Assembly (NCBI GenBank): GCA_965116885.1
Contig: OZ220741.1
Span: 3,296,001-3,360,000 of the forward strand
Source of the DNA: Candidatus Latescibacterota bacterium
GTDB lineage: Bacteria; Latescibacterota; UBA2968
DNA length: 64,000 bases
Reading direction: 5' to 3'
Of this stretch, positions 1 to 64,000 are shown in pieces (the first letter of the stretch is position 1; the number at the start of each line of letters is the position of its first letter). The notes under the pieces were generated by a model that did no database searches, was not told the origin of the DNA, and saw nothing but the letters and a program-made list of their open reading frames with translations. Position numbers and translations under genes: made by a program.

Positions 1-434
1 CGAGCCATCTCTGGATAAACTGGATTCACACGCTGGATCAATTCGGGTTTTTGTTCTACTATCCAAAATTCTAAAATTTCTTCCTCTGCTTCCACATCGT
101 TCTTCTGTAGCGGTGGTGGGATATCGACGACAGGCGCATCGAAATCCAGTTCCGTATCGGCAATGGTCACATCATCGGGCACGTCTTCGTCTTCTGTTGC
201 AATGGGAACCTCGGGCCTTTTCAGACGCGGTCGCTTCTTCTGATGCGTCACGGGAATGTCTATAAGGTTGCACACCACAGTGACTTTTTTGGTCGGTTTA
301 GAATCGATCTTCATATCTGGAAACAAAATGGCCAATCCGACCATCAGAAACAGCGTCAATGAAGTAGAACGTCTCATTACTTTTGGATAAATTGCTTTCA
401 AATCGGCATCTGCATGTTTGTTGCGAATCATCAT
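1..434 (-). CDS. Energy transducer TonB family protein (runs off window edge)
   Basis: Manual translation from ATG 434 after RBS AAGGAGG: MMIRNKHADADLKAIYPK, one TM helix, Pro/acidic linker, ...VEQKPELIQRVNPVYPEMAR, the typical start of a TonB_C domain. Confidence 0.8.
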   Translation of the reverse strand, partial: MMIRNKHADADLKAIYPKVMRRSTSLTLFLMVGLAILFPDMKIDSKPTKKVTVVCNLIDIPVTHQKKRPRLKRPEVPIATEDEDVPDDVTIADTELDFDAPVVDIPPPLQKNDVEAEEEILEFWIVEQKPELIQRVNPVYPEMA

Positions 435-448
435 TTCCTCCTTTTTAA

Positions 449-468
449 AGTATTAAAATTTTAATAGT
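449..468. promoter_or_regulatory. Palindromic operator upstream of tonB, candidate BlaI site
   Basis: AGTATTAAAATTTTAATAGT with a perfect 16-bp palindromic core; 18/20 identical to the reverse complement of 2943-2962 upstream of blaI. Confidence 0.65.
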
Positions 469-516
469 TAATCTCAAAAAAATATCTATTGGTCGGTTAC
501 CCGGGTGTGTATAACA

Positions 517-2547
517 TCAGTATCCCTCCTTTCGCAGGTCTTCAGGGCAAAAGGTGTGAGCCAGTACATCGAGTTGTCGCATCTGAAGCACCTTTGTGCG
601 GTTAGGTGCATAGATACCCATGTTGATTAAAAAGAAGCGATTCTGAGCGACGTCAAAGAGTGCATAACTCTTAAACGGTCCACCTTGCCACGCGCGTGTA
701 TTTTCCCACAGTCCTTCCAGGCATACGGCCAATTTACCCAGGAACTCCGTCTGGTAAATGTTCACCTCCCCAGATGATGTTTGATCGCCGCCATAAAAAC
801 GGCTCGATACGTCGTCCCATTTTTGCAAACACCAATCCGGCGTCAATTGATCGGGATGTACACCATCTTCCCAATATACCCACAGCCACAATTGTCGCCG
901 ATCTACCTGACGCGCCAGCGCCACAAAGTTCTCACTTGCGTACTCGTCCATCACTTCATAGCCTACCGGCACCCGCAGGCGCCAGCCAAATTGTCGTGAT
1001 AGGGCTTCAGAATGTTCGGTATTTTCTCCCGCGTGATACAGAATGGTTTCGAGCCATTTCGACATAGATGCATCAATCGCCGATACGATGCGGTCGCCGT
1101 TGAGCGCGACTTGTTCAGCCACGCCTTGCTCATCTGTAGCTTTGACGACCACGACTATCTGATCAGATGCCCACACATCGCGGTGAATTACTGTCTCATT
1201 TTTGGATCGCCCGGTAAACAGCGGCTGTAAGTCCGTCGCCAGAATACCATTTGCAGATGAAACAAGGATCAAATTGCGATAAGCCCGAAAATCCCGAAAC
1301 GCTTCGGGAGAGACATATACGAGATCAAATACGTACTCGGGTTGCGGCGTCAACACCGGGTCTAACAGTAAATCTTCCAGTACTGGTTTTAACTCTTCTC
1401 GGGCGGCTCCATCGGCCACAATCACAATTTTACTGGTTAGCCCAATGCCCCGGGGGAGTGGATTGCCGATAAGTACATCTGCCAGCGGTTTGCTCCACCG
1501 GGCAATTTTCAGATGGGCTTCGGCTCTACCGGGCACGTCAATGAGGGGGCCGATTTTTATAGCAATAACACAGACAGATAGAAATATCGCGAGCCAGATG
1601 GCACTGTGCGACAGCGATGGGCGGCGCTGATTGAGCAGATATTCAAAGCGCTTTACCAGATTCGGATGGCGATTTATAATGCCCAATCCTATTGGGCGCA
1701 CCCTGCCAATCATCTCTGTCAGGCGCGTCAAACAGATCGCATAATCACGTGCATTGTGACCGCGATGCGCGGCGTAATCATCGCAGGCCATTTCTCGCGT
1801 TAGTGACAGTTGCTGGCTCAGCCACCAGATGCCCGGATTGCACCATAAAAAAACTTCTACGAGGCGCTGTACCAGAATGCCCAGAGCATCTCTGCGTTGA
1901 ACATGCGCGATTTCATGTTTGAGAATTTGCTCCAGTTCAGACGCTGACAGTTGTGGTATGAGATGTTGCGGGATGAGTACGACCTGGCGAGAAATACCCA
2001 GCACTGAGGGGCTGGCAACAGCATCTGAAATTCGCAAACCAACATCTACTGAGCCAATCCATCTGCGTTTGTACCGCTCAAACAGAGCCTGAAGATCCTT
2101 TCCCGCCCACTTTCCAGATCGCTTTAACCGCATCATCTGACAATATCCCAGTGCAATGCGCACGAGCATTGCACTGGCAACGACCAGCCATAAAATCCAG
2201 ACGACGATCGGCCAGGAAGATGTGCCGTGGCTCGACCGGGGGTTCACAGGCGTTGCAATTTGTGGTTGTGATGCCTCACTGGCGAGATTGGTATCCGGAA
2301 CTCTGGTTGGGGGAATTGTTGCGTTCGGTTTATCTGTGGCCTCGTATGGTGCAGGTGTGACGAGAAACAGAGGCATAATTACCACACCAATCACGGCGAC
2401 CCATAACAGGCGGTGCAACAAAGAGGCAGGCACGCGCAAGCGCGAGAGGACTGCCACAATCATTGCAGCCAAAAATCCCATCCAGATCCCATTCAGCAGA
2501 TAAAACACGCTGAGCCGGGCAATGGTATCAATCCATTCGCCCATCAT
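517..2547 (-). CDS. BlaR1/MecR1-type M56 metallopeptidase with C-terminal DUF4837-like domain
   Basis: N-terminal TM helices, HEIAH zinc motif, REMACD motif; C-terminal DVWASDQIVVVV...GLWE...GGPF...YAPN typical of DUF4837; overlaps blaI. Confidence 0.85.
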   Translation of the reverse strand: MMGEWIDTIARLSVFYLLNGIWMGFLAAMIVAVLSRLRVPASLLHRLLWVAVIGVVIMPLFLVTPAPYEATDKPNATIPPTRVPDTNLASEASQPQIATPVNPRSSHGTSSWPIVVWILWLVVASAMLVRIALGYCQMMRLKRSGKWAGKDLQALFERYKRRWIGSVDVGLRISDAVASPSVLGISRQVVLIPQHLIPQLSASELEQILKHEIAHVQRRDALGILVQRLVEVFLWCNPGIWWLSQQLSLTREMACDDYAAHRGHNARDYAICLTRLTEMIGRVRPIGLGIINRHPNLVKRFEYLLNQRRPSLSHSAIWLAIFLSVCVIAIKIGPLIDVPGRAEAHLKIARWSKPLADVLIGNPLPRGIGLTSKIVIVADGAAREELKPVLEDLLLDPVLTPQPEYVFDLVYVSPEAFRDFRAYRNLILVSSANGILATDLQPLFTGRSKNETVIHRDVWASDQIVVVVKATDEQGVAEQVALNGDRIVSAIDASMSKWLETILYHAGENTEHSEALSRQFGWRLRVPVGYEVMDEYASENFVALARQVDRRQLWLWVYWEDGVHPDQLTPDWCLQKWDDVSSRFYGGDQTSSGEVNIYQTEFLGKLAVCLEGLWENTRAWQGGPFKSYALFDVAQNRFFLINMGIYAPNRTKVLQMRQLDVLAHTFCPEDLRKEGY

Positions 2548-2933
2548 GTTTCATCCTCCTCTGCCTTCTGAATCATTTTGTGAATGCGGGCGAGGTCTTG
2601 TGCATCGAGTTCTTCATTTTCCACCAGATTGAGTACCAGGGTTTCTGGCGAATTGTCGAAAAAGCGACTCATCAGATACTGAATGGCGCTTCGCTGTGCA
2701 TCCTCTCGCCCCACGATTGGATAATATACAAATGCCCTGCCTTCTTTTTCATGCCGCAAATACCCTTTCTGTTCCAGAATGCGCAATATTGTCAATACTG
2801 TGCTATACGCCGGAGATTCGCTTCCAGCGAGTGCGTTGACAACGTCGCTCACTGTAGCCGAGCCGCGATCCCAAATCACCCGCATCAATCTCAGTTCGGC
2901 ATCTGTCAGAGTAGGGGATCTTCGTCTGCCCAT
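2544..2933 (-). CDS. BlaI/MecI/CopY family transcriptional repressor
   Basis: LTDAELRLMRVIW...AYSTVLTILRILEQKGYL...GRAFVYYP motif; 4-bp overlap with M56 gene. Confidence 0.95.
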   Translation of the reverse strand: MGRRRSPTLTDAELRLMRVIWDRGSATVSDVVNALAGSESPAYSTVLTILRILEQKGYLRHEKEGRAFVYYPIVGREDAQRSAIQYLMSRFFDNSPETLVLNLVENEELDAQDLARIHKMIQKAEEDET

Positions 2934-2942
2934 ATAGTCCTC

Positions 2943-3016
2943 ACTATTAAAGATTTAATACTTACAAAACAAATATGGAGAAAAAGAAAGTGAGTGTCAA
3001 TTAAAAAATTAATAGT
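2943..3016 (-). promoter_or_regulatory. blaI promoter with two operator-like palindromes
   Basis: Minus-strand TTGACA (2995-3000), 17 bp, CATATT (2972-2977); palindrome ACTATTAAAGATTTAATACT at 2943-2962 and a degenerate copy at 2997-3016. Confidence 0.65.
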
Positions 3017-3038
3017 TCAACAAAAAAAAAGACAAATT

Positions 3039-3108
3039 GGTAGGGGATAGGGCGCCCTCGCGCCCCTATCTCTCGCCTTTTATCTGTTTCATCTGCGTTC
3101 ATCTGCGG
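3039..3108. repeat. REP-like GC hairpin followed by short tandem repeat
   Basis: GTAGGGGATAGGGCG...CGCCCCTATC hairpin, then ATCTGTTTC ATCTGCGTTC ATCTGCGG. Confidence 0.4.
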
Positions 3109-3122
3109 ATGCTTTTTGCCTC

Positions 3123-4103
3123 TCACTTGAACTTCAAGGGCTTGCCTTCTCGGGCAGATTGATAAACCGCTTCGAGGAGGGCTACTGTGCGGCGGCCTTC
3201 GCGTCCATCTACAGATAGGGGCGTTCCTCTGGTTACGGCATTTACCACGTCTTCGACAATACTGTGGACATTATTTTCGACACTGTCGAGTTTTTCCTGA
3301 AGCCCTGTGCCGTAAACCGTCATTTCGCCATTTAAAACATCGTGTAGCAAAATGCCGCCTTCTGTTCCGTGTACTTCGGCGCTGAAATACACACTCTGGG
3401 GGAAGGTCGTGGTGCCCAGGATTGTGCCTTTTGCCCCGTTTTCGAAATTGAGGATTGCCAGCCCGATGTCTTCGGTCTCAATCTCGTGATTTACAATGTC
3501 GATTTCACCGTACACGGAAACAGGGTCGCCCATAAACCAGCTCAATACGTCGAGCAGATGTGCGCCCTGATTGGCCAATGAGCCACCGCCATCCATAGTC
3601 CACGTTCCGCGCCAACCATCGTCGTGCAAAAAATAGTCGTCAGACCGAAACCACTTAAAACGCACTTCTCCCAATATCATCTTGCCCAGCCAGCCTTCCC
3701 GAATCGCGGTTGCCACTTTGACATTGCCATCCACATATCGGCTTTGATAATCCACACCGCACAACACGCCGGCATCTTCACAAGCCGCAATGAGCCGATC
3801 ACACGCTTCGGTGCTCACATCCATGGGTTTGGTGGTTATCACATGCTTGCCCGCTTTTGCCGCTTCAATGCCCACCTGGGCATGTTTGCCGCTCGGCGTC
3901 ATCACCATCACGACATCCACGTCATCTCGCGCAAACACATGTTCCATATTTATGACGCAGTCCGTTTCCAATTCCTGTGCCACTTCTTCAGCCAGGTCGC
4001 CGTGCAAATCGCACACGACTTTTAAATTTGCCCCGGCTGTCTCTTTAATCAACCGCGCTCTGTTGCGCCCCATGCCCAGGCCAATAACGCCAAATCCGAC
4101 CAT
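3123..4103 (-). CDS. Gfo/Idh/MocA family oxidoreductase
   Basis: GVIGLGMG Rossmann start, TKPM (EKP variant), WRGTW..DGGGSLANQGAH. Confidence 0.92.
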   Translation of the reverse strand: MVGFGVIGLGMGRNRARLIKETAGANLKVVCDLHGDLAEEVAQELETDCVINMEHVFARDDVDVVMVMTPSGKHAQVGIEAAKAGKHVITTKPMDVSTEACDRLIAACEDAGVLCGVDYQSRYVDGNVKVATAIREGWLGKMILGEVRFKWFRSDDYFLHDDGWRGTWTMDGGGSLANQGAHLLDVLSWFMGDPVSVYGEIDIVNHEIETEDIGLAILNFENGAKGTILGTTTFPQSVYFSAEVHGTEGGILLHDVLNGEMTVYGTGLQEKLDSVENNVHSIVEDVVNAVTRGTPLSVDGREGRRTVALLEAVYQSAREGKPLKFK

Positions 4104-4127
4104 GTTATCCTCCTATTCGTCTTATTT

Positions 4128-5135
4128 TTATGCACAATCGGGATGGCCTTCCGTCCAACGCCCGAAGGGGACATCGGTCTGTCCGCCCTGATTGATCTTC
4201 GACATCGCCTTTCGAGTGTCCAACCACATTTGGGTCCACACTTTTGCATCTCTCAATTCGCGCTCTGGATGTTTGCGGCTGCGCGCGACAAAGCCCGGAA
4301 ATGCCTCGCGTCCAGTCGTTTGACCGGTGGGATTATACCGCAGATCAAAGCTCCAGCGGATGTTATCGCTCACATTGGACAATGATCCGTGTACTGTGCA
4401 CTTGGGTAGGAAAATGACATCCCCCCGTTTGACCGGTAGCGGTATCATACGTTCGGCTTCAAATAGCGATTCGGGTATCTGGCGCCCGCCCGCTGTTTTG
4501 GGTCCATTCCCAAAATACGATGGACAATGCGTCAAAAGCCCGTGTTTGTGGCTGCCGGGCACGACTTTTAGAGGCCCTTGTTCAATATCGACGTCTTCGA
4601 GTGCAAACCACACAGTCAACATATTTGTCTCATCTGCTTCTGGTACAACCACGCCCTGATCCTGGTGCCAGATCGTTTCTCCCAAAATCGGATTTCCAAA
4701 CTGGTTTCTGGGCAGAATATGCTCGGGTGGTTTAATCCGCACATGTTGTACGGGATTCGAGTATATCTCTGGTCCGATGAGCGATTCCACACAATCGAGC
4801 AGGGATTCATCTGTAAAGGCATTGAGAACAGCCTGTCCCGTCCAGAAGGGGGTGTCTGGCTTCACATTTTGAAATGGTAGCGAAAAATCGAAATACTGTT
4901 TGTGTACATCGCCCGTTTCAATGCAGACCGCGATGAATCGTTCAGCAAAATCGAGGTCTTCGAACAAGGAAGAAATTTCTTCTCGTTCGTAAAGATCGCG
5001 TACTAATGTGTCGAGTACTTCTGTGTACTCTTCGATTACAGGATCCAACACGGTTTTTGGATCCAACACGCCCTCCACCACCAGATAGCCTTCTTCTTCA
5101 AACTGTGCAATCTGCTCGGCAGTTAGGCAACCCAT
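4128..5135 (-). CDS. Phytanoyl-CoA dioxygenase (PhyH) family Fe/2OG oxygenase
   Basis: FEEEGYLVV, WHQD, GPLKVVPGSHK, VHGS..N.S..IRWSFDLRY. Confidence 0.92.
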   Translation of the reverse strand: MGCLTAEQIAQFEEEGYLVVEGVLDPKTVLDPVIEEYTEVLDTLVRDLYEREEISSLFEDLDFAERFIAVCIETGDVHKQYFDFSLPFQNVKPDTPFWTGQAVLNAFTDESLLDCVESLIGPEIYSNPVQHVRIKPPEHILPRNQFGNPILGETIWHQDQGVVVPEADETNMLTVWFALEDVDIEQGPLKVVPGSHKHGLLTHCPSYFGNGPKTAGGRQIPESLFEAERMIPLPVKRGDVIFLPKCTVHGSLSNVSDNIRWSFDLRYNPTGQTTGREAFPGFVARSRKHPERELRDAKVWTQMWLDTRKAMSKINQGGQTDVPFGRWTEGHPDCA

Positions 5136-5194
5136 GGCATTTCTCCTTTTTGTGGGACGTTTAACAGCTTTTGCTATAAATCAATTTCAGAGCC

Positions 5195-6106
5195 TCAGGT
5201 GCTATTGTTCTGTTGTGAATTTTTCGGCAAAGTCAGCGTTAGCGCACCGGGCATAATTTCAAATACCAGTTCTTTGGGGCCTTTCTCAACTTCGCCATCA
5301 AATTGAAACCAATCGCTCTTCTCGCGCGTGATATAGATTTTTTTCGCCTGAAATATCTCGACGCCGGGCATTCGATCAAAAGTGCCATTAAAAAGGCGGT
5401 AGGTATTCAACACCAGGCGAATCCACCCTGGATGTGTAAACACGCACACATCGAGAACCCCATCATCTGGCATCGCTTGAGGGGCTATGGTTGCGCCGCC
5501 TCCAAAGTCCGGCAGGTTGGCTATGACAACGAACAAAGGCGTGCGCTCAATATTACTGTCAGAATCCAATCTCAATCGCAATGTCTGAGGGCGATATGAG
5601 AGAAGCGACAGCGCGGTGAGCACCAGGTAGGGCAAGAATCCGCGGCGCCCCGTCCGACTTGCATACCGATGGGCAACCTCTGCATCTAAGCCAATGCCCG
5701 CAGTAGAAAAAAACAGGGCATTGCCCACGCGCCCCACATCGAGTTTCCGAATGTCTGGCTGAATAAAAGCGCGACAGGCTTTTGCCGGGTCAAAAGATAA
5801 ATTCAACGCACGCGCAAATGCATTGCCCGATCCAGCGGGCACCACTCCCAGGGGTATCTCTGTGCCGAGTAGCGCGCGTCCAACTTCGTTAATGGTACCA
5901 TCGCCTCCAATGGCGACCACCAGATCGAACCCCATTTCGGGTGCGCTTGCCGCCAATTCCGTGGCGTGCCCCGCGTGCTGCGTTACTTCAAGGGTAAAAT
6001 CCATCCCCGCTTTCTCACACGCGGCAATCACGCGAGATCGAATATTGCGTTGCACACCTGCATGCGGATTCGCAATGAAGAGTACGCGTGAAAATTGCAT
6101 ACTCAT
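5195..6106 (-). CDS. Diacylglycerol kinase family lipid kinase (YegS/DgkB-like)
   Basis: IANPHAG, GGDGTINEV, PAGSGNAFAR, DDGVLDV, QFDGE motifs. Confidence 0.92.
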   Translation of the reverse strand: MSMQFSRVLFIANPHAGVQRNIRSRVIAACEKAGMDFTLEVTQHAGHATELAASAPEMGFDLVVAIGGDGTINEVGRALLGTEIPLGVVPAGSGNAFARALNLSFDPAKACRAFIQPDIRKLDVGRVGNALFFSTAGIGLDAEVAHRYASRTGRRGFLPYLVLTALSLLSYRPQTLRLRLDSDSNIERTPLFVVIANLPDFGGGATIAPQAMPDDGVLDVCVFTHPGWIRLVLNTYRLFNGTFDRMPGVEIFQAKKIYITREKSDWFQFDGEVEKGPKELVFEIMPGALTLTLPKNSQQNNST

Positions 6107-6690
6107 GTATGTAAAAAATCGACCAGGGTCTGACCGATATCCCTCAAAATTTTTGGCGAAGGTTGTGATACATCGACTTGTTGCACGATTTCTTTGGGAT
6201 AATGCTCCAATACAGCAATTGTTTGACGGTCGTACACATCGAATCTTTTGCGAATAATTTGTTCATTTGCGTCATCGATGCGGTATGCGACGAGCGCGCG
6301 TCCAAAGAGGCGTTTGATCAGTACATTGCGGTCTGGACAATCCAATACCATGATCAATTTTACATTTAAGTTTTCATCGGCCATCTGAGCCTGGGCGAGT
6401 GTGCGCGGTAGGCCATCTAAAATCAGTGTCTGTTCATCGGGCTTAAAATCGCCAAAATCAACCAGGCGTTGCATGCGTTCTCGCCACAGTGCAACGACAA
6501 ATTCGTCGGGTACCAGTTCGCCTTTGCGAATACTCGCCAGAGCCATTTCCCCAGGCTGGCTATCGACGTCTAATGCCCTGAGCATATCGCCACTTGAAAA
6601 ATGGTATAAACCTGGTATTTGTTTTAATACACTCCCCCATGTGCCCTTGCCAGCACCGGGGGGGCCAAATAATAAGACAGTATCATACAT
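6103..6690 (-). CDS. Adenylate kinase family (short LID)
   Basis: GPPGAGKGT, SSGDMLR, GELVPD, ILDGLPRT, RIDD. Confidence 0.88.
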   Translation of the reverse strand: MYDTVLLFGPPGAGKGTWGSVLKQIPGLYHFSSGDMLRALDVDSQPGEMALASIRKGELVPDEFVVALWRERMQRLVDFGDFKPDEQTLILDGLPRTLAQAQMADENLNVKLIMVLDCPDRNVLIKRLFGRALVAYRIDDANEQIIRKRFDVYDRQTIAVLEHYPKEIVQQVDVSQPSPKILRDIGQTLVDFLHT

Positions 6691-6827
6691 TGGTACAACT
6701 CCCGCGATTGTTTTTTGACAGAATGGAAATGTGAATGTATTTTAGTAGAAGCGGGTTGAACTGCTACGCAGTTGTACACCGCTCGAAACCCACTCCTACG
6801 GATCACCGAACCTTATGGGAGAACATC

Positions 6828-7430
6828 ATGAACCTCGATCCCGCTGCCGTCTCACTAAAAAAAAACGGCGATAAAATTGAAGCTCTCATCCAGGGGGAGA
6901 CCACGTTTGTCGATCGCCTTGCCCGCGCGTTTCCCCATAGTAATCCCGATCAATTTGTCAGCTTAATGGACGAATTGGGACACGAAATTGGCATTATTGA
7001 AAACCCCAAAAAACTCGACGATGCTTCGCGCAATTTGCTCGAAGCCGAACTCAAAGCCATCTACTTTGTCCCAACTATCAGCGCTATAACTTCCGTCGTA
7101 TCCAAAGGCACGGGCAGTCAGTGGACGGTTGATACCGACGATGGCGAATATACTTTCCGCATTTTGGGTCGAGACGCGCTCAAGGGCGATGAACCGCCTG
7201 CAGTTGAAATCACGGATGAAAATGGCAAGCGATACAGAATTGACAATTACTGGGATCTCGATGTCGAAAGTCGAGACCTGACCTCTGACCTGTTGCCCGA
7301 TAAAGTTGTCAAGGCGCGCTATTACACCCGATCGATCTCGAGTAGTAGAAGTGGCAAGAGCAGAGGTTCGAGCAGTCGCGGTAGTAGTCGCGGTAGTAGC
7401 GGCATGGGCGGATCGATTGGCATACGGTGA
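6828..7430 (+). CDS. DUF1854-like protein with Ser/Gly/Arg-rich tail
   Basis: RAFP...FVSLMDELGHEIGII...YFVPTI...WTVDTDDG...DENGKRYRI; start chosen at ATG 6828 after GGAGA. Confidence 0.75.
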   Translation: MNLDPAAVSLKKNGDKIEALIQGETTFVDRLARAFPHSNPDQFVSLMDELGHEIGIIENPKKLDDASRNLLEAELKAIYFVPTISAITSVVSKGTGSQWTVDTDDGEYTFRILGRDALKGDEPPAVEITDENGKRYRIDNYWDLDVESRDLTSDLLPDKVVKARYYTRSISSSRSGKSRGSSSRGSSRGSSGMGGSIGIR

Positions 7431-7434
7431 TCCG

Positions 7435-8604
7435 CTACCGCACCCCCAATATCAATTCAGTCAGCAACTGATCCAGACGCTCATAGCCCAATCCAACGCG
7501 CCCCATTGCATCGATGTCAAATTGCACTTGTTTGAGTGCTTGCGATTTTTCCCGGCTGTATTTGCCCAGATGCTGTTCGTATTCGGGATTCTGGTTTTCA
7601 ATTTCTTTCAAGATTCCCTGAATTTCGGCATCTGCTTCGAATTGTGCTGCTTTTTCTTTTAAGATATTATACGTACGCATACACCCTGCGGCAAAATCCC
7701 ATACCCCTTCTTCGTCTTCTGTGCGAAATGCGTGTGCGTCGAAGTGTCTCGGGCCCGCATAACCGTTGTTTTCGAGCAAGCGCACGAGCAAAAAGGCACT
7801 TTTGTAATCTTCTGAGCCAAACCGAAAATCTTGATCATAGCGGCCAAAACGCTGGTCGTTTAAGTCGATATGGAAGAGTTTGCCCGCCTCAAGTGCTTGC
7901 GCTACGCCGTGGTGGAAATTTAACCCCGCCATGTGTTCGTGTGCAACTTCCGGGTTGACGCCCACCATCTCGGGATAATCCAGCGTTTCGATAAACGCCA
8001 GATAATGCCCGGTTGTGGGAAAGTACATATCGGCACGCGGTTCATTGGGTTTGGCTTCGAGCGCGAAATTCAAATCGTATTTCTGGTCGCGCACGTAATC
8101 GCACAAGTAATTTAAGCCATCGCGGTAGCGTTTGAGGGCATCGATGGGATCTTTCGCCACGTTGCATTCGGCGCCTTCGCGTCCGCCCCAAAATACATAG
8201 GTTTTTGCACCCAATTCGACGCCTAAGTCAATGGCTTGCATAATTTTTTGCAAGCCATAAGCGCGAATTTTGGGATCGTTGGACGTAAAGCCCCCATCCT
8301 TAAATACGGGATGAGAAAATGTGTTGGTGGTTGCCATGGGCACAACCATGCCGCAATTTTTTAGTGCGTTTTTGAAATCGCTTACGATTTTATCGCGCTG
8401 TTGTGGTGTGGCGTCAATCGGTACGAGGTCGTTATCGTGCAGGTTAATGCCCCACGCGCCCAGTTCGCTCAATCGCTGCACAATCCGCTCGGGCGCAAGC
8501 GATTGGCGCGTTGGATCGCCAAAGGGATCGCGTCCGGGATTTCCCACTGTCCACAAACCAAATGAAAATTTATCTTTTTTGTTTGGCGTATATGCATCGG
8601 CCAT
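7435..8604 (-). CDS. xylA: Xylose isomerase (short, actinobacterial-like type)
   Basis: [52 protein letters not shown]. Confidence 0.95.
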
Positions 8605-8697
8605 TGGACCTCCTCAAAATGCGAATGAAAAATTAAAAATGACAATAAAGCGTTGCAACTTCCGCGTGCAAAATATCATGGTGAAGTCTGACTGTCA

Positions 8698-9966
8698 ATG
8701 GACATTTCCACAACTCATCGGGAGCACAAAATGATTATTCGCGATCCCGTTCACGGCGATATGTCCTTTAATGAATCCGAACGCCGGGTTATGGATACGC
8801 GGCAAATGCAACGCCTGCGCGGTGTGCGACAAACGGGATCGGCATATCTGGTTTATCCAGGCTGTGTACACACGCGTTTTGAACACTCGCTGGGAACGAT
8901 GGCGATGTCGCGTCGCGTGCTCGATGTTTTGAGGCAGGGCGGCGCGCAGATTGATCCCGAACAGGCCGATGCAGTCGCACTGGCCGCGCTGGTTCACGAC
9001 ATCTCGCACTTGCCCTTTGGACATACGTTTGAAGATGAACGCAAGCTTTTTCCTCGCCACGATACAGCCGCCCGCATGAAACACTTCTTATCGGAAACAG
9101 AAATCGCGCAAGCACTCGATGCTTCGGGCCTGCGCGATACGGTGGTTTCTCTGCTTACGGATAAATCGTTTTCACCGGCGTGGATGCAGCAGATTGTGTC
9201 CAGTACCATCGATGCCGACTTGCTCGATTATTTGCGTCGCGATGCGTATTTTGCAGGCCTGCGTCAGGATTATGACGACCGTATTTTTAGTACCTTTATG
9301 CTTGCCGATGAAAATCTTGCGATTGATGTGACCCGTCTCAGCACGCGCACCGAGTTGCTGCACTTGTTACGGCTGCGCTATTTCCTCACCGAGCGCGTTT
9401 ATTATCACCACGCCAAGGTATCGTCGGGCGCTATGATTGCCAAAGCCGTCGAGATCGCCACCGAACACGGTCTTGCCGAAACCGATCTTTACACTCTGAC
9501 GGACGATGCCCTTTTTCGCCATTTGCTCAGCTATGAAGACCCGCGTATTGACCGCCTGATCAACGGTGTTTGCGAACGGCGTTTGCTCAAACGCGCCTAT
9601 ATGATTTCGACTGCCGAAGTGGGACGCAGAGGGCGCGATGAATTGATCGCCACCTACAATCGATCTGTCGAGAGTAGGCAGCAGATCGAGCGACAAATCG
9701 CCGATGCTGTGACTATCAACCCCGATCAGGTTATTCTCTATTGTCCAGATATCTCGGCCATCAAAGAAGCGCGCGTGCGCGTTGTTACGCGCAATGGCTT
9801 GAGCCGTCTGAACGATCCGCCAGACAATCCGCCTTTTGATGTAAAGGTTGTAGAAGACCAGTATGAACGGCTCTGGAAATTCTACATTTTTGCACCCGAA
9901 GGTTATAGAGAGCGCGTTGGGCAGGTGTGCGAACGCGTATTTGGCGAATCAAATGCGCTGGTATAA
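8698..9966 (+). CDS. HD-domain phosphohydrolase (SAMHD1/dNTPase-like, YwfO type)
   Basis: IRDPVHG, QRLR..RQ, HTRFEHSLG, HDISHLPFGH.FE, DADLLDYLRRD, VYYH; the start may be the ATG at 8731. Confidence 0.9.
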   Translation: MDISTTHREHKMIIRDPVHGDMSFNESERRVMDTRQMQRLRGVRQTGSAYLVYPGCVHTRFEHSLGTMAMSRRVLDVLRQGGAQIDPEQADAVALAALVHDISHLPFGHTFEDERKLFPRHDTAARMKHFLSETEIAQALDASGLRDTVVSLLTDKSFSPAWMQQIVSSTIDADLLDYLRRDAYFAGLRQDYDDRIFSTFMLADENLAIDVTRLSTRTELLHLLRLRYFLTERVYYHHAKVSSGAMIAKAVEIATEHGLAETDLYTLTDDALFRHLLSYEDPRIDRLINGVCERRLLKRAYMISTAEVGRRGRDELIATYNRSVESRQQIERQIADAVTINPDQVILYCPDISAIKEARVRVVTRNGLSRLNDPPDNPPFDVKVVEDQYERLWKFYIFAPEGYRERVGQVCERVFGESNALV

Positions 9967-9972
9967 AGATCT

Positions 9973-10482
9973 TTATTGGGACTGTTGTGACCGGTGTTTG
10001 ACGCGGTCAAATAACGGCATATCTGCCCGTCCTGCGCCCTCCACCTTCTTGTGACATGAAGGGCATAGGCTGATTAGATTGCTCAGTTGATTGGCCTCTT
10101 TTGGCGAGTCGAAAAGCCGGTACGGTATTTTGTGGTGTACATCCATCTGCCGTCCGAGTGTGTCTTCGGTAATCCCGCAAGAGGCGCAACAAAATCCATC
10201 GCGCGCGCGCGCCTTGTCTGCCTGAATTTTCCAATTTCCCCCGCGATACTCTGGGCGGCCTTCCAGTACGAGTTCAAAATTCTCGTCAGATTCCCAATGG
10301 GTTCTGCATTTGTTGCTGCAGAATTGGGAGCGGATGCCCTTTTCAGCATACCAGCGCGGCTGGGAAAATCGCTTGTCGCATTGCATACACCGCACGGTGA
10401 TATCGTCTTCGCGCCGAACTTTTTGTTCTTCTTCAAACGACAGACGCATCTGCGGCGATGATAAATAATTTTTTTTGTTCAT
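9973..10482 (-). CDS. HNH endonuclease with N-terminal Zn ribbon
   Basis: CMQC...FCSNKC; RARDGFCCASCG...DVHHKIP...N.LSNLISLCPSCH. Confidence 0.85.
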   Translation of the reverse strand: MNKKNYLSSPQMRLSFEEEQKVRREDDITVRCMQCDKRFSQPRWYAEKGIRSQFCSNKCRTHWESDENFELVLEGRPEYRGGNWKIQADKARARDGFCCASCGITEDTLGRQMDVHHKIPYRLFDSPKEANQLSNLISLCPSCHKKVEGAGRADMPLFDRVKHRSQQSQ

Positions 10483-10746
10483 CGTTTTAAAACCTCACAC
10501 ATCAATAGCGCACTCGATTAGTCCAAATATAGGTTGGAATAAATTACAAGTCCATAGAAAGAATAGATTGTGCCCCACGTAGAGATTGGATATTGTATCT
10601 GAATTTATTATAATAATTCGCACTTACTTCTGAACAGGAGAATCCCGTGTTTAAGAATCATAGCGATCAAGGTTGCCATGGCCAATCTCGTTGAATCGCT
10701 GCGGTATGAATAGAGGCACAGACAAAGAATTAAATGGAGGAAATCA

Positions 10747-11523
10747 ATGGAATCTCTGACCTTGCTTTCGGGCGATGCAATGCCCGTTGTCGGTCTCGGT
10801 ACCTGGCCAATGAGAGGCGATCAATGTAAAGAGGTTGTCAAACAGGCTCTCGAATTGGGCTATACGCATTTCGATACGGCCTGGATCTACCAGAATCAGC
10901 GCGAAATCGGCGAAGCCCTGCGAGAGGTCGGTGCTGACCGTTCGCAACTTTTTATAACCTCCAAAGTCGGCAGAGATTATCTGCAATATGATGTCGCGTT
11001 AAAACAAGCCGACGAGATTCTCGAATATCTCCAGATGGACTATGTGGATTTGCTGCTCGTTCACTGGCCCAACGAAGCTGTGCCTATGGAAGGCACTATT
11101 CGCGCTTTTAACGAGGTTTTCGATGCGGGAAAAGCGAGAAGTATTGGGGTGAGTAACTTTTCGGTCGAACAAATGGAACGCGCCCGTGCGCTCTCTGCAG
11201 CACCTATCAGTGTCAATCAGATCAAATACCATCCGGGCTACGAACAGCGAGATGTTCTGCAATGGTGCCTGGAAAACGATGTGGTGGTGACTGCGTATTC
11301 CCCTCTGGGGAAGAAGGGTGTTCTTCGAGATCCCGTTCTGCTGGACATCGCCCGTATCCACTATAAGACCTCTGCACATGTCGCCCTCAAGTGGCTGTTG
11401 CAAAAGGGTATGATTATTATTCCCAAAGCGAGTTCCAGAGCACATCTCCAGGCGAATCTCGATGTTTTTGACTGGTCCTTATCTGAAAACGAGATGCAGT
11501 CTATTGACCGCATAGCGGGGTAA
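10747..11523 (+). CDS. Aldo/keto reductase
   Basis: MPVVGLGTW, DTAWIY, FITSKV, DYVDLLLVHWP, IGVSNF, AYSPLG, IPKAS. Confidence 0.95.
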   Translation: MESLTLLSGDAMPVVGLGTWPMRGDQCKEVVKQALELGYTHFDTAWIYQNQREIGEALREVGADRSQLFITSKVGRDYLQYDVALKQADEILEYLQMDYVDLLLVHWPNEAVPMEGTIRAFNEVFDAGKARSIGVSNFSVEQMERARALSAAPISVNQIKYHPGYEQRDVLQWCLENDVVVTAYSPLGKKGVLRDPVLLDIARIHYKTSAHVALKWLLQKGMIIIPKASSRAHLQANLDVFDWSLSENEMQSIDRIAG

Positions 11524-11528
11524 CCGAA

Positions 11529-13163
11529 ATGGATAAGAAAAACAGGCCTAATGTCGTTCTTGTCATTACGGACGATCAGGGGTACGGAACTGTGGGGGTA
11601 CATGGGAATGACCAGGTCAGGACGCCCAATATGGATCGTTTGGCCAATGGAGGGGTGGCGTTTGACCGTTTCTACGGGCATCCGCTGTGTTCGCCTTCTC
11701 GAGCCGCATTGATGACCGGGCGGTATTTCTATCGAACCGGGATTCTACACACGTCTCGTGGGGGTGCATTGATGTCGGGCGATGAGGTCACTGCCGCCGA
11801 GTTGTTTCGAGATGCCGGGTACCGCACCGGGATTTTTGGGAAGTGGCATCTCGGTGACAATTACCCCATGAGGCCCATGGACCAGGGATTTGAGAAAGCC
11901 GTGTGGCACAAAGGCGGAGGGATCGGGCAGACCCCCGTAAGGCCAAACAGCTACTTTGACTCACTTCTGTGGCGAGAGGGGGAAGAGTTCCAGGCGAAAG
12001 GGTACTGTACGGATGTCTTCTTTGACGCGGCCCTCGCGTTCATCGAGGAGCATCAAAGCGCGCCCTTTTTCATCTACATTCCGACGAACGCGCCGCACGA
12101 TCCTCTCGAGATCAGTGACGAATATGCGGATCCCTATCGCGAGATGGGTCTGGATGACAGCGTCGCACGAATCTATGGAATGGTCGAGAATATCGACGAC
12201 AATATTGGGCGGCTCATGGAACTGCTGGAACGTCTCGGGCTGGATGAGGATACAATCATCATCTTTACGTCCGACCACGGTCCCGCGGGCGGGAGGTACA
12301 ATGCCGGACTCAGATCGACAAAAGGAGACGTGTACGAAGGCGGAATTCGCGTTCCGTATTTCATGAGGTGGCCGAAAGGGTTGCCGGCTGGTTTAAAAAC
12401 CGACAAGATTGCCTCACACATCGATGTTCTGCCCACTTTGTTGTCGCTTTGTAACGTGGATTCTCCCTCTGATCTCGGGATGGATGGCGTGGATCTGACG
12501 CCTCTGATTCGAGGTCAGGAAGTGGCATGGCTTGATCGCACCCTTTTCATTCAGACACACCGGGGGAGCCGTCCGAGACAGTACCACAACTGTACGGCGA
12601 TAACCCAGCGCTACAAGTGGTTGGGTTATCCCGGTACTGGTGGACAGTGGGATTTTGAGGCTTCTTCGACAGACCCTGTGATGGAGCTGTACGATCTCGA
12701 AGACGACCCTGGCGAAGAGAAAGAGATAGGTGGCCTGATGCCCGATCTTGTAGCGCGGATGAAGAAAGACTACGACGCCTGGTTCGACGATGTGGCTTCG
12801 GATTGGCAGGCGGGGGTTATTCACATTGGGAATTCGGCTGAGAATCCTCTCACGCTGTGTCGCTATCAGGATTCAGAATACATATCCGAACTCCCACACG
12901 GCTGGCGTGTGAAGATCGAACAGGGCGGAACCTATGAGCTTCGAATCAACCGCGAGTCGCTAAATGGCGCAGGTGCCCTTGGGGTTCAGTGGCAGGGGAA
13001 TACTCAGAGAAGCCCACTGGCTGCGGGAGAGAATACAGGACGGTTCGAGCTTGAAGCGGGGGACGGCAAGCTGGAGATTTGGTTCGAGCTTGAAGACATA
13101 GGTCGCGTGGCGTTTTCAAGCAATTTGACGATTGGGGATGTGGAGGTGGCTTACCTGGGGTAG
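11529..13163 (+). CDS. Arylsulfatase (formylglycine-dependent)
   Basis: RPNVVLVITDDQG, CSPSRAALMTG, GKWHLG, SDHG, YEGGIRVP. Confidence 0.95.
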   Translation: MDKKNRPNVVLVITDDQGYGTVGVHGNDQVRTPNMDRLANGGVAFDRFYGHPLCSPSRAALMTGRYFYRTGILHTSRGGALMSGDEVTAAELFRDAGYRTGIFGKWHLGDNYPMRPMDQGFEKAVWHKGGGIGQTPVRPNSYFDSLLWREGEEFQAKGYCTDVFFDAALAFIEEHQSAPFFIYIPTNAPHDPLEISDEYADPYREMGLDDSVARIYGMVENIDDNIGRLMELLERLGLDEDTIIIFTSDHGPAGGRYNAGLRSTKGDVYEGGIRVPYFMRWPKGLPAGLKTDKIASHIDVLPTLLSLCNVDSPSDLGMDGVDLTPLIRGQEVAWLDRTLFIQTHRGSRPRQYHNCTAITQRYKWLGYPGTGGQWDFEASSTDPVMELYDLEDDPGEEKEIGGLMPDLVARMKKDYDAWFDDVASDWQAGVIHIGNSAENPLTLCRYQDSEYISELPHGWRVKIEQGGTYELRINRESLNGAGALGVQWQGNTQRSPLAAGENTGRFELEAGDGKLEIWFELEDIGRVAFSSNLTIGDVEVAYLG

Positions 13164-13192
13164 GGACAAAATAGTGTGGAAGGATATAATTC

Positions 13193-13909
13193 ATGGATGA
13201 ATTTGTCAAAGATATAGCTGGACAGACGGTGATTATCACGGGGTCGAATCGCGGCATTGGACTTGGCTGGGTAAAGCATTATCTGAATGCAGGTGATTCA
13301 GTCATTGCCACTTGTCGGACGCCAGAAGAAGCGACGGACCTGATTGCCCTGAAGGAAGAATATGGCAACAAGCTTTTGATCGTGCAGTTGGAGTTGGCAA
13401 ACGAAGAGGATTTCAAACGGTTGGGTGATGCACTGGCTGAGCACAATGTGTGTATTGATATTGCGATCAATAATGCTGGCTCAGGTAGTGGAAAACCATT
13501 TGGCGAGTGGGACTCGGAGAGTTTTGCGATTACTTTTCAGGTGCATACCATTGGTTCTGCTTTGTTTGTGCAAATGGTTACGCCACTGCTGAACGACGGG
13601 GCAAAGATGGTGCTGACCACATCTGGTGTGGGCAGTATTACGCGCGCCAATCGCCAAAACGAAATGGATGCTTACGCCATTGCCAAAGCAGGTGTTAATA
13701 TGCTTGCCAAACGAATGTCGGTTCGGCTGGCTGACCGCAATATTATAGTGGCTGCCTTAACTCCCGGATCTGTGCTTACCGGTATGAACCCAAATGGCAC
13801 GATTTCCGTGGAGGAGTCCGTTGAGCTGATGTCCAGCACGCTGGACAAGCTGACCGTGGAGGACAGTGGAAGCTTCTTTCAGAATGATGGCACGGTGGTG
13901 CCCTGGTAG
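13193..13909 (+). CDS. SDR family oxidoreductase (CsgA-like)
   Basis: TGSNRGIG, NNAG, YAIAK. Confidence 0.9.
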   Translation: MDEFVKDIAGQTVIITGSNRGIGLGWVKHYLNAGDSVIATCRTPEEATDLIALKEEYGNKLLIVQLELANEEDFKRLGDALAEHNVCIDIAINNAGSGSGKPFGEWDSESFAITFQVHTIGSALFVQMVTPLLNDGAKMVLTTSGVGSITRANRQNEMDAYAIAKAGVNMLAKRMSVRLADRNIIVAALTPGSVLTGMNPNGTISVEESVELMSSTLDKLTVEDSGSFFQNDGTVVPW

Positions 13910-13935
13910 CTGTGTTGAAGGGAATCTGCATCGAA

Positions 13936-15048
13936 TCACGGTGAAATTCGCAACTTGCCAAAATGAATATGAGTACGCGCCGTATCTGGTGTGCCGCTGT
14001 CCCACACGCAGCGGAAGTCACCCGGTGCAGTTTCAATAAGTGTGGGATAAGAGTTCTTAATCCCGGCATCGTAGAAGGTTTTCTCTTCGCTCCAGGTGTC
14101 TCCGGGATTTTTTGTTTTGTACCGCAGAGAGGTCCGACCTCCGTTGGGAAATCCCGGTGCTTTTACTCTTTGGGGAGGCCCATCGCTGTACACATAGATG
14201 TGCGTGCCATTGGAGGACCGTCCAAAGAAAGCCTTTGACTTGGCGTTGTGCAGGTCGGGTTCGGGTTTGGCGATACTCCAGGTACGGCCACCGTCGCGGC
14301 TCACGCTCGAATAGGCTCTGGGAGGATCCGTCGTGCGATCGGTTTCGTCATAATCGGCAGTTCGCATGACAATCCATAGTTCCTCTGATGTTTCTCCCTG
14401 TGCGATATTTCCCTCATGCAGGAAAACACGCGCATTGGTGGGTTGGGGAATATATGCTTCGAGCTTCCACTCCAGCAGGCTGGTACTGCTGAGAACGAAG
14501 TGGTCACGAGAACCGCGTGGGTCTTCTTGCAGCGTGTTGCGGTGGGCTGGCAGCAGAAATTTGTGTCCCGAGTTGGTCTCCGTGGTCACGATGATTGAGC
14601 ATGTAATTAGCGGTCCCGCATAGTGCATCGCCATTTCCACCTGTGTCCAGGAATAACCGCCATCTGCGGTGAATGCGCCGACCAGTTGAGATTCTTCGCT
14701 GTTCTTCTGAGCTATCGGGCAGCGCATTGCAAAGCACCAGATGACGTCCTGTCCGGGGGCGCGGTAAAGGACTGGATTCGCGTAGGCAAATTGCACCATA
14801 CCCTGATGCTGGCGATGATCGAAGATCATCACGGGTTCCTCCCAGGTATCCCCATCGTCGGTTGAAAGCGTCGCGAGAATGTCTCCCATGTCTTTCTTGC
14901 CGTTGACCATCGCCCCGAAGGCCACAATGAGATGTCTCTTCTTCTGCCCTGGAATAATGACCGGTTGCCACACGCGCCAGGCCTGCGGATGCTGCTCAAC
15001 TCTGCGAACTACGCGAAGGTCCGTAATATCTCCTCGATAATTCAGCAT
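13936..15048 (-). CDS. Sialidase/BNR (Asp-box) repeat protein
   Basis: Asp boxes STDDGDTW, TADGGYSW, SRDGGRTW; C-terminal SYPT. Confidence 0.8.
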   Translation of the reverse strand: MLNYRGDITDLRVVRRVEQHPQAWRVWQPVIIPGQKKRHLIVAFGAMVNGKKDMGDILATLSTDDGDTWEEPVMIFDHRQHQGMVQFAYANPVLYRAPGQDVIWCFAMRCPIAQKNSEESQLVGAFTADGGYSWTQVEMAMHYAGPLITCSIIVTTETNSGHKFLLPAHRNTLQEDPRGSRDHFVLSSTSLLEWKLEAYIPQPTNARVFLHEGNIAQGETSEELWIVMRTADYDETDRTTDPPRAYSSVSRDGGRTWSIAKPEPDLHNAKSKAFFGRSSNGTHIYVYSDGPPQRVKAPGFPNGGRTSLRYKTKNPGDTWSEEKTFYDAGIKNSYPTLIETAPGDFRCVWDSGTPDTARTHIHFGKLRISP

Positions 15049-15101
15049 TATCTATCTCCTCGATTTGCGTTCAAAATTTGCGCGAGAGAAGGCATCCCTC
15101 C

Positions 15102-15151
15102 TTGACATAGTAAGATAAATAGTATAGATTTCTGACATTAGTGTCAAGAAA
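15102..15151 (+). promoter_or_regulatory. Sigma70-like promoter and inverted repeat upstream of AbiEi-like gene
   Basis: TTGACA 15102-15107, 17 bp, TAGATT; inverted repeat TTTCTGACA-TTAG-TGTCAAGAAA at 15129-15151. Confidence 0.55.
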
Positions 15152-15177
15152 CGTTTGAACGCGAGGAATGTAGCCCA

Positions 15178-15822
15178 ATGACTGGAATCGCCGACAGGAT
15201 CATGCAGAGGGTGTCCGTCCACGATAGCGGAAGATGGGTGTGTACGCCGAAGGACTTCTTGGACCTCGGCAGCCGCGAGGCCGTTGACCAGGCCCTGTCG
15301 CGTCTCGTCAAGGCGGGACGGCTGCGCCGGGTGGGCCGCGGCTTGTACGACATGCCGAGGATCAGCGATGTGCTGAATCGACCCGCGCCCGTTGATCTGG
15401 GGGCGGCTATCGCAGCGCTGGCACGGCGGGATGGCGTACGGATCATGCCGGATGGATTGGTGGCCGCGAATCAGTTGGGTCTCACCAACGCCGTGCCCGC
15501 GAAGGCCAGCTATGTGACGGATGGACATTCCAGGACCCTCAAGATCGACGGAAGAACCGTCCGGTTCCGGCATGCAGCTCCAAGCGTCATGCGGTGGGCG
15601 GGAAGACCTGCCGCGCCAGTGATTCAGGCGTTGCGGTGGCTGGGCCCCCGCGTAGCTGCGGACGTAGAGATCGTCTCGACGCTGAGTCGCCACCTTCCCG
15701 ACGATGTGAAGCTCGATCTGTTGCACAACAGCCGCGATCTTCCCGGCTGGGCATTGCCGCTGGCGCGCAGCATCGCGAGCGACCTGATCGACGAAAGCGG
15801 ATTTATAAGGAGGACAATATGA
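15178..15822 (+). CDS. AbiEi-like type IV TA antitoxin / DUF6088 wHTH protein
   Basis: TPKDFLDLGSREAVDQALSRLVKAGRLRRVGRGLYD...AANQLGLTNAVPAK..YVTDG.SR. Confidence 0.85.
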   Translation: MTGIADRIMQRVSVHDSGRWVCTPKDFLDLGSREAVDQALSRLVKAGRLRRVGRGLYDMPRISDVLNRPAPVDLGAAIAALARRDGVRIMPDGLVAANQLGLTNAVPAKASYVTDGHSRTLKIDGRTVRFRHAAPSVMRWAGRPAAPVIQALRWLGPRVAADVEIVSTLSRHLPDDVKLDLLHNSRDLPGWALPLARSIASDLIDESGFIRRTI

Positions 15823-16838
15823 CACCCATCAGACTTGGTGTTGTTGGTCTTGGTCTTGGTCAATGGATAGTAGAAACTGCGAAGAGAATCGAGGGTGCCC
15901 ACGTTGTGGCAGTTGCTGAGAATATGCCCGCTCGATTGGATGGTATGGGGGGGTATAGAGCCTATGAGAAGGAAAATGCTCTCAGGCTTTACGAAGATGC
16001 AGACCAGATGATGGATAGCGAATCGTTGGATGCGATTGCACTTGCGGTGACGCCCAAACATCGCAGGGCGCTGATCGAATCGGCTGGCACCAGGGGCATC
16101 CCAATGCTGATCGAGAAGCCCTGGGCAGGGACTGTGAAAAGTGGAAAAGATCTGGTTGACTTGTGCAACAGTTTTGATTTGCCCTGTCAGGTCGAATTTC
16201 CGATCCGTTGTATGCCTGCAATGGTGCGGTTGCGAGAACTCCTGAAAGGCGGTCTCGGAAAAGGGTGGATGGCGAATGGCAATCTGATGATGGGTTGGTG
16301 TCCTCCGCCAGAATCAACAAAACACTGGGATCCGGAAAACCACAATGGGCTTATCAACGAGTGCTATGTACATCTTTTCGACACGCTGGCATTTTTACTG
16401 GGCAAGCCCAAATCCGTATTCTCATTTGGGGGATCTTTCAGAGGTAGCCCAATGCCGGATGCGGCCGCAGCAGTCATTGAGTTTGAATCTGGGGCCTCTG
16501 CTTCGCTGACTTGTGGTGGCATTGGTGCTGCTTGTGCTGATGGTGGACATCTTCTGGATATTTGGACAGAGAACGGACTGGCACGCATAACTGGCACGCA
16601 ATGGCTACCCGATACGCTGGAATGGGCCCTGAGGGAGGCCAAAGAATCTACAGTCGAGACGTTTCATGCGCCTGAGCGAACGACCCTGATGGAGTACAAT
16701 ATGCGTGCATTTTTCAACGCGGTCCGAAGCGGTGCCCCCGTAGCTGCAACACCGGAAGATGGACTGATTGCAACAGCCATCGCGATGGCCATTGAGGAAT
16801 CTATTGTTACGGGGAATCGCGTTGCGGTGGACTATTAG
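15819..16838 (+). CDS. Gfo/Idh/MocA family oxidoreductase
   Basis: IRLGVVGLGLG, IEKP; ATG 15819 after AAGGAGG, ATGA overlap with the upstream stop. Confidence 0.88.
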   Translation: MTPIRLGVVGLGLGQWIVETAKRIEGAHVVAVAENMPARLDGMGGYRAYEKENALRLYEDADQMMDSESLDAIALAVTPKHRRALIESAGTRGIPMLIEKPWAGTVKSGKDLVDLCNSFDLPCQVEFPIRCMPAMVRLRELLKGGLGKGWMANGNLMMGWCPPPESTKHWDPENHNGLINECYVHLFDTLAFLLGKPKSVFSFGGSFRGSPMPDAAAAVIEFESGASASLTCGGIGAACADGGHLLDIWTENGLARITGTQWLPDTLEWALREAKESTVETFHAPERTTLMEYNMRAFFNAVRSGAPVAATPEDGLIATAIAMAIEESIVTGNRVAVDY

Positions 16839-16873
16839 GCAACTTGATCCTGTTCCGATCCCCAGTTTTACAG

Positions 16874-18008
16874 TGTTGGCAAAGCGGTCATCCGCAAGTA
16901 CGACAAAAGCACTTGACAACGACTGCCGAAAACGCCTTCTTACCAGCCATCTATGCGCAAGAAATGTCCCTTGTAGTTCCTACCTGTAGAGGAGATTAGA
17001 AGATGGACAACGCGATGCGTGAAACGTTCGCACGACAAGGCTATGTCGTCGTGCCCGATGTGCTCAATCAACAGCAGCTGGACGAGCTCAATCAAGTCTA
17101 TGATCAGCATATCCACGAGCGGGAGGAGACGCAGTCCACGGACGGCACCGACGCACAGAAGCGCAAAAGTATCCGGGGGCGCGGCACACGCCAGACAACG
17201 GATCGGCACGGCAACACCTACGTAGGGAGAAGGCTCTGGAGCAAGGCCTACCGGGATCTGATTGACAACGAGACCATGCTGCCCATCCTTGAAGAGCTTC
17301 TCGGCGACCCAGCGTGGGGCCATGCCCCAGCACATATGCCGGAAGATCTTCGCCCCTTGTTTCGGCTGGATCACGACAATATACATTACAAGCCCGGCCG
17401 GAAACCGACAGACGGCGCGGACATAGGCGGGACGCTCCACGGCGGCCCGGGTGCCTTTCATATCACGTGTGTGTATGAGCTCAAGACAGTCGGACCAGGT
17501 GACGGGGGCTTTGGGTGTGTTGTTGGCACACACAAGCCGGCCAATGAACAGAAGCTGATGGATATTGATGGCGACTGGCGGCGGAACTGGTGTGATACGG
17601 AGTGGACGTCGCAGCTGCCGAACTGGGATGACGATGTGCCGGTGCACCGCGTCGAGGCGAAGGCTGGGGACTGCATTTTGTTCACTGAGAAGCTCAAGCA
17701 CGGTACGATTCCGTGGGCAGGGAGTGGGGAGCGCCGCACCCTCTTCTACAAGTATGTTCCTTTCGGCATGCACCACGGCGATGTCGCGTACGACACCAAC
17801 GACCTCGAACTCACTGAGCGGCAGAAGCGAATCCTGGAGTTCTCGCCGTGCTGGTTTAACGATCCCCGTGAGGACAAAGACTACTCTGCGAACCCTGCGC
17901 TTACAAAGCTCCATCCGCTGGCGCGTGTGGAGAGCGACCCGAGTGAGTTGCTGCCGGGCATGTCGCCGCCGCACATCCGGCTGACGGACGAGACCAGGGC
18001 AATGCTGA
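16874..18008 (+). repeat. Direct repeat copy 1 (about 1.13 kb: upstream region plus PhyH gene)
   Basis: Near-identical to 19008-20142 at offset 2134. Confidence 0.95.
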
Positions 18009-18019
18009 GTGCCAACTGA
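17003..18019 (+). CDS. PhyH-family Fe/2OG oxygenase, LHGG variant (copy 1)
   Basis: FARQGYVVV, RLDH, LHGG, GGFGCVVGTHK, AGDCILFTEKLKHGT, RRTLFYKY. Confidence 0.9.
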   Translation: MDNAMRETFARQGYVVVPDVLNQQQLDELNQVYDQHIHEREETQSTDGTDAQKRKSIRGRGTRQTTDRHGNTYVGRRLWSKAYRDLIDNETMLPILEELLGDPAWGHAPAHMPEDLRPLFRLDHDNIHYKPGRKPTDGADIGGTLHGGPGAFHITCVYELKTVGPGDGGFGCVVGTHKPANEQKLMDIDGDWRRNWCDTEWTSQLPNWDDDVPVHRVEAKAGDCILFTEKLKHGTIPWAGSGERRTLFYKYVPFGMHHGDVAYDTNDLELTERQKRILEFSPCWFNDPREDKDYSANPALTKLHPLARVESDPSELLPGMSPPHIRLTDETRAMLSAN

Positions 18020-18043
18020 AGATTCGAAACATAAATTTGTTTC

Positions 18044-18082
18044 AAAACCGTGGGTATTCAATTTGAATGCCTGCGGTTTTTT
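18044..18082 (+). terminator. Hairpin with U-tract after PhyH copy 1
   Basis: AAAACCGTGGGTATTCAA / TTGAATGCCTGCGGTTTTTT (with G-U pairs). Confidence 0.55.
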
Positions 18083-18102
18083 GGTTTAAAGGAGTCTGTA
18101 AA

Positions 18103-18993
18103 ATGAATAAGATGCACGAGTCAAATCATACGAAATGGAATGCAGCTGCACCACGGTGGAAGGCACGCAGAGACTCAAAAGGCCCTTGGCATCGCGGTCA
18201 TCTGGTACCAGATCGGGTTGAAAAAGCACTCGAATATTGGAGGGAGAATGCATTGACTGAGCAGGGAGTTGAGCATATCGCTCAACATCTTGGATCCCTG
18301 GAGGGAAAAAACGCGGTTGTCTTGGGCAGTGGAGACAATTTCGCCGCCTTCGCCCTGGCATCAATGGGGGCAACAGTCACGTCAGTCGATATTTCCGAGC
18401 GACAATTGGAAATCGCCGCCGAAAGGGCAAAGGACCTTGGCCTTGAAATCACCTTCCACCAGGGCGACATTTCGGACCTCCCGACGTTGCCCGACGGAGG
18501 ATATCACTTCGCGTGTAGCGTAGGCGTTGTGGCCATCTGGATTTCAGATCTCTGGAAATACTACGCAGAGGCAAGTCGGTTGCTGACCCCAGGTGGCCTG
18601 TTTGTGGTAGGCGAGGTTCATCCAGTGCGGCAAATGTGGAGCAACTGTGAATACTTTACAGGTGAAGATGCGATGGTTGGCAAAGAGGGGGGTAACACTC
18701 CCGAAGCAGACTTCTTTTACTTTGATCGTGGGCCTCACCAATATTTGTATAACCCGGAGACAGGAGCGGCGACAGAATTTGTGGATCCTGAAGACGAAGA
18801 GACCAGGGATGCCGAGAATGTTCAGTACATTTTTCAGTGGACTGTTTCTGACTACCTGATGGCGATGATTGATGCTGGATTTGAGATCCTTCACGTTTGG
18901 GAAGAGCCGACCCAAAATCATGATCAATGGCGTCAGAATTGTTTTCACGCTCTGCCCAGCGGATTCTATATGGTCTGTAAGAAGAAGCAATAG
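18103..18993 (+). CDS. Class I SAM-dependent methyltransferase
   Basis: VVLGSGD, GATVTSVDISERQLEIA, QGDI, LLTPGGLFVVGEVHP; ATG 18103 after AAGGAG. Confidence 0.9.
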   Translation: MNKMHESNHTKWNAAAPRWKARRDSKGPWHRGHLVPDRVEKALEYWRENALTEQGVEHIAQHLGSLEGKNAVVLGSGDNFAAFALASMGATVTSVDISERQLEIAAERAKDLGLEITFHQGDISDLPTLPDGGYHFACSVGVVAIWISDLWKYYAEASRLLTPGGLFVVGEVHPVRQMWSNCEYFTGEDAMVGKEGGNTPEADFFYFDRGPHQYLYNPETGAATEFVDPEDEETRDAENVQYIFQWTVSDYLMAMIDAGFEILHVWEEPTQNHDQWRQNCFHALPSGFYMVCKKKQ

Positions 18994-19007
18994 CTTTATC
19001 CTCTCGT

Positions 19008-20142
19008 TGTTGCCAAAGCGGCCATCCGCAAGTACGACAAAAGCACTTGACAACGACTGCCGAAAACGCCTTTTTACCAGCCATTCATGCGCAAGAAATG
19101 GCCCTTTTAGTTTCTACACATAGAGGAGATTAGAAGATGGACGACGCGATGCGTGAAACGTTCGCACGACAAGGCTATGTCGTCGTGCCCGATGTGCTCA
19201 ATCAACAGCAGTTGGACGAGCTCAATCAAGTCTATGATCAGTATATCTTTGAGCGGGAGGAGACGCTGTCCAATGCCCGCACCGACAAACAGAACCGCTT
19301 CTACATCGGCGGGCGCGACACCCACGAGACAACGGATCGGCACGGCAACACCTACGTGGGGAGAAGGCTCTGGAGCAAGGCTTACAGGGATCTGATTGAC
19401 AACGAGACCATGCTGCCCATCCTTGAAGAGATTCTCGGCGACCCAGCGTGGGGCCATGCCCCAGCACATATGCCAGAAGATCTTCGCCCCTTGTTTCGGC
19501 TGGATCACGACAATATACATTACAAGCCCGGCCGGAAACCGGCAGATGGCGCGGACATAGGCGGGACACTCCACGGCGGCCCGGGTGCCTTTCATATCAC
19601 GTGTGTGTATGAGCTCAAGACAGTCGGACCAGGTGATGGGGGCTTCGGGTGTGTTATTGGCACACACAAGCCGGCTAATGAGCAGAAGCTGATGGACATC
19701 GATGGCGACTGGCGGCGGAACTGGTGTGATACGGAGTGGACGTCGCAGCTGCCGAACTGGGATGACGATGTGCCGGTGCACCGTGTCGAGGCCAGGGCTG
19801 GGGATTGCATTTTGTTCACTGAGAAGCTCAAACACGGTACGATTCCGTGGGCAGGGAGCGGGGAGCGCCGCACCCTCTTCTACAAGTATGTTCCTTTCGG
19901 CATGCACCACGGCGACGCTGGGTACGACACCAACGATCCCGAACTCACTGAACGGCAGAAACGGATTCTGGAGTTCTCGCCGTGCTGGTTTAACGATCCC
20001 CGTGAGGACAAAGACTACTCCGCGAACCCGGCACTCACAAAGCTCCATCCGTTGGCGTGTGTGGAGAGCGACTCGAGCGTGTTGCTGCCGGGTATGTCGC
20101 CGCCGCACATCCGGTTGACGGACGAGACCAGAGCAATGCTGA
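19008..20142 (+). repeat. Direct repeat copy 2
   Basis: Near-identical to 16874-18008. Confidence 0.95.
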
Positions 20143-20156
20143 TGAGTGCCAGCTAG
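19137..20156 (+). CDS. PhyH-family Fe/2OG oxygenase, LHGG variant (copy 2)
   Basis: Paralog of 17003-18019 with the same motifs. Confidence 0.9.
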   Translation: MDDAMRETFARQGYVVVPDVLNQQQLDELNQVYDQYIFEREETLSNARTDKQNRFYIGGRDTHETTDRHGNTYVGRRLWSKAYRDLIDNETMLPILEEILGDPAWGHAPAHMPEDLRPLFRLDHDNIHYKPGRKPADGADIGGTLHGGPGAFHITCVYELKTVGPGDGGFGCVIGTHKPANEQKLMDIDGDWRRNWCDTEWTSQLPNWDDDVPVHRVEARAGDCILFTEKLKHGTIPWAGSGERRTLFYKYVPFGMHHGDAGYDTNDPELTERQKRILEFSPCWFNDPREDKDYSANPALTKLHPLACVESDSSVLLPGMSPPHIRLTDETRAMLMSAS

Positions 20157-20183
20157 AATTTTTGGCCAAATGATAGCGAAAAT

Positions 20184-20221
20184 AGAAAAATGCCGTGAGA
20201 TTTTTTTTCACGGCGTTTTCT
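20184..20221. repeat. Palindromic element, copy A
   Basis: AGAAAAATGCCGTGAGATTTTTTTTCACGGCGTTTTCT; inverted near-copy at 23241-23278. Confidence 0.7.
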
Positions 20222-20237
20222 TGTAGGGAAAGGAGCT

Positions 20238-22112
20238 GTGTCGATGAAGAAGCAAACCCCGGAAGCCATCTTGGCTGGATTTGAGAAACGGGTGGATGCG
20301 ATGTTCCGAGCAGAATCGGGCACCCCCCTGGTGCGCGCCAAGAAGCAAAAACCACTCGGCCCGGGGCGCGGTAACTACGTCCGAGCCTACTCCTATTCCA
20401 TGATGGCGTTTGCCGCACGTTGTCTCTACCTTGGCGAGATGCTGGATGAGGCAAATGCCGCACTGGCCGAAAATGCCCAGCACTACCTCGATAACCCAAA
20501 GGACATCAATGACCGCGACAGTTTCCACTGGCATGCGGAAATCGTCATGCGGCTGATCGAGATGTACGGCACCAACGGGACGGAGCACCCTGACCGCATC
20601 ACCAAAGAAACCGAGGCCCTCGCGCTCAAGCCGGTCTGGCTTTATGCCAAAATGTGCTCGTGGCTAAGCAAGGCGGAGGTCAGGGACTCGCAGACCTGGC
20701 ACATTTACGGGTCCGAGAACCATCACGCCATGGACTTTACGGTGAATTGGCACTTCTCCAGGCTCGCCAGGAATCTGCCCGAATATAGGAACCTCAAGTT
20801 TGATGACGGCACCACGGCCGAGGATCACTACCGCGCCTGGAACGAGTACTTCATCGCTTACTGCCGTGAACGGGCCCGCAAGAGCCTGTGTATCGAAATG
20901 ATGAGCGATGGATATAACGCCACGCTGATCAGAGGGTTCTATAACTTCTACGACTTTGGTGATCCACCAGTACAGCGCTCGGCCGGGATGTTCCTCGATC
21001 TCTACTTTGCTTACTGGGCGCAAGAGCAGATTGGTGGACATATGGGTGGCGGCGGGTCACGCAGAAAGGGGGAGAAGGCGTTCTACCAGAACCGGGATCA
21101 CGGAAACGCTCCGTTGGCCTGGTTCTACTTCGCCATCGGCAAGCAACCAACGGTCAATGGTCATGACGTCAACGCCGCACTCAGCGTTTACCGCCCCCCG
21201 ACCGTAGTGGCCGATATCGCGTCCGACGTAAAGGGACGCGGCCGCTACGAAGTGCGACAGCGTACACAGGGGCTCGGGAAACAAGGCCATTCGTTTCCCA
21301 TGGTGGCCGTTGCGAGCAAAGCGCCGAATCAATTGCGAACCGACGGTGGTGGCATTCTGCGCTACAGTTTCTGTAATCCTGCCTTCATCTTGGGTACCCC
21401 AATGACCGAGGCGCGACCGCTGTCCGATTGGGTCGCGATCAGCGCACAGAATCGTTGGCAGGGTGTGATCTTTGCTGGCGAAGACGATGCCCGCATCGTT
21501 CCTCTTGTGCGTCCCGAGGACAACAGGGTCGTTCTCAATGCTCAGTGGTCCGTCCAAAGCAAGGGTAGCCTGATCACACAGAAGCTCAAGTACCACAAGG
21601 GTGGCGCCGAGATGAACGTCTGGATGTCGGAAAAAGGCTTGAGCGCACCCGTTGAGGAAGATGGTGTGGTATTTGTGGAAGCAGAAGGCGCATGGGCAGC
21701 TATTCGCGTGTCCGATGGAGGCTTCACGTGGAAGGAGGGCTCATACACCGTCAAGGCTGAGGATGGCAGTACACGTAAGACACCTCCCGGAAGGATCATG
21801 GCGCTTAAGGGCGAATATGCCTCCGTCATTCTCGAGGTTATGGCCAAGAGAGACCTCGATAGCTTCGACACGTTCAAAGCGAAGGTAAAAGGTTGTGAAA
21901 TGAGCATGGATGGCGCCATTCTTAGATACACCACGATCTACAGCGACCTGTTGATCTTCGACACCAGCTTTGAGAAAGCGCCCAGCATTAACGGCAAGCC
22001 CGTCAACTACGCCCCAAAGAAGGTCTTTGAAAGCCCTTTCCTCAATGCCGACTACAATAGTGGTATCGTCACCATTAGTAAGGGTAAGCGGAAGAAGGTG
22101 TTGGAATTCTGA
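20238..22112 (+). CDS. Hypothetical protein (624 aa), possibly polysaccharide lyase/heparinase-like fold
   Basis: Long ORF with RBS AAGGAG; SENHH motif, helical N-terminal half and beta-rich C-terminal half; function is inference. Confidence 0.6.
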   Translation: MSMKKQTPEAILAGFEKRVDAMFRAESGTPLVRAKKQKPLGPGRGNYVRAYSYSMMAFAARCLYLGEMLDEANAALAENAQHYLDNPKDINDRDSFHWHAEIVMRLIEMYGTNGTEHPDRITKETEALALKPVWLYAKMCSWLSKAEVRDSQTWHIYGSENHHAMDFTVNWHFSRLARNLPEYRNLKFDDGTTAEDHYRAWNEYFIAYCRERARKSLCIEMMSDGYNATLIRGFYNFYDFGDPPVQRSAGMFLDLYFAYWAQEQIGGHMGGGGSRRKGEKAFYQNRDHGNAPLAWFYFAIGKQPTVNGHDVNAALSVYRPPTVVADIASDVKGRGRYEVRQRTQGLGKQGHSFPMVAVASKAPNQLRTDGGGILRYSFCNPAFILGTPMTEARPLSDWVAISAQNRWQGVIFAGEDDARIVPLVRPEDNRVVLNAQWSVQSKGSLITQKLKYHKGGAEMNVWMSEKGLSAPVEEDGVVFVEAEGAWAAIRVSDGGFTWKEGSYTVKAEDGSTRKTPPGRIMALKGEYASVILEVMAKRDLDSFDTFKAKVKGCEMSMDGAILRYTTIYSDLLIFDTSFEKAPSINGKPVNYAPKKVFESPFLNADYNSGIVTISKGKRKKVLEF

Positions 22113-22199
22113 ACTACAGAGACCTCAGTGGTAGATGTGGCGTGCTGGGCATGAGACATGCGTCTTGAGGAGGTAGATTCAAATTGCTGGGAGTGATAT

Positions 22200-22925
22200 A
22201 TGGGCGTAATGACAGATGAACAGAAGAAGCACTTTCGCGAAGCAGGATATCTGCTGGCGTCGGGTTTGATTCCCGAGCATGTGGTTCGCAAGGCTGAAGA
22301 CGCGATGTGGGCGGCGTTGGAAATGGACCGTGACGACTCTGAAACCTGGGGGCGTGTGTCCGTGCATGCGATCAATCGACAGCATCGTACATCGCCAGAA
22401 AATCGAATGTTGCGTTCGCCGGATATCCTGGCGTGTTATACAGATGATATTTTGATCGCGGTTTCTGAATTGACTGGTGTAGATCGCGAGGAGATCCACG
22501 CGCCGACACAGGTTATGACTCAGAACGCGTTTCCGACGGAAGGTGAATGGAGCCACTTGAAACCTCACTTGGATGGTGGATCCGATCCGGTAAAGTACAA
22601 TCGTCCGACGTTTCCCATTCCAATCCTGGTGCATTCAATTCTGTATCTGAGTGATACAGCACCGCACGGGGGATGCACGTTTGGATGGCCTGGTTCACAT
22701 CAAAAGCTTCAGGGTATTGCAGAGGACAACCCAGAGAAATATCCCTACTTGTGGGACGTGAATTCGGGTAAGGACACGGTAGATATTGGTGAAGGTGTGG
22801 AATTGGTGGCAAAGCGTGGCGACATTCTGTTTTACCAAAACTTTTTTTTGCATGCAGGAAGCAAGAATATCAATGACTATCCTCGGCTTGCATGTCGTAA
22901 TACATGGAAGTGGAATGCTGTATGA
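22200..22925 (+). CDS. PhyH-family Fe/2OG oxygenase
   Basis: FREAGYL, PHLDG, GGCTFGWPGSH, RGDILF...LHAGSKN...PRL. Confidence 0.88.
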   Translation: MGVMTDEQKKHFREAGYLLASGLIPEHVVRKAEDAMWAALEMDRDDSETWGRVSVHAINRQHRTSPENRMLRSPDILACYTDDILIAVSELTGVDREEIHAPTQVMTQNAFPTEGEWSHLKPHLDGGSDPVKYNRPTFPIPILVHSILYLSDTAPHGGCTFGWPGSHQKLQGIAEDNPEKYPYLWDVNSGKDTVDIGEGVELVAKRGDILFYQNFFLHAGSKNINDYPRLACRNTWKWNAV

Positions 22926-23010
22926 GCGAAACGAAGAGCAGACTGGATGTTGGAGATCTCGGCGAGGAAAACATGGAATCAGACGGCAAAATACGAGATG
23001 GTAAATTGGA

Positions 23011-23178
23011 ATGGAGGTTGATCCTGAAACATTGCAGCAGTTAGACGAGGTGGATATTCTGGTCCACTGTCTTTGGGAAATGACGTTTTGTGGTTTTGAG
23101 CAGGAGACCATTCAACAGGAATACAGGCAAATTCTCGATGCCTGGGAATCTGTTAAGAACTCAGATTTTTCAACTTGA
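23011..23178 (+). pseudogene. Short remnant resembling the C-terminus of DUF6557-like proteins
   Basis: Manual translation MEVDPETLQQLDEVDILVHCLWEMTFCGFEQETIQQEYRQILDAWESVKNSDFST*; no N-terminal part. Confidence 0.4.
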
Positions 23179-23240
23179 GCCGGAGTAACAAATGGAGATC
23201 AGATAGGACTCGGACTTTCGACAAATAATCTGTTCAAATT

Positions 23241-23278
23241 AGAAAATGCCGCGAGAAGAAATCTCACGGCATTTTTTC
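23241..23278. repeat. Palindromic element, copy B (inverted relative to A)
   Basis: AGAAAATGCCGCGAGAAGAAATCTCACGGCATTTTTTC. Confidence 0.7.
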
Positions 23279-23358
23279 GATTGTTTTTTTATAATTGTTT
23301 TTCTTTCTATTTGCCAAAAAATAACTATAATTCTCATTTAATAATCATTTTTCCGGGA

Positions 23359-23955
23359 ATGGAAGCCGATGCTGTCCCACCCGTGATTTAAGCTGCTGCC
23401 ATTGCCTATGGATTCGTCTTTCTACACCCTTTTGAGGATGGCAATGGTCGTATCCACCGCTTCTTGATCCACAATATTCTCGCTCGGCGAGGCTTTACAC
23501 CCGAAAGCGTTATGTTTCCCATATCGGCGGTCATGCTGAAGAATCCATCCGACTACGACGCTTCTCTGGATGCGTTCTCCCGACAACTCATGCCTCTGGT
23601 GGAATACACCCTGGAACAGGATGGGCGCTTGACTGTGCATAACGATACCGCGATATGGTACCGCTATATCGACCTGACCTCCCAGGCAGAGGCTCTGTTT
23701 CGGTTTATCGACCAGACCATTGATACCGAACTCGCCGACGAACTGGCCTTCCTGGCCAACTACGATGCGGCGAAACAAGCGATCCAATATACGGTAGATA
23801 TGCCCGATCGACAGATTGATCTTTTCATTCGTTTCTGTCTCCAAAACAACGGCCGCCTGTCCGCACGAAAACGCGCAAGCCAATTTGATCATCTGACAGA
23901 TGAAGAAGTTGATGCTATGGAACAGGCTGTGCAATTCCCTGAGAGGTCTGCTTGA
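23359..23955 (+). pseudogene. Fic-family protein remnant (5'-truncated, in-frame stop)
   Basis: MEADAVPPVI*AAAIAYGFVFLHPFEDGNGRIHRFLIH...; TAA at 23389-23391; frame continues into ORF 23464-23955 (DMPDRQIDLFIRFCLQNNGRLS). Confidence 0.85.
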
Positions 23956-24074
23956 CGATGATCAAGCGAAACGGGGTAACTCCATGGAACAGGCTGATTG
24001 AGGAGAACTTGCTACACTATCCACTCAAGCGGGAAACTCCAGGGAGTCGTCACATACTAAAGTGTCAAAAATAA

Positions 24075-24103
24075 TTGACACTATTTTTATATTCCTATAT
24101 ATT
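24075..24103 (+). promoter_or_regulatory. Consensus sigma70 promoter of the NYN locus
   Basis: TTGACA-17 bp-TATATT; the -35 lies in inverted repeat AGTGTCAA-N6-TTGACACT (24061-24082). Confidence 0.7.
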
Positions 24104-24109
24104 TTAAGC

Positions 24110-24250
24110 ATTGCCCTTTCAGACATTCAGTGCTGAAGCCCCCGGACTTGTTAGTGGACCCGGGTTGAATTTATAAATAATTAACCACCCCTGTTGCTTC
24201 GGGAGCAGGGCGCGAAGCCGTATAGAGTTCTATACGGCTTCTGCATTTTT
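24110..24250 (+). ncRNA. Putative structured leader or ncRNA (about 140 nt) ending in an intrinsic terminator
   Basis: Consecutive hairpins, including a cUUCGg tetraloop stem (24189-24210) and a perfect 12-bp stem GAAGCCGTATAG/CTATACGGCTTC followed by TGCATTTTT. Confidence 0.5.
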
Positions 24251-24259
24251 GGAGATTTA

Positions 24260-24922
24260 ATGAAAACAAATGTCTATATTGACGGGCTTAATCTATATTA
24301 CAGAGCCGTGCGAGGAACGCAGTATAAATGGCTGGATATAGATGCATTAGTCAAAAAAATGTGTCCCCAAAATACCATTTGCAAAATCAAGTATTTCACT
24401 TCGATTGTGAGTTCGCGTCCTAATGATCCCGGACAATCAACGCGGCAACAAATCTATCTACGGGCTTTACGTACTTTTCCGAACATTGAGATTATTAAAG
24501 GTCACTTTTTGACCAGCAAAGTCAGAATGCCACTGGTGACGCCTTCCCCCAAAGGACCAAATACTGCGGAAGTTTGGAGAACGGAAGAAAAAGGATCAGA
24601 TGTCAACCTTGCTGTTCACCTATTAAACGATGCTCATAACAAGGATTATGAGGTTGCTATTGTGGTATCAAACGACTCCGACTTAGGGGAGGCTATCCGC
24701 ATTGTGACTCAAGATATAAACTTGAAAGTAGGTGTTGTATTCCCTGCAGGTGCGATTGATCCGCGTACTGGCACCCGATATAAACTCCGCAAATCACAAA
24801 CGCTTCTAAAATATGCCTCGTTTATACGTCAAATTAGACCAGGTGTTCTCTCACTTAGTCAACTGCCTAATACATTGACTGATGCGAATGGCACTTTTCA
24901 CAGACCATCAGAATGGCAATAA
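24260..24922 (+). CDS. NYN domain (LabA/DUF88, PIN-like) ribonuclease
   Basis: VYIDGLNLYY, IKYFT, EEKGSDVNLA, VVSNDSDL acidic catalytic motifs; ATG 24260 after GGAG; AT-richer than core genes. Confidence 0.9.
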   Translation: MKTNVYIDGLNLYYRAVRGTQYKWLDIDALVKKMCPQNTICKIKYFTSIVSSRPNDPGQSTRQQIYLRALRTFPNIEIIKGHFLTSKVRMPLVTPSPKGPNTAEVWRTEEKGSDVNLAVHLLNDAHNKDYEVAIVVSNDSDLGEAIRIVTQDINLKVGVVFPAGAIDPRTGTRYKLRKSQTLLKYASFIRQIRPGVLSLSQLPNTLTDANGTFHRPSEWQ

Positions 24923-25073
24923 AGAAGTCCAATACAATGGAAGTAAAGCCTCCAACCTCTCGGCACTATTCTACATAATCCCTTAAATTTGATGAAATGG
25001 GTGGCGTGCTTAGGGCTTGCCCCTACTTCTCAGAGATATTGGCAAAAATTGCGGATTACCTCGAGTACACAAC

Positions 25074-25113
25074 AAAAGCCCGTCGATCATCACCGATTGA
25101 CGGGCTTTCTTTT
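25074..25113. terminator. Bidirectional intrinsic terminator between NYN and tRNA-Asn
   Basis: AAAAGCCCGTCGATC-loop-GATTGACGGGCTTTCTTTT. Confidence 0.75.
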
Positions 25114-25155
25114 ACTATGAAACAGATAGATTAAAATTCAGCGAGAAGATATTCT

Positions 25156-25231
25156 TGGCTCCGGCGGTAGGACTCGAACCTACGACCCAGTGGTTAACAG
25201 CCACTTGCTCTGCCAGCTGAGCTACGCCGGA
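25156..25231 (-). tRNA. tRNA-Asn(GTT)
   Basis: Reverse complement TCCGGCGTAGCTCAGCTGGCAGAGC...CTGTTAA...GGTTCGAGTCCTACCGCCGGAGCCA; cloverleaf with encoded CCA. Confidence 0.97.
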
Positions 25232-25416
25232 ACATAATATTTCCAATAGCGATGAAATCTACTGGAAGTGAATAGTAGTGTCAAGCGCAAATTTTAATCC
25301 TTTGATTTTGCAGCGTCTGAATATCAGGGCATTCCGCTTGACATCACTCTGGTGAACATCTATGTTTCCAGAGGTTAGCCCAACCATCCAACCTACCAGT
25401 CCCCAGCCTCTTGCCT

Positions 25417-26142
25417 ATGTCAGATGAAAAATTGATACAGCGGATTGTTGCCGAAGTTGTGCGGCGGTTGAAGGCGTTGGAGGGGGGCGCGGTATCTGCA
25501 CCGATTGATCCGCCAGTGAGTCTGGTGACGGAAGATCAGGTCAAATCTGCGATCAATCGCGGTGGCGATGTGGTTTATGTGACGCCCAATGCGATTGTGA
25601 CGCCGTTGGCGCGGGATTTGATTCGGCAGCAGAAAGTGCGTCTGCTGGTCGTGGCTGATGATGAGGCGGTGGTTCAGGAGCCGCAGAAATCGAGTGTATT
25701 AGCTATTGGTGCAGACCACAAGGGATTTGAACTTAAGAAACAGATTGTGCTTATGTTGCAAGATGCCGGGCGAGAGGTGATGGATTGTGGTGTGCATAGC
25801 CCGCAAGAGGCGTCTTATGTCGGTGTGGCAAAGACGGTGGCTGACGTTGTTCTGGAAAAGAATTTGATGACAGGGATTGTAGTTGATGGGGGAGGTACGG
25901 GGGCTGCTCTCGTTGCGAATAAGGTAAAGGGAATTCGCGCTGTTTCGTGTCACGATGTGACGTCGGCCAAATTTGCCCGCGCCCATGTGGATGCCAATAT
26001 TTTGTGTCTCGGTGTAGGCGTGGTGGGCGATACTGTGGCGAAAGAGATTGTTGCGACTTGGTTGAGTACCCCGTTTGAGGGTGGGCAATATGCGGCGCGT
26101 GTTCGAGAAATTGATGAAGTGGAGAGTGAGACCCGGGATTGA
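25417..26142 (+). CDS. RpiB/LacA/LacB sugar-phosphate isomerase with N-terminal extension
   Basis: IGADHKGFELK, ANKVKGIRA, ARAHVDANIL, WLSTPFEGG; about 95 extra N-terminal residues. Confidence 0.85.
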   Translation: MSDEKLIQRIVAEVVRRLKALEGGAVSAPIDPPVSLVTEDQVKSAINRGGDVVYVTPNAIVTPLARDLIRQQKVRLLVVADDEAVVQEPQKSSVLAIGADHKGFELKKQIVLMLQDAGREVMDCGVHSPQEASYVGVAKTVADVVLEKNLMTGIVVDGGGTGAALVANKVKGIRAVSCHDVTSAKFARAHVDANILCLGVGVVGDTVAKEIVATWLSTPFEGGQYAARVREIDEVESETRD

Positions 26143-26166
26143 GTTGAATGTTCTTTTAATAAGGGG

Positions 26167-26943
26167 ATGACTATGCTTTCACAGGAGCAACTGGCGCAAT
26201 ATGACCGGGATGGATATGTGCTGGTGTCGGGATTAATTCCAGAAGAGACAATTGCCAATGCAGAAGCTGCGATGTGGTCTGTGCTGGGGATGGATCGGGA
26301 TGATCCGGCTTCGTGGTCTCCTTTGCCAGACGAAACAGATGGGGTAAATACAATTGCCCGCCAGGGGGTGATTGAACATTTTGGGGTACGTGATCCCGCG
26401 TTGCTGGCTTGTTGTACGCCCGCATTTTACGAGGCGCAGAGCCAACTGGTTCGGGAGAATGCAGATGCCTTTCACTGTCAGAAGCCACAGCCCGAGGCTG
26501 TGTGGGCACGCAGTGTATTTCCGGTTTCGAAAGGTTGGAATTATCTCGGTGGGCACGTCGATGGCGGACATCGACCTTTTAATGTTTTTCCAGGTTCATT
26601 TCGGGTCTCCTCTCTGACTTATCTCGATTCTGGTGTTGCGCAAGGTGGTGGGACCGCGGTCTGGCCGGGGACACATCGGAAGTTCAGCGAGATGGCAGTG
26701 AAGGATCCTGACCAGTATCGAATGCTGTCGGATTTTGCGAAGCCGCAACAAAGGTTCGGTCTGGGAGAGCCGATTGAGTTGAGGCCGTCCCGAGGGGATG
26801 TCATGTTTTTTCATTATCTGTTAGTACACTGTGGATCCCTCAATACGAGTAATAAACCGCGTTTTGCCCTCCGGTGGATGTGTGCCTGTGACGCATGTCG
26901 CATCTGGGAAAAGTATGGCAAGTGGAATATCTGGATGCCCTGA
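26167..26943 (+). CDS. PhyH-family Fe/2OG oxygenase
   Basis: YDRDGYVLV, HVDG, GGGTAVWPGTH, RGDVMFFHYLLVHCGSLN...PRFA; similar to 22200-22925. Confidence 0.88.
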   Translation: MTMLSQEQLAQYDRDGYVLVSGLIPEETIANAEAAMWSVLGMDRDDPASWSPLPDETDGVNTIARQGVIEHFGVRDPALLACCTPAFYEAQSQLVRENADAFHCQKPQPEAVWARSVFPVSKGWNYLGGHVDGGHRPFNVFPGSFRVSSLTYLDSGVAQGGGTAVWPGTHRKFSEMAVKDPDQYRMLSDFAKPQQRFGLGEPIELRPSRGDVMFFHYLLVHCGSLNTSNKPRFALRWMCACDACRIWEKYGKWNIWMP

Positions 26944-27018
26944 TGTTGATGGTTGACTCGCTGTGGGGAAACCCGTATATTTTTTCTCTATGACCAGTGT
27001 TGTTTCCGCGGGGTATCC

Positions 27019-27477
27019 GTGCTGGATAATGACCTGACAGGCATGAAATTTGCGCTCGAAGAAGCCCGCGTGGCAGCGAGCGAGCATGAAGTGCCTATTG
27101 GCGCTGTTGTGATGCATAATGGCGAGGTGATCGCACGAGATCACAATCGCATTGTTCAGCGAAATGATCCCACCGCGCACGCCGAAATGCTCGTTATTGG
27201 GCAAGCGACAAAAAAGTTGGGCGTTCGATGGTTGAGTAACTGCACGCTTTACGCAACACTGGAACCCTGTGCGATGTGTGCAGGGGCTATGGTGCTTGCC
27301 CGATTGTCCCGGTTGGTGTTTGGGGCTTGTGATCCCAAAACCGGGGCTTGCGGATCCCTGAGAAATATTGTGGAAGATACCCGCCTGAATCATCGCCTAT
27401 ATGTGCGCCGAGGGGTTTTAGAAGATGCGTGTGGTCAGGTGTTGCGAGCGTTTTTTCAGACTTTGCGCGAAAAATAA
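27019..27477 (+). CDS. tadA: tRNA adenosine(34) deaminase
   Basis: EVPIGAV, DPTAHAE, TLEPCAMCAGA, DPKTGACGS, LNHR; start uncertain. Confidence 0.95.
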   Translation: MLDNDLTGMKFALEEARVAASEHEVPIGAVVMHNGEVIARDHNRIVQRNDPTAHAEMLVIGQATKKLGVRWLSNCTLYATLEPCAMCAGAMVLARLSRLVFGACDPKTGACGSLRNIVEDTRLNHRLYVRRGVLEDACGQVLRAFFQTLREK

Positions 27478-27482
27478 ATATC

Positions 27483-27572
<90 letters not shown>

Positions 27573-27625
27573 AAAAAACAGGTGTATGTGTGAGAAAAAC
27601 ATAGCTGAACGCTAACAGCGATATT

Positions 27626-27715
<90 letters not shown>

Positions 27716-27734
27716 AAAATATCACGAGGTTGTT

Positions 27735-28106
27735 ATGCCGCATCCCATTCGCATTACAGTTGGCGATATTGAACTCGACGCCGAGTTGAACGATTCGCAA
27801 ACAGCAGACAAAATTCGCGAGGTTTTGCCGCTGGATTGTTCGTTTAATACATGGGGCGATGAGATTTACTTTGCTATTCCCGTTCAAGCGGGTCCCGAAG
27901 ATGCATGTGAAACTGTGGCGTTAAACGACCTCGGGTATTGGCCGCCGGGTCATGCGTTTTGCATTTTTTACGGTCAGACCCCGGCCAGTCACGGAGATGA
28001 AATTCGTCCGGCAAGTCCCGTCAATATTATTGGACGGGTGCTGGGTGATGCCACGGTGCTCAAATCTGTTTCGGGAGTAAGCAATATCGTGGTTGAAGCG
28101 GTTTAG
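27735..28106 (+). CDS. Cyclophilin-like fold protein (TM1367/DUF369 type)
   Basis: NTWGDEIYF, DLGYWPPGHAFCIFYGQTPAS, RPASPVNIIG. Confidence 0.85.
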   Translation: MPHPIRITVGDIELDAELNDSQTADKIREVLPLDCSFNTWGDEIYFAIPVQAGPEDACETVALNDLGYWPPGHAFCIFYGQTPASHGDEIRPASPVNIIGRVLGDATVLKSVSGVSNIVVEAV

Positions 28107-28107
28107 G

Positions 28108-28184
<77 letters not shown>

Positions 28185-28239
28185 AAATATATTGTTAAGA
28201 GGCGAGAGGCGAGATCCCTCTTGTATCTCACTGTTTTCA

Positions 28240-28512
28240 GGTCGTGCTAGACGGGGAGATAGCGGTGCCCTGTAGCCCGCAATCCGCTATAGCGGGGTCG
28301 AATTCCACGTCTGAGAACCGGTATTTTGGATCGCGGTCAATGAGTAGGCAGCGTTGATCGTCAGGTCCTGCGCAACGTGCCTATGCCGAACCCCGTCAGG
28401 ACCGGAAGGTAGCAGCGGTAAGCAAATCGGTGCGTGTGCCGCAGGGGCACCTGGCAGGAGCCAGCGCTCGTTGAACGCCCCGGGATAGCGGTTCGAAGCG
28501 CGGTGCACGACC
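28240..28512 (+). ncRNA. ffs: Signal recognition particle RNA, large type with Alu domain
   Basis: Helix 8 GTCAGGACCGGAAGGTAGCAGC; Alu-like GTGCTAGACGGGGAG..AGCGGTGCCCTGTA.CCCGCAATCCGC; terminal pairing GGTCGTGC/GCACGACC then T-run; located between tadA and dnaX. Confidence 0.93.
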
Positions 28513-28561
28513 TTTTTTCAGGTTGGGGGCTGGGGTTGGAAAGGCCCCCTTTGGAGTTCTT

Positions 28562-30283
28562 ATGTCTTACACGGTAATGGCCCGCACGCGAAGGCCACAG
28601 GCATTTGAAACCGTGGTTGCACAAAACCATGTGACCACCACATTGCAAAACGCCATTCGGCTGGAGCGGGTGGCGCAGTCGTATCTGTTTTCCGGGCCGA
28701 GAGGAACGGGTAAGACCACGACGGCGCGATTGCTTGCCATGGCGCTCAATTGCGAGCAGGGGCCAACGGCGGAACCGTGTAGAGAGTGTGCTTCGTGTGT
28801 TGCCATCCGTCAGGGCAACAGCATGGATGTGCTGGAGATTGACGGGGCCTCGAATCGCGGGATTGATGAAATCAGGCAATTGCGCGAAGAGGTGGGGTAT
28901 GCGGCTTCGCAAGGCAAGCGCAAGGTTTATATTATCGATGAAGTACACATGCTCACTACCGAGGCTTTTAATGCCTTGCTCAAAACACTCGAAGAACCGC
29001 CAGCGCATGTTGTTTTTGTATTTGCTACAACCGAGGCTCACAAAGTCCCTGAAACCATTTTGTCCCGGTGTCAGCGCTACAATTTTCGGCGCATTCCACC
29101 CATGGCAATTGTGGAAGAGCTCAAAAAGGCTGTGGATGAAGAAGGCGTAACAGCGGAAGAAACGGCGCTGTTTTTGATCGCGCGGAAAGCCGATGGGGGC
29201 ATGCGTGATGCACTGAGTTTGTTGGATCAGGTCATTGCATTTTCAGATGCTGATATTACGGAAGATGCGGTACAAAATTTACTGGGTTTGATTCCCCGAG
29301 ATGTGTATTTTGACCTGACGCAGGCCATTGTGGAGCGGGATGGTGCTCGCGCGTTGGAGATTGTTGACGAACTGGCGCGCGAAGGCAGTGATTTGGGTGA
29401 ATTTGTGGCGGGGCTGATGGCGCATTTTCGACATTTGCTCGTTGCTTGTGCCGCGGGAGATTTAACAGATGAAAATTTACCAGAAGCCGATCGCGTGCAG
29501 TATGCAGAGGTCGCAGCGCAATTTGAAGAGGCAGATCTCGTGCGTATGCTCAATGCCGTGGGGGAATTGGAAACGCAGATTAGTCGAGTGACCGAGCCTC
29601 GATTCTGGCTCGAGTTGACAGTTATGAAGCTGGTACAGATGACGTCAAGTGTAGATTTGCAGGTTTTGATTGGTCGATTAGAACAACTCGAGCGGGGGTT
29701 AAAAAGCCAGGGGACGGCTACTGAAACACGAAGGCCATTGCCCAGACCTCAACCTGCACCACAGCAGAAAGCGACATCATCTGGACCAGATACGCGCGTC
29801 AGGGGAGAGAAGTTACCACCGCGGCCAACGGCTCCCAAATCTTCACCGCCGCAACAGAGGGGCAACGGTCGGCCCGTGGTAGAACAGCCGCAAGAAGAAG
29901 TACCTCCAATGCCAGATGTATCTTCAGAAGAACCGCCAGACTTTTCTGTTATAAAAGATAAGTGGGCGCAACTGGTACAGGCAGTGAAGGTCAAGAAGAT
30001 GTCGTTGGGCACATTTTTGGACGAGGGCAGCCCGCAATCAATGGATGGGCGCCATCTGGTGGTATCTTTTCAAAAGCACCGCGAATTTCACGCCAATCAG
30101 GTGCGGCGTAGCCGCGCTATAGTAGAAGAAGTTGCGCGCGGTGTTTTTGGAGGTGCAGTTACCATTTCGTGTGAGGTTGTTTACGATGATAATAAAGAGC
30201 AAATAGTTGAGGAGAAGGATGTAGAAGACGATGAGCGCGTGCAGATGGTGATGCAGGTGTTTAGTGGGGAAGTGATCAGGTAG
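28562..30283 (+). CDS. dnaX: DNA polymerase III subunit gamma/tau
   Basis: GPRGTGKTT, EIDGASNRGID, IIDEVHML, NALLKTLEEPP, SRCQ. Confidence 0.97.
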   Translation: MSYTVMARTRRPQAFETVVAQNHVTTTLQNAIRLERVAQSYLFSGPRGTGKTTTARLLAMALNCEQGPTAEPCRECASCVAIRQGNSMDVLEIDGASNRGIDEIRQLREEVGYAASQGKRKVYIIDEVHMLTTEAFNALLKTLEEPPAHVVFVFATTEAHKVPETILSRCQRYNFRRIPPMAIVEELKKAVDEEGVTAEETALFLIARKADGGMRDALSLLDQVIAFSDADITEDAVQNLLGLIPRDVYFDLTQAIVERDGARALEIVDELAREGSDLGEFVAGLMAHFRHLLVACAAGDLTDENLPEADRVQYAEVAAQFEEADLVRMLNAVGELETQISRVTEPRFWLELTVMKLVQMTSSVDLQVLIGRLEQLERGLKSQGTATETRRPLPRPQPAPQQKATSSGPDTRVRGEKLPPRPTAPKSSPPQQRGNGRPVVEQPQEEVPPMPDVSSEEPPDFSVIKDKWAQLVQAVKVKKMSLGTFLDEGSPQSMDGRHLVVSFQKHREFHANQVRRSRAIVEEVARGVFGGAVTISCEVVYDDNKEQIVEEKDVEDDERVQMVMQVFSGEVIR

Positions 30284-30325
30284 GGATTGCTGTGTTGGGA
30301 ACATTGCTTTTTAAGGAGATGGAGT

Positions 30326-30652
30326 ATGGCAAAAGGTATGGGCGCGATGATGAAGCAGGCTCAAAAGTTGCAGGCCAAGCTGGCCAGGGTGCAAGAAGAA
30401 CTGGGAGCAAAAGAGGTAGAGGCAACTTCGGGGGGGGGTATGGTGACAGTAAGAGCCAGTGGGCATCAAGATATTTTGTCTATTAAAATTAATCCCGAAG
30501 TTGTCGATCCCGAAGATGTGGAAATGTTGGAAGACCTCGTGCTGGCGGCGGTTCAGCAGGTGCGTCAAAAAGCTGCGGATATGGCTGAGGCAGAAATGCA
30601 GAAAGCCACAGCGGGTCTTATTCCGCCCGGCATGAATATGCCGGGGTTCTAA
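30326..30652 (+). CDS. ybaB: YbaB/EbfC nucleoid-associated protein
   Basis: MMKQAQKLQ...SGGGMVTV...DPEDVEMLEDLVLAA; between dnaX and recR. Confidence 0.95.
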   Translation: MAKGMGAMMKQAQKLQAKLARVQEELGAKEVEATSGGGMVTVRASGHQDILSIKINPEVVDPEDVEMLEDLVLAAVQQVRQKAADMAEAEMQKATAGLIPPGMNMPGF

Positions 30653-30697
30653 GGGGAGAAACGCGAAGTCCTCGCGCTATAGTTTTTGGAGTTTTCC

Positions 30698-31291
30698 ATG
30701 GCATCAGAGGCCATTGAAAAATTGATTGTCGCTTTGAATCGGTTGCCCGGGGTCGGCGCTAAAACAGCACGGCGCCTCGCGCTGGAGATGTTGACATGGG
30801 ATACGGATGAGGTGCGCGAACTCGCCGATTTGATGGTGGATGTCAAGACCCGGGTGCGGCGGTGTTCAATTTGTTTTAATTTAACTGAGGTCGAGCCGTG
30901 TTCTGTGTGCAGCGATACGCGTCGAGATCGTTCCAGTGTGATGGTAGTTGATTTTATCGGCGATCTTTTGGCATTTGAGCGCACCGGGCTTTATCGAGGG
31001 CTTTATCACGTACTGGACGGGCGAATTTCGCCCCTGGATGGTATTGGGCCAGAAGATTTGAATATTTCCCCGTTGCTCCACCGCTTGCGCCAGGGGGAAA
31101 TTCGAGAAGTGATTCTCGCCAATGGCCCGACCGTAGAGGGCGATGCCACAGCACAATATTTGTCTCAATGTTTGACTCCGTTTGAAGTATCTGTCACACA
31201 AATTGCGCGCGGGTTGCCAGTGGGCAGTGATCTCGCCCTGGCCGATCAAGTGACATTGTCGCGTGCGCTGGAAGGCCGTCGGGAGTATTAA
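30698..31291 (+). CDS. recR: Recombination mediator RecR
   Basis: LPGVGAKTARRLA, C4 zinc finger, YHVL.G.ISPLDGIGP, EGDATA, IARGLPVG. Confidence 0.96.
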   Translation: MASEAIEKLIVALNRLPGVGAKTARRLALEMLTWDTDEVRELADLMVDVKTRVRRCSICFNLTEVEPCSVCSDTRRDRSSVMVVDFIGDLLAFERTGLYRGLYHVLDGRISPLDGIGPEDLNISPLLHRLRQGEIREVILANGPTVEGDATAQYLSQCLTPFEVSVTQIARGLPVGSDLALADQVTLSRALEGRREY

Positions 31292-31933
31292 ATGCCCCAG
31301 GTAAATACCATAGAGTCGAATCGGATGACAATGCCTGAGCCGCATACCCCAAATCGGTTGTGGACAGTGCCCAATGTTTTAACAGTGTCGCGGTTGTTGC
31401 TTACGCCCGTGTTTTTGCTGTTGATTTTTGCTGCCAACTGGTATTTTAAAATCCTCGCGCTACTCGTATTTACCGTAGCCTCGTTGACCGATTTCTACGA
31501 TGGGCGCATCGCGCGGCGCGACGGCACAGTGACCAATTTTGGTCGCTTTATGGATCCGCTGGCCGATAAGTTACTGGTATCTGCGGCATTGATTGCATTT
31601 GTGCATTTGGGCATGGTTGAAGCATGGCTTATCGGGGCGATGCTCGTGCGCGATGTCGTAATTACGGGATTGCGAATTTTTGCGATTCGACGCGGAAAGC
31701 CCGTGGTGACTTCACAACTTGCCAAGTGGAAAACCATGCTGCAATTGGTGCTTGTTTTTGGCATTTTGATCTTTATTAATGTGCGGGTAGTCGAAGCCGA
31801 ATTGGCTGCCCAACCAATTGTGCTCGTGGGCGATATTTCTTATTGGGTTTTGAATGTCCTGGTGGCTGTAGTGACCCTCGTTGCCGTGATTTCAGGCGTC
31901 CGATATTTAATTGAAAATCGCAAGACGTTTTGA
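31292..31933 (+). CDS. pgsA: CDP-diacylglycerol--glycerol-3-phosphate 3-phosphatidyltransferase
   Basis: PNVLTVSR, TDFYDGRIARR...FGRFMDPLADK. Confidence 0.93.
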   Translation: MPQVNTIESNRMTMPEPHTPNRLWTVPNVLTVSRLLLTPVFLLLIFAANWYFKILALLVFTVASLTDFYDGRIARRDGTVTNFGRFMDPLADKLLVSAALIAFVHLGMVEAWLIGAMLVRDVVITGLRIFAIRRGKPVVTSQLAKWKTMLQLVLVFGILIFINVRVVEAELAAQPIVLVGDISYWVLNVLVAVVTLVAVISGVRYLIENRKTF

Positions 31934-31955
31934 GGTGAGCGAATAGCTAACTGCT

Positions 31956-32429
31956 ATGACAGATTTTCGGCCTTCTGAGCCATCATTTTTTGTCCGGTTG
32001 ATTGCAACCGGCTTTTTTTCTGGCTATTCGAGTTTTGCCCCGGGCACAGCCGGGTCAGGCGTGGCATTGGTGATTTATTGTCTGTTGCCACCACTGAACT
32101 CGTGGGCGTGGGGGCTGCTACTGGTCGGGCTATTTTGCGCAGGGGTTTATACCTCTGGGGCATGTGAAAAAGCCTGGGGCAAAGATCCCAGATATGTGGT
32201 GATTGACGAGTTTGCGGGTTTTTTTGTGACGGTAAGTCTGTTTCCGCAGTCGGTGTTGATGGGCATTGTTGGCTTTGTCGTGTTTCGCATACTGGATATT
32301 ACTAAGCCACCGCCCGCTCGACAGGTCGAGGCATTGCCCGGTGGGTGGGGTATTGTGGGCGACGATGTGATTGTGGGGATTTATGGACAGATGATATTAT
32401 GGCTGGCATTCTCACTTTTGCCGCTTTAG
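31956..32429 (+). CDS. pgpA: Phosphatidylglycerophosphatase A
   Basis: APGTAGS, DPRYVVIDEFAG, FRILDITKP, GGWGIVGDD. Confidence 0.93.
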   Translation: MTDFRPSEPSFFVRLIATGFFSGYSSFAPGTAGSGVALVIYCLLPPLNSWAWGLLLVGLFCAGVYTSGACEKAWGKDPRYVVIDEFAGFFVTVSLFPQSVLMGIVGFVVFRILDITKPPPARQVEALPGGWGIVGDDVIVGIYGQMILWLAFSLLPL

Positions 32430-32461
32430 AGATGTCCCGTTTTAGATCGCTAAATAGTTTC

Positions 32462-32490
32462 TTGACGTATATACAAATGTTCACTATACT
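32462..32490 (+). promoter_or_regulatory. recA promoter with candidate SOS box
   Basis: TTGACG-17 bp-TATACT; spacer contains ATAC-AAAT-GTTC (32471-32482), resembling GAAC/GTAC-N4-GTTC LexA boxes. Confidence 0.6.
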
Positions 32491-32565
32491 TGTTGCACAT
32501 TGTGCGGTGCAGGAGACGAGAGGGGCTGCGCCGTGATCCCAAACCTTTTGTAAGGAGAGATACAG

Positions 32566-33612
32566 ATGGCCAAACGCAACAACATTAATGGCAAACAGCA
32601 AGCAATAGACAACGCCATTGCCCAGATCGAAAAGCAATTTGGACAGGGGGCTATTATGCGCCTGGGAGGCGAAGATGGGCAACCCCTTGTAACAGAGGTT
32701 ATTCCAACGGGATCTATAAGCCTGGATGTCGCATTGGGTGCTGGTGGCGTTCCCCAGGGAAGAGTGGTTGAAATATATGGCCCTGAAGGGTCGGGTAAGA
32801 CGACCTTGATCTTGCACATCATTGCCGAGGCGCAAAAGCGCGGTGGGGCAGCGGCTTTTGTCGATGCAGAACACGCATTGAATGTGGAATTGGCCGAGCG
32901 CCTGGGTGTGGATCTCGAAAATTTATTGATCGCTCAGCCCGATACGGGTGAAGAAGCTCTCGAAATTACGGATACTCTCGTGCGCAGTGGTGCTTTTGAG
33001 GTCGTGGCTTTAGACTCTGTGGCTGCCCTGGTGCCGCGTGCCGAACTCGAAGGTGAGATGGGTGATTCTCACATGGGTCTGCACGCCCGTCTGATGTCTC
33101 AAGCCCTGCGCAAACTCGTCGGATCAATCAGCCAGTCTAAAACCTGTGTGATCTTTGCCAATCAGATTCGCATGAAGATCGGCGTGATGTTTGGCAGTCC
33201 CGAGACGACCACTGGTGGCCGTGCGCTTCCGTTTTACGCATCGGTGCGTATAGATATTCGTCGCATTGGTTCTATTAAAGACGGGCAGGAGATCGTTGGC
33301 AATCGCGTGCGGATTCGCGTGGTGAAAAACAAGATGGCACCGCCTTTTAAGGAATGTGAAGTCGATCTGATGTTTGGGGAAGGCATTTCCAGAGAGGGCA
33401 GTTTAATCGATATGGCCGAATTGCACGGGATTGTCAAGAAAAGTGGTACCTGGTTCTCTTATGGTGATGATCGGCTTGGGCAGGGGCGGGAAAATGTCAA
33501 GCGTCATCTGAAAGAGAACGCGGATTTGTCTGCAAAAATCGAACGCGAGGTGCGCGAGATCGTGGGGCTTCCAGTCGATAAGGTGTTTGATCTCGGGGAA
33601 GACCCCGCCTGA
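32566..33612 (+). CDS. recA: Recombinase RecA
   Basis: [46 protein letters not shown]. Confidence 0.99.
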
Positions 33613-33754
33613 GTATGTTGTTGACATCTCAACTTTCTCTAATTTAATTCATAACGAACGTTATATATGAATAAAAACTGGGAATCTTATCTAAAGTGTT
33701 GGTGATAATTCCATTTTTTTTATTTTCCCAGGCCTTCGGAGAAATTGAGAAAGG

Positions 33755-36709
33755 ATGTCACAAATGTTTTTGAATAAAGGCCTGTTGTTTATTACTGCCC
33801 TTGTGTTGCTGTTATGCGTTGGACAAGCCTCTGCTGGTCCCGTGGGCAATCAGACAGATGATACTACGCCGCCTGGGGATCTCAATGGCGATGAGATGGT
33901 TAACTTTACAGATTTTTTGTTATTTGCAAGTATGTTTGGAGCAAGTCAAGGCGATGACAGATATGATGCCCGGGCCGATTTGGACGGCGATGGTGCGATA
34001 GGTTTTGGCGATTTTTTGGTTTTTGCCGGTGCCTTTGGCACATCCGGCTCTGGCGGTGGTAGCCCTGATCTCATTGTTACAGTGCCTTCGGTGAGCGATA
34101 CTACGCTGACGCCTGGGCAGATGTTCACGCTGAATGCGACGGTACGCAATCAGGGGAATGGACAAGCCGCTGAGACGATGCTGACGTATTACAGCTCGAC
34201 CGACGCGACGATTACAACAAGTGATACAGAGGTTGGCACGGGCGCCATAGATAGTCTCAATGCTGGAAGCACGAGTGCCCAGTCGATTGACTTGAATGCG
34301 CCATCGAGTGCTGGCACGTACTATTACGGCGCCTGCGTGGCGAGCGTCAGTGGTGAGAGCAATGCGGATAACAACTGCTCAGGTGGGGTGCGTGTCACAG
34401 TCAGCGATGCTGGGGAAGGTGGTCAAGGCAGTGGTGAGACGTCCTTCGATCTGGATAGCAACAACAATCCGCAGGATATCCTCTATGCCAACAATCGATT
34501 CTACGTGCTTGATCGGGCGGGTGCAAGGGTCTATGGGTATGGGAGTGACGGTCAGCGCGATGCGGCTGGAGACTTCCGTCTGAATAGCAGTTCTCCGTCG
34601 GGTATCGCCTTTGCCAACGACCGATTTTATGTCGTTGATGACGGGGATGATAAGGCTTATGGGTATGGTAGTGACGGTCAGCGCGATGCGGCAGCAGATT
34701 TTGATCTGGGTATCAGCGATCCGAGGGGTATCGCCTTTGCCAATGACCGATTCTATGTGGTTAATGACGAGGATGATAAGGTCTATGGGTATGGGAGTGA
34801 CGGTCAGCGCGATGCGGCAGCAGATTTTGATCTGGGTATCAGCGATCCGAGGGGTATCGCCTTTGCCAATGACCGATTCTATGTGGTTAATGACGGGGAT
34901 AATAGGGTCTATGTGTACACGAGTTCTGGTCAGCGTGTCGCGGATGCAGAATTCCGTTTGTTTACCGGTGATCCGAGGGGTATCGCCTTTGCCAATGACC
35001 GATTCTATGTGGTCGATTTCTGGAATGATAAGGTCTATGGGCACGCGAGTGACGGGCGGCGTGATTCTGCTGGAGACTTCGACCTGCATAGCAACAACAC
35101 GCCACAGGGTATCACCTATGTCAACGACCGACTCTATGTGCTCGATGTGGATGATGGGAAGGTCTATGTGTACGGGAGTGATGGTCAGCGCGATGCGGCA
35201 GCAGACTTCGACCTGGTTAATAGTGATCCGTTTGGTATTACCTATGCCAACGACCGATTCTATGTGCTCGATGCCTCGGATCTAAAGGTTTATGTGTACA
35301 CGAGTTCTGGTCAGCGTGTTGAGGATGCAGACTTCGATCTGGCTGGCAACAACGATGATCCATCGGGTATCAGCTATGTCAACGAGCAATTCTATGTGCT
35401 TGATCCCACAGATGAAAAGGTTTATGTGTACACGAGTTCTGGTCAGCGCGATGCGATTGCAGACTTCAATCTGGCTAACACTTCTCCGTCGGGTCTCACC
35501 TATGCCAACAATCTGTTCTATGTGCTTGATTCCGCAGATGAAAAGGTCTATGTGTACACGAGTTCTGGGGAACGTGTTGCGGCTGCAGACTTTGATGTGG
35601 CTTTCAGTTCGCCGGTGGGTCTCATCTATGTCGGCAACCAATTCTATGTACTTGATATCGAAGGAGCAAAGGCTCATTGGTACACGAGTGCCGACCCAAG
35701 TCCTGATCTCATTGTTGTGTCGCCTTCGGTGAGCAATAACAGCCCGAGTATCGACGAGGCCTTCGGTTTGAGTGCTGTGGTTCGCAATCAGGGCGCGGGT
35801 TCTTCGGCTGCGACGACCTTGCGTTTCTATCTCTCGACTGATGATTCGATTACAACGGGTGATACAGCGATTGGCACGGCCGCCATAGGTAGTCTCAATG
35901 CGGGGGAGCCGAATGATCAGGCGATTGATTTGAATGCGCCATCGAGTGTGGGGATATACTACTACGGCGCATGTGTCCAGAGCGTCAGTGGGGAGAGCGA
36001 TACAGATAACAACTGCTCGAATGGGGTGCGTATCTCAACTGCAGACTTTGATCTGGATGGCGAGAACACGGATTTGGAAGGTCTCGCCTATGCCAACAAT
36101 CTGTTCTATGTGCTCGATTCCAGGGATGCAAAGGTTTATGCGTACACGAGTACTGGTCAGCGCGATGCGGCAGCAGACTTCGGTCTGGATGGCAACAATA
36201 ACGGTCCAGAAGATATCATTTTTGCCAACAATCGATTCTATGTGCTTGATCGGGGAAGTGTGTCTGATCGGGGGGATGAAAAGGTCTATGCGTACACGAG
36301 TACTGGTCAGCGCGATGCGGCAGCAGACTTCGATCTGGATAGCAACAACAGTACTCCGTCGAGTATGACCTATGCCAACGATCGATTCTATGTGGTTGAT
36401 TTTTTGACAGCAAAGGTCTATGCGTACACGAGTACTGGTCAGCGCGATGCGGCAGCAGACTTCGATCTGGATAGCGACAACACTGATCCGTTTGGTATTA
36501 GCTATGTCAATGACCTCTTCTATGTGGTTAATAACGCGGACGAGGCTGCACAGGTTTATGTGTACACGAGTTCTGGACAACGTGATTCGGATGCGGATTT
36601 CAATCTGCCTAACACTGATCCGTTTGGTGCTGCCTATGTCAACAACCTCTTCTATGTGGTTGATAACGGAGATAATCAGGTCTATGCGTACACGAGTTCC
36701 GGGCAATAA
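33755..36709 (+). CDS. Secreted repeat protein: signal peptide, dockerin/EF-hand, two CARDB-like Ig domains, 15 beta-propeller-like repeats
   Basis: GDLNGDEMVNFTDF / ADLDGDGAIGFGDF; PDL...VRNQG...YYYGACV.SVSGES...NNCS twice; about 42-aa repeats DFDL..P.GI..ANDRFYV.D...KVY.Y.S.GQRDA; the start may be 33764. Confidence 0.85.
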   Translation: MSQMFLNKGLLFITALVLLLCVGQASAGPVGNQTDDTTPPGDLNGDEMVNFTDFLLFASMFGASQGDDRYDARADLDGDGAIGFGDFLVFAGAFGTSGSGGGSPDLIVTVPSVSDTTLTPGQMFTLNATVRNQGNGQAAETMLTYYSSTDATITTSDTEVGTGAIDSLNAGSTSAQSIDLNAPSSAGTYYYGACVASVSGESNADNNCSGGVRVTVSDAGEGGQGSGETSFDLDSNNNPQDILYANNRFYVLDRAGARVYGYGSDGQRDAAGDFRLNSSSPSGIAFANDRFYVVDDGDDKAYGYGSDGQRDAAADFDLGISDPRGIAFANDRFYVVNDEDDKVYGYGSDGQRDAAADFDLGISDPRGIAFANDRFYVVNDGDNRVYVYTSSGQRVADAEFRLFTGDPRGIAFANDRFYVVDFWNDKVYGHASDGRRDSAGDFDLHSNNTPQGITYVNDRLYVLDVDDGKVYVYGSDGQRDAAADFDLVNSDPFGITYANDRFYVLDASDLKVYVYTSSGQRVEDADFDLAGNNDDPSGISYVNEQFYVLDPTDEKVYVYTSSGQRDAIADFNLANTSPSGLTYANNLFYVLDSADEKVYVYTSSGERVAAADFDVAFSSPVGLIYVGNQFYVLDIEGAKAHWYTSADPSPDLIVVSPSVSNNSPSIDEAFGLSAVVRNQGAGSSAATTLRFYLSTDDSITTGDTAIGTAAIGSLNAGEPNDQAIDLNAPSSVGIYYYGACVQSVSGESDTDNNCSNGVRISTADFDLDGENTDLEGLAYANNLFYVLDSRDAKVYAYTSTGQRDAAADFGLDGNNNGPEDIIFANNRFYVLDRGSVSDRGDEKVYAYTSTGQRDAAADFDLDSNNSTPSSMTYANDRFYVVDFLTAKVYAYTSTGQRDAAADFDLDSDNTDPFGISYVNDLFYVVNNADEAAQVYVYTSSGQRDSDADFNLPNTDPFGAAYVNNLFYVVDNGDNQVYAYTSSGQ
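34670..34895 (+). repeat. Intragenic tandem repeat, 126-bp period
   Basis: About 100 identical bp starting at 34670 and 34796. Confidence 0.9.
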
Positions 36710-36813
36710 CGCACGGGGCACAGGAGAAAGAAATCGCATTTTAGGCTTTGACAACAGAGTGGGTTTGCCTATTTTAATACCTGCTCTGTTGTTTTTTTTA
36801 TTGAGAAATTATC

Positions 36814-37323
36814 GTGAAATCGTCCACGTTGTTTGAGACTGATAAAGCGGTTGAAAAGGCTAAGGCGTATGTCTTGCGTTTGCTGAGCAGACGCGCTTAT
36901 ACAAAAAAAGAGATTTGCGACAAACTCGCTGGACGAGGTTACGAGCAAGGCGCGATTGAACAGACTCTCTCGATGCTCGAGCGTCTCAATTTAGTTGATG
37001 ATGTGTTGTTTGCGCGTCAATTTGTCGAGCAACGGTTGCGATTGCGGCCTTCTGGACGGATGGCACTTGTGCGCGATCTTGTGCGTCGGGGTGTTCCCGC
37101 TGAGATAATTGATCGCGTTTTGGACGATGTTTTGGCTGAGATTGACATTGAAGATGTCGCACTCGATTTGCTTATGGGCAGGGCAAATCGCTACCGGGGA
37201 TTATCGCGTGAGAAAGCTCTCGGGCGGATGTTCGGTTTTTTAGGGCGCCGGGGTTTTGAGGTTTCGGTTGCGCGAGATGTCGCTCAAAAAGTGTGGTCTA
37301 AAATAGATAATGAAGAAGGCTAA
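36814..37323 (+). CDS. recX: Regulatory protein RecX
   Basis: LLSRRAYTKKEI..KL...G, VDDVLFA, L.RRGV, FLGRRGF; recA-recX-alaS synteny. Confidence 0.9.
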   Translation: MKSSTLFETDKAVEKAKAYVLRLLSRRAYTKKEICDKLAGRGYEQGAIEQTLSMLERLNLVDDVLFARQFVEQRLRLRPSGRMALVRDLVRRGVPAEIIDRVLDDVLAEIDIEDVALDLLMGRANRYRGLSREKALGRMFGFLGRRGFEVSVARDVAQKVWSKIDNEEG

Positions 37324-37330
37324 ATAAAAG

Positions 37331-39946
37331 ATGAAGACTGCTGTGCAAATTCGCGAAGAGTTTCAGGCATTTTTTGAATCCAAAGGCCATACGCGGGTTC
37401 AAAGTGCCCCCCTATTGCCGCAAGACGATCCTACACTGTTGTTTACCAATGCGGGTATGAATCAGTTTAAGGATGTGTTTTTGGGCACCGGGCGTCGGTC
37501 TTATTCACGGGCGGTAGATACGCAGAAGTGTTTGCGGGTTTCGGGCAAACACAACGATCTGGAAGAAGTGGGATTCAGCCCCAACCATCACACGTTTTTT
37601 GAGATGTTGGGCAACTGGTCTTTTGGCGACTACTTCAAAAAAGAAGCCATAGCGTGGGCGTGGGAGCTACTCACAGATGTGTGGCAGTTGCCAAAAGATC
37701 GCATGTGGGCAACGGTGTTTGGCGGCGACGAGGCCGATGGCCTGGAGGCCGATGAGGAGGCTGAAAAGCTCTGGACGCGCGTGACGGATTTGCCCGCCAA
37801 TCGCGTGCTGCGCCTGGGCAAGGAAGATAATTTTTGGGAGATGGGGAGTACTGGTCCTTGTGGCCCGTGTTCCGAAATACATTTTTATCTCGGCGATGAC
37901 CCGGCGCAACAGGATGCCGTGCCGGATTTGGACTCTGAGGATTATGTCGAAATCTGGAATCTGGTTTTTATTCAGTACAATCGCGGTGCCGGTGGCATAT
38001 TGCAGCCTTTGCCAGATCAGCATGTGGATACGGGGATGGGATTTGAGCGGATTTGCTCTATTTTACAGGGTGTACAAACCACTTATGATACGGATGTGTT
38101 CGTGCCAATTATTGGGGCGATTAGTGAGATTACTCGAAAACCCTATAACAAAGATCATCAGGTGCCCATGCGCGTGATTGCCGATCATGTGCGTACGCTC
38201 GCTTTTGCAATCGCAGATGGGGTGCTGCCGTCCAATGAAGGGCGAGGCTATGTTTTGCGGCGGATTTTGCGCCGCGCCGCGCGGTTTGGGCGCTCGCTGG
38301 GGATGCATGAGCCGTTTATTTTTCGACTGGTAGAGACAGTTGTCCATGAAATGCGTGTTGCTTTTCCCGAGGTGGCAGAAAAACGCGATCATATTACGCG
38401 GGTGATTCGGGCTGAGGAAGAGGGATTTGGCAAAACACTGGATCGCGGGCTGGAAATTTTTGAGGCAATGCAGGCGAAAGGACATATTTCCGGTGCAGAT
38501 GCTTTTCAGTTGTACGATACGTATGGTTTTCCCATCGATTTGACGCGGTTGATGGCAGCCGAGCAAGGTATTGAGGTGGATGAGGAGGGCTTTGAAGCGC
38601 AGATGACAGAGCAACAGAAGAGGTCTCGTTTGGCGGCTTCTTTTCATATTCAAGCAGAAGTTTCAGAAGTTACACATATTCCTAAATCAAAATTTGTGGG
38701 ATACGAAACACTTGTATCCGATTCGCGCATTGTCGACGATCCTCAACCCGCACAGAATGGGATGTTGGATCTCTATCTGGATATAACGCCTTTTTATGCC
38801 GAGTCTGGCGGGCAGGTTGGGGATACGGGTGAAATTGTAGGAGAAGGTGTGCGCTTTGAGGTAGCGACTACATTTAAGGCGGGAGAAGCAATTGTTCATC
38901 GCGGTCGCCTGTGCAATGGGCAGGTTGAAGAATTGAAAGGGATGGATGTGAAGGCGCGTGTCGATGCTGAAACCCGTTTGAATACGGCGCGCAATCACAC
39001 GGCCACGCATCTGATGCATCGCGCTTTGCGGCAGGTATTGGGCGATCATGTACATCAGGCTGGCTCGTTGGTTGCCCCAGATCGGTTGCGGTTTGATTTT
39101 ACGCATTTTGAAGGTGTGACACCCGCGCAATTGGACGATATTGTGGGGATTGTAAATGACGCGGTCAGGAGAGATTGGGCTGTCGATATTTCTTTTGACT
39201 CATTTGATCGCGCTGTGGAAATGGGTGCGATGATGTTGTTTAACGAAAAATATGGCGATGAGGTGCGCATGGTAAAAGTGGGGGATTTCAGCCTGGAGTT
39301 GTGCGGTGGCACGCATGTGCAAAGCACCGGGCAAATCGGGCTGTTTCAACTCACGCAAGAGACGGGTACCGCAGCCGGCGTGCGGCGCATTGAGGCGGTT
39401 ACTGGACCTGGTGCAGAAGCCCTCGTGCGCGAACAAAAGAAAATTTTGGTCGATCTCTCATCGCAACTGAGTGCGTCAACATCGGAATTGTCTGATAAAG
39501 TCGCGCACCTGATCGCGCACAATCGCGAACTCGAGCGCGAGTTGCAGAGTTTGCGACGGGAACGGGCCGGTTCAGAGATGGATATGCTGGTGAGCAGTGC
39601 CCTGAATGTAAATGGGTTACGCGTTGTGGCTGCCGAGGTTTCGCCACCTGATATGGATGGGTTTCGCACAATGGGCGACGGTTTGCGAGATGCCCTGGGC
39701 ACAGGGGGGGTTGGTGTTATTGGTGCGAATTTAAATGGCAAGGCATCGCTTCTCGCTGTGGTGACGGACGATCTGATTGATCGGGGTGTGCAGGCTGGCA
39801 ATGTTGTCAAAGCCATTGCGCAAATCGTGGGCGGCGGTGGCGGTGGTCGCCCCCATCTGGCGCAGGCCGGTGGCAAGTTTCCCGAAAAGATCGGAGAGGC
39901 TCTGGCGCAAGTGCCTGACATCATTCGGGCGCAGGTGGGAGGGTAA
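37331..39946 (+). CDS. alaS: Alanine--tRNA ligase
   Basis: DPTLLFTNAGMNQFK, HHTFFEMLGNWSFGDYFK, HTATH, ELCGGTH, GGGGGRP. Confidence 0.99.
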   Translation: MKTAVQIREEFQAFFESKGHTRVQSAPLLPQDDPTLLFTNAGMNQFKDVFLGTGRRSYSRAVDTQKCLRVSGKHNDLEEVGFSPNHHTFFEMLGNWSFGDYFKKEAIAWAWELLTDVWQLPKDRMWATVFGGDEADGLEADEEAEKLWTRVTDLPANRVLRLGKEDNFWEMGSTGPCGPCSEIHFYLGDDPAQQDAVPDLDSEDYVEIWNLVFIQYNRGAGGILQPLPDQHVDTGMGFERICSILQGVQTTYDTDVFVPIIGAISEITRKPYNKDHQVPMRVIADHVRTLAFAIADGVLPSNEGRGYVLRRILRRAARFGRSLGMHEPFIFRLVETVVHEMRVAFPEVAEKRDHITRVIRAEEEGFGKTLDRGLEIFEAMQAKGHISGADAFQLYDTYGFPIDLTRLMAAEQGIEVDEEGFEAQMTEQQKRSRLAASFHIQAEVSEVTHIPKSKFVGYETLVSDSRIVDDPQPAQNGMLDLYLDITPFYAESGGQVGDTGEIVGEGVRFEVATTFKAGEAIVHRGRLCNGQVEELKGMDVKARVDAETRLNTARNHTATHLMHRALRQVLGDHVHQAGSLVAPDRLRFDFTHFEGVTPAQLDDIVGIVNDAVRRDWAVDISFDSFDRAVEMGAMMLFNEKYGDEVRMVKVGDFSLELCGGTHVQSTGQIGLFQLTQETGTAAGVRRIEAVTGPGAEALVREQKKILVDLSSQLSASTSELSDKVAHLIAHNRELERELQSLRRERAGSEMDMLVSSALNVNGLRVVAAEVSPPDMDGFRTMGDGLRDALGTGGVGVIGANLNGKASLLAVVTDDLIDRGVQAGNVVKAIAQIVGGGGGGRPHLAQAGGKFPEKIGEALAQVPDIIRAQVGG

Positions 39947-39954
39947 GTGCCTCA

Positions 39955-40704
39955 ATGTCGATATTCGAACAGTTGGTGGCTATTCGCGATCGCCGCGGGG
40001 CGGGGTTTTTGCCCCATCTGGATCCCGACAGGCTCGACAAAAAAGATCTGGGACGCACGGCCTCTCTTTGCGAAGCGCAGGGAGCAGACGCCATTTTGAT
40101 TGGCGGCAGTTTTTTGTTATCCACCAATTTTGATCGCATGGTGAGCGAGGTTGTACGCGCTGTAGATATTCCGGTGATTATATTTCCCGGCGATACCAAC
40201 CAGATCTCAGCGGCTGCCGATGCGATTATGTTTTTGTCGCTTATCAGTGGACGCAATCCCGAATTGCTGATCGGGCAACACGTCAAGGCCGCGCCAATTT
40301 TGAAAGCACACGGATTAGAGGCCATTGCAACCGGCTACGCGCTCGTGGATACAGGGCAGCTCACCACAGCCGAATACGTGAGCAACACGCGTCCTTTGCC
40401 GCGCGACAAACCCGAGATTGCAATGGCACACGCTCTTGCCGCCGAGTATTTGGGTATGCAATGCGTGTATTTGGATGCCGGTAGCGGGCCAGAGTTGATG
40501 GTACCCGAAGAAATAGTACAGGCAGTCTGTAGTTATGTGTCAATCCCAATAATTGTTGGCGGTGGCATTCGCGATCCCAAAGCTGCGGCAAAACGAGTCG
40601 CATTGGGCGCATCTTTTGTGGTGGTTGGTAGCATTTTTGAAGAAACGGGCTGGGATGCCGCGCTGATTGGCGCGTTTGCTTCTGCCATTCACTGTCTCGA
40701 CTGA
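39955..40704 (+). CDS. pcrB: Geranylgeranylglyceryl/heptaprenylglyceryl phosphate synthase
   Basis: LDPD, ADAILIGGS, FLSLISGRNPELLIGQHV, YLDAGSG, IVGGGIR. Confidence 0.9.
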   Translation: MSIFEQLVAIRDRRGAGFLPHLDPDRLDKKDLGRTASLCEAQGADAILIGGSFLLSTNFDRMVSEVVRAVDIPVIIFPGDTNQISAAADAIMFLSLISGRNPELLIGQHVKAAPILKAHGLEAIATGYALVDTGQLTTAEYVSNTRPLPRDKPEIAMAHALAAEYLGMQCVYLDAGSGPELMVPEEIVQAVCSYVSIPIIVGGGIRDPKAAAKRVALGASFVVVGSIFEETGWDAALIGAFASAIHCLD

Positions 40705-40774
40705 GTCCATTTTTTGACAATTGGGGATGTCGTTACCGTCTTTGCGGACGGTTTTTTTATGTGAGCGTATTGTT

Positions 40775-41665
40775 ATGTCTATTTCATCTGGTACAGTGTT
40801 GTGTTATGGGGTACTGGGTATCGACCAAATCGTGCAAGTGGCCTGGTTTCCCGAGCGCAATGGTCACACGCGCGCGTTTCGCGACGAAGAATTTGTTGGT
40901 GGAGAAGCGACCAATACAGCGGTGACTCTGAGCGGGTTGGGGGTTGACGTGCGGTTGCTGGGGTGTGCAATAGGAGATGATCGCAGGGGTGCACTTTTCC
41001 TGCGCGCAATGCGTCAATTTAGCGTGGATATCCGCACGCTCGATATAGATCCCAGCGTTCGCACCGGGCACGCCGTTATCCTGTCTGATGTCAATGGCGG
41101 GCGGACGATTTGTGGACATTTCCCCGATGTGCGCAGTAGGCCACTAACTGAGGCGGATCTCGATGGTGTCACCCTGTTGTCAGTTGATCCCTTTTTGGGT
41201 GAAAATGCGATCCGGGCAGCTAAACTTGCGCGAGAGCATGATATAACTGTGTTTGCTATTGAACTGTCCTCCGATCACCCGCTTGCAAAATTCTGTGATG
41301 TGGTGATCAATTCTGACGGTTTTATGCGCCGACACAGAATGGGCATGCCCTCGGATGTGGCGGTTGGGCTTTTGAAGGCCGGTATAGAAACTGTGGTGAT
41401 TACCAGGGGAAAACAGGGATGTCAGGTTTTTCAGGAAAATGGCAATAGTTTTGAACAGCCCGCATACCAGGTCACTGCGCGCGATACAACGGGAGCGGGA
41501 GATGCCTTTCGAGCCGGTCTTATTTACGGGTATTTGCAGGGATGGACGCTGACGCGCAGTGTGCAATTTGCCAGCGGAAGTGCCGCACTAACATGCGCTA
41601 AAGCCGGTGGTGCAGGCCATATTCACGGGGAAGAACAGGTCTTGCAACTGATTGCCGAAGATTGA
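40775..41665 (+). CDS. PfkB family carbohydrate kinase
   Basis: GGEATNTA, ITRGKQG, DTTGAGDAF. Confidence 0.93.
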   Translation: MSISSGTVLCYGVLGIDQIVQVAWFPERNGHTRAFRDEEFVGGEATNTAVTLSGLGVDVRLLGCAIGDDRRGALFLRAMRQFSVDIRTLDIDPSVRTGHAVILSDVNGGRTICGHFPDVRSRPLTEADLDGVTLLSVDPFLGENAIRAAKLAREHDITVFAIELSSDHPLAKFCDVVINSDGFMRRHRMGMPSDVAVGLLKAGIETVVITRGKQGCQVFQENGNSFEQPAYQVTARDTTGAGDAFRAGLIYGYLQGWTLTRSVQFASGSAALTCAKAGGAGHIHGEEQVLQLIAED

Positions 41666-41700
41666 ATTTCAAATGTTTCTGATTATGGGTGATACACACG

Positions 41701-41961
41701 ATGCTGGAACGACGGGCTACGGTAAAAAACAAATTGGGCATTCACGCGAGACCCGCGGCGTTGCTGGTACAGGCGGCGGCTAAATTTACTTCTGAAATTA
41801 CACTGGAAAAAGATGGTCTGGCAATCAATGGCAAGAGCATTATGGGTGTGATGATGTTGGCTGCGGAAGTGGGTTCTGTGATCACGGTGCGGGTCGAAGG
41901 TGAAGATTCCTGCATCGCACTGGATCATATCGTCGAAATGATTGAATCAAAATTTGACTGA
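41701..41961 (+). CDS. ptsH: Phosphocarrier protein HPr
   Basis: NKLGIHARPAA, NGKSIMGVMML. Confidence 0.95.
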   Translation: MLERRATVKNKLGIHARPAALLVQAAAKFTSEITLEKDGLAINGKSIMGVMMLAAEVGSVITVRVEGEDSCIALDHIVEMIESKFD

Positions 41962-41964
41962 GCT

Positions 41965-43749
41965 ATGAAATATCTCAAAGGCATACAGGCGTCTCCGGGC
42001 ATTGCGATTGCACCGGTGTATTTGTACGATCCGGAAGAGTTTCCCGTGGATCAACGCCGGATAGATCCCAGCGATATTCCCGTAGAGAAAGCGAGATTGG
42101 AAGAGGCAATCAGAGCTGTGTCTGAGGATTTCGCGGCCACGCGAGCGCATGTCGAGGATATACTGGGCAAAGAGCACGCCCAGATATTCGACGCGCATCT
42201 GCTCATATTGCAAGACCCCATGCTTCTCGAGCTTACATATCCACATATAGAAAAATATAATGCCGAATACGCTTTCTGGACGACTTTCCAGAATTTGCGT
42301 CGTCAATTTGAAGCGTTTCAAGATGATTATTTGAGAGAACGCGGTGCCGATTTATTGGGCATTGCAAAGCGGGTATTGGCCAAATTGGGGAATTGGGAAA
42401 AGGTGGGGTTAGACCGATTGCCCGACAAAGCGATTGTCGTTGCACGCGATTTGATGCCCGACGATATGGCGCATTTGCAACCCGATCGGGTTTTGGGGCT
42501 TGTGACAGAGGTTGGTGGTCCCACTTCCCACGCGATTATTCTGGCGCGCGGGTTAGAGATTCCCGCTGTTGTCAGCGTTGCCAATGCGCTATCTGATGCG
42601 CGTACAGGCGATATCGCGATAGTAGATGGTCGGCGCGGAGATTTTATTCTAAACCCGGATGATAAAACACTCGCACAGTATCGAGGCCTGGCCGAAAGAT
42701 TGAGAAAGCGAAAGGCCGGGTTGGTCGATTCCCGAGATTTGCCCGCTCAGACTGAGGACGGTGTTCAGGTCGCGTTGCAGGCCAATGTGGAATTGCCCAG
42801 CGAGGTGCATTCTGCGATGGATTACGGTGCTGAAGGCGTCGGGTTGTACCGCACGGAATATCTCTATCTCGCCAGCGATATTTTGCCCGATGAGGCCTCA
42901 CAGGTTACCGCTTATTCGCAAATGGCCAGGCGCATTGCGCCGCGTCCCCTCGTGATTCGCACCCTGGATCTGGGGGGCGATAAAATGTCGCATGTGCTCA
43001 ATACACAGACAGAAATGAATCCCTTTTTGGGACTGCGTTCCATCCGGCTGACGCTGAGGCACCGCGATCTTTTTAAAGTACAGCTTCGGGCGATCTTAAA
43101 AGCGAGTGCTGTTGGCAATGTGAAGTTGATGTTGCCCCTGATTTCGGGGATTGACGAATTGCGTGAGGCCCTTGCCGTGCTCGATGATGTGCGCGAAGAA
43201 TTGACACGAGAAGGTGTGCCTTTTGACCCTCAGTGTCCCGTTGGGGTCATGATCGAAGTCCCTTCTGCTGCGCTGATAGCCGATCAATTGGCACAGGAAG
43301 TCGATTTTTTTAGTATTGGCACCAATGATCTGATCCAATACACGCTTGCAGTTGATCGCGGCAATGATCTCGTCTCGTATTTATTCGAGCCGTTTCACCC
43401 CGCGGTCTTGCGATTGATCAAGTGTGTGGTCGATGCAGCGCATGCGGAAAATATACCGGTGACTGTTTGCGGTGAGATTGCGGGAGATCCGCATTCTGGA
43501 TTGTTGCTGGTGGGCATGGGGGTTGATAAGCTGTCGATGACGCCTTCGGCCTTGCCCGAGGTCAAACGCGCAATTCGCAATACATCCTTTAAGCAGCTTC
43601 AGGCACTTGGCGAAGATGTGCTCAATATGCAGGAGATCGCAGATATTCGGGTGCGCGTAAATGCCACTTTATCCGATGAGGATGACGAGATGTTCATTGG
43701 CGGGGAGAGTGGTGAGACGACACTACAAATGAGATTGTCATTGTTCTGA
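41965..43749 (+). CDS. ptsI: PTS enzyme I
   Basis: GGPTSHAIILAR, GVGLYRTE, RTLDLGGDK, EMNPFLGLR, FSIGTNDL. Confidence 0.97.
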   Translation: MKYLKGIQASPGIAIAPVYLYDPEEFPVDQRRIDPSDIPVEKARLEEAIRAVSEDFAATRAHVEDILGKEHAQIFDAHLLILQDPMLLELTYPHIEKYNAEYAFWTTFQNLRRQFEAFQDDYLRERGADLLGIAKRVLAKLGNWEKVGLDRLPDKAIVVARDLMPDDMAHLQPDRVLGLVTEVGGPTSHAIILARGLEIPAVVSVANALSDARTGDIAIVDGRRGDFILNPDDKTLAQYRGLAERLRKRKAGLVDSRDLPAQTEDGVQVALQANVELPSEVHSAMDYGAEGVGLYRTEYLYLASDILPDEASQVTAYSQMARRIAPRPLVIRTLDLGGDKMSHVLNTQTEMNPFLGLRSIRLTLRHRDLFKVQLRAILKASAVGNVKLMLPLISGIDELREALAVLDDVREELTREGVPFDPQCPVGVMIEVPSAALIADQLAQEVDFFSIGTNDLIQYTLAVDRGNDLVSYLFEPFHPAVLRLIKCVVDAAHAENIPVTVCGEIAGDPHSGLLLVGMGVDKLSMTPSALPEVKRAIRNTSFKQLQALGEDVLNMQEIADIRVRVNATLSDEDDEMFIGGESGETTLQMRLSLF

Positions 43750-43770
43750 TTTTTTTTAGGAGTGGACTTT

Positions 43771-44925
43771 ATGGGGCGTTTGTTTACGTCGGAATCGGTT
43801 TCTGAAGGGCATCCAGATAAGGTGGCGGATCAAATTTCGGATGCCGTGCTGGATGCTATGTTGGAGCGAGATCCCAAATCGAGGGTGGCTTGCGAAACGC
43901 TGGTGACAACCGGACTTGTGGTGGTCGCGGGAGAAGTGACCAGTAAGGCTACCGTGGATCTTCAGTCGCTGGTGCGCGGCGTGATTAAAGAGATTGGCTA
44001 TACGGATTCGAGCTACGGATTTGATTACAAAAGTTGTGCTGTGTTAGTGGCTTTAGACCAGCAATCGCCCGATATTTCGCAGGGGGTAACATCAGGGGAG
44101 GGATTGCACACGGAACAGGGGGCGGGGGATCAGGGGATGATGTTTGGATATGCGTGTCGAGAAACACCGGAATTGATGCCGTTGCCCGTTATCCTGTCTC
44201 ACAAATTGGTTGCAGAACTCGCGCAAATCCGAAAAGATAAAGGGCTTTCGTATTTGCGTCCCGATAGCAAAGCACAGGTGACGGTGGAATACGACGGGGA
44301 CGAACCGGCTCGCGCGCACACGGTGGTGGTTTCGACTCAGCACGATGAGGATGTATCGCACGAGCAGATTGTGCGGGATGTAAAGGAGAAAGTGATCCGC
44401 GAGGTGGTGCCCACGCATCTATTGGATGGAGATACGATTTATCACGTCAACCCAACTGGCAAATTTGTGGTGGGTGGTCCACACGGCGATTGCGGATTGA
44501 CCGGGCGAAAAATTATTGTGGATACGTACGGCGGGATGGGGCGTCACGGCGGTGGGGCGTTTTCCGGCAAAGATCCGAGCAAGGTGGATCGCAGCGGGCA
44601 TTATGCGGCGCGCTGGGTCGCCAAAAATGTCGTTGCTGCGGGCCTCGCATCTCGATGCGAAGTGCAACTGGCTTACGCTATTGGGGTGGCAAAACCCGTT
44701 TCGGTCGCCGTAGATACGTTTGGCACGGGCAAGATTGAGGAATCCAAGATCGTCGCTTTGATTGAAGATCACTTTGATCTGACGCCGTCTGGTATTATTT
44801 CGGCGCTGAAGTTGACCAGGCCCATTTACCGCTGCACGGCTGCTTATGGTCATTTTGGGCGCGGAGAATTTACGTGGGAACAGACGAGTAAAGCCGGTGC
44901 CTTAAAAAAAGCCGCTGGGCTGTAA
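43771..44925 (+). CDS. metK: Methionine adenosyltransferase
   Basis: [28 protein letters not shown]. Confidence 0.99.
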
Positions 44926-44954
44926 TATTTTCAATATCATTTTGCCTATTTTTT

Positions 44955-44982
44955 AGCGCGGAATTCATTTCCGCGCTTTTTT
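44955..44982 (+). terminator. Intrinsic terminator after metK
   Basis: AGCGCGGAA-TTCAT-TTCCGCGCT then T-run. Confidence 0.75.
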
Positions 44983-45002
44983 AGTTCGCGTAAATAGCTT
45001 TC

Positions 45003-46364
45003 TCATCTTTCGAGATCGTATTGTTTTATTTTTTTGTGCAAGTTGGTGCGTTCGATGCCCAGGGCATTGGATGCGCGTGTGACATTGCCTTTGTGTCGCT
45101 CCAGTGCTTCGGCAATGTAGTGTCGCTCAACGGCCTCGCGCACCTGACGAAGTGTTTTTCCCGCGCCGAGATCCGGGAAAGAGTCGGGTTGTCTTGGAAT
45201 GGACATACCATCTAAAGTGGGTAAATCTTCGGGGTAGATGGTGTCTCCTGAAACCATAATTGAGAGGCGTTCAACCAGATTTTTCAGTTCGCGGATGTTG
45301 CCGGGCCAGTCGTATTGCAAGAGCAGGTCTCGCGCTTCTGCCGATAGTGCTTTGGGTAAAAATCCATTTTCTTCGGCATAGGCGTTGAGGAAGTGTTCGG
45401 CCAATTCGGGGATGTCTTCGCGGCGTTCCCGCAAGGGCGGCGCTGTCAATGGCACCACATTCAGGCGAAAGTAGAGGTCTTCTCGAAATTTGCCCTGCTC
45501 GACTTCGGCATGCAAGTTTTTGTTTGTGGCCGCGATGACGCGCACATCTACGCGAAAGGTTTTTGCACCGCCTACCCGTTCAAATTCTCCCTGCTCCAGC
45601 GCGCGCAAAACCTTGGCCTGTACCGATAGGCTCATGTCGCCAATTTCATCGAGAAATAATGTCCCTCCATCGGCTTGAAGGAATTTGCCGTCGCGCGTTT
45701 TGACCGCGCCGGTAAATGCGCCTCGATCACTCCCAAACAGTTCGCTTTCAATGAGTTCTTCGGGAATGGCAGCACAGTTTACTTTAACAAAGGAATTTTT
45801 CGCTCTGTGACTCATTTTGTGAACAGCACGGGCAACGAGTTCTTTACCTGTGCCGCTTTCTCCAAGGATGAGGACACGCCCATTGGTGGGGGCAACGCGT
45901 GCGATCTGGTTGCGAATTTCTGATAGGGCAGGACTTTGCCCCACCATTTCATAGCGTCCCTCTATTTGTTGCTTGAGGTGGCGGTTTTCTGCGGCGAGTT
46001 TTCGCGTTTGAAGGGCACGAGAAATCGCCAGTAGAACTTTGTCGCGATCGAGGGGTTTTTCCAGGAAATCATAAGCTCCTCGTTTGATGGCGAGAACGGC
46101 GTTTTGCACATTGCCGTGTCCCGAAATCATAATGACTGCCAGATCAGAACGCACTTTGAGGAGTTCGGGCAATACGTCGAGGCCGTTGACTTCTGGCATA
46201 ACAATATCGAGCAGGACCAGGTGAATGCGTTCTTTTTGCAATACGCCAAGACCCGCTTGTGCCGAGGCACAGGTGAAGACCTGATAGCCTTCGCCTGATA
46301 AGATCATGTCTAAGGTTCGGCGGATATTTCTTTCGTCGTCAATAATGAGAATGTTTTGGCTCAT
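45003..46364 (-). CDS. Sigma54-dependent response regulator (NtrC/NtrX family)
   Basis: Receiver domain, [28 protein letters not shown], Fis-type HTH. Confidence 0.95.
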
Positions 46365-47809
46365 CGCTGTTCCTCCGGTTGCGCTTTCGCTCGGTTGGGT
46401 ATGGGAAGTTGAAGGTCGAATTGCGCGCCTCCTGCAGGAGCATCTGTGACCGAGATGTGCCCCCCGTGATCTTCAATGATGTTATGCACCACGGCAAGGC
46501 CCAGGCCCATACCGCTTTCTTTTGTCGAAACATAAGGTTGGAAGATACGCACGCGATCTTTCAGGGGTACGCCCGGTCCGCTGTCAATTACGGAAATTAT
46601 AGCCGTGTCATCAGAAGTACACGTGCGTATCTCGATCTCGCCGTTTTTGCCAGAGGCGTCAAGACTGTTTTCTATCAGATTAATTAGCACCCGACGCATC
46701 TGCTCGACATCGAGTTCGAGCGCGGGCTGATTTTTCTCCAGGTTGAGGTGAATGCGAGCATCCGGGTAAAGGCGAACGACATTTTGTACACACTCATTGA
46801 GGTCGCTGAGAGATAGTGAGAGAGAGGGCATGCGAGCAAAGTTGGCAAATTCTTGAACCAGAGATCTGAGATTTTCGACTTCTTCGGTGACGATTTCCGT
46901 GCAGTTGGTTACAAATTTTTGATATGTGGGATCATTTCCAGGGTATTTGTCGCGCATTTGCTGTACGGCAAGTTGAATGGGCGTCAACGGATTTTTTATT
47001 TCGTGAGCCAGGCGCCGCGCTATTTCTCGCCAGGCTGCAATTTGCTCAGCTTCGAGTCTTTTGCGTCTGTTTTCTACAAGGTCTTGCGCCATTTGGTTAA
47101 AGGATTCGATAAGTAGGCCAATCTCGTCATCTCTGCCTTTGGGAATGCGGTATTGCAGGTTATCGCGTGCCATTTCTCGCGTGCCTTTAAGCAGTGCGTG
47201 AAGCGGGCGCGTGATCCCAAAGCCGATGCGAATACCAGTTACAGATGCCAGAAGGACAACGCCTGCTGCTGCGACGAGAAATGCGAGCAGAAATGCCGTG
47301 TGCAGATCGTCTTCTGCCATTTCAATATGTTTGTACGTATGTACGGCATTTTCAACATCGATGAGTGCCTCGAGTGAAAGCAGGGCAGTTAGTGCGCGTT
47401 GCGAATCGGGAAGTGCGATTACCAGTTGAAGCTGATCGTTTTCTACTTTGGAGACCGCGGGACCTTGCGAAAGATCTGTGTCGATCTGTTCGAGAGGTGA
47501 AATACGCAGGGTCATGTCGCCGAGCCCAGCATTTGCAAACGCGGCGTGTAAGGCATTGAGGTCGCGGCGAGGCGGTGCAGACAACATATGTCCAATATCC
47601 TGAAGCTGCCGTTTTTTGGCGTCGTAGTTCTCTTTTGCCAGAGAAAGCGCACTGGTCAGCGCACTACCCACCTCGACATTGACATTGGTCTGAGTCTGAA
47701 GGCTCAGAGCCAAAAAGTGCCGTGCGAGCAGCGCGAGTATAAGTGTTGCGCCCAATGCCAGACCAATCAGGGCGGCGATGATGCGCCAGCGCAGGGGGAT
47801 AGCTCTCAT
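46361..47809 (-). CDS. HAMP sensor histidine kinase (NtrY-like)
   Basis: AWREIARRLAHEIKNPLTPIQL, NLIEN, DSGPG, GMGLGL. Confidence 0.92.
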   Translation of the reverse strand: MRAIPLRWRIIAALIGLALGATLILALLARHFLALSLQTQTNVNVEVGSALTSALSLAKENYDAKKRQLQDIGHMLSAPPRRDLNALHAAFANAGLGDMTLRISPLEQIDTDLSQGPAVSKVENDQLQLVIALPDSQRALTALLSLEALIDVENAVHTYKHIEMAEDDLHTAFLLAFLVAAAGVVLLASVTGIRIGFGITRPLHALLKGTREMARDNLQYRIPKGRDDEIGLLIESFNQMAQDLVENRRKRLEAEQIAAWREIARRLAHEIKNPLTPIQLAVQQMRDKYPGNDPTYQKFVTNCTEIVTEEVENLRSLVQEFANFARMPSLSLSLSDLNECVQNVVRLYPDARIHLNLEKNQPALELDVEQMRRVLINLIENSLDASGKNGEIEIRTCTSDDTAIISVIDSGPGVPLKDRVRIFQPYVSTKESGMGLGLAVVHNIIEDHGGHISVTDAPAGGAQFDLQLPIPNRAKAQPEEQR

Positions 47810-47830
47810 AGTTGTGTCTCCATGCAGTGT

Positions 47831-48442
47831 TTATTCTTCGAGAAGGTGTGGGAGTGCGCTGGGGCGAAATCTGAACAGGTCAATCCATTCGGGAGATGTA
47901 GATCTGTCCAGCGAAAAGAAAAATTCGAGAAAGCTGCCTTTTTCAATTATCTTGAGCCATTGTCGCGTGCGTTCTCGTTGCTCGGGTGATATCGGGTTTA
48001 CATCTATCCTCACTTGCAAGGTGATAGGCTCATCGGGCAGGGGAAGCTGAGCCAGTGTGACTCCCTGAAGTTCAGAACACGCGTGTCGAATATCTTCAAA
48101 ATGAGACGTGATCTGTGTGTCTGGTCGTGCGGATTGTCGGATGAGGCGATATTGCCCTTCCCAGATGTCGTGTTCCAAACGTCTGAGCAGGCCGCGCAGT
48201 CCCAGATTATCTCCACGACCTGTCCTCAGGCGAAATTGCACGGCGATAGATGTCGTCATACCTGTTTCAATGGCATCAATAGCCCGTTTGGAAAAGAGAG
48301 AATCGATGGTTGCATCGAGGCGCAGGGTATCGGATTGTACATAAATATAAAGACTGTCTTGCGGTATGTGCTGTGCAAGTAAGGGTTGCACGCTGACAAG
48401 CAAGCAAACTGTGAGCGTCTGGATGTTGAAGAATCGAGCCAT
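47831..48442 (-). CDS. Exported protein, DUF4390-like
   Basis: Signal peptide; AIETG...HDIWEGQY; usual position upstream of NtrY-like kinases. Confidence 0.65.
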   Translation of the reverse strand: MARFFNIQTLTVCLLVSVQPLLAQHIPQDSLYIYVQSDTLRLDATIDSLFSKRAIDAIETGMTTSIAVQFRLRTGRGDNLGLRGLLRRLEHDIWEGQYRLIRQSARPDTQITSHFEDIRHACSELQGVTLAQLPLPDEPITLQVRIDVNPISPEQRERTRQWLKIIEKGSFLEFFFSLDRSTSPEWIDLFRFRPSALPHLLEE

Positions 48443-48449
48443 CTATTCC

Positions 48450-49718
48450 TCACAGACCAATCTTGACGCCGGCAAAACGATGTGATTTTACGATGAGTGT
48501 TCCCGTGCTGATTCCAAAGCTGATATCTACGCGGTTAAAGAGCAGCATGCCCACGCCAAAGGCAAAGTCGGCATCTCGCCGATCTTTGTCGTTTACAGAG
48601 CGATATACACCGCCACTTTCGGCAAAGGCATATACTCGCCCCAGGGTTTTGAGATCGATGGCATATAGGGCTTCAGCCGCAAAAAATAGGGTGCCACCTT
48701 CTGGCCCTATAACGCGGCGTTCTATGCCTCTGAGTTGATTGTTCCCATCGAGGTAAAAGCGTTCGTAAAAGGGTGAATTTCCCCAGACACCCCCTGTTTT
48801 GAAGCCGAGCGAGAGGATGTGTCCAGAGATAACTTGCTGGTGCCGATAGAGTTCCGTGCGAAGTTTGATGTAATTTGATACCGATCCCAGAAGTTTGGAT
48901 GACAGTATGAGTCGGGCGTTAAAATCCGTACCTTGCCCCCAGATCGCGCTCACGGGTTGTTTGAATAAGTTAAAAGAAAGTGTGGATAGATTTTCCCGCC
49001 CTACGGCAGCTTTAATTTCATTGGCGAAGACGCCACCGCCCGTGGGGATGGTGGGGTGTTGAAAATCGCCGATTTGTATGGCTTCAAAAGCGTATTTTAA
49101 GACGAAATGGTAGGCGCGCAAAGGAGAGGGCTGACCAATACCCATAGCAAATCCGATGCGTTCGAGATCGTAGCGTCCCCTGATATCGGGGTTTCGATCG
49201 CGAAAGATGTCGCGGTCTGCCGAAGATCCCGTTACCTGAATGTGAAATGCCTGATTGGTTTTGAGAAAAAGCGGATCGCTGTAGTGAAAGCCCCAATATT
49301 TGAAGCGTTCTCCCAAGCCGTATTCTACGCCGACTAATTTTCCCTCGCCACGCAGATTGGCATAATGGGCATTTGTGGACGCGCCAAAGCCATCGAGTTC
49401 GGAATATTCAAAACTCAAACCCAGGTCGCCAAAGCGTTTTTCTTTTACATAGACTACGAGAATGGCTTTGCCTTTTTCTGCACCGGGTTTAACATTGACA
49501 AATGCAGTTCGGAAAAGCAGCAGACGCTCGAGGACCACGCGGCAGCGGTCGATATCCCCTTCGCGCAGGTTATCCCCTACTTTTACGGGCAAGACCTGGC
49601 GAATGATTTCAGCACGGGTTTTTTCATTCCCGCGCACTTCAATATTTTCTATTTTATGCCCAATTTGCCCCAGGGCAGGGGTGGCAAACAGGCAGAGCAA
49701 GATGAGGTATTTGTACAT
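48450..49718 (-). CDS. Omp85/BamA-TamA family outer membrane protein with a single POTRA
   Basis: Signal peptide, IEVRGNEKTR POTRA motif, NLRGEG, ERFYLDG..QLRG. Confidence 0.8.
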   Translation of the reverse strand: MYKYLILLCLFATPALGQIGHKIENIEVRGNEKTRAEIIRQVLPVKVGDNLREGDIDRCRVVLERLLLFRTAFVNVKPGAEKGKAILVVYVKEKRFGDLGLSFEYSELDGFGASTNAHYANLRGEGKLVGVEYGLGERFKYWGFHYSDPLFLKTNQAFHIQVTGSSADRDIFRDRNPDIRGRYDLERIGFAMGIGQPSPLRAYHFVLKYAFEAIQIGDFQHPTIPTGGGVFANEIKAAVGRENLSTLSFNLFKQPVSAIWGQGTDFNARLILSSKLLGSVSNYIKLRTELYRHQQVISGHILSLGFKTGGVWGNSPFYERFYLDGNNQLRGIERRVIGPEGGTLFFAAEALYAIDLKTLGRVYAFAESGGVYRSVNDKDRRDADFAFGVGMLLFNRVDISFGISTGTLIVKSHRFAGVKIGL

Positions 49719-49760
49719 GGTGGCAGCACTCTTGTAGTTTTTGAATTTTTAGATACAATT

Positions 49761-49777
49761 ATGCAAAATCCGTGCCC
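49761..49777 (-). promoter_or_regulatory. Sigma54 -24/-12 promoter
   Basis: Minus strand GGGCACGGATTTTGCAT (GG-N10-GC), about 45 bp before the Omp85 start. Confidence 0.75.
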
Positions 49778-49934
49778 GTGTCTTGTGGTCTTTTTCAGAT
49801 AAAAATAAAATTTGAAAAAATAAGAAGTTGTGTGTATATCTAATGTCTGAATCCCGGTATGCATTGTGTGAAACAATACGACATGTGTATCTTTTTTGCA
49901 ACAGGATTGCAGAATAATATTCTGGAGGGCGTAA

Positions 49935-50783
49935 ATGATGTCGGTTTCTCATATTCTCGAAAAACTCAAACGCGATGGGTTTTACGTGGTTGAAAACGTG
50001 ATTCCCGAAGATGAGGTGGGTGCCGTGCGGCAAGCCATAGTGGCAGCACAGGCGCGAAAACACGCGGAGTCAGAGGCGGCACTGGCCGCAACCCGGGCGA
50101 AGGGACATCGCGTTGGTGCAGAGGGGGTGGCGAGTTTGCGGCAGGTGATTAATGAAACGCAGATTTTTGCACCTTATCTGGCAAGTCGCAAGATGATAGA
50201 TGTGGTGGATGCGCTGTTTGGACCTTATACGCGCATTTCTTGCACCGATTGTGTGATTAATTATCCGGGCAATGAAAGGGGATACTGGCACGCGGATTGG
50301 CCGTATAATGCGACCAATGCGTCACATGTTCCCGCGCCGTATCCCGATGCGTTATTGCATTTGTCGTCAATCTGGATGTTGACAGCGTTTAATGAGAAAA
50401 ATGGCGGGACATTTCTCGTGCCGGGCAGTCATCGATGGCTCGATAACCCGGCCGCAGGTGGGATGGACGATGTGGATCAGGACGCGCCGTATCCCTCCGA
50501 GATGCAGGTGAAGGGCGCAGCGGGCAGTGTGCTGATTTACGACAGTCGATTGTGGCATGCTGTGGCATCAAATCAGAGTGACCAACCGCGCGTGGCTTTG
50601 ATTGTGCGCTATGCCCCGTGGTGGTTGAATTTGAATCCGTCGCATATTGGCAAACCCGAACACGCGATGATGGTGGTGGAGACAGGTGGCAAGAATTACG
50701 AATCTATGCCATTGCAAAAGGAGGTTTATGACGGGTTGCCGGAAGATGTGAAGCCTTTGTACCGCCATTGGGTCGAACAATAG
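49935..50783 (+). CDS. PhyH-family Fe/2OG oxygenase
   Basis: RDGFYVV, WHADW, NGGTFLVPGSH, DSRLWHA..N.S..PR. Confidence 0.92.
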   Translation: MMSVSHILEKLKRDGFYVVENVIPEDEVGAVRQAIVAAQARKHAESEAALAATRAKGHRVGAEGVASLRQVINETQIFAPYLASRKMIDVVDALFGPYTRISCTDCVINYPGNERGYWHADWPYNATNASHVPAPYPDALLHLSSIWMLTAFNEKNGGTFLVPGSHRWLDNPAAGGMDDVDQDAPYPSEMQVKGAAGSVLIYDSRLWHAVASNQSDQPRVALIVRYAPWWLNLNPSHIGKPEHAMMVVETGGKNYESMPLQKEVYDGLPEDVKPLYRHWVEQ

Positions 50784-50796
50784 ATGGAGGTGCGAT

Positions 50797-51630
50797 ATGA
50801 CCCCAGAGCAAAAGTATTTCTTCGATTTGACGGGATATTTGCACTTAGAGGGCGTGGTGACAGGAGATGCGTTGGCACAGGCGCAAGCAGCGGCTGATCG
50901 GTATATGCAAGCGTCAGATGAAGATTTGCCGCCGGGTTTTCACGTAGATCGTTTGCGAAATCATTTTATCTGGCACTTTTACGGTTTTGCCTTTGACCGC
51001 GCACTGGAGGCTTTGACGCGACATCCCAAAGTGTGGCCGATTGTGAAGGCGCTGATGAATGATCGCCCGCGTTTGACGAGTGGCAATTTGATGGTGAATA
51101 ATCACACGCACGAATTTCATCCCCTGCATTCGGCGCGGGAGAGTCCCAACAAAGGACCTGAAGCACCGTATTATCTGGCTCGAGACGGAAAATGTCTGTG
51201 CGATCATCTGGTGGTGTTTTTTTATTTGACGGATGTATATGAAGATGATGGTGGTTTGATTATTTTGCCGGGTTCACACAAGAGCGCGTTTGAGCGGCCA
51301 GAGGGGTTCTTTTATCCGGGCAGCCGGACGCCCGAAGGTGGGTATAATCCGGATTATGTTTCCTATGATGTTCCGCCAGGGGTATTAAATGTGATTCCCA
51401 AAGCGGGCGATGTGGTGATGATTTCGGAGATGGTGACGCATGGTGCGCTGAGTTGGAAGCCGAGGGACCGAGACCGAAGATTTTTGACACTGCGATACAT
51501 GCCGCAGTTTGTGATGCCGATAAATGAATTTCCCAATGAAGTTGTCGAGCGGTTGTTGCCCGAGACACAGGAGCTAATTGCAACAGCATCCTATTCGCAG
51601 ATTAAGAAAATCGTACAAACTGAAAATTAA
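50797..51630 (+). CDS. PhyH-family Fe/2OG oxygenase, LHSA variant
   Basis: QKYFFDLTGYL, LHSAR, DGGLIILPGSHK, KAGDVVMISEMVTHG. Confidence 0.88.
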   Translation: MTPEQKYFFDLTGYLHLEGVVTGDALAQAQAAADRYMQASDEDLPPGFHVDRLRNHFIWHFYGFAFDRALEALTRHPKVWPIVKALMNDRPRLTSGNLMVNNHTHEFHPLHSARESPNKGPEAPYYLARDGKCLCDHLVVFFYLTDVYEDDGGLIILPGSHKSAFERPEGFFYPGSRTPEGGYNPDYVSYDVPPGVLNVIPKAGDVVMISEMVTHGALSWKPRDRDRRFLTLRYMPQFVMPINEFPNEVVERLLPETQELIATASYSQIKKIVQTEN

Positions 51631-51641
51631 AGGAGCAAATC

Positions 51642-52964
51642 ATGTCAGATTTACTGCTTGAGTCTATTGAACCCTGGGCGCCGCATCCGGCCGCTGCGCC
51701 GTTGACAGAACGCAGTGGGGATACGCTGGCAATCGCCGCAAATGGGACGCGCACCTGTATTGGCGGATGGCAGATCGCGTATTCGGGGGTTGAGGCTGGC
51801 AAAATATATGAGATCGTTGCTCAGACGCAGTTTCAAGATGTGGATACGGCACGCGATGTGTTGCGCTGTGAGGCGTATTGGGGTCCCCTGGATCGGGACA
51901 GTGGGCGGCGTGGCGAAGTTCTGTGCTGGGATTATCTCCTTCCCGAATGGAATGGGGATACGGTGCAATTTTCACGGCGTCTCATTGCACCGAAAGATGC
52001 CGAACATTTGACCGTGCGCTATACGTTTCGCTGGTCGGTTGTGGGATCCTCCGAGTGGCAATTGCCCAGAGTGATCGCGACAGAAGTGGGAGAATCATAC
52101 AAACCCGTGAAAATTTGTGTGGCAACGGGACGGCGCGAAGACCGCAACCGACGGTTTGAGTCGATTCAGGACAATGTCGATCTTTATTTGCCTTTGTGCC
52201 GGGAGATATGTGAAAAAGAAAAACCCGATTTGATTGTGTTGCCCGAGATCGCATTGCAATACGGAGTTAAAGGAAGTCCACTGGAATTGGCAGTGCCCGT
52301 GCCGGGACCCGAGGCGGAGCCGTTTGCGGATGTTGCGCGCGATTATGGCGTATATGTGCTGTTGGGTGTGATTGAACGAGATGGTGATGCCGTTCACAAT
52401 ACAGCCGTGTTGTTCGCGCCCGATGGTGGCGTGGATGGCAAATATCGCAAGGTGCATCTGGCGGTGGGTGGCGAGATGGATTCGGGTATTTTGCCGGGTG
52501 ATGATTTTCCTGTATTTGATACGGAGATCGGACGGATTGGGTGCAATATTTGTATGGATTCTTCGGCGGCTGAGTCTTCGCGGATGATCGGGTTAAATGG
52601 CGCGGATTTTTTGTTGTTGCCCATTATGGGAGACCACCGTGCGTGGCATCCAGAAGATCATACGTGGGATCCCGAGCGCTTTCGCGGGATTATGCAGACG
52701 CGGGCACTGGACAATCAGTTGTGTATGGTGGTGGCGGTGAATCGCGCGGAGGGCAGTTGTATTATTGATCGCACCGGGCATGTGCTGGCATGGAATGATG
52801 GCAGTGAACCGTTTGTGACCGCTGAGGTGAATCTCGTAGATGGATTCAGGCCAAAGAGTCGCGGGTGCTTTCGCGGGATTAACTGGATGCAGCGACGACC
52901 ACATACCTATCGCGCTTTTGTCGATGAAAAGAATGCGGGGACCTTGAAGGCTGAGGCGTATTGA
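51642..52964 (+). CDS. Carbon-nitrogen hydrolase (nitrilase family) with N-terminal extension
   Basis: VLPE, YRKVHL, ICMD (E-K-C triad). Confidence 0.9.
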   Translation: MSDLLLESIEPWAPHPAAAPLTERSGDTLAIAANGTRTCIGGWQIAYSGVEAGKIYEIVAQTQFQDVDTARDVLRCEAYWGPLDRDSGRRGEVLCWDYLLPEWNGDTVQFSRRLIAPKDAEHLTVRYTFRWSVVGSSEWQLPRVIATEVGESYKPVKICVATGRREDRNRRFESIQDNVDLYLPLCREICEKEKPDLIVLPEIALQYGVKGSPLELAVPVPGPEAEPFADVARDYGVYVLLGVIERDGDAVHNTAVLFAPDGGVDGKYRKVHLAVGGEMDSGILPGDDFPVFDTEIGRIGCNICMDSSAAESSRMIGLNGADFLLLPIMGDHRAWHPEDHTWDPERFRGIMQTRALDNQLCMVVAVNRAEGSCIIDRTGHVLAWNDGSEPFVTAEVNLVDGFRPKSRGCFRGINWMQRRPHTYRAFVDEKNAGTLKAEAY

Positions 52965-52967
52965 GAA

Positions 52968-54515
52968 TTATATGCCGAGCGCGATTTGTTCGCATTCGGC
53001 ATATTTTTTGACCAGTTCGTCATACACTGCGGTGTTGGTGGGCTTGACGGCGGAGCCGGATATGGGTTCAGCGATGTCCTTGCTGATGTCTTCCCAGGTG
53101 GCGTTGAGGTGCGCGTGCGCTGCGCGGAGTGCCGCGCCGAGGGCTGCGCTGTTGGTGACTTCAAATTGGTGAACGGGGCAGTTTTGCACGTCGGCCATGA
53201 TTTGAAGAATTTCGGGATTGACCGAGGCACCGCCTGTGACGTAGATGGCTAAGGGACGCACGCCCATCCATTCTGAGTGAATGCGCATGGACATCATTTG
53301 CGCCTCGACAACCGCGCGGCAATTGCCAGCGGCGTCCTGTTCGTCGAGGTCAAAGCGGTGTACGCCGGGTTTGAGTACATTGGGCACGATTTCGGGTTCA
53401 AAATAGGGAAGCATGATTTTGCCATTATTGCCCGGGGGGGTGGATTGGAGTGCATGGGAAAAACCGTTCCAGTCCAGACCATGAGCTTTGCGAACGGCTT
53501 CGCGGGCGAGGGAGCCGTTTTTGAAACATATAAGGGTCATGTAGTCGCCAGTGGGCGAGACGAAGACGTGACCTTCGCCGCGCGGATCGGTCTGGCAATT
53601 TTTCATTGTGCCAAAGTAGGTGTCGCTGGTGCCGAGTGAGATGGCGACAAGGCCCTCTCGGATGAGACCGAGGCCGATGACGCTGTTGGGATTGTCACCT
53701 GACCAGACGAGCGCCTGTGCATTGGGATTGACGCCGTATTTATCGACAAAGTAGGGGTTTACAGTGCCGATAATCGCGCGGGATTCTGTGAGGGGGGGCA
53801 GACGATGGGATAGATCAGGGGCTGTGGCGTCGAGCGCAGAAGAATGCCAGGTTCGGGTCTGAATGTCCATCAAATTCATGCCCGCGCCATCGCCGTGATC
53901 GATGGAGGCAATTTTGCCCGCAATTAGAGAGGCCATGAAGGAAGAGACGAGCATGATGTGTGCGGTGTTGTTATAAGCATCGGGTTGTGTTTTGTAGAAT
54001 TTGCGTATCTGTGGTCCCGTGAAGCGCTCAAAGGTGGTGGATCCCGTGGCGCTGGCTGTGGCTTGGAGACCGCCGAGGGCGTCGCAGATTTCATCGCATT
54101 CGGCGCGGGTAGAGGAATCCATCCAGATGGGAGATGTGTCGCGAGAGAATATACCGCCGAGGTTTTCTACGAGGGATTTTGAGGGATTGAGATTGGATAA
54201 TATATCCGCATTTTTGAGATAGACAGAGCCGTGTTGCTGCCCCGAGCCAGAGATGGCCTGGATATTGCCGAGGGTTATGCCCTCGGTTTTCATTTTGTCA
54301 AAAAGCACATCGAGGGCTTCGGCCCACATGAGAGGTGGCGAGTGAACAATTTTGGGGTCGGGATGGTCGAGAACGCCATTTTGAGTGCCATAGTGCGGTA
54401 GCGTTTCGTCGTAGTTCAGTGAAACGTCGTACACGACTTTGCGGGTGCTCATGTCTATGATGATGGCACTCAAGCTCTGCGTGCTGGCGTCAAGCCCGAG
54501 ATACAGGTCGCTCAT
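52968..54515 (-). CDS. xylB: Xylulokinase (FGGY family, eukaryote-like XYLB type)
   Basis: LGLDASTQS, SGSGQQHGSVY, SPIWMDSST, ERFTGPQIRK, GDNPNS, SLGTSDT, CFKNGSLARE. Confidence 0.9.
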   Translation of the reverse strand: MSDLYLGLDASTQSLSAIIIDMSTRKVVYDVSLNYDETLPHYGTQNGVLDHPDPKIVHSPPLMWAEALDVLFDKMKTEGITLGNIQAISGSGQQHGSVYLKNADILSNLNPSKSLVENLGGIFSRDTSPIWMDSSTRAECDEICDALGGLQATASATGSTTFERFTGPQIRKFYKTQPDAYNNTAHIMLVSSFMASLIAGKIASIDHGDGAGMNLMDIQTRTWHSSALDATAPDLSHRLPPLTESRAIIGTVNPYFVDKYGVNPNAQALVWSGDNPNSVIGLGLIREGLVAISLGTSDTYFGTMKNCQTDPRGEGHVFVSPTGDYMTLICFKNGSLAREAVRKAHGLDWNGFSHALQSTPPGNNGKIMLPYFEPEIVPNVLKPGVHRFDLDEQDAAGNCRAVVEAQMMSMRIHSEWMGVRPLAIYVTGGASVNPEILQIMADVQNCPVHQFEVTNSAALGAALRAAHAHLNATWEDISKDIAEPISGSAVKPTNTAVYDELVKKYAECEQIALGI

Positions 54516-54588
54516 GGATACTCCTCAGGATTTATAAATAACGCAAAAACCATCTTTTTGATATTGTTTCGAAAGGGTCATGATATCC

Positions 54589-55200
54589 TCACGCTACAGG
54601 TCGCCGCGATACTTGCAAAAATCGCACAGCGCGCTGTCCCAGCCGTTTTAACAGGTCCAGATCTTGCCGCGCTTTGGCCAGTATCAAAATGCCTTCGTAA
54701 TACGCCCACAATGCCAGAGCTGTTTCCCGCGTGTCCATGGGGGATAGATCACTGGCTTCTACTGCTTCGTCAAGTGTTCTTTGTAATCGACCGATTACAT
54801 CTTCAAAAATGCGGTCAATTTTATGGCGGACCAGCGGCTCGTGCGCGCTCATCTCCACGGCGAGGTTGCCAAACGGACATCCACAAAGCTGTTTGTGCTG
54901 CTCGTAAAATTGGCAATTTTGCTCATAGACCAGTTCAAAAAAACGCGAAATTCGCTCCAGAGGCGGTCGTTCTGATGAAAAAGCCCGCTCCCATGCGGTT
55001 TCTCGTGTAATCTCCCACCATCGATCTAATGAAGCGAGTACCAGGTCTTGCTTGGTCTCAAAAAAGTGGTAAAAACTCCCTTTTTTCACCGCGGCAGCTT
55101 TGCACAATTCCTGCACACCCACGTCGGTATAACTGCGCGTAAAAAACAAATCCATCGCAGCCTGTATCAACCGCTCTTTTGCATCGCTCGTGCGTCCCAT
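54589..55200 (-). CDS. TetR/AcrR family regulator (NemR/LmrA-like)
   Basis: N-terminal HTH KGSFYHFF.TK; GCPFGNLAVE. Confidence 0.92.
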   Translation of the reverse strand: MGRTSDAKERLIQAAMDLFFTRSYTDVGVQELCKAAAVKKGSFYHFFETKQDLVLASLDRWWEITRETAWERAFSSERPPLERISRFFELVYEQNCQFYEQHKQLCGCPFGNLAVEMSAHEPLVRHKIDRIFEDVIGRLQRTLDEAVEASDLSPMDTRETALALWAYYEGILILAKARQDLDLLKRLGQRAVRFLQVSRRPVA

Positions 55201-55210
55201 GATATGCCTT

Positions 55211-55651
55211 TTACGATAGATTTGACAAGTCTGCTATGTCCTGAGGTCGCCCAGTCGCTTTTTTGTTTTGCTTTAAATTTTGTAAGTCAATAACATGGGC
55301 TATCATTTCATTAATTTCGATATCAACTCTGGTCTCATAACACGAATCAAATGTCACACCTTTCAAACCAGTGAAAAGATCAATGCGGTTGGGAGGCAGC
55401 CCCAGTTGGATCATATCTTCGGGGTCTTCAAAATCTTCGGCCTTCAAACCGAGCGATCCAAAGCTGAATTGCTTGAGTGTTTCGAGCAATTTCTCTATAT
55501 TCTCAACCGCGGGATCTATCCAAATATCCAGATCTTTGGTATAACGCGGATGACCGTGAAATGCGACGGCATATCCACCGACAATGAGATATCGAACGTT
55601 ATTTTCGTTTAACAACGCGATAAACTCTTTGAAATCCTGGGTCAGTGCCAT
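55211..55651 (-). CDS. Nucleotidyltransferase (Pol-beta superfamily)
   Basis: YLIVGGYAVAFHGHPRYTKDLDIW, NKKATGRPQD. Confidence 0.85.
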   Translation of the reverse strand: MALTQDFKEFIALLNENNVRYLIVGGYAVAFHGHPRYTKDLDIWIDPAVENIEKLLETLKQFSFGSLGLKAEDFEDPEDMIQLGLPPNRIDLFTGLKGVTFDSCYETRVDIEINEMIAHVIDLQNLKQNKKATGRPQDIADLSNLS

Positions 55652-55799
55652 ATTTCCAACTGTTGTATTCTCGTCTTATCTCTTCTAAGGCCTCTATACG
55701 AGCCTGATAAGACTGGGTTTGCCAGAAGGCGAAATCGCTCTTTTGAGCGCCAACTTTACATTTCGTTACAACTTTTTGTATTTTTTTTGTCGTTTCCAT
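55599..55799 (-). CDS. Small protein coupled to the nucleotidyltransferase (possible antitoxin)
   Basis: 66 aa, DFAFWQTQSYQARIEALEEIR...FQRVYRVVKR; 53-bp overlap with the downstream gene. Confidence 0.6.
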   Translation of the reverse strand: METTKKIQKVVTKCKVGAQKSDFAFWQTQSYQARIEALEEIRREYNSWKYGTDPGFQRVYRVVKRK

Positions 55800-55847
55800 A
55801 GGCTAAATATAGTCTATCTAAACCGACTTTTCAACAAGGAGCTTCAC

Positions 55848-56477
55848 ATGCGCGTCATCGCAATTGGCACGGAATACACGGGCAAAACCACGCTGGTTCA
55901 AGCTATTCAAAAATGGGGCATGGAGCGCGGTATTCGCCATCACATGGACGATCATTTTTCCGTTCCCGATCAGCAAACCCTTACAAATCCCGCAGATCAA
56001 AAGGCTATGAACGAGGTGCCATCGCCCATCAAAGAGCGTTTTCAGCGTTTTCAGATCGCCTATCACGTGCGTCTGGTACACAATTACCAGCACGTCTTGC
56101 TCACGGGTTTCCACATTGAGGAAATGGTGTACGGTCAACGCTATTACTATCCCGATCTTGCACGCCCGGTCGAAAATCCCCAGGCATGGGAAAAAGACAT
56201 GCCCAAAGATATTATTCTGGTGCATCTCACAGCCAGCCCCGAGGTCATCAAACAGCGTATGAAAGACGATCCACACGATTTTCCCATTGTGCCCGAATCG
56301 GATATCGAAGAGGTCCAGGAGGCATTTCACGAAGAATTTCGCAAATCATTTTTTAAACAAAAATTTCAGATCGATACATCAAACCTGAATGCAGATACAC
56401 TTCTCAAAGCCTTTCTCGACGAATCGTTTCCCTACCTCACCGCCGCTGATCACGCCATTCGGTTGGCGAGACCGTAG
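55848..56477 (+). CDS. P-loop NMP-kinase-like protein
   Basis: MRVIAIGTEYTGKTTL, LVHLTASPEVIKQRM; ATG after AAGGAG. Confidence 0.7.
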   Translation: MRVIAIGTEYTGKTTLVQAIQKWGMERGIRHHMDDHFSVPDQQTLTNPADQKAMNEVPSPIKERFQRFQIAYHVRLVHNYQHVLLTGFHIEEMVYGQRYYYPDLARPVENPQAWEKDMPKDIILVHLTASPEVIKQRMKDDPHDFPIVPESDIEEVQEAFHEEFRKSFFKQKFQIDTSNLNADTLLKAFLDESFPYLTAADHAIRLARP

Positions 56478-56584
56478 TTAAAGATGAAGAGCAGGAGGCT
56501 GATTCCCACCTCCTGCCAGTCCCATCCCTTTGCGTCTTTGTGTCTTTGTGTGAGTAATTTACGCCACTCTCCGAGGTAATCATA

Positions 56585-57985
56585 TTGCCATTCCCACCTT
56601 CTAATACACGCCTCGCGTTCGACGATGGCACGCTCGTTCTTCTGGATCCGCCAGCGGACTATGAACCGCCATCTCCATTTGTATGGGATAGCCGCGTGGG
56701 ACGCTGGCGTGCTCAGGCGCATCGGTATCGCGATGTTGTCGAGGCATTACAGGCTCAGGATGTTGGCATAAAAAATGTGGTTCCACGCTATAATCGCCTC
56801 AAGCTCAATTTCACCAGTGAACACACCCCACATCCGCATCAGGCCGAAGCCTTTGATGCCTGGGGGTCAAATCAATATCGCGGCGTGGTTGTTCTGCCCA
56901 CGGGGTCGGGCAAGTCGCTTCTGGCGCTGATGGGTATTGCGGAAGTTGCCCGCAGTACGCTTGTTGTTGCGCCTACGATTGATCTTATGAATCAGTGGTA
57001 CGACTTGCTCAAAGACGCCTTTTCATGCGATATCGGCATTCTGGGCGGTGGCTATCACGAGCTTGAAGATCTCACTGTAACGACCTACGACAGTGCGTAT
57101 ATGCACATGGACCGCTACGGCAATCGCTTTGGTTTTCTCGTTTTTGACGAAGTCCATCACCTGCCCGGCGAATCCTATTCTCACGGTGCAGAACTTTCTA
57201 TTGCGCCCTATCGCCTGGGGCTTACAGCTACGCTCGAACGTCCCGATGGTCGCCATCTCATGCTGCGCGATCTCGTGGGTCCAACCGTTTATGAAAAGGG
57301 TATCCGCGACCTGTCTGGCGATTATCTCTCTGAGTATAATACAGAGCGTATAGAAGTCGATATGGTGGCCGAAGAGCGCGCCGAATACGAAGCCGCGCGT
57401 TCGCAATTCAGCGCTTTTCTGGAGTCCAAGAATTTGCGGTTGGGTAGTGCCTCTGGATGGCAAAATTTCGTGCGCCTTTCGGCGCGTTCCAGCGATGGCC
57501 GAAGGGCGATGCTCGCCTATCGCCGCTATCGAAAAGTCGCTCTGGGTACGACCGCTAAGTTGCGTGTGCTGGAAGATCTGCTGAAAAAACACCCGCGCGA
57601 CCGCATGCTCATTTTTACCAATGATAACGAAACTGTTTATAATATTTCAGAGCAATTTCTCATTCCCGCCATTACGCATCAGACCCGCACAAAGGAGCGC
57701 AGGGAAATTCTCAAAGCTTTTAATGAGGGGGATATTCTCGCACTTGTCACCTCTCGCGTGCTCAACGAAGGGGTCAATGTACCCGAGGCCAATGTCGCGG
57801 TTGTGCTTTCGGGGACGAGTACTATCCGCGAGCACGTCCAGCGATTGGGGCGCATTTTGCGCCGCCGCGAAGGCAAACACGCCATTCTCTACGAAGTGAT
57901 CTCTCGCAATACGGTTGAAGACCGAATTTCTCGCCGCCGCAGACAACACGACGCGTACGATGGGAAGCAACAACAAATGTTTTAG
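56585..57985 (+). CDS. XPB/Rad25-like SF2 helicase
   Basis: LPTGSGKS, DEVHH, LGLTAT, LNEGVNVP, QRLGRILR; N-terminal WDSRVGRWRA.A..Y. Confidence 0.92.
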   Translation: MPFPPSNTRLAFDDGTLVLLDPPADYEPPSPFVWDSRVGRWRAQAHRYRDVVEALQAQDVGIKNVVPRYNRLKLNFTSEHTPHPHQAEAFDAWGSNQYRGVVVLPTGSGKSLLALMGIAEVARSTLVVAPTIDLMNQWYDLLKDAFSCDIGILGGGYHELEDLTVTTYDSAYMHMDRYGNRFGFLVFDEVHHLPGESYSHGAELSIAPYRLGLTATLERPDGRHLMLRDLVGPTVYEKGIRDLSGDYLSEYNTERIEVDMVAEERAEYEAARSQFSAFLESKNLRLGSASGWQNFVRLSARSSDGRRAMLAYRRYRKVALGTTAKLRVLEDLLKKHPRDRMLIFTNDNETVYNISEQFLIPAITHQTRTKERREILKAFNEGDILALVTSRVLNEGVNVPEANVAVVLSGTSTIREHVQRLGRILRRREGKHAILYEVISRNTVEDRISRRRRQHDAYDGKQQQMF

Positions 57986-57996
57986 AAGGAGACGCT

Positions 57997-58614
57997 GTGC
58001 ATATCGAAGATCTCTTTACCCCGGCCCAACGAGTGCTTATCGATCACCTTCACAGCCGCGACCAGGAGGAGCGCCAGGCTGGCTCTACCGATCCGCTACG
58101 CCTCAAGGCTGCCAGTCCAGAGGTGGCACAGTACCTGTGTCTTACCGCGGTTCACCAACGGGCGAGGACACTGGTCGAATTTGGCACGTCGCACGGCTAT
58201 TCCACTTTGCATCTGGCTGCGGCAGCCCAGCACACGGGAGGCCGCGTTTTTACCCTGGATCAGATGCCCGAGAAAACCGCGGCGGCTCAGGGAAATTTGC
58301 GAGCCGCTGGTCTGGATCATCTGGTGGAATGCCATACGAGTACCGGTGATGCCTTTATCACGGCTCTTCCCGATTGCGTGGATTTCGTTTTTGTTGATTT
58401 TGGTCTGCACGCTTTCGCGCAGATGTTCGATATACTGGAAAGCCGTCTGACACCAGGGGCTTTCCTTTTTGTCGATGGCTGGTCTGCGGTCGAACAATGG
58501 TACATGGATCCGGATTGGTCCGCTTTTAAGAGCCGCCTGGATGAGGATTCCAATTATCTGACGTGTATCCTGCCCCTGCAAAAGTCGCACCTTATCGCGA
58601 TTAAGCTGTCCTAA
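57997..58614 (+). CDS. O-methyltransferase family protein
   Basis: VEFGTSHGYST, NLRAAGL, DFVFVD. Confidence 0.85.
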   Translation: MHIEDLFTPAQRVLIDHLHSRDQEERQAGSTDPLRLKAASPEVAQYLCLTAVHQRARTLVEFGTSHGYSTLHLAAAAQHTGGRVFTLDQMPEKTAAAQGNLRAAGLDHLVECHTSTGDAFITALPDCVDFVFVDFGLHAFAQMFDILESRLTPGAFLFVDGWSAVEQWYMDPDWSAFKSRLDEDSNYLTCILPLQKSHLIAIKLS

Positions 58615-58761
58615 AAAAAAGTCAAAAAGGTCTGGTTCCGAACGAGAGATATTTTGAAATGCGGTTGACAAAATGGCGTTGTTGCTACACTTTTTGTTTG
58701 TTAGGATAATTGAATCCGCATATGGCAACATCATAAACAAATTCAAATAGAAAGGCATACC

Positions 58762-59616
58762 ATGGATATGACGAAACAACCGCCTCGCCGACCTACCAAC
58801 ACCTCGATGCTCGGTATTGTCTCGCTTGCGCGTTTGACCGATAAAGCGCGGGCGCACCGGGCTAATACGATTGGCGAACACCTCTATGGCGAGAACTCGG
58901 GGTTGGACAAGGTAGTACTCGATTTTCTCGGCGTCTCGGACGATGAGTTTGCCGATGCAGCCCAGCGGATGAGCGACGCGGAATTGTGCGATTGGTTGCG
59001 CGAAAATTACCCCAAGACAGAAGATGAGATTCAGGCGTACAACAACGAGATGCTCACCTGGGAACCCTTTGATGATGCGAGCCGCCAGCGCTTAAAAGAT
59101 CGTCTTGAAAAATTCAATGCCGATCCCGATAAGGTGAAAACGATGCTCCAATCTATGGAACTCGACGACTGGGGGTGTTTCCGGGATACCGATCTGACCC
59201 AACATCCACCGCGTTCGCCGTATAACCGCGATGTCGCTGGTATTTATGGCGGATCGCGCATGGGCGATAAAGCACGCGCGGCAAAGGCGGGCAAGCTCAA
59301 CGATTATATCTACGATTGTCCCATTGATCAGGTCATTCTCGATTTTCTCAATATATCCGCCGAAGATTTCCAGGACGCGGCTTATCACAATGTCAACGAT
59401 ATCGAACTCGGCGATTGGGTGCTCGAACACACGGATCGCACCCAGGATGAAATTTCGGGTCTGAACGAGGCTCTCTCTCAGAAGGGTCCCGAGAATGACG
59501 AGCAACGCGCAATTTTCAATATAACGCTCAAGCGTGTGACACCTGGGCGTACCGACGTCACCACATGGTTTGACCTTCTCGATCTGGACGACGCACACGC
59601 CTACAACCTGGGATAA
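58762..59616 (+). CDS. Tandem DUF5069-like domain protein
   Basis: Two internal repeats D(M/L)T..PPR...R..DKARA...Y.Y...D..LDFL; both end in LDD. Confidence 0.75.
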   Translation: MDMTKQPPRRPTNTSMLGIVSLARLTDKARAHRANTIGEHLYGENSGLDKVVLDFLGVSDDEFADAAQRMSDAELCDWLRENYPKTEDEIQAYNNEMLTWEPFDDASRQRLKDRLEKFNADPDKVKTMLQSMELDDWGCFRDTDLTQHPPRSPYNRDVAGIYGGSRMGDKARAAKAGKLNDYIYDCPIDQVILDFLNISAEDFQDAAYHNVNDIELGDWVLEHTDRTQDEISGLNEALSQKGPENDEQRAIFNITLKRVTPGRTDVTTWFDLLDLDDAHAYNLG

Positions 59617-59625
59617 GAGAGGGAT

Positions 59626-59898
59626 ATGTCAGAACCTGTCGAACTTCCAATTGATGGCGAACTCGATCTGCACCACTTTCATCCGGATGATGTCAAAGCT
59701 CTCGTGCCCGATTATCTCGATGAATGCAAATTGCACGGCATTTCCGATGTGCGTATCATTCACGGCAAAGGCACGGGTGTTCTGCGCGAAATCGTCCACA
59801 CCATCTTAAAACGCCGACCCGATGTCATCGCATATCATCTCACCGATCACAACTGGGGTTCGACCTCTGTTGTTCTCAATTTGAAGACGCAATCGTGA
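59626..59898 (+). CDS. Stand-alone Smr domain protein
   Basis: ELDLH, VRIIHGKGTGVLR, NWGST. Confidence 0.92.
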   Translation: MSEPVELPIDGELDLHHFHPDDVKALVPDYLDECKLHGISDVRIIHGKGTGVLREIVHTILKRRPDVIAYHLTDHNWGSTSVVLNLKTQS

Positions 59899-60659
59899 CG
59901 CCCAATTTAGAACTCGTCGAATATATCCAAAATGCCGAGCGCATTCTTATCTTCACAGGGGCAGGTGTTTCCACCGCGAGTGGCATACCCGACTTTCGCG
60001 GGCCAGATGGTGTGTGGAAAACCCGACGGCCGGTTTATTACCGGGATTTTATGACTTCTGAAGAGGCGCGTATTGAGGCGTGGGATCAAAAACTCGAGGG
60101 CTGGGCTGCCTTTGAAAACGCCCGTCCCAATGCCGTTCACAAGGCTGTTGTGAAGCTCGAGCGCTCGGACAAAATCGAATGCGTTATCACGCAAAATATC
60201 GATGGCCTGCATACCCGGGCTGGTACCTCTTCCGAACGTTTGATTGAATTGCACGGTACCAATGCAGAAGTCGAATGTCAGACCTGCGGCAAACGCAGCG
60301 ATCCCGAACGCCATTACGCTGCCTTTCGCCGCACAAGAAAGCCTCCCGTGTGCGAATGCGGAGGTTATCTCAAATCTGCCACTATCAGCTTCGGTCAACT
60401 GCTCATTGAAGCGGACTTGCACCGGGCAGCAAAAGCTGCGGCGAATGCCGATCTGGCGATCTCCCTGGGTTCTACTCTATCCGTTTATCCCGCCGCAAGC
60501 TTTCCATTGATGGCAGCAGAACGCGGTGCGCCCTATGTGATTATTAATAAGGGCAAGACGGATCACGATAGTTATGCAGATCTCGCATTGCGCCTTGAAG
60601 GCGATGTAACACAAATTTTCCCATTGGCCGTAGAAGAGGCCCTTCAGCCTGTTCAGTAG
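59895..60659 (+). CDS. Sir2/CobB NAD-dependent deacylase
   Basis: TGAGVSTASGIPDFRG, TQNIDGLH, ELHG, two CxxC-like zinc motifs; GTG start overlapping the Smr stop. Confidence 0.93.
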   Translation: MTPNLELVEYIQNAERILIFTGAGVSTASGIPDFRGPDGVWKTRRPVYYRDFMTSEEARIEAWDQKLEGWAAFENARPNAVHKAVVKLERSDKIECVITQNIDGLHTRAGTSSERLIELHGTNAEVECQTCGKRSDPERHYAAFRRTRKPPVCECGGYLKSATISFGQLLIEADLHRAAKAAANADLAISLGSTLSVYPAASFPLMAAERGAPYVIINKGKTDHDSYADLALRLEGDVTQIFPLAVEEALQPVQ

Positions 60660-60724
60660 CCCTGTCATTCTGAGCGTAATAGGTCTCAGACTACCTCTTG
60701 TTTAACCCTTAACTTGATGCATCT

Positions 60725-60782
60725 GGGCGACCACGAGGGATCGTCCCTACGATATCTTCGTGTTTCTTCGTGTCCTTAGTGG
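60725..60782. repeat. REP-like hairpin plus short tandem repeat
   Basis: GGGCGACC...GATCGTCCCTAC (GTAG on minus strand), then CTTCGTGTTT CTTCGTGTC CTTAGTGG. Confidence 0.45.
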
Positions 60783-60798
60783 ATTTCGCCTCTTTTTT

Positions 60799-62031
60799 AT
60801 GCTCACTTCCGACCTTTTGCTCGTGCGCCGTCGCGGGCCTTATATCGAGCCTCGCTATGTGGATACTACAGCGCCCAATATTATCGCGCTGGCAGAGGAA
60901 ATTATCGATATCTTCTCCGATCACCAGGGCAAGTCGCGCGGTGAATTACACAGTGCTCTGGACATGCGTGCGGCCGAGGCGACCGATTATCGCGTTCAGC
61001 GTGGCCTGACGAAATTGCTCGAAGACGACCGCTGTGAGTTTCGCATTGACAGCATTGTAGAACCCGAAGAAGTTCGCACACAGGTTTTTGGCCTCAGCCG
61101 AGAGAATCACCCTATTGTCAGGGAATCTGATCTCCTCTATCCCGTCACGCGCGAACACGTTCTTGATCAGGTCGCGCTCAAATATCAGACCTCGTCGGAA
61201 AATATCTCGCATAGCCTCTACGCAGACCTTCCCGTCAATCACTATCTCGATCGCTTTGACGCCCCCGATCCCGCGTGGTTGCTCAATCGCTACAATGTCG
61301 CACTCGCGCAGGCTATGTTCTATCGCTGTACCCGCATGCGACTCTCAGTGCATCGCAACTTGCCCGTGCGCTACAAACAGCTTTTCAAGTTTATCAAATT
61401 TTATCGCTTGATTCACGATATCCGCGGCGACCGGGATGCGGGATACGAAATCGTCCTCGATGGTCCCGTAAGTCTGTTTCGTCTCTCGCAAAAATACGGC
61501 ATTCAGATGGCTGTTTTTTTACCTGCGTTGCTCTTGTGTACCCGCTGGAAAATGGAGGCTACGGTCAAACTCAAAGATGGCCGCGAAGGCGATTTTGTCC
61601 TGGACGACAATCACAATTTGGTTTCGCACTACAAAGATCAGACCATGTACGATTCTCTTCTCGAAGAGACCTTTGCTACGCGCTTTGAAAAAGCCAAAAC
61701 CGACTGGGAACTCGAACGCGAAACAGAAATTGTGAATCTCAAAAATACGGTCTTCATCCCCGATTTTGCATTCCGCCATCCCGATGGCCGCACGGCACTG
61801 CTCGAGATTGTCGGTTTCTGGCATCCCGATTATCTGAGGCGCAAACTCGACAAGCTCCGCCGCGCTAATCGCAAAGACCTCGTCGTCGCTGTCTCCCGCG
61901 ATCTCAATGTCCAGGAAGAAGATTTCGAGGATGTGCCCGGGCATGTTTTCTTTTTTAAAACCCGAATCCAACCCCAGGATGTCGCCCGACGCCTCGATCA
62001 AATTCGCCCCGAAGATTGCGTAAATGATTGA
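60799..62031 (+). CDS. DUF790 / Bax1-like endonuclease
   Basis: MLTSDLL, LYADL, RYNVALAQ, LDGP.SLF...KYG, YDS.LE, IPDF.F....LEIVGFW.PDYL..K. Confidence 0.9.
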   Translation: MLTSDLLLVRRRGPYIEPRYVDTTAPNIIALAEEIIDIFSDHQGKSRGELHSALDMRAAEATDYRVQRGLTKLLEDDRCEFRIDSIVEPEEVRTQVFGLSRENHPIVRESDLLYPVTREHVLDQVALKYQTSSENISHSLYADLPVNHYLDRFDAPDPAWLLNRYNVALAQAMFYRCTRMRLSVHRNLPVRYKQLFKFIKFYRLIHDIRGDRDAGYEIVLDGPVSLFRLSQKYGIQMAVFLPALLLCTRWKMEATVKLKDGREGDFVLDDNHNLVSHYKDQTMYDSLLEETFATRFEKAKTDWELERETEIVNLKNTVFIPDFAFRHPDGRTALLEIVGFWHPDYLRRKLDKLRRANRKDLVVAVSRDLNVQEEDFEDVPGHVFFFKTRIQPQDVARRLDQIRPEDCVND

Positions 62032-62140
62032 ACATTGCGCGGGGAAATTGTATATTTGAAACTTCTGTTCTGTTCACAGCATCCCAAAATAGACAGACCT
62101 GCAAAATTCACAACGCGGTTCACTTTCAAAGGAGTGCATT

Positions 62141-64000
62141 ATGCGTAGATTATTTACCTTTACACTTTTCACTCTTACACTGGCTTCACCCGTCTTCGCC
62201 GGATTTACGCGCGTTAATGCGCCCAATCCCGACGATCCGATGAATGTACACATTTACAGACTCGACAATGGCCTTACCGTTTATCTCACCGAAAACCACG
62301 AAGAACCGCGTTTTTATGCCGAAATCCCCGTGCGTGCGGGAAGCAAACACGATCCCGCCGAATCTACGGGTCTGGCGCATTATTTGGAACACATGCTTTT
62401 TAAGGGGACGCAAAATATCGGGACATTGAATTACAAAAAAGAAAAAATGCACATTGACCGCATTATTGCGCTCTACGAAGATCACTTTCGGGAAACCGAT
62501 CCCGAAAAACGCAAGGCCATTTATGCAGAGATCAACAAAGCGTCTCAACAGGCCGCACAATACGCTATTCCCAACGAACTCGACAAGCTCTACAAAGCTA
62601 TGGGCGAGAGTGGCTTGAATGCACACACCTGGCACGAAGAAACCGTGTATAAAGTGGGGTTGCCCAGCAATTATCTCAAACATTGGGCAGAAATTGAGTC
62701 CGAACGGTTTCAAAATCCCGTGTTTCGCCTGTTCCAACCCGAACTGGAAGTGGTATATGAGGAGAAGAACCGCACATTGGATAACAAAGGCTGGCTCATC
62801 AGCGAGGCTGTGAATAAACATCTGTACAAAAAGCATCCCTACGGCCAGCAAACCACGATCGGCGAGGTTGAGCATCTCAAAAACCCCTCGCTCAAAAATA
62901 TGTACCAATTTTACGACACTTATTACGTGCCCAATAATATGGCGATTTGTATTTCTGGCGATATTGACATCGACGCGACGATTCAACTGATTGACGAACA
63001 TTTCTCAGCATGGAAAGCCAAAGATATTCCCGCACTCCAAACATGGGAAGAACCGCCCCTTAAAGGTGCTGAGCGCGTCACGGTCAAATTTCAGGGCGAA
63101 GAATACGTACTTCTGGCTTTTCGCACAAATCACCGCAGCCACAAAGATGCCGAAGCTCTAAAGCTGATTGATATGATCCTGGACAATCGCACTGCGGGGC
63201 TTATCAATCTCAATCTCGTGCAGCAGCAGAAAGTACGACGCGCTGGTAGTTATCCCTACTTACATAATGACTACGGCACGCAATATCTGTGGGGTATTCC
63301 AAAAAAAGATCAAACACTCGCAGATGTTGAGCAACTTTTGCTGGATCAGATTGCCATGATCAAACGCGGGGAATTTGACGAAAGCCTGCTGTCTGCGATT
63401 GTCACAGATTTTAAAAAGAATCAAAAACGAGGTTTGGAATCCAATCGCAGCCGTGTCAGACAAATGACCAGTGCGTTTCTGGGATTTGCCGAATGGGATC
63501 AAGAGGTTGCTGAAATTGCCCGAATGGAAAAAATCACGCGAGAAGATATCGTGCGTGTAGCCAACCATTATTTTGGCGAGGACTATGTTGCGGGCTATCG
63601 CATTGACGAACAACACGAGTTGCCCAAAATCGACAAGCCCAAAATCGACAAAATTGATATTGATCCGACCCGCCAATCCGAATTTGCAAAAGATGTATTG
63701 GCTATGCCTACCGATGAACTTTCTCCCGTTTTTGTCACCGATAAAGACTATACCATTGCACAGGTGCGGGACGGTGTGAAACTCTACTATGTGAAAAACC
63801 CGGTTAACGACCTTTTCACGTTTACACTCAGTGTGGATATGGGTACGTATCAGGATAATCGACTCAGCACGGCCAGGTCGCTTCTGGACAAATCTGGTGC
63901 CGGCGATCTGTCTCCCGATGCGCTGAAGAAAGAATGGTACAAACTGGGTACGGATTTCAATATTGGCGTGTCAGACAATGAGACCAATGTTAGCATTTCC
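62141..64000 (+). CDS. M16 (insulinase family) zinc peptidase with signal peptide, runs off window edge
   Basis: Manual translation MRRLFTFTLFTLTLASPVFA...LDNGLTVYL...RAGSKHDP..STGLAHYLEHMLFKGT (HxxEH). Confidence 0.92.
   Translation, partial: MRRLFTFTLFTLTLASPVFAGFTRVNAPNPDDPMNVHIYRLDNGLTVYLTENHEEPRFYAEIPVRAGSKHDPAESTGLAHYLEHMLFKGTQNIGTLNYKKEKMHIDRIIALYEDHFRETDPEKRKAIYAEINKASQQAAQYAIPNELDKLYKAMGESGLNAHTWHEETVYKVGLPSNYLKHWAEIESERFQNPVFRLFQPELEVVYEEKNRTLDNKGWLISEAVNKHLYKKHPYGQQTTIGEVEHLKNPSLKNMYQFYDTYYVPNNMAICISGDIDIDATIQLIDEHFSAWKAKDIPALQTWEEPPLKGAERVTVKFQGEEYVLLAFRTNHRSHKDAEALKLIDMILDNRTAGLINLNLVQQQKVRRAGSYPYLHNDYGTQYLWGIPKKDQTLADVEQLLLDQIAMIKRGEFDESLLSAIVTDFKKNQKRGLESNRSRVRQMTSAFLGFAEWDQEVAEIARMEKITREDIVRVANHYFGEDYVAGYRIDEQHELPKIDKPKIDKIDIDPTRQSEFAKDVLAMPTDELSPVFVTDKDYTIAQVRDGVKLYYVKNPVNDLFTFTLSVDMGTYQDNRLSTARSLLDKSGAGDLSPDALKKEWYKLGTDFNIGVSDNETNVSIS

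What the first reader, a model, noticed from the sequence alone, without database searches (positions are those of the whole stretch)
24061..24922. Candidate RNA-controlled RNase system: promoter, structured 140-nt RNA, terminator, NYN nuclease
Seen: a consensus promoter (TTGACA-17-TATATT, within an 8-bp inverted repeat) is followed by a GC-rich, hairpin-dense tract in AT-rich DNA. The hairpins are TTCAGAC/GTGCTGAA, CCCGG/CCGGG, GGTT(G)AATT/AATTAACC, CCCTGTTGC-TTCG-GGAGCAGGG, and a perfect 12-bp stem (24214-24241) with a T-tract ending right at the RBS of an intact stand-alone NYN/PIN-like RNase. TGCTGAAGCC (24131-24140) can alternatively pair 9/10 with the 3' arm GGCTTCTGCA (24236-24245), giving a possible terminator/antiterminator switch. 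Known: promoter-RNA antitoxin-terminator-RNase is the layout of type III TA systems (ToxIN, CptIN, TenpIN), and AbiF also pairs an RNase with an upstream ncRNA. I know of no such system built on a NYN domain. The location in a tRNA-adjacent hotspot with Fic and AbiEi remnants fits defence. Inference: the RNA is an antitoxin, partner RNA or attenuator of the NYN RNase. Unlike ToxI, it has no tandem repeats.
Basis: partly seen in the sequence, partly recalled or inferred. Interest (0 to 1): 0.8.

Follow-up and report, generated by a model that had tools for sequence, protein, structure and literature searches.

The report
Small RNA partner of NYN nuclease
A short two-hairpin RNA gene sits beside this RNA-cutting enzyme gene in bacteria of many phyla, which suggests an undescribed RNA-and-nuclease pair that may work like an RNA antidote with its toxin.

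Summary
The promoter, hairpins, terminator and intact NYN gene (ATG 24260, not TTG 24194) are all there. Only the last two hairpins matter. The core 24182-24250 (P1 with a UUCG loop, one linker base, P2 terminator with a bulged U) folds far better than shuffles. It covaries strongly and lies within about 110 nt of 84 of 85 NYN homologues in at least a dozen phyla.

It always has its own promoter, but its position varies: upstream on the same strand (65), upstream divergent (4), or downstream convergent (15, all Actinomycetota). So it is a separate small-RNA gene, not just a leader.

The three 5' hairpins fold no better than chance and occur only in close relatives. The proposed antiterminator pairing is not conserved.

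The protein is PADLOC's HEC-09, a candidate defence nuclease. About 40% of related loci sit among defence genes. Homologues with a matching or weaker variant hairpin pair occur on small E. coli plasmids and in a mycobacterial prophage.

The RNA often survives loss of NYN; NYN almost never lacks the RNA. Rfam 15 and my paper searches show no description. Earlier notes of this scan reported NYN-plus-small-RNA pairs on other DNA.

Best reading: a type III-like RNA antitoxin with an NYN toxin. This is inferred, not shown.

The parts
24059..24940 (+). Roughly 880-bp cassette (inverted repeat and promoter, RNA, NYN gene) shared with close relatives in unrelated flanking DNA
   Evidence: blastn of window 22500-26500 against 22 related loci. 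The homology block starts at 24054-24061 in L006, L007, L013, L106, L107 and L114 (24032 in L005). It ends at 24927-24988.
24061..24082 (.). 8-bp perfect inverted repeat AGTGTCAA / TTGACACT overlapping the -35 box, at the cassette's left edge
   Evidence: A similar TGTCAA-N3-10-TTGACA palindrome is seen by eye at L012, L046, L087 and L044 (listing).
24075..24103 (+). Sigma-70-like promoter TTGACA-17-TATATT; predicted start near 24110
   Evidence: 11 of 12 consensus positions. This is a pattern match only; the transcription start was not measured.
24105..24181 (+).
   Evidence: Fold z -0.03. Direct repeat. Present in L005-L007, L013 and partly L115. Absent in L008, L018, L022, L109, L116 and all other phyla.
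24182..24250 (+). Conserved NYN-associated small RNA core (covariance-model match)
   Evidence: 65.9 bits, E 1.2e-17. It is the only copy in the genome. Fold -34.2 kcal/mol, z -5.56.
24189..24210 (+). P1 hairpin: 9 pair positions (one G.G mismatch in this window) closed by a UUCG loop (24198-24201)
   Evidence: 7 of 9 pairs show changes on both sides. The U-C-G of the loop is invariant in 39 sequences.
24212..24244 (+). P2 hairpin and intrinsic terminator stem. Its base is GCG-A...U-C(U)GC, with bulged U 24242
   Evidence: 10 of 12 pairs show changes on both sides and 97.6% of cells are paired. G30, C31 and G61 are invariant and T60 is at least 90% conserved.
24246..24250 (+). U-tract of the terminator
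24251..24254 (+). GGAG ribosome-binding site, 1 nt after the U-tract
24260..24922 (+). NYN nuclease gene (220 aa), HEC-09 type, with catalytic aspartates intact
   Evidence: PF01936 E 1.7e-9. PADLOC HEC-09 E 8.5e-38 over the full length. D8, D114, D139 and D141 are invariant in 22 sequences. AF2 pLDDT 92.5; best fold matches are 2qip and the MARF1 NYN domain.
23392..23955 (+). 5'-truncated Fic-domain remnant (motif HPFEDGNGR), context only
   Evidence: Stop-to-stop ORF. PADLOC PDC-S24 E 3.1e-56, matching only profile positions 331-486 of 497.
25156..25231 (-). tRNA-Asn(GTT), context only

Best explanation
Window 24182-24250 encodes the conserved core of a small RNA that is the constant genetic partner of the HEC-09-type NYN ribonuclease encoded at 24260-24922.

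Shown. The RNA has its own promoter. It has a short C-rich 5' tail, hairpin P1 with a UUCG loop, one linker base, and hairpin P2. P2 is an intrinsic terminator whose base (GCG-A...U-C-bulged U-GC) is conserved in sequence. In most phyla, including here, the NYN gene follows within 1-51 nt, with no room for a promoter of its own.

Inferred. In that layout NYN can only be expressed by read-through of P2. The cell therefore makes much RNA and little nuclease. The RNA binds the nuclease in trans, and also in cis on the read-through mRNA, and keeps it inactive. This is how type III antitoxin RNAs and the AbiF ncRNA work. When RNA supply stops (transcription shut-off by a phage, or loss of the plasmid or cassette), free NYN cleaves cellular or invader RNA.

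In this window a roughly 95-nt insertion has pushed the promoter upstream, so the RNA is probably about 140 nt with the conserved core at its 3' end.
For: Structure.
- On 39 sequences from many phyla, 94.2% of cells are paired against 75.4% in shuffles.
- 17 of 21 pairs carry double changes (141 cells), matched by 0 of 500 shuffles. Slid controls pair at 40-52%.
- G.U cells number 75 against 4 A.C cells of 813, so the fold belongs to the strand that carries the promoter and the U-tail.

Linkage.
- The covariance model finds the RNA within about 110 nt of NYN in 84 of 85 loci with a near-full-length NYN. The exception, L088, ends 23 nt after the gene.
- In 98 genomes of the taxonomic class of genome G104 (record title: Chloroflexota), 83 of 112 full-length NYN genes had a listed RNA upstream. 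Of 20 of the 29 others rechecked without filters, 15 had a clear match, 2 a weak one, 1 was cut by a contig end and 2 had none.

Independent gene.
- There are three arrangements: 65 upstream on the same strand, 4 upstream divergent, and 15 downstream convergent, all Actinomycetota.
- 41 of 82 loci have a -35/-10 match of at least 9 of 12. In 31 of those 41 the -10 box ends 4-7 nt before the RNA's 5' AUAUCC.
- No neighbouring protein is conserved. The largest flanking cluster covers 5 loci.

Asymmetry.
- In that class, 8 genomes have the RNA but no NYN, and 1 has NYN but no RNA (G131, a partial gene).
- Of 150 RNA hits, 14 lie by broken NYN genes and 42 have no NYN nearby.
- In the window's own genus, NYN is deleted or cut by an IS element while the RNA stays intact (L105-L108, L110, L114).

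Context.
- The protein matches HEC-09.
- 43 of 150 flanking ORFs match defence families. NYN sits between HmaA and HmaB, PglX and PglZ, BrxC and PglX, and type I R-M subunits.
- 452 plasmid records carry homologues, including 3.4-4.6 kb E. coli plasmids. The 3.4-kb E. coli plasmid has a matching hairpin pair (25.6 bits, E 2.2e-6). The 4.6-kb one has only a weaker variant (21.4 bits) that lacks the conserved P2 base.
- A mycobacterial prophage copy lies next to the immunity repressor.

Precedents.
- The AbiF ncRNA RCd22 neutralises its toxin in cis and in trans (bioRxiv 10.1101/2025.04.15.648962, abstract only).
- A bacterial stand-alone NYN is a non-specific Mn-dependent ssRNA endonuclease, which a hairpin RNA would resist (bioRxiv 10.1101/2024.04.08.588522, abstract only).
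Against: - No toxicity, binding or RNA-end data exist for this family.
- HEC-09 gave no protection against any phage tested (bioRxiv 10.1101/2024.01.29.577857, passages read).
- The asymmetry 'NYN never without RNA' fits an obligatory cofactor RNA equally well. The excess of broken NYN over broken RNA is about what their sizes predict (roughly 620 nt against 100 nt).
- 42 of 150 RNA copies in that class are orphans. Some sit at a conserved housekeeping locus next to hflX, so the RNA may have a role beyond NYN.
- Known type III antitoxins are tandem repeat arrays processed by their toxin. Here there is a single unit.
- Metatranscriptome contigs could not resolve any RNA end.
Confidence: 0.45

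Rival explanations
1. The RNA is a positive subunit of a ribonucleoprotein: a scaffold, activator or targeting RNA that NYN needs in order to act. It is not an inhibitor.
For: - The same near-obligate linkage and the same 'NYN never without RNA' asymmetry apply.
- The RNA keeps conserved sequence at the 5' C-rich tail, the UUCG loop and the bulged-U base of P2, as expected for a specific protein-RNA interface.
- Orphan and tandem copies could raise RNA supply.
- From my own knowledge, other RNA-protein systems such as retron ncRNA and the IscB omega-RNA also encode the RNA upstream of the protein.
Against: - Almost all variable positions are base-paired, so there is no obvious guide segment.
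- The 5' tail shows no cognate-specific complementarity to the NYN translation start: -3.9 kcal/mol cognate, -4.1 non-cognate, -3.4 shuffled.
- The layout promoter, RNA, terminator, nuclease is the type III / AbiF layout.
- RNA copies with intact promoters persist after NYN loss (L108, L110, L114, L139, L151). That is harder to explain for a cofactor, although recent loss cannot be excluded.
Confidence: 0.2
2. The hairpins act only in cis, as a 5' leader. P1 stabilises the mRNA and P2 attenuates transcription and masks the ribosome-binding site, perhaps with NYN binding or cutting its own leader as feedback. No trans-acting RNA exists.
For: - In 65 of 84 loci the element lies directly upstream, with only 1-51 nt between P2 and the start codon.
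- In this window the RBS begins 1 nt after the U-tract, so P2 must throttle NYN expression.
- Ribonuclease genes with autoregulatory leaders are known, for example rne and rnc (my own knowledge).
Against: - 19 of 84 loci place the element on the other strand, divergent or convergent, where it cannot be the NYN leader. Sequence, structure and promoter spacing are nevertheless retained.
- All 15 Actinomycetota loci, plus a Paenarthrobacter plasmid and a mycobacterial prophage, have the convergent form.
- Orphan copies have their own promoters.
- No conserved alternative (antiterminator) pairing exists. The core fold takes 72% of the ensemble.
Confidence: 0.12
3. One reading: 24131-24140 pairs with 24236-24245 to open the terminator, giving a regulated 140-nt riboregulator.
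For: The two segments are 9-of-10 complementary. The consensus promoter makes a roughly 140-nt transcript plausible in this strain.
Against: - The 5' partner lies in a segment that folds no better than chance (z -0.03).
- That segment is bracketed by an 11-nt direct repeat.
- It is missing from L008, L018, L022, L109, L116 and from all other phyla.
- Contigs of relatives in runs X1 and X2 read C and A at 24131 and 24132, with no change listed at 24236-24245. Depth is low, so the contigs may contain errors.
Confidence: 0.03
4. The two hairpins are a DNA-level site, such as a recombination or insertion site at the end of a mobile cassette (as attC is for integron cassettes), and not an RNA.
For: - The element lies at an end of the roughly 880-bp cassette, which moves between contexts.
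- It sits at the left end in most phyla and at the right end in Actinomycetota.
- It has a conserved bulged base, as attC hairpins do (my own knowledge).
Against: - G.U cells outnumber A.C cells 75 to 4.
- A sigma-70 promoter lies at a fixed distance and a U-tail sits on the same strand.
- The cassette's left boundary lies upstream of the promoter, not at the hairpins.
- No integrase is conserved nearby.
- By eye there are no attC core sites (GTTRRRY / RYYYAAC, a motif recalled from memory).
Confidence: 0.03

Closest known systems
Type III toxin-antitoxin systems (ToxIN, CptIN, TenpIN)
   Same: The layout is one promoter, a non-coding RNA, an intrinsic terminator, then an endoribonuclease gene that depends on read-through. 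They occur on plasmids and in defence islands. The RNA partner can exist without the toxin. Some relatives here carry two tandem RNA units.
   Different: The nuclease is NYN/PIN-like (PF01936), not ToxN/AbiQ-like. The RNA is a single two-hairpin unit, not a repeat array. In 19 of 84 loci the RNA is a separate transcription unit on the other strand. Inhibition and processing by the nuclease are untested. The description of the ToxIN family comes from my own knowledge.
AbiF (Abi_2/HEPN) toxin with its ncRNA RCd22 / abiF RNA motif (bioRxiv 10.1101/2025.04.15.648962, abstract read)
   Same: A structured ncRNA lies upstream of an RNase-type toxin in a prophage or defence context. That RNA is reported to neutralise the toxin in cis and in trans by direct binding, which is the behaviour proposed here.
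   Different: The protein fold differs (HEPN against NYN). The RNA is different: no Rfam family, the abiF motif included, matched the window or 18 related loci at E<=1.
HEC-09, Hma-embedded candidate defence gene (PADLOC PDLC04163; bioRxiv 10.1101/2024.01.29.577857, passages read)
   Same: It is the same protein family, with a full-length HMM match at E 8.5e-38. Relatives here are embedded in Hma, BREX and type I R-M systems.
   Different: In the passages I read, the paper treats HEC-09 as a single protein, mentions no RNA, and found no protection against the phages tested. This window's copy lies beside a Fic remnant and a tRNA gene, not inside Hma.
Eukaryotic NYN/PIN-like RNases that act on stem-loops (Regnase-1, MARF1)
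   Same: The catalytic fold is the same: Foldseek matches MARF1 NYN 5yaa and 6fdl at probability 1.0. From my own knowledge, Regnase-1 also targets stem-loops, including one in its own mRNA.
   Different: Sequence identity is only 9-11%. There is no dedicated partner RNA gene. The bacterial protein has an extra beta-hairpin and a C-terminal extension.

Membership tests
NYN domain nucleases (Pfam PF01936) | Match to the family HMM above the curated cut-off | tested here: met
   38.8 bits against a cut-off of 24.2, E 1.7e-9.
NYN domain nucleases (Pfam PF01936) | Conserved acidic active-site residues and the NYN/PIN-like fold | tested here: met
   D8, D114, D139 and D141 are invariant in 22 homologues. 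AF2 pLDDT is 92.5. The best PDB matches are 2qip and the MARF1 NYN domain.
HEC-09 (PADLOC candidate defence system) | Full-length match to the PADLOC HEC-09 model | tested here: met
   E 8.5e-38, residues 4-220 aligned to profile positions 5-203 of 203.
HEC-09 (PADLOC candidate defence system) | Anti-phage activity | not testable with these tools
   The describing preprint reports no protection against the phages it tested.
Type III toxin-antitoxin systems | Toxin of the ToxN/AbiQ endoribonuclease family | tested here: not met
   The only Pfam family hit is NYN. The fold matches are NYN domains.
Type III toxin-antitoxin systems | Antitoxin encoded as tandem direct repeats upstream of the toxin | tested here: not met
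   There are no tandem repeats in 23950-24300, so this window has a single unit. Some relatives have two units, each with its own promoter.
Type III toxin-antitoxin systems | Intrinsic terminator between the RNA and the toxin gene | tested here: met
   P2 plus the U-tract ends 9 nt before the ATG. This holds in 65 of 84 loci.
Type III toxin-antitoxin systems | The RNA binds and neutralises the protein toxin; the toxin is growth-inhibitory alone | not testable with these tools
   No experiment is available. Only indirect genomic asymmetry bears on it.
AbiF / abiF RNA motif systems | Abi_2/HEPN protein and the abiF RNA motif | tested here: not met
   Pfam gives NYN only. Rfam 15 scans at E<=1 give no hit at the element in the window or in 18 loci.
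Riboswitch or transcription attenuator | Conserved mutually exclusive terminator and antiterminator structures in a cis leader | tested here: not met
   The only candidate alternative pairing lies in a non-conserved insert. The element works on the other strand in 19 of 84 loci.
Any described RNA family (Rfam 15) | Covariance-model match | tested here: not met
   No match overlaps 24061-24260 at E<=1. None falls at the element in 18 other loci, apart from one chance-level Moco-riboswitch hit in L036 (22.4 bits against a gathering score of 36, E 0.7).

The most novel reading that the evidence does not exclude
The RNA is not an antidote but the working partner of NYN. In this reading it forms a compact ribonucleoprotein in which the two stacked hairpins dock on the nuclease. 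The conserved C-rich 5' tail, which resembles an anti-Shine-Dalgarno sequence, then steers or licenses cleavage of particular RNAs, such as G-rich ribosome-binding sites of invader or host messages. This would be a very widespread RNA-dependent nuclease system, embedded in defence islands and carried on small plasmids.
Probability: 0.15. Interest if true: 0.9.

Novelty: new variant of a known kind. Interest (0 to 1): 0.8.

Why it matters
If the inference holds, this is a new and very large family of RNA-protein toxin-antitoxin or defence modules built on a nuclease fold (NYN) not previously tied to an RNA partner. More than 7,800 protein homologues were scored. It was found in 68 of 98 genomes of one sampled class (record titles: Chloroflexota) and on 452 plasmid records.

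It would explain why HEC-09 looked inert when tested as a single protein, and it supplies the missing component to test.

The RNA itself is a strongly covarying, phylogenetically broad family that is absent from Rfam 15 and worth curating.

Members with a matching hairpin pair sit on 3.4-kb E. coli plasmids (the 4.6-kb ones carry a weaker variant), so the question can be tested directly in a laboratory strain.

Tried and rejected
- Rfam 15, E-value mode. Nothing overlaps the element in the window or in 18 related loci.
- PDB sequence search with the family profile gave no hit at E<=1. The fold search was needed instead.
- NCBIfam gave no family for the NYN protein or the Fic remnant.
- Antisense idea: the C-rich 5' tail pairs with the NYN ribosome-binding site. 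Duplex energies were -3.9 (cognate), -4.1 (non-cognate) and -3.4 kcal/mol (shuffled) over 78 loci, so it is rejected. Start positions came from tblastn and may be slightly off.
- Expression. One search for runs and one lay on four metatranscriptome runs, all held as contigs.
  - Low-depth contigs (2-9x) of close relatives cover 24058-24284 and parts of NYN.
  - One X1 contig spans 24064-24284, across the terminator.
  - Contigs cannot show starts, ends or strand, and may come from DNA in the library. This is therefore no evidence for or against a discrete RNA.
- The 5' extension as a structured RNA: z -0.03, rejected.
- Tandem repeats: none.
- A conserved third protein gene: none. The largest flank cluster covers 5 loci, and two larger clusters were shadow ORFs inside NYN.
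- An orphan RNA paired with another effector. The conserved ORF beside the orphan copies in L157 and L160 has no Pfam family, and the downstream gene is hflX. No alternative partner was found.
- Scan-notes look-up by protein sequence found nothing.
- Paper searches that found no description of an NYN-linked RNA.
Full report
**1. What is in the window**

- A sigma-70-type promoter, TTGACA-17-TATATT, lies at 24075-24103 and matches 11 of 12 consensus positions.
- It sits in a perfect 8-bp inverted repeat, 24061-24068 / 24075-24082.
- A perfect 13-bp inverted repeat (24214-24226 / 24229-24241) followed by a T-run was flagged as terminator-like.
- GGAG follows at 24251 and ATG at 24260.

The ORF from ATG 24260 to 24922 (220 aa) matches Pfam NYN (PF01936, E 1.7e-9). 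The alternative TTG 24194 start can be dismissed. The listed homologues are mostly 203-222 aa, and most begin with MKT or a near variant followed by a conserved Y-[IV]-D-G. The few longer calls read through the hairpins.

**2. Which part is more than chance**

- Folded alone, 24182-24250 gives two hairpins at -34.2 kcal/mol. The z-score is -5.56, 0 of 200 shuffles fold as well, and this fold takes 72% of the ensemble.
- That upstream piece is bracketed by an 11-nt direct repeat, 24069-24079 / 24175-24185.
- It is present only in the closest relatives (L005-L007, L013, partly L115).
- It is missing from same-genus loci L008, L018, L109 and L116, from L022, and from every other phylum.

It therefore looks like a roughly 95-nt insertion that displaced the promoter. 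In this strain the RNA is probably about 140 nt, but only its last roughly 65 nt are the conserved entity.

**3. Comparative evidence for the core**

I collected 94 loci encoding relatives of the protein. Upstream of homologues only 47-56% identical, the same layout recurs. These come from Acidobacteriota, Chloroflexota, Gemmatimonadota, Verrucomicrobiota, Armatimonadota, several Proteobacteria, Deinococcota and others. The layout is:
- a promoter;
- 5' AUAUCCCCCC;
- hairpin P1 with a UUCG loop;
- one pyrimidine;
- hairpin P2 with the base GCG-A...U-C-(bulged U)-GC;
- a U-tail;
- then the start codon.

An alignment of 39 copies supports both helices.
- 94.2% of cells are paired, against 75.4% in column shuffles.
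- 17 of 21 pairs have changes on both sides (141 cells).
- 0 of 500 shuffles reach any of the five measures.
- Partners slid by 1-3 columns pair at only 40-52%.
- G.U cells outnumber A.C cells 75 to 4 of 813. The fold therefore belongs to the strand that carries the promoter and the U-tail, meaning it is an RNA.

Invariant positions are the U-C-G of the loop, a G of P1, and G-C / G at the base of P2. The bulged U is at least 90% conserved.

**4. Linkage to NYN**

A covariance model built from this alignment found 92 matches at E<=1 in the window plus 94 loci.

I first set aside nine loci that had only partial protein matches or lay at contig edges (L009, L010, L013, L015, L018-L021, L055). Among the remaining 85 loci with near-full-length NYN, 84 have the RNA within about 110 nt. 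The exception, L088, ends 23 nt after the gene.

The window's genome has exactly one copy.

A second, independent sample gave the same picture. I used 98 genomes of the taxonomic class of genome G104, whose record title reads Chloroflexota.
- The RNA is in 68 genomes and NYN in 61.
- Of 112 full-length NYN matches, 83 had a listed RNA upstream on the same strand, 16 of them with two tandem copies.
- That search used strict filters and left 23 matches unlisted. I therefore refetched 20 of the 29 apparent exceptions and searched them without filters. The result was 15 clear matches, 2 weak, 1 cut by a contig end and 2 with none. Nine were not rechecked.

**5. It is a gene of its own, not only a leader**

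The RNA takes three positions relative to NYN:
- upstream on the same strand, 65 loci, with a gap of 1-51 nt to the start codon;
- upstream divergent, 4 loci, Acidobacteriota;
- immediately downstream and convergent, 15 loci, all Actinomycetota. A Paenarthrobacter plasmid and a Mycobacterium abscessus prophage show the same form.

Promoter evidence: 41 of 82 loci have a -35/-10 match of at least 9 of 12. In 31 of those 41 the -10 box ends 4-7 nt before the 5' AUAUCC, most often 6 nt. My filter missed further TATAAA-type boxes.

No neighbouring protein gene is conserved. Besides NYN and two clusters of shadow ORFs inside it, the largest flank cluster covers 5 loci. The unit is therefore the RNA plus NYN.

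**6. Turnover and asymmetry**

In the window's phylum the RNA is patchy: 15 of 101 genomes, counting the window's own, and 12 of 19 other genomes of its genus.

Of the 22 model hits there:
- 14 lie beside NYN, three of which are broken (a 5' deletion in L105, IS insertions in L106 and L107);
- 8 have no NYN;
- among those 8, L110 and L114 have NYN removed exactly after the terminator, and L108 is an orphan copy with its own promoter and a compensatory change in P2.

In the class sample, 94 of 150 listed RNA hits lie by an intact NYN, 14 by a broken one, and 42 by none. Eight genomes have the RNA without NYN. One has NYN without the RNA, and that NYN (G131) is a partial gene.

This is the pattern of an antidote and a poison. 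It is equally what an obligatory cofactor would give. The excess of broken NYN is also about what the sizes of the two targets predict. I therefore do not treat it as decisive.

**7. Context**

- The protein matches PADLOC's HEC-09 over its full length (E 8.5e-38).
- The describing preprint (bioRxiv 10.1101/2024.01.29.577857, passages read) presents HEC-09 as an NYN protein embedded in Hma systems. It gave no protection against the phages tested, and the passages mention no RNA.
- I took 167 non-overlapping flank ORFs of at least 170 aa from 81 loci and scanned the 150 longest. 43 matched a defence family at E<=1e-5. Some of these are generic domains.
- NYN sits between HmaA and HmaB (L033), PglX and PglZ (L026), BrxC and PglX (L028), and type I R-M subunits (L011, L089).
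- In the window, the left neighbour is a 5'-truncated Fic-domain gene (motif HPFEDGNGR; PDC-S24 profile positions 331-486 of 497). tRNA-Asn lies to the right.
- The roughly 880-bp block 24059-24940 recurs in relatives with unrelated flanks, so it moves as a cassette.
- Homologues lie on 452 plasmid records, including 3.4-4.6 kb plasmids of E. coli and Klebsiella, but in only 3 phage records.
- The 3.4-kb E. coli plasmid has the hairpin pair directly upstream (25.6 bits, E 2.2e-6). It also has a weak second copy in tandem (10.5 bits, E 0.11, which is not significant on its own).

**8. How it most likely works**

Shown:
- an independently promoted, terminator-ended, covarying small RNA is bound genetically to an intact NYN nuclease;
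- in the common layout NYN has no room for a promoter of its own.

Inferred:
- NYN is made only by read-through of P2, and P2 abuts the ribosome-binding site, so RNA greatly exceeds protein;
- the RNA docks on NYN through the conserved P1/P2 junction and bulged base and holds it inactive, both in trans and on the read-through mRNA;
- when transcription stops or the cassette is lost, the nuclease is freed.

Two precedents fit this reading. The AbiF ncRNA RCd22 neutralises its toxin in cis and in trans (abstract). A stand-alone bacterial NYN is a non-specific, Mn-dependent single-strand RNase (abstract), which a hairpin RNA would resist.

I put this reading at about 0.45. The rivals are:
- the RNA as a required subunit, 0.2;
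- a purely cis-acting leader, 0.12, weakened by the 19 loci on the other strand;
- a DNA-level recombination site, 0.03.

**9. The proposed switch**

24131-24140 and 24236-24245 are indeed 9-of-10 complementary. But the 5' partner lies in the non-conserved insert. Contigs of relatives in two runs read other bases at 24131 and 24132, with no change listed in the 3' partner (depth is low, so these may be errors). No conserved alternative to P1 and P2 exists.

**10. Comparison and novelty**

The module works like a type III toxin-antitoxin system or AbiF-ncRNA system, but it is a member of neither. The toxin fold test and the repeat-array test both fail, and Rfam finds no known motif. It is a member of HEC-09.

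My searches found no paper that links an NYN protein to a partner RNA.

Earlier notes of this scan reported an NYN gene with a conserved small RNA or leader hairpin on other DNA (e1-855798, e1-1026821, e1-1278124, e1-146658). I did not test those on their own DNA, but my results agree with them.

I class this as a new variant of a known kind: RNA-neutralised RNase modules.

Noticed in passing
L009 and L010 (the same genomes as L107 and L106); window equivalent 24513-24521: In two relatives the NYN gene is interrupted at the same 9-bp site, which is duplicated on both sides. The inserts are about 1.2 kb and encode two different transposase-like ORFs (370 aa and 358 aa). The upstream RNA is intact in both.
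   Followed up: partly
window 24069-24079 and 24175-24185: An 11-nt direct repeat (10 of 11 bases identical) brackets the lineage-specific 5' extension. This suggests a roughly 95-nt insertion that created or brought in the consensus promoter. No other copy of the insert exists in this genome.
   Followed up: partly
window 23974-23988 and 24031-24045; also L005 and loose ends of contigs in runs X1 and X2: A 15-nt direct repeat (GGGTAACTCCATGGA / GGGAAACTCCAGGGA) lies just left of the cassette. A similar GGGTAACT(C/T)CA string abuts the cassette's left end in other strains. It may be an insertion-site signature.
   Followed up: no
L112, L117, L119, L120 (same genus as the window): A variant RNA has the same P1 as the window but a different P2, whose base is UC-AAGAG... 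with a bulged A. A near-copy of the P2 3' arm follows just downstream. Only L119 is near an NYN gene, a 58%-identical paralogue about 180 nt away. The other three are orphans.
   Followed up: partly
L157 and L160 (class sample; record titles Chloroflexota): Orphan RNA copies with good promoters sit at what looks like a conserved locus. They lie between an unknown 227-256-aa protein with no Pfam family and, in L160, hflX. Twelve related genomes (G185, G186, G188-G190, G192, G194, G197-G201) each have one RNA hit near NYN and one with none.
   Followed up: partly
L161 1300-1492; L091 about 1351-1469; L121 292-400: Two tandem RNA units lie in front of one NYN gene. In L161 each unit has its own promoter and the two differ by compensatory changes in P1. 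This occurred in 16 of 83 RNA-linked NYN loci in the class sample. The upstream L121 unit is only a weak match (10.5 bits, E 0.11).
   Followed up: partly
window 22200-22925 and 26167-26943: Two paralogous PhyH-like dioxygenase genes with similar N-termini flank the small island. The island holds the Fic remnant, the NYN cassette, tRNA-Asn and an rpiB-like gene.
   Followed up: no
L121 (E. coli 3,461-bp plasmid): This tiny plasmid is annotated with only three genes: NYN, a VbhA-family (Fic-type) antitoxin and an HTH protein. The window's NYN cassette also lies next to a Fic-domain remnant.
   Followed up: no
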